A DNA stretch of 15,257 nucleotides from Promethearchaeota archaeon (GTDB lineage: Archaea; Asgardarchaeota; Lokiarchaeia; Sigyniarchaeales; SOKP01). The stretch is from assembly GCA_016930515.1 (NCBI GenBank), contig JAFGGO010000185.1, positions 1-15,257 on the forward strand. Reading direction: 5' to 3'. Positions 1-15,257 of this stretch are shown piece by piece. Below the pieces are notes generated by a model, which made no database searches, was not told the origin of the DNA, and worked only from the letters and a program-made list of their open reading frames with translations. How positions within the stretch are numbered: position 1 is the stretch's first letter; each line of letters starts with the position of its first letter. The position numbers and the translations under genes were made by a program.

Positions 1-1678
1 CGACGATATGGTAGAAATGAACAAGACAAACAGGAGCGTTAAAATAAATATATCTCCTAAAGAAGAGTTTTGGGGCCATTGCTCAAATCTAAAAGCGTGG
101 GCCGAAAACAACTACGACTCGAGGCTTCTCCACAGGAACTTGGCGTTCCCGTTGCTCAAGCAACTAACCGAAGAAGGCGATCCAATTGCGAAAAAAGCCT
201 ATAAAGACGAAATTGCTACCCGAATAAAGGAAGGAAATTTAAACGTGGCATTGTTCTTGGTTAAGGGACGCTATTTAAACGATTTCACGATAGAGGAACT
301 CGAAACGCTTTCCAATTCGGTGAAATCGAAGGAAATGCAACTCGTCATTAACGGCGTGAGTCACGACGCACCCGCAGGATTTTACGATAATATAAGCCAA
401 CTAACCGAAGTTCTTGAACTTGTTCAATGGGGATTAGAAAACGATGCACCCTTGGTTTTTTATAAAAATATAGATAAGACAAAAGAGGACGCGAAATTTG
501 CCAAGTGGGGGGTAAAAAATAAGCTCCCTCGATCATTTTTTACGTGTTTTGATCAGGTAAGACAAGACACGGAGCTTGCCAAATTTGGCAGGAAACTGAA
601 CGCTCCAGATTTTTTCTATAAAAATTTTGATAAATTAAGCGAAAACATTGAACTTGCTCGATGGAGCTTGGAGAACGGAGCTCTGGGGAGTTTCTACGAT
701 AACTTTGAAAAATTAGATAAAGACGTGAATCTCGTAAAATTGGGCTTGAAGAGCGGAGCTCCGGGGGATTTCTACTATAAATTCGAGAAATTACTTGAAG
801 ACGTGGAACTCGCAAGGTGGGGACTAGAACACGACGTGCCAAAAGAATTTTATTCGAGATTTGAACACATACGCCAAAACATTGAACTTGCTCGATGGGG
901 CGTAAACAACGAAGCACCAAGCGATTTCTTTAAATTTTTTTATTCATTAAAAAAGAACACATCTCTCGCTAAATGGGGCGTGAAAAACGGCGCGTCGTAT
1001 GAATTTTACGCGTATTTCGATAAAATCTATAAAAACATCGATCTTGCCAAATGGGCAGTGCTTAATGAAGCTTCGTGGATCTTTTGTAAATATCTTAGCG
1101 AAATGGAGAAGAACGTGGAGCTTGCGAAATGGGGCGTCAAGCACGGCGCCCCTGGAGGTTTCTTTTACAAGTTTAATTGGGTAAGAGAAAATGCAGAAAT
1201 TGCAAAGTGGGCCGTCGAAAATCGAGCTCCAGGTTATTTTTTTGAGCATCTAGATAAGATGATGGAACACTTGGAAGTGGCAAAAATAGGTGTTTTGAAC
1301 GAGGTGCCGTTAAAATATTTCATGAGCCTTGATACGCTAAAGGAGGATATTGAGCTTGCGAAATTGGGCGCACAATGTAAAGCACCTGCTGCTTTTTACG
1401 TGCATTTTGATGAGTTATGTAAAGATCGAGTCCTTGCGATATTTGCCGCAGAACACGAGGCAGCAGCCGGATTTTACAAGCATTTCGATAAAGCAAAAAG
1501 GCATGGCGATCTCGTAAAATGGGGAATTGAAAACAAGGCACCAACTAAATTTTACGAGAATTTAGCGAAGATTTCCAGGAATTCTTCCAATATCGATTCC
1601 ATTCGCATGTCTGCTGAAAAAAAAAAGGAATTTTTACGCATGTTTTCCAAAAATGATACCAGTGAAATGGAGGAATAA
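1..1678 (+). CDS. 5'-truncated protein: conserved 'EEFWGHCSNL' head domain fused to about 15.5 tandem 26-aa helical repeats
   Basis: ORF 8..1678 is open to the window edge (c-gac-gat-atg = ..D-D-M, matching 'IDDL' at aa 54-57 of the paralog at 2724), so the real start lies upstream. By hand alignment, aa 15-101 match aa 71-157 of ORF 2724..3497 without gaps (57/87 identical). The remainder is tandem repeats. Confidence 0.85.
   Translation, partial: DDMVEMNKTNRSVKINISPKEEFWGHCSNLKAWAENNYDSRLLHRNLAFPLLKQLTEEGDPIAKKAYKDEIATRIKEGNLNVALFLVKGRYLNDFTIEELETLSNSVKSKEMQLVINGVSHDAPAGFYDNISQLTEVLELVQWGLENDAPLVFYKNIDKTKEDAKFAKWGVKNKLPRSFFTCFDQVRQDTELAKFGRKLNAPDFFYKNFDKLSENIELARWSLENGALGSFYDNFEKLDKDVNLVKLGLKSGAPGDFYYKFEKLLEDVELARWGLEHDVPKEFYSRFEHIRQNIELARWGVNNEAPSDFFKFFYSLKKNTSLAKWGVKNGASYEFYAYFDKIYKNIDLAKWAVLNEASWIFCKYLSEMEKNVELAKWGVKHGAPGGFFYKFNWVRENAEIAKWAVENRAPGYFFEHLDKMMEHLEVAKIGVLNEVPLKYFMSLDTLKEDIELAKLGAQCKAPAAFYVHFDELCKDRVLAIFAAEHEAAAGFYKHFDKAKRHGDLVKWGIENKAPTKFYENLAKISRNSSNIDSIRMSAEKKKEFLRMFSKNDTSEMEE
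368..1582 (+). repeat. Intragenic tandem repeat with a 78-nt/26-aa period: 15 full units plus a partial 16th
   Basis: Units start at 368 + 78n (unit 1 GCA at 368, unit 16 GCA at 1538) with no indels. Consensus is approximately APxxFYxxFDKLxxNIELAKWGVENx. Confidence 0.92.
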
Positions 1679-1680
1679 GA

Positions 1681-1845
1681 TTGGCAAAGAATGAGTTCAA
1701 GGTCAACGACCACATCACAATGAACTTAGAAAGTGGAAAAACGATCATTTATGTGAGTGGCTAGATCTTTAAGCAGTGCAAGTAGTTCGCGCTTGATGTT
1801 CAGCTGGATGAAGTTCGAAAATTCGACGATCGTGCGCGTGTATGA
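1681..1845 (+). pseudogene. Degenerate, truncated N-terminal fragment of a third paralog of the head-domain family
   Basis: Reading from TTG at 1681 gives (M)AKNEFKVNDHITMNLESGKTIIYVSG*IFKQCK*FALDVQLDEVRKFDDRARV*, colinear with MQPHEFKVNDYITLKLEGRKTNIYLNGTLFQQCKYLAFNISLESIPDYD (ORF 2724). DNA 1693-1718 matches 2736-2761 at 25/26. TAG stops at 1762 and 1783. GGAGG at 1669-1673 lies upstream. Confidence 0.85.
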
Positions 1846-1860
1846 CCTTTAAGTTGGAAT

Positions 1861-1893
1861 AAGTATAAATATATAATTATACTATCAATACTT
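1861..1893 (+). promoter_or_regulatory. TATA box with an overlapping inverted repeat; putative autoregulatory operator of the toxin-antitoxin operon
   Basis: TATAAATA at 1864-1871 ends about 22 nt before the GTG at 1894 (leaderless geometry). AGTATAA (1862-1868) and TTATACT (1877-1883) form an inverted repeat, with another ATACT half-site at 1888-1892. Confidence 0.55.
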
Positions 1894-2130
1894 GTGATAA
1901 TAAAGAGGAAAATCGGACCAAAAGGTCAAGTAGTAATTCCAAAGGATATTCGGGAAATTCTCCACATCCTTCCTGGAAGCGACGTCTTAATTGAATTAGT
2001 TGGAGAAGAGATAATCATCCGTGCGGCAAGGAATAAGGAGGATTTTTTAGAGAATTTTACAAAAACGGACAAGAAATTAGAAGAAAAAATCGATTATAAA
2101 AAGCTCCTCGACGAACAATATGACCGATAA
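1894..2130 (+). CDS. vapB: AbrB/MazE/SpoVT-family DNA-binding antitoxin (VapB-type)
   Basis: Signature KIGPKGQVVIPKDIREILHILPGSDVLIELVGEEIIIR; 78 aa; overlaps the downstream PIN gene by 11 nt. Confidence 0.9.
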   Translation: MIIKRKIGPKGQVVIPKDIREILHILPGSDVLIELVGEEIIIRAARNKEDFLENFTKTDKKLEEKIDYKKLLDEQYDR

Positions 2131-2545
2131 TAAAGAAACGATGTACATCGATGCTAACGTCTTTATCAACAATATCCTGTACGATGTGAGTAAAAACATC
2201 GAGGCTCAACGATCCAACGATTTTCTCAAGAAAATAGTCCAAGGCGAAATCGTAGGCATCACGTCTGCCTTGACATGGGACGAATTTACCTGGATCGTAA
2301 AAGTCAATTTAGGAAGGGAAGTATCGATAATAAAAGCAAGGGAATTTCTCGTTTTTCCTAACTTGTTTATCAAAAACATCACGGTATCGTCGTTAATAAA
2401 AGCCCAAGAGATCATTACTTCTTACAACGTCCGTCCAAGAGACGCCATTCACGCTGCTTGTGCGCTAGAAAATAACGTTCGCGTTATTTGTAGTTTTGAC
2501 GCTGATTTTGACTTGATAAAAGAAATTACAAGGGTAGAACCTTGA
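2120..2545 (+). CDS. vapC: PIN-domain ribonuclease toxin (VapC family)
   Basis: YIDANVFI, TSALTWDEF, RPRDAIHAACA and SFDADFD carry the four acidic PIN active-site positions; 141 aa. Confidence 0.92.
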   Translation: MTDNKETMYIDANVFINNILYDVSKNIEAQRSNDFLKKIVQGEIVGITSALTWDEFTWIVKVNLGREVSIIKAREFLVFPNLFIKNITVSSLIKAQEIITSYNVRPRDAIHAACALENNVRVICSFDADFDLIKEITRVEP

Positions 2546-2666
2546 AAAGTCGGAAATAATTCGAATATTGAAGAAACAGACGAATTCTTGCACCTGAGGA
2601 TTATAGCGTCGCGCGGTTTAATTGAACGCAACCCGCTCTCCGTTGATTCAGTTTTTAACCAGATGG

Positions 2667-2676
2667 TTTTATAAAG
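2667..2676 (+). promoter_or_regulatory. Candidate TATA box for the LRR gene
   Basis: TTTTATAAAG about 48 nt upstream of the ATG at 2724. Confidence 0.35.
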
Positions 2677-2723
2677 CGCCACACGTTTTTCTCCTTGCGA
2701 AGATATGGACTTAAAAAAGAATC

Positions 2724-3497
2724 ATGCAACCGCACGAGTTCAAGGTCAACGACTACATCACGCTCAAGCTGGAAGGAAGGAAAACCAATATCTATTTGAA
2801 TGGCACATTATTTCAGCAATGTAAATACTTGGCCTTTAACATCTCTTTAGAGAGCATTCCTGATTACGACGCAATCCTATCCATCGACGACCTTGAGGAT
2901 CGAGATCGAGGTGTCGAATATGAAAAATTGGATATCGCCCCCGAAGAAGAATTTTGGGGGCATTGCTCGAACCTCCAAGCGTGGGTCGAAAACGAGTACG
3001 ACATTCGCCTGCTTCATCGAACCCTGGCGTTTCCGTTGTTGAAAGCACTCGCGAACGCGGGCGATCCCGTTGCGAAAAAAGCGCTCAAGAGCGAAATTGC
3101 CTCAAGGATCAGTTCGGGCAACGAAACGATCGTGAACTACTTGGTAGAAGGGGGATACTTGAATCACTTTACCGCGGACGAATTGACATCCTTGTTTCCT
3201 GACATGGAGCACGTGATGCGAAACGGAATCCCAATACCAGTGATTGCAGGGATCTTGCGATTGAGCGAGAAAGGCGTGAAGGACTTGAGCGAACTAGAGG
3301 GATTACTCGAATTAAAACTATTAAAAAAGCTATATTTAGGAGATAATCAATTACACTCCCTCCCCGAATGGCTTGGCCAGCTTCAATCGCTACAATGGTT
3401 ATATTTACAGAATAATCAATTACAAGCCCTCCTAGATTCGAGTGCGAATACAACATTTAAAGAATTGAAAAAGAAAGGAATATCGATTCAATCTTAG
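2724..3497 (+). CDS. Leucine-rich repeat protein with the conserved 'EFKVN...QCKY...EEFWGHCSNL' N-terminal head domain
   Basis: Head domain at aa 1-157, shared with ORF1 and the pseudogene. C-terminal LRRs: ILRLSEKGVKDL (degenerate), LKKLYLGDNQLHSLPEWLGQLQS and LQWLYLQNNQLQAL (LxxLxLxxNxL, 23-aa period), then a cap KELKKKGISI. Confidence 0.88.
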   Translation: MQPHEFKVNDYITLKLEGRKTNIYLNGTLFQQCKYLAFNISLESIPDYDAILSIDDLEDRDRGVEYEKLDIAPEEEFWGHCSNLQAWVENEYDIRLLHRTLAFPLLKALANAGDPVAKKALKSEIASRISSGNETIVNYLVEGGYLNHFTADELTSLFPDMEHVMRNGIPIPVIAGILRLSEKGVKDLSELEGLLELKLLKKLYLGDNQLHSLPEWLGQLQSLQWLYLQNNQLQALLDSSANTTFKELKKKGISIQS

Positions 3498-3631
3498 ATA
3501 TTTTCAGGATTGTCAAAAAATCATTCATTTCATGTTTTTGAATGAAGAAGTGAATCATTGATATAATTTTTGTTATTAAAATTAGAATTAGAAAAAAAAG
3601 AAGTTTATAATGCAAAACTATATTCAAGTTC

Positions 3632-4126
3632 TTATTTGAATGGATTTGGCAACCATTTTGGCGTGGTGGATTTATATTTCAGCCATTCTTTTCCAAATAT
3701 TTTTTCGAGTACCTTTTCTTCGTGATTTACGAGCTTGTTGTAAATCGCAAAAACAACCACAAAGAACACCACGCAAATCAACGACATCGAGAGAAAGACG
3801 AAAGCAACATATATCAATAATACCCCTAAATATAGTGGATTTCTCACGCGTTTGAGAATTCCGCTGGTTATCAGCTTGTTTGAAGGAGTATCGTGCTTGA
3901 AGAGTTGTTTATGCGAAATATTCATTAGGGCAAAAGCAAGCAAAAGCGTCGCCGCGAATAAAACGATCCTTAAAGCAAGGGGCACGTAATCGTTGAGCCA
4001 CGTCGTCCATTGCAGGGCGATACCATCTAAAATCCAGACCACGACGAATAATATCGGAAGTAATGCTTGAATGAGGTGTCCATGGGGATGTTCCCTTTCA
4101 GAATGCGAAAATTCCTCTATTTCCAT
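3632..4126 (-). CDS. Isoprenylcysteine carboxyl methyltransferase (ICMT/Ste14)/PEMT-family membrane methyltransferase
   Basis: Several TM helices; LITSGILKRVRNPLYLG and HEEKVLEKIFGKEWLKYKSTTPKWLP are the family motifs; SD AGGTGA lies 8 nt upstream of the ATG. Confidence 0.88.
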   Translation of the reverse strand: MEIEEFSHSEREHPHGHLIQALLPILFVVVWILDGIALQWTTWLNDYVPLALRIVLFAATLLLAFALMNISHKQLFKHDTPSNKLITSGILKRVRNPLYLGVLLIYVAFVFLSMSLICVVFFVVVFAIYNKLVNHEEKVLEKIFGKEWLKYKSTTPKWLPNPFK

Positions 4127-4133
4127 GTTTTAT

Positions 4134-4194
4134 TTCACCTGTTTTTTGTATAAGTTATTACTTATATAGGTGAACACTTATATTTAAACTTATC
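4134..4194 (-). promoter_or_regulatory. Promoter/leader of the methyltransferase gene with nested inverted repeats
   Basis: TTCACCT (4134-4140) pairs with AGGTGAA (4168-4174) and encloses TATAAGT (4149-4155)-N4-ACTTATA (4160-4166). Minus-strand TATA-like TTTAAATA at 4181-4188. Confidence 0.5.
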
Positions 4195-4370
4195 TAAATT
4201 CGTCTCAAAGGTGGAAAATTGGGTAGTTTAAAGGTTTATTCGTACATAATTAGATGATGAGAGCACCTTAAATTAATCAATTTCAAGCATTTACAAGTAT
4301 TGATTTTCAAATCAAATTTTTAAGGGGGGAATAACAATAATAGTTTAAAACAAAATTCTAATTTGATTCC

Positions 4371-5411
4371 ATGCCATTTACGATAAAAAACATCATCGTC
4401 AGTCGCCTATTCGTGCTCTTGGCGATCTTCGTCGTTCCCGTTGCGATTTTCTTGATCTTTAATGTAACCGATTTTAGTGTGTGGTGGTCGAATGATCCAG
4501 TTTTAAGCGCAATTATCGTCAAGTTCCTAACACCTTTAACTTATGCCGTGTCTTGGTTTTATTTCTTGATCTTGTTTGCAAATCGTTTTGCAGATACCAT
4601 CGATTCCATGGAAAAGCACACCAATATCATCCCATTGCGCTTGAAAATATTTTACGGCATCAACGCCTTATTCGTTTTGTTTGTTTTCGTATTTCCCTTG
4701 ATCACCCCGTTAGTGTCTATCTTGAGCTTTGCGTCCATGATGTGGCAATTAACCACCTTTAAAAAATCAAATTGGGACGAAAAGCAAAAAGTTCCGCTCA
4801 TAACAAAGATACTCGCCGTTGCTGCCGCTATTTTGCCAATCTTTTGCACGGCAAGCATTGCTCCCGACTACCTGGAACTTCCCATATACCTCTTCCAGAG
4901 CGTGTGGGTTCCCCTTCTCGATCTCGTCATGATATTTTCCTATTGTCTTTGCACGGCTTTAGCAATAGGATCCTTGTTGGTCTTATTTGCCAATAACGGA
5001 GTTAGTGAATACGAGCAACTGTGGTCCGACCCAAAACGAGATCAAACCATGCTTTATATCGCCATTTTGGAAATATTGATAACTATTGGGCTCATGGTCC
5101 TTGCTTATGCCAACGAATTGACAGGTAATTATCCCATCATCGACCTTTTCTACAACCTTGGATTCGTCATAGTGTTGATCGTGTCCATCGTGAATTTTTT
5201 CACGGGCAAGAGCAAGAACAAGAAATTCAGGTCTCACCTCTTGGGTTATATCCTTGCTGCCGTTTTTATGGGCTCGAACTTGTTTATTTACGACATAGAA
5301 TTGACTATTGTCTCGGAATGGGTAAGAGTTATCAGTCTAAATGTGCTGGCAACCGTTTTCATTGCCGTATTCCTATATACTTTCGTGAAGATGGAAGAAT
5401 CTGAGTTTTAA
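4371..5411 (+). CDS. Hypothetical polytopic membrane protein (about 9-10 TM segments)
   Basis: 346-aa ORF of alternating hydrophobic stretches and short charged loops (KKSNWDEKQK, EYEQLWSDPKRD, GKSKNKKFRSH). No family motif recognised. Confidence 0.8.
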   Translation: MPFTIKNIIVSRLFVLLAIFVVPVAIFLIFNVTDFSVWWSNDPVLSAIIVKFLTPLTYAVSWFYFLILFANRFADTIDSMEKHTNIIPLRLKIFYGINALFVLFVFVFPLITPLVSILSFASMMWQLTTFKKSNWDEKQKVPLITKILAVAAAILPIFCTASIAPDYLELPIYLFQSVWVPLLDLVMIFSYCLCTALAIGSLLVLFANNGVSEYEQLWSDPKRDQTMLYIAILEILITIGLMVLAYANELTGNYPIIDLFYNLGFVIVLIVSIVNFFTGKSKNKKFRSHLLGYILAAVFMGSNLFIYDIELTIVSEWVRVISLNVLATVFIAVFLYTFVKMEESEF

Positions 5412-5417
5412 TCCTCC

Positions 5418-5435
5418 TTTTTTTCTTTTATTTTT
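5418..5435 (+). terminator. Oligo-T archaeal terminator
   Basis: TTTTTTTCTTTTATTTTT shortly after the stop codon at 5411. Confidence 0.5.
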
Positions 5436-5615
5436 CTCCAAGACCTATTCAGATAATCCAATTTCAGATAATCGAAGCAATCGAAGAGATAATAAAGACC
5501 AAATTATACTGTTCTTAGTTCGAGAATTCAAAAAAGAGGGTATATTTTTTTACGAGCGCAAATTAAAGAGTATATTAAAAAAATTATTTACCACTTTTAA
5601 AGAGAATGCATTACA

Positions 5616-7046
5616 ATGAGTGAAAAGGTACCTAAGAACGAATTCTTGATCATTGACGAAGAAGGGGAAATTGAGGGAGAAGAAGGGGGAGAAGAAGAAG
5701 CTGAGGACGAGGAAGTAGAGGAAAGGGACAAGAAGGGGCTTTCGGCAGATGAGATAGACCAGAGAAGGAGGAAAAACGAGCAACTTAAAGATAGACGAAA
5801 AAAAGAAAGAGAAAAAAAAGAACAGGATAAAATTAGAATCAAGGGAGAGATCAAGCAACAGGTAATAAAATTATTGAACAAGGGAAAAATATCCTCCAAG
5901 GAATCGTTGACGAATCTACTTATTAAGGCAGGTATAAAGGATTACTATTATAAAACCAACCTACTTACGAACCAATTAAAACCCGAGATCGAGCACATTG
6001 GCGCTTCGCTGAAGGAATTACGGTTCGACAAGGAGGTTAACTTTCGAATCGTTGATGGTGCACACGTGTACTACAAGAAAAACTTGAAAAAGGAAGTAAA
6101 ATCGAAAAAGCATAAAGCCGAGCTTAATTGGAGATCATATAAAATTCCAGAAGGGAATAACGAGATACACGTGATTTTAAAGATCCCTGGCAGTTATACG
6201 GATTCTCGGCACTTTCTTTCCAGTTGTTTTCCACAAGCGCGATTTTGGGGTTTTACAATCACCGTGGATAAGAAATATAACGAAACTCACGGATTTAAAA
6301 TAATTAGCGAAAACATCCTCGGACGTTTCGATGGTGACATGCTTTTAATATCGTGTCGAACGAGCGAGGAAGGAGCCGATAAGACACTTTACAAGCTGAT
6401 CCAAATTGGTCGCAACATTATTGTGGAATTGATCAAGTTAAATTGGCGATATTCAGAATTTCTAGTTATAAACAACCTCAACGACACGATTTTCATCCCC
6501 ACCATAATAATATTCAGGGCAAGAGATAGGAAAGCATTTTACGAGACCAAATTTGTAAATGCCTTGAGAATAGTCTACGATTTTCCACAGAAATTCGATA
6601 AAAAGGACGTGTTTGGAAAATACTCCGTCCTCTCGAAAGAACAGAAGGACGATCAGTTCGACTTGAAGTCTTATTACGAGTTCATTCACGCAGGTTTTTT
6701 ATTCCAAACTAAATCGTTCCTCACGAACGCCATATTAAACGATTGGATCATTAATCCCACGAAAGTATTGAATTACACTGAACAAGACGAAGATATGACC
6801 AAGCTTATCAAAGAATACGCCCAAGACATCGAAACAGACAGGATTATTAAGGAACGATTGGAAGAAAAGATGCAAAAAGGCGAGTTTTTGAAAGAGATGA
6901 CGACCAACCTGTTATTAACGCTCTTGGGCGTTTCGTTCTGGGCGGACACGCCTTGGTTGCAGGGTGGCGTTATCGCCGTCTTCATATCCATTAATATCTT
7001 CTATGTATATTTGAGGGCAAAACGAACCAAGAAGAAAGTATTTTAA
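5616..7046 (+). CDS. Hypothetical protein: acidic N-terminus, charged helix, possible winged-helix domain, soluble core, two C-terminal TM helices
   Basis: 476-aa ORF. E/D-rich aa 14-38; K/R/E-rich aa 39-78; C-terminal NLLLTLLGVSFW and WLQGGVIAVFISINIFYVYL followed by a basic tail RAKRTKKK. Confidence 0.8.
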   Translation: MSEKVPKNEFLIIDEEGEIEGEEGGEEEAEDEEVEERDKKGLSADEIDQRRRKNEQLKDRRKKEREKKEQDKIRIKGEIKQQVIKLLNKGKISSKESLTNLLIKAGIKDYYYKTNLLTNQLKPEIEHIGASLKELRFDKEVNFRIVDGAHVYYKKNLKKEVKSKKHKAELNWRSYKIPEGNNEIHVILKIPGSYTDSRHFLSSCFPQARFWGFTITVDKKYNETHGFKIISENILGRFDGDMLLISCRTSEEGADKTLYKLIQIGRNIIVELIKLNWRYSEFLVINNLNDTIFIPTIIIFRARDRKAFYETKFVNALRIVYDFPQKFDKKDVFGKYSVLSKEQKDDQFDLKSYYEFIHAGFLFQTKSFLTNAILNDWIINPTKVLNYTEQDEDMTKLIKEYAQDIETDRIIKERLEEKMQKGEFLKEMTTNLLLTLLGVSFWADTPWLQGGVIAVFISINIFYVYLRAKRTKKKVF

Positions 7047-7049
7047 ATC

Positions 7050-7075
7050 AAAAAAAATAATAACTCAATTTTTTT
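7050..7075. terminator. Bidirectional oligo-A/oligo-T terminator between convergent genes
   Basis: A8 (7050-7057) and T7 (7069-7075) in the 52-nt gap between the stops at 7046 and 7099. Confidence 0.5.
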
Positions 7076-7098
7076 AAAATAATTCTATTTCAATTATT

Positions 7099-7629
7099 TC
7101 AAGACATTTTCGAGTTTTGAAGCATGAGGCGTGTTAAACCTTCAAAAGTCTCGTTTACATTTTCTCCCGACTTACTACTGCATTCGATAAATCCATCTAC
7201 TCCGCGGGATTTGGCGATATTTATACCTTCCTCGCTCGATACTTCTCTTGCGTCTTCTAAATCGGCTTTTCCACCCACGACGAGTAGCGGGAACTTGTTG
7301 TCTTGTCGTCGCTCCTTGTTCACGACTATCATCCAATCGTCGATGTGAGCAATTGAGGAATAATTAGAAACATCGTACATAAAAAGTCCACCATTAGCGC
7401 CTCGCACATAAGAGGGTAACAAAAATCGAAACCTTTCTTCGCCCCCAAAATCCCATATTTGCAGTTTTACTTTCTTGCCATCGACCACCAAGCTTTTGAC
7501 TTCGAAATCGATACCAATGGTCATTTTTGAGTCTGATTTAAACAAGTTTGTTAAAAATCTCTGTGCTAAAGTGGTTTTTCCCGTCCCTGCATCCCCAAAT
7601 ATTATCACTTTGAATGTTGCATCGTACAT
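7099..7629 (-). CDS. Ras-superfamily small GTPase, Rab-like (Asgard eukaryotic signature protein type)
   Basis: G1 GDAGTGKT, G2 MTIGIDF, G3 WDFGG, G4 variant GKAD, G5 ECSSK; RabF-like motifs IGIDF, KLQIW, RFRFLL, YVRGA, FMYDVS; no C-terminal cysteine. Confidence 0.93.
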   Translation of the reverse strand: MYDATFKVIIFGDAGTGKTTLAQRFLTNLFKSDSKMTIGIDFEVKSLVVDGKKVKLQIWDFGGEERFRFLLPSYVRGANGGLFMYDVSNYSSIAHIDDWMIVVNKERRQDNKFPLLVVGGKADLEDAREVSSEEGINIAKSRGVDGFIECSSKSGENVNETFEGLTRLMLQNSKMS

Positions 7630-7971
7630 GAGATTGTCAATTCGTCTAATTTCGATTATTTTTTATATAGAAAACGAATATAATTAATATATTATTTCTA
7701 GTAATATATAAAGCTTAAAATTATTATCCATTTTTGGGCATTCATCTCAACCATTTTCCCACTTTCCTTGGGACATGAAGGAATTTTGTTCTTACAGCAC
7801 TAACCCAACTTATTTTTGACTCATGGGTAGATAAACTAGCTCTTAAAATATTATACGAATTGTAATACAAATTAGGTTATTATAAATCAATGAGAAAAAT
7901 ACATTAAGTAGTGTAAATTAGTGAATATAAGACTCCTAACTATAAATCATATCCGAACCATTTACTCTATC

Positions 7972-9684
7972 ATGACTGTCGTGGATAAAAGAAAGATAGC
8001 AGAATTACTAAAGACACGCATCAAACAGCTTTCCGTCGAAGAGATTGAAGGATTCGTGGAAATACCACCTCAAGACTTCGTTTACACGCACGCCTTTCCG
8101 TGCTTTAGATTAACACGATTCGAAAAAAAGAATCCTAATTTAATTGCCAGCGAATTATGCTCAAAGATAAAAAAACCCGACTATCTAGCAGAAATTCAAG
8201 CGGATGGGCCGTACCTGAATTTTCGAGTCAAACCAGAGCTTGCATTAAGTTCGATCGCGAATTTAGAAAACGATTATGGTAAAGTGGTAACACAAGAAAA
8301 AATAACACCTCAAACCGTGGTCATCGAATATCCCTCTCCAAACACCAATAAACCGCTCCATTTGGGACACGTGAGAAACTTACTTCTTGGAAGCACGATG
8401 TCAAATATTTACAAATACGCGGGTCACGAAGTGTATCAGGTCAATTTGAACAACGATAGGGGCATTCACATATGCAAGAGCATGCTCTGGTATAAAAAAT
8501 GGGGAAATAATCAAGAACCAACGCTCAAGTCAGATCATTTCGTGGGTCAGGCGTATGTAAATTATCACACCGAACTGGAAAAAGACGAATCTCTCGCTCA
8601 AGAGGCAAAGAAACTCCTGGTATTATGGGAAAAAAACGATCCCGAGACGCGAAAGCTCTGGAAAAAGATGAACCAATGGGCCTTAGAAGGATTCAAGAAA
8701 ACTTACGAAAAATTTGGCATTAAATTTGACAAGGAATATTTCGAATCGGAATTTTATTGGAAGGGAAAGGATAAGATAATTGAGGCTCTCGAGAAGGGTA
8801 TTTTTGAAAGGCGGGAAGACGGAGCCGTGATTGCCCGCTTACAAGGTCAATACAATATTCCCAACAAGGTTCTTTTAAGAAGCGACGGCACGACGATTTA
8901 CATAACGCAGGACGTGTACCTTGCGTTTTTGAAAAAAGAAGACTTCAATTACGATATTTCAATTTACGTGGTAGGAAACGAGCAAGACATGTATTTCAAA
9001 CAACTTTTTGCCGTATTGGAAATGATTGGGTTTGAAGAAGAAAAATATCATTTTTCTTACGGAATGATCTCCCTCCCAGGAGGAAAGATCAAAAGCAGGC
9101 AGGGACGAGTTGTCGACGCGGACGATCTCGTCGACGAAATGCAAGAACTTGCGTTCAGGGAGGTTAACGAACGATATCCAGACCTTTCGCTCGAAGAGAA
9201 AGAACAAAGAGCAGAAGTAATCGGAATGGGTGCGTTGCGATTCTTCGTGTTGAAGTTTGATCCTAAATCCGACTTTACTTTCAATCCAGACGAATCCATA
9301 AAGTTTAAGGGCGAAACTGGCCCATACATTCAATATAGTTACGCAAGAATAATGTCGATCTTTTCGAAATCAAGAGAAACCGTTTCACTTGATGTAAATT
9401 TCGAGGTATTATCGCACGAAAAGGAACTCCTCTTGATCAAGATCTTGCACCAATTTCCAGAAGAAATCTATCAAGCAGCCACTACTCATGGGATTCACCT
9501 CATTCCTCAATACTTACTCTCCCTTTGTCGGACCTTCAACTCATTCTACGACGACGGTCAATGCAAGGTCATTTCAAACGATAAGGAGCTCGAGCGAGCG
9601 CGCTTGTTGTTGATACGATGCGTTCAAATAGTGGTAAAAATTGGTTTGAGCTTGTTAGGTATTGAAACTTTAGAAAAAATGTGA
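7972..9684 (+). CDS. argS: Arginine--tRNA ligase
   Basis: N-domain AFPCFRL...GPYLNF; HIGH motif EYPSPNTNKPLHLGHVRN; KMSKS-like KIKSRQG; GETGPYIQYSYARI; C-terminal LGIETLEKM. The ATG at 7972 is preferred over the GTG at 7921 in the ORF track. Confidence 0.97.
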   Translation: MTVVDKRKIAELLKTRIKQLSVEEIEGFVEIPPQDFVYTHAFPCFRLTRFEKKNPNLIASELCSKIKKPDYLAEIQADGPYLNFRVKPELALSSIANLENDYGKVVTQEKITPQTVVIEYPSPNTNKPLHLGHVRNLLLGSTMSNIYKYAGHEVYQVNLNNDRGIHICKSMLWYKKWGNNQEPTLKSDHFVGQAYVNYHTELEKDESLAQEAKKLLVLWEKNDPETRKLWKKMNQWALEGFKKTYEKFGIKFDKEYFESEFYWKGKDKIIEALEKGIFERREDGAVIARLQGQYNIPNKVLLRSDGTTIYITQDVYLAFLKKEDFNYDISIYVVGNEQDMYFKQLFAVLEMIGFEEEKYHFSYGMISLPGGKIKSRQGRVVDADDLVDEMQELAFREVNERYPDLSLEEKEQRAEVIGMGALRFFVLKFDPKSDFTFNPDESIKFKGETGPYIQYSYARIMSIFSKSRETVSLDVNFEVLSHEKELLLIKILHQFPEEIYQAATTHGIHLIPQYLLSLCRTFNSFYDDGQCKVISNDKELERARLLLIRCVQIVVKIGLSLLGIETLEKM

Positions 9685-10610
9685 GTGATAGTATCGTGAG
9701 AACAACCTTTTTCGATTATGGAGAGATAATGGACGAGAATACCGAATTTTTTCTCTTTGGAATCCCTTGGGACTATTTAACATCTATCGCCTTACCCAAT
9801 TCAGCGATCGCCCCTGACAAGATACGCGAGGTGACAAAAGATTTAGCGCTTACCACGGAATTAGGCCAAATCATACCCGAATTTAAAGTCGCCGATATCG
9901 GAAATGTGCCTATCGAGCAAACAGAAATAAATAAAAACATCGAGGCGATACAAGATTTCATACACAAGGCGCTTGAGGTTAACAAAAACGCAATAGCGAT
10001 CATGATTGGTGGAGACCATTTCTGCTCTTACCCGGTCATTAAAGCTATAGGTGACTCTCTTGAAAGCAAAGAGAAGTTTGGAGTGTTAATCTTTGACTCT
10101 CATCTTGACCTGTACGAAGAATGGGATAAGGGAAAGTTTTCCCACGCTACCATATCTCATAGAGTAATGGATTTGGAGTATATTTCTAACAAAAATTTGT
10201 TCATAGTTGGTACCAGGGACATTGATATTCCCGAACTTGAAATCGCCTCGAACGAGAATGTGGCGTATCTTAACGCATATTTATTGTACGAAATGGGATT
10301 AGAAGCTTACGCTAAACGAATAATCGATTTTTTCGAGCAAACTGGCGTAAAAAACCTTTACATTTCGATTGATATTGACGCATTGGACCCATCAATCGCT
10401 CCAGGCACGGGTTTCGCAATTCCAGGAGGTTTTACTTACAGGGAACTTTGGATCCTTCTTAAAACCATTTTGGCTCGATTTACCCCAATGGGATTTGATG
10501 TGGTTGAGGTTGCGCCGAACTTGGATTTAAAAAATAATATCACTTGCAACACTGCCGCAAAATTGATAGTAGAGATCATATCGTTCATAAATAACAAGAA
10601 GAAGAAGTGA
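9681..10610 (+). CDS. speB: Agmatinase / ureohydrolase (arginase family)
   Basis: Metal-ligand motifs GGDH, DSHLD and SIDIDALDPSIAPGTG; DVVEVAP; GTGA overlap with the argS stop. Confidence 0.9.
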   Translation: MSDSIVRTTFFDYGEIMDENTEFFLFGIPWDYLTSIALPNSAIAPDKIREVTKDLALTTELGQIIPEFKVADIGNVPIEQTEINKNIEAIQDFIHKALEVNKNAIAIMIGGDHFCSYPVIKAIGDSLESKEKFGVLIFDSHLDLYEEWDKGKFSHATISHRVMDLEYISNKNLFIVGTRDIDIPELEIASNENVAYLNAYLLYEMGLEAYAKRIIDFFEQTGVKNLYISIDIDALDPSIAPGTGFAIPGGFTYRELWILLKTILARFTPMGFDVVEVAPNLDLKNNITCNTAAKLIVEIISFINNKKKK

Positions 10611-11560
10611 AAATAATGGAAAACAAGGACTATAAGAAGTTTCTAAAGCGCGTGAACCAGTTTGAAGTTTTTAAAAACGCAGATATTGTTAATTTCATGA
10701 ACTCGTCAAGGGAGACAGGGTTTAACCTGAAACGATTAGCGTTAGCGTGCGAAATTTACAAGGAAATGATAGTTGATAGAGAATGCGTAAAGTTTTTTGG
10801 CCTAGCAGGAGCGCTCGTTCCCGCAGGAATGCAAGCCATTCTTCGCGATTTCGTACTGGAAGGTTACATTGACGTGTTAGTTTCTACGGGAGCTAACCTC
10901 ACTCACGATCTCGCAGAAACGCTTGGTTATCACCACCTCCAAGGAGAAAGGAATTTAAAAGATTTAAACGATGTTGATTTACACGCGGAGGAGTTAAACA
11001 GGATATACGACGTGTTCTTACCTAACAACGTGTACGAGGGAATCGAAGATTTCGTGAGAGATTTAAAAATCCCTGAAGATAACATGTCAGTAAGCGCTTT
11101 TTTGCATTTTTTAGGAGAACAACTACCAGATAATTCTAAATCTCTTTTAAAAGCTTGTGCTGAGAAGAAAGTTCCCATTTTCTGTCCCGCGTTTACCGAT
11201 TCTGGTCTTGCGCTCCAACTCGGATTTCACCACCAGAAACTTAACCTGAATCATTTCAAAGACATGTTGAAAATGGTTGACTTGGCATGGGACGCAAAAA
11301 AAGCAGGCGTATGCTTCGTGGGAGGAGGAGTTCCAAAGAACTTTATCATGCAATCGCTTCAATTTTGCCCGACTTCTGCTTCCTACGCCATTCAGATTAC
11401 CATGGATCGTCCCGAACCGGGAGGATTAAGCGGCGCAACATTAAGCGAGGCCATTTCATGGGGCAAGGTAAACGAGGAAGCAAAATATTCCACTGTAATC
11501 ACTGACGCAACCATCGCCCTCCCCCTCATTTTGTGGTACCTTAAAAGCGTGTTTTCGTAG
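10607..11560 (+). CDS. dys: Deoxyhypusine synthase family protein (DHS-like)
   Basis: GLAGALVPAG, VSTGANLTHD, NRIYDV, PIFCPAFTDS, GGGVPKNF and GGLSGATLSEAISWGK with the active-site Lys; GTGA overlap with the agmatinase stop (alternative ATG at 10616). Confidence 0.92.
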   Translation: MKIMENKDYKKFLKRVNQFEVFKNADIVNFMNSSRETGFNLKRLALACEIYKEMIVDRECVKFFGLAGALVPAGMQAILRDFVLEGYIDVLVSTGANLTHDLAETLGYHHLQGERNLKDLNDVDLHAEELNRIYDVFLPNNVYEGIEDFVRDLKIPEDNMSVSAFLHFLGEQLPDNSKSLLKACAEKKVPIFCPAFTDSGLALQLGFHHQKLNLNHFKDMLKMVDLAWDAKKAGVCFVGGGVPKNFIMQSLQFCPTSASYAIQITMDRPEPGGLSGATLSEAISWGKVNEEAKYSTVITDATIALPLILWYLKSVFS

Positions 11561-11641
11561 AAGAATTACTCTTGTTATTATAACGAGTAGGATGCAATTT
11601 CGACTAGATCATTTTTATTTCTTGCGTGATTATTTATTAAA

Positions 11642-12838
11642 ATGGCATCAAACAAGCAAATGAAGGAAAAAATAAAACAATGCGCTGAAAACATAGTTAA
11701 ATGCGTTAATGTTAAAACCAACGATTGCGTGTTCGTAAAAGGGGGAACATATTGCCAAGATTTATTGGAAGAGGTAGCTTTATGCGTCTTCAGAAAGGGC
11801 GGATTACCCCATATCACATCAACATCAGACGATTATTCAAGACAAGTCTACGGGGATGGAGACATTTCCATCGAAACCTTGGGAAAAACCCACAAGCACT
11901 TATTAAAGATGATAGAAAACATAGATGCTTACATCGTCATCGAACCAATGGAAGATCCATCCATCCAAAACGATTTTCCTCGCGAAAAATTGCAAGCCAC
12001 TTCAAAAGCTTCCAGCCCCATATACGATGTCCTCTACGGGAGCAAGAAAGAGTTCGAACCCGGCAAAAGATGGGTGTACGCAGGGTGGCCTTCTAAAAAG
12101 GCGGCAAATTATTATAACATTGATTATTCGTTATACGAGCAATTCATTATTGATGGAATGAGCGTGCCTCCCACTGAATTAAGGGAAATTACGGATCAAT
12201 TAGGAAAGTTATTTCAAAAAGCAAAAAATGTACGCGTTACCGATGACTTGGGAACTAATTTTTGGCTTTCCACAGAAAATCGTCGCATTAATTACGATGC
12301 TGGCGTTCTCACGGAGGAAATGATCTCTGAAGGAGATTTGGGAGGAAACCTGCCTGCAGGAGAGATTTTTTTTGCGCCTATAGAAACAATGGGAGAAGGT
12401 ACAATATTTTGTCCCTTGACGAACGACCGTTATAGCGGTAAAATATTAAAGAATGTAGAATTGCCTTTTAAAAACGGAAGGCTCTTGATAGATGAGGTCA
12501 ATGCCGATAACAACGTGGAAGACCTGAGAGCAAGCTTCAAGCAAAGCGAAGATATTGATAAAACGAACGAGAATGTATCCGAGATCAGGACATATAATGT
12601 TGCAGAACTTGGAATTGGGTGCAATCCAAAAATAACAAAAGCAATCGGTTACATCTTAACGGACGAAAAAATCAATGGAAGCGTTCACGTGGCGTTTGGT
12701 AGCAATAAAATGTATGGAGGGACTTCGGTGTCTCGAATGCATTGGGATTTTGTAACTGATCCTCGCGCGAACATCGAGATTGAATATGTAAATGGAGACA
12801 AAAAAACAATAATGAAAAATGGGATATTAACTCAATAG
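11642..12838 (+). CDS. Aminopeptidase, peptidase family M29 (AmpS/AmpT-like metalloprotease)
   Basis: NLPAGEIFFAP, AELGIG, TDEKINGSVHVAFG and SRMHWDF carry the Glu/His/Asp metal-ligand motifs. Confidence 0.9.
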   Translation: MASNKQMKEKIKQCAENIVKCVNVKTNDCVFVKGGTYCQDLLEEVALCVFRKGGLPHITSTSDDYSRQVYGDGDISIETLGKTHKHLLKMIENIDAYIVIEPMEDPSIQNDFPREKLQATSKASSPIYDVLYGSKKEFEPGKRWVYAGWPSKKAANYYNIDYSLYEQFIIDGMSVPPTELREITDQLGKLFQKAKNVRVTDDLGTNFWLSTENRRINYDAGVLTEEMISEGDLGGNLPAGEIFFAPIETMGEGTIFCPLTNDRYSGKILKNVELPFKNGRLLIDEVNADNNVEDLRASFKQSEDIDKTNENVSEIRTYNVAELGIGCNPKITKAIGYILTDEKINGSVHVAFGSNKMYGGTSVSRMHWDFVTDPRANIEIEYVNGDKKTIMKNGILTQ

Positions 12839-12956
12839 AGAGAAATCGTGTGGAAAAAGAAAGCGATATTCTTTTTAGAATTCGATTCTTATTTCCTTAT
12901 TTCTCGAATAGTGATCCGTGTTGCAAGCGTATAAATTATAACCGTGAAAAAGATTT

Positions 12957-14435
12957 CTAATTTGCATCAGAACTAGCATCCAATTCCTTGTGCCATTTGT
13001 TGTAAAAATCCTTCCACAAGAGGAGGTTTCCAAAAGTGTTCCTTCTAAATAGTTTCAAGATCGACGTGTATTCTGTTTTATAGTCTTGTATTAAATCTTT
13101 CAAGGAATAACGTTCTGAAGGTTCGGGAACCGACAATTTAAACTGGTTTTCGGCCATTTTCCACCATTCTCGTACGAACTTCGCTCCAAACTCACGTTCG
13201 TAATAGTCCATGTTTTTATAGACGAATACATTCGGATAATTCGAAAAAAGCGAAGGACTGATCTGAACATTCTCGTGTATGGCGTATTGGTGGATAAAGT
13301 CCACGGTCTCCTTAAAGGTCTCCTTTGTTTCTCCAGGAAATCCGCAAACCACGTTAAACCGGACATATGGTCCGTCCGAGTTCTTGTATTCGTTTAATAT
13401 CTTAAGCGATGCCCCAATATAATTTATGGGATTTCCAGTTTTGTGCATCTCTTTCAAAATAAGCGGGTTAGCTGATTCAAATCCCACTCCCACGAGGAAT
13501 TCGCATTTTCTTAACATTCGAAGCATATTTAAATCTTGAGCGAGAGATTCCACTCGAGCCTGACAGGAAAAAGAAAATTGCTCGTGCAAGCGATTTTCGT
13601 GGATATATTCAAGAATTTTTGGGTAGATTGGAACGTTACAAAATGCTTGATCTACAAAACCTATTTTAAGGGCTCTATTTCCTAATTCTTCGACAATTGG
13701 AATTAGTTTTTCAAATTGTATTTTAAAACGGGAAAAATCCAAGCTTCTAAAGGGATAGTTCGTGGCACAAAAAGCGCATTGATAAGGACATCCCCTTGAT
13801 GCATATATCTCGAAATTGAACTTGTTCTTGTAAGGATATTTTTTTAAATATGTGTCGAAGTCAGGAAAGGGAATTTGGTTTATATCTACCAATTCATTCG
13901 AGTATAGTTCCCGACAGTACAAGTTTATATTTTTCACAAGAGGTTTATCACGAGCGAACAGGTTTAATAACGCTAATTCTCCCTCCCCTCTAATCAGGTA
14001 ATCGAATGGAGAACCATCATATAAAAAATCGTGAGGAACAGCAGTAGGGTGATAACCACCTACAATGAGAACCTTATCGGGATATTCCTCCTTAATAACT
14101 TGAGCCACGAATACGGAATAAGCATATTGATAGCTCGTGTAGCAATTAATACCCACATTATCAAATTCGGCTATTTGATTGCGTTCTAATATTTCAATTA
14201 GTTCTTTCTTCACCCGATCGTCGTTAAAAGGATTTTTGGACGCGATATTAGTTAATTTTTCACTTTCGATCCTGAGATCCACGATTCCAGTTCTCGTACC
14301 AGCCCTTTCTTTTAACCAAGTCGATAATTGTAGAGTTCCCAAAGGAATATCGTTGAAATAAAGGTGCTTTTGATAGTCTTCTATGAAAAAATAACTTGGT
14401 ACGAGAAACATTAAGTTGTTTTGATGGGAGATCAT
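12957..14435 (-). CDS. Cobalamin (B12)-binding domain radical SAM protein (class B type)
   Basis: N-terminal B12-domain motifs PLGTLQLSTWL, VGINCYT, IVGGYHPT and IRGEGE; SRGCPYQCAFC (CxxxCxxC); GFESAN and GFPGET. Confidence 0.92.
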   Translation of the reverse strand: MISHQNNLMFLVPSYFFIEDYQKHLYFNDIPLGTLQLSTWLKERAGTRTGIVDLRIESEKLTNIASKNPFNDDRVKKELIEILERNQIAEFDNVGINCYTSYQYAYSVFVAQVIKEEYPDKVLIVGGYHPTAVPHDFLYDGSPFDYLIRGEGELALLNLFARDKPLVKNINLYCRELYSNELVDINQIPFPDFDTYLKKYPYKNKFNFEIYASRGCPYQCAFCATNYPFRSLDFSRFKIQFEKLIPIVEELGNRALKIGFVDQAFCNVPIYPKILEYIHENRLHEQFSFSCQARVESLAQDLNMLRMLRKCEFLVGVGFESANPLILKEMHKTGNPINYIGASLKILNEYKNSDGPYVRFNVVCGFPGETKETFKETVDFIHQYAIHENVQISPSLFSNYPNVFVYKNMDYYEREFGAKFVREWWKMAENQFKLSVPEPSERYSLKDLIQDYKTEYTSILKLFRRNTFGNLLLWKDFYNKWHKELDASSDAN

Positions 14436-14519
14436 TATTCAAATCAAGGTGAAAAGATATACACAATATTAGGTGTTAAGAAATTTAAAGTCATAGGTTT
14501 ATAATGTCTCGTAAGGATA

Positions 14520-14999
14520 TCATTTTTTGAGCAGGTCCTCGAGTTTGTCTATAATATAATTCAGTACGAGTTTTCTAAAGTTCTTCCGGTCCGCTTGGAA
14601 CACTTTCTTTTCCACATGGAGGTTATCCTGCGTTGAAAAACCGATATAAACCAAACCAACGGGTTTTTTCTCCGTTCCACCACCAGGTCCAGCAATTCCT
14701 GTCACGCTAACTCCAATTTGAACTCCTGACTTTTCTCGAACTTTCTTGGCCATTTGTGATGCCACAATTTCCGAAACGGCGCCATTTTTTATAACAACAT
14801 CAGCTTCCAACCCCAAGAGATCGATTTTAGCTTGATTGCTATAACATATTAATCCTCTTTCAAAGATTTTTGACGCTCCTGGAACGCTCGTGATTTGAGA
14901 AGAGACGTAACCACCCGTGCAGGACTCTGCTATCGCAATACGGATGTTCTCCTTTGAAAGGCGTTCAACAATTTTTTTCAAGGAATTTTTTTTTTCCAA
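14520..14999 (-). CDS. pncC: CinA C-terminal domain / nicotinamide-mononucleotide deamidase (PncC family)
   Basis: IAIAESCTGG, PGASKIF, YSNQAK, GAVSE and SVTGIAGPGGG. TTG start at 14999 is preceded by SD GGGGTGA at 7 nt; the ORF track starts at 15029. Confidence 0.9.
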   Translation of the reverse strand: MEKKNSLKKIVERLSKENIRIAIAESCTGGYVSSQITSVPGASKIFERGLICYSNQAKIDLLGLEADVVIKNGAVSEIVASQMAKKVREKSGVQIGVSVTGIAGPGGGTEKKPVGLVYIGFSTQDNLHVEKKVFQADRKNFRKLVLNYIIDKLEDLLKK

Positions 15000-15257
15000 G
15001 CTTACTTCACCCCGACATTTTTCATACAAACCATTTAAAATTAAATGAGTACTTTTCTCTACACTCTTGTTTGATTAATAATACAGGAAAATGCATCTAA
15101 GTCTAAATATCCTTTTATAGTTCACGATCTAAATTATCTCTTAGTTGGAAATTTTTGAGCATGATCCTTCGAATTGAATTAATATTACTTTTATTAAAAT
15201 TTCATAATCCCTTCTATTTCTAATGGATCAACTTATCTCTTGTTATTTCATCAACAA

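Follow-up and report, generated by a model that had tools for sequence, protein, structure and literature searches.

Genes and gene remnants at the locus

The first 3.5 kb of the window (the whole 15,257-nucleotide stretch of Promethearchaeota DNA that was analysed) carry two genes and one gene remnant that share a domain, referred to here as the head, together with a toxin-antitoxin gene pair; all lie on the forward (+) strand. ORF1 (2..1678) has a reading frame open to base 2, where the contig edge cuts it, and of its head only domain residues ~55-157 (2..310), comprising the FWGHCSN helix and the helical unit, fall within the window. By tblastn these are 58% identical to ORF2724 residues 55-157 (alignment A1). 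The missing N-terminal part probably corresponds to the 3' end of contig C4, which is open. Behind the head, ORF1 continues into 16 tandem repeats (320..1567; residues 105-520), each of exactly 26 amino acids and in register (lag-26 identity 34%), with a consensus of approximately ELAKWGVxNxAPxxFYxxFDKLxxNI that has no Pfam match. The same type of repeat also follows a head on contig C58 and in seven database homologs; among these ORF1-type proteins identity is 54-60% in the head versus 32-43% in the tail.

ORF2724 (2724..3497; 257 amino acids) encodes a complete head (2724..3194; residues 1-157), whose parts are described from an AF2 model, alignment A1 and residue conservation. Its short tail consists of about three 23-residue repeats (3243..3449; residues ~174-242) and is by its profile matches of the leucine-rich repeat (LRR) type: over residues 177-236 Pfam LRR_8 (E 4.8e-7, 29.9 bits, cut-off 27), LRR_4 (29.4, cut-off 27) and LRR_1 (21.6, cut-off 20.6) all score above threshold. 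The two tails correspond to the 26-residue repeats and 23-residue LRRs first described for them.

A third copy of the head is present as a dead fragment (1681..1827) with two in-frame TAG codons. Its 49 codons are 45% identical to head residues 1-49 (E 2e-11 in the window), and by this alignment it is a short N-terminal remnant of a third head rather than a whole dead domain. The initial annotation had counted three copies of the head here; the shared domain stands, with one copy truncated by the contig edge and another reduced to residues 1-49. Recoding of TAG as pyrrolysine in the TAG-interrupted copies was considered and judged unlikely; the fragment in the window ends at 49 codons, and recoding is also disfavoured by the G242 copy, which has TAG at the invariant Trp together with a substitution at the conserved Pro104.

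Between the dead fragment and ORF2724 sits a gene pair of the VapBC type (1894-2545), in which a small AbrB/MazE-fold, vapB-like antitoxin gene (1894..2130; Pfam PF04014, E 1.5e-10), outside the head family, overlaps by 11 nucleotides a vapC-like gene for a PIN-domain toxin (2120..2545; Pfam PF01850, E 6.2e-16).

The heads of ORF1 and ORF2724 align without gaps at 64% identity over 90 amino acids by tblastn (E 4e-39) and share 62 of 114 positions by BLASTP (E 4e-38), with similarity stopping past ...YLNxFTxxELxxL, which confirms the common head described at first. In its helical part the ORF2724 head is as close to a copy on contig C3 (68% identity) as to that of ORF1 (66%), and the three copies at the locus are therefore, on this comparison, old paralogs and not recent tandem duplicates.

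Anatomy and predicted structure of the head

The head spans about 155 residues in three parts. A four-stranded beta meander (ORF2724 residues 4-30) closes with an almost invariant Cys in the motif QCK. A flexible acidic linker, poorly modelled, carries an invariant SID motif. The third part is a helical bundle (residues 73-157) that starts with a nearly invariant helix, EFWGHCSNLQAW; its last element is a single unit of a putatively HEAT-like repeat peculiar to this family.

When the head of ORF2724 was modelled with AF2, as the initial annotation had proposed, the model was confident (pLDDT 80.7, pTM 0.72), and a Foldseek search of the PDB gave no match at E<1. The only models that resemble the fold (TM 0.78-0.80) are from Promethearchaeota and belong to hypothetical proteins, LRR proteins or Ras/Roc fusions. 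VIA fold comparison gave a best Z of 3.5 in a wide search and 3.0 in a second look; neither sub-domain is claimed to have a new fold. The weak VIA matches to residues 72-160 are all alpha-solenoids (Z <=3.5; for example HOPS, Pex8 and GID/CTLH), and one row, to KLHL22, has Z 2.8.

The expectation that the head would be unannotated held up. It had no match in Pfam, NCBIfam or PADLOC, nor in a profile search of the PDB: NCBIfam matched the LRR tail only, and the sole PADLOC result was a generic TPR model that matched the tail of the C58 protein. An ESM Atlas feature search with the head produced no usable match, and the literature, including a search with motif strings, yielded no description of the domain. 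The head is a real domain that none of these databases names.

Conserved residues and a candidate metal site

Of 257 full heads, 98% retain C33, 96% H80, 96% C81 and 91% H98; C33, H80, C81, S82, N83, Y92 and R128 all fall at 96-100%. In heads that lack the beta meander, H80 is gone in 7 of 7. Most likely C33, H80, C81 and H98 hold a structural metal, putatively zinc, that would tie the beta meander to the bundle. The conserved run FWGHCSNLQAW spans both faces of its helix, and complete heads exist in which C81 is replaced by Ala or Ser, or in which H98 is replaced. Ten consecutive conserved residues that include a His-Cys pair could equally be the mark of an active site.

Distribution and evolution of the family

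The genome that contains the window carries about 20 head genes on 18 contigs, and the family as a whole amounts to 2781 clusters at 50% identity. Related genomes have from 1 to at least 31 head matches. The head was found in 96 of 102 genomes of the home family, in 5 of 11 from sister families of the same order, in 0 of 7 from other orders of Lokiarchaeia and in 0 of 158 from the rest of the phylum. The high expansion stated in the initial annotation for Lokiarchaeia is thus real, and among the genomes searched it is confined by sequence matching to one order, mostly to one family. With this restriction the head tells more of lineage-specific innovation than of eukaryote ancestry.

Reconstruction of tail types on the head tree required at least 13 state changes for GTPase fusion and at least 53 for LRR, which indicates that tails were swapped repeatedly along the tree; the GTPase is on the N-terminal side of some heads and on the C-terminal side of others. 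The birth-and-death evolution that had been suggested for the cluster is consistent with the dead fragments and with an ortholog broken by TAG.

Comparison of the neighbourhoods of 20 head loci revealed no recurring gene family, an observation that counts against the docking role discussed below. Two of the 20 loci have a GTPase gene within 6 kb, versus about 5 expected, given 72 Ras-family matches in the genome. Of the head genes in this genome, which has 16 Roadblock matches, none has a Roadblock gene next to it, and this too weighs against docking.

Fusion partners and domain order

The partners of the head are nearly all interaction repeats or switches: Pfam scans of 150 representatives found LRRs in 68, TPRs in about 11 and Ras domains in 9. 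This genome also carries gelsolin, TPR and double-head LRR forms, and long forms have WD40 and Rho_N/SAP partners. The breakpoint between the head and its many tail types is constant, in agreement with the proposal that the tails are exchangeable (LRR, TPR, WD40, the 26-residue repeat and GTPase domains among them). The head was described at first as a constant N-terminal module; it is constant, but its position is variable, being N-terminal, internal or C-terminal, and it can precede or follow LRR, TPR, WD40 or the head's own helical repeat. It may directly abut LRRs, lie C-terminal to LRRs or GTPases, or stand nearly alone in proteins of 160-200 amino acids. No recurrent enzymatic partner appeared in Pfam scans of the homologs; rare non-repeat matches were to PF08423 (Rad51/KaiC-like) in two long homologs and to GCV_H in one.

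About 40 of 252 homologs are GTPase-head fusions in which the head follows the GTPase domain. In 41 such proteins all 35 invariant columns (35/35) fall in the head, whose mean pairwise identity is 67% versus 40% for the GTPase domain, and in many the P-loop, G3 and G4 motifs of the GTPase are degenerate. The example on contig C67 has Ras, Roc and Arf matches and no COR, followed by a disordered linker of about 30 amino acids and then the head. An AF2 model of a GTPase-head fusion reached a pTM of only 0.54, so that contact between GTPase and head is not confidently predicted, a result that likewise speaks against docking. Single-chain head-LRR-GTPase forms are rare (P0104 and P0290).

In about one third of homologs the last ~55-60 residues of the head (profile positions 95-154) recur in tandem, up to seven times per protein; in this genome such repeated helical units occur on contigs C167, C58 and C158. 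The helical unit has no Pfam HEAT or ARM match, and its VIA matches have Z <=3.5. The first ~95 residues, the most conserved portion, are never repeated.

Possible functions of the head

The explanation that best fits this material, at somewhat less than even confidence, is a docking role. The head would be an autonomous module, probably stabilised by metal, through which variable scaffolds and switches are linked to a partner common to all. Serving as the constant element in a family of modular proteins, it would plug LRR, TPR, WD40 and 26-residue repeats, as well as its own helical repeat, into one shared partner or cellular site, and would likewise plug in GTPase or pseudo-GTPase domains of Ras/Roc-like type and a gelsolin domain; the tail would set what is brought there, and a putative zinc bound by the Cys/His set would keep meander and bundle together. 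In a bolder form, which is doubtful, the head would be the docking or catalytic core of a Lokiarchaeia-specific signalling network, built on a new Zn/Cys-His fold, with one hub to which dozens of scaffolds (LRR, TPR and WD40), (pseudo)GTPases and modules that bind actin are wired. Such a network, if true, would be an independently evolved archaeal counterpart of F-box/BTB adaptor systems.

The conservation pattern can also be read as that of a small enzyme, or of an effector, built around a centre of Cys and His (C81 or C33 together with H80 or H98) and with tails that recruit substrates, a logic analogous to that of the IpaH-family LRR-plus-NEL ligases, although not to their fold. The near-invariance of the seven residues listed above, the run conserved on both helix faces and the higher conservation of the head than of the fused GTPase all suit such a role, as does the nature of the common partners, which are binding or switch modules as expected were the head the active part. 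We nevertheless consider it unlikely, since no catalytic family or fold resembles the head in sequence or fold searches, the domain is small with half of it a repeat unit, and complete heads with an altered C81 or H98 exist.

Alternatively, the head might assemble homotypically, as Death/CARD domains, bacterial effector-associated domains and the COR dimeriser do, and so bring GTPase-head proteins together with those of head-LRR or head-TPR type as a split ROCO-like switch plus sensor. One genome does have the head at the termini of both GTPases and LRR/TPR proteins, and two-head proteins and the rare single-chain forms exist; but the head genes are dispersed and unpaired, similarity to Death folds or COR was not detectable, and this reading is quite improbable. 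Complex prediction for two head copies scored 0.01, which argues neither for nor against self-association.

There is little likelihood that the head lacks a function in its own right and only caps, at the N-terminus, or nucleates an alpha-solenoid peculiar to the family, with fusion to other repeats as a later step. The tandem recurrence of profile positions 95-154 and the exclusively alpha-solenoid character of the weak fold matches speak for a cap; the last ~55 residues act like any repeat unit, so that some of the 'domain' is plain solenoid, which also weighs against the docking reading. The objection, raised with the first description of the head, that it might be merely an N-cap therefore holds for that amplified portion only: the first ~95 residues are unrepeated and most conserved, and the head abuts LRRs directly, follows LRRs or GTPases, and occurs nearly alone.

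An immune-type receptor repertoire (NLR/TLR-like) with sensing LRR tails and the head as signalling output, which the initial annotation had suggested alongside a substrate-recruitment repertoire, would suit the many paralogs, variable LRR tails, pseudogenised copies and the toxin-antitoxin pair inside the cluster, but is very improbable: PADLOC gave no defence match beyond the generic TPR model on the C58 tail, Pfam scans found no STAND NTPase in 20 paralogs and about 170 homologs and neither NACHT NTPase nor known effector domain in about 170 scanned members, the loci have no defence-island context or conserved defence neighbourhood, and many members instead bear a GTPase or a gelsolin domain, a pointer to cell-biological signalling.

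Relation to known systems

LRR proteins and small GTPases are unusually abundant in Asgard genomes. A large share of the LRR, TPR and GTPase proteins in one order of Lokiarchaeia is joined by a single unnamed domain of very high conservation, and finding the binding partner or activity of the head would place dozens of orphan proteins per genome in one pathway. The size of the family merits a Pfam or InterPro domain model. A 2026 survey regards the function of Asgard LRR proteins as unresolved (PMC13734099).

The docking module preferred here resembles eukaryotic adaptors of the F-box/LRR (FBXL), BTB and RhoBTB types, in which a small constant domain, better conserved than its partner, is combined with interchangeable LRR, other repeat or atypical GTPase modules in large paralog families. 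A relation to F-box, BTB and SOCS domains, whose logic the initial annotation had invoked, was not found: Pfam gave none of them at E<=1 for ORF2724 or ORF1, nor are they among the families listed for 150 homologs. The head differs further in having no Foldseek match at E<1 to solved structures and no hub candidate of the Skp1/Elongin/cullin type, in being also C-terminal or internal, and in carrying its Cys/His set.

ROCO proteins (LRR-Roc-COR) likewise combine LRRs, a Roc/Ras-like GTPase and a third conserved module, and Roc matches in Pfam do occur in head fusions. Unlike them, head proteins mostly have LRR and GTPase on separate chains, the GTPase is often degenerate, and no COR was detected with the head; in the C67 protein Roc is not directly followed by COR. 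Effectors of the IpaH/SspH type share an LRR recognition module and a helical domain with a conserved Cys, but the head has no NEL similarity, is half as large and includes a beta meander, and its proteins are cytoplasmic and archaeal, not secreted effectors. With HEAT/ARM alpha-solenoids the head may share the tandem helix-turn-helix unit formed by its last ~55-60 residues; this unit exceeds a HEAT repeat in length, and none of the N-terminal 95 residues belongs to a repeat.

Head-bearing genes of the contig

The window is the entire contig C63 of a genome that comprises 4.0 Mb at 35% GC in 190 contigs. The protein relatives come from Promethearchaeota MAGs and from the Loki's Castle metagenome; taken with a Ras-family GTPase gene in the window and with 72 Ras-family and 16 Roadblock matches genome-wide, they identify a Lokiarchaeial Asgard archaeon. 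ORF1 (2-1678, + strand) and ORF2724 (2724-3497, + strand; complete, 257 aa) share a "head" domain, aligned by BLASTP with 62/114 identities (E 4e-38) and with 64% identity over 90 ungapped residues; the likeness breaks off right behind ...YLNxFTxxELxxL. From there ORF1 (aa 105-520) is built of 16 consecutive repeats, each exactly 26 residues long, free of indels and at a lag-26 identity of 34% (window 320-1567, + strand; ELAKWGVxNxAPxxFYxxFD..., in perfect register across the 16 units), a repeat that has no match in Pfam. The ORF2724 tail consists of approximately three 23-residue LRRs, for which Pfam LRR_8, LRR_4 and LRR_1 exceed cut-off.

ORF1 lacks its start because the frame is open to the first base of the contig. 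The end of contig C4 of the same genome (G000:C4:12571-12699) holds a still-open frame encoding head residues 1-43, and the start of C63 (window 1-60) is in frame from about head residue 57. The two ends share no exact overlap; they probably adjoin across a gap of ~36 nt, so that C4 would supply the ORF1 N terminus. Immediately 3' of the ORF1 stop is a dead head stump (1681-1827, + strand) with 45% identity to ORF2724 head residues 1-49, two in-frame TAG codons and no continuation. Between stump and ORF2724 lie overlapping genes for an AbrB/MazE antitoxin and a PIN toxin (vapBC-like; 1894-2545, + strand), a pair that may have taken the place of the greater part of the middle head gene. The initial annotation had described a cluster of three heads with exchangeable tails. 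The shared head and two different tails are borne out by BLASTP, Pfam and the repeat register, but the assembly cuts one head short, only an N-terminal stump is left of the third copy, and a toxin-antitoxin cassette sits inside the cluster. The distances among the window's three heads are about the same as those to copies elsewhere, and the cluster is therefore old.

A large, unnamed and lineage-restricted family

The head defines a real, large family, unnamed and restricted in lineage, with a striking, conserved Cys/His core and interchangeable tails. Twenty head genes are spread over 18 contigs of this genome, together with dead fragments, and searching 1.84 billion representatives with a profile returned 2781 clusters at E<=1e-3 (1773 at E<=1e-30). 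Across GTDB species genomes the head is present in 96/102 of the home family and in 5/11 of two sister families of the same order, with 0/7 positive in other orders of the class and 0/158 in the rest of the phylum sample. Positive genomes contain between 1 and at least 31 matches apiece. The expansion in Lokiarchaeia stated in the initial annotation is thus real, but its range is narrow, namely one order among the genomes searched.

Dead and TAG-broken copies fit a birth-and-death mode of evolution. A second dead N-terminal head fragment with in-frame stops lies at G000:C18:15788-15967 (- strand). The ORF2724 ortholog of a congener genome (L021, G242:C169:4080-4778, minus strand; 74% nucleotide identity) has in-frame TAG codons at the positions of Tyr35 and the invariant Trp87, and one TAG of the window stump likewise falls at the Tyr35 position; these TAG-broken copies are most likely pseudogenes.

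No match to the head was found in Pfam (E<=1), NCBIfam, PADLOC or a PDB-wide sequence profile search. The AlphaFold/Foldseek comparison proposed in the initial annotation gave a confident model with no PDB fold match at E<1. Exhaustive structural alignment peaked at Z 3.5, with generic alpha-solenoids matched to aa 72-160, and a second pass reached Z 3.0. In the ESM Atlas the fold (TM 0.78-0.80) occurs in Promethearchaeota clusters only, among hypothetical proteins, LRR proteins or Ras/Roc GTPase proteins. Homologs are named "hypothetical protein", "Rab family GTPase", "leucine-rich repeat" or "tetratricopeptide", all of which describe the partner, and their precomputed Pfam matches include no recurring family able to cover the head. 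Full-text literature searches, motif string included, found no account of the domain; a 2026 preprint (PMC13734099) treats Asgard LRR proteins as being of unknown function.

Anatomy and conserved residues

Twenty-one heads of this genome, aligned at a mean column identity of ~49%, gave the consensus EFKxNxYITLKLExxxTxIYVNGxxFxQCK ... SIDE ... PEEEFWGHCSNLQAWxExDYDTRLLHxNLAFPLLKKLxExGDxxAKxxFKDEIAKRxxSG....YL...GYL.YL..EEL. In the AlphaFold2 model built on this alignment (pLDDT 80.7, pTM 0.72), four short strands at aa 4-30 are followed by a linker of poor model quality (aa 39-63) and then by six helices within aa 73-157. The final ~55-60 residues (profile positions 95-154) form a repeat unit, in tandem on C167, C58 and C158 of this genome and in up to seven copies in database homologs; repetition of the first ~95 residues was never seen in either set.

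Across 257 complete heads drawn from diverse clusters, C33 (98%), H80 (96%), C81 (96%) and H98 (91%) are retained along with S82 (99%), N83 (98%), W87 (99%), Y92 (100%) and R128 (98%). H80 is lost in 7/7 heads without the beta meander. This coupling, along with the mix of Cys and His, points to a candidate metal site that would tie the two sub-domains together.

Partners, constraint and possible functions

Seven genes of this genome carry the head in front of LRRs; the head follows LRRs on C34, C56 and C126 and flanks them on both sides on C41. It also precedes TPRs (C58), follows a Ras/Roc GTPase (C67) or a gelsolin repeat (C158), and elsewhere carries tails without a family. The ORF1-type 26-aa repeat recurs behind the head on C58 and in seven database proteins. 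LRRs occur in 68 of 150 representatives, TPRs in ~11 and Ras in 9. Among 252 homologs, 74 have an unknown partner or none, 55 have the head and then its own repeat, 40 a GTPase and then the head, 29 the head, its own repeat and then LRRs, 27 the head and then LRRs, and 5 the head and then a GTPase; chains combining head, LRR and GTPase occur rarely, and long members add WD40, Rho_N/SAP, DUF4240 or a Rad51/KaiC-like domain. Beyond rare matches (Rad51/KaiC-like in two homologs, GCV_H in one), no enzymatic partners were found among scanned homologs. The HMM search and tail tabulation called for at the outset thus gave many copies with many tail types, rather than few copies with one. On a FastTree phylogeny of 325 heads, GTPase fusion requires at least 13 state changes versus 51 with shuffled labels, and LRRs 53 versus 82, approximate counts, given a quickly built tree, crude tail calling and some incomplete proteins; the GTPase precedes the head in 46 cases of this set and trails it in 8. 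The family shows both stable sub-families and repeated tail swapping.

In its logic, such a partner spectrum is like the one seen in F-box, BTB and RhoBTB adaptors. Sequence tests placed the head in none of those families; fold comparison gave Z values of at most 3.5, with one KLHL22 row at Z 2.8. On the leading, though tentative, reading the head would be a docking or adaptor module that the family shares, probably stabilised by a metal. A small Cys/His enzyme or effector served by its tails is a less likely reading. Homotypic assembly, joining GTPase-head to head-LRR proteins, is unlikely.

A plain solenoid cap is rather improbable, given that the head is under stronger constraint than the fused GTPase or ORF1-type tails, which also disfavors a mere linker. 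In 41 GTPase-head proteins, 100% of invariant columns fall in the head, and mean pairwise identity is 67% there (73% in the helical part) versus 40% in the GTPase domain; for ORF1-type proteins the values are 54-60% in the head versus 32-43% in the tail. Canonical P-loop (Lys/Ser), DxxG and NKxD motifs are missing from many of the GTPase domains fused to a head (alignment A4), and the copy in this genome (L006, G000:C67:7990-9114) has GR in place of GK in its P-loop; judged by these motifs, the domains may be pseudo-GTPases. That the family forms an immune receptor repertoire, one of two options in the initial annotation, is very improbable, no head match having been found in PADLOC.

Genomic surroundings

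No neighbor gene recurs across the 20 head loci. Ras-family genes lie within 6 kb of a head at 2/20 loci versus ~5 expected, showing no enrichment. Not one of the 16 Roadblock genes is adjacent to a head gene; the closest lies 3.4 kb from that on C67, with TBP and other genes intervening. In the window, a stand-alone Ras-family GTPase (7099-7629, - strand) lies 3.6 kb downstream of ORF2724. Two genes without a family match (4371-5411 and 5616-7046) are also present, one encoding a multi-pass membrane protein and the other a protein of 476 aa whose N terminus is acidic and rich in Lys/Glu and which has a membrane helix at its C-terminal end. Convergent with ORF2724 is a gene for a PEMT/ICMT-family membrane methyltransferase (3632-4126, - strand). 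Eukaryotic ICMT-type enzymes act on prenylated GTPases. A paralog (C89:17894-18520) lies less than 6 kb from another head gene, which may be due to chance.
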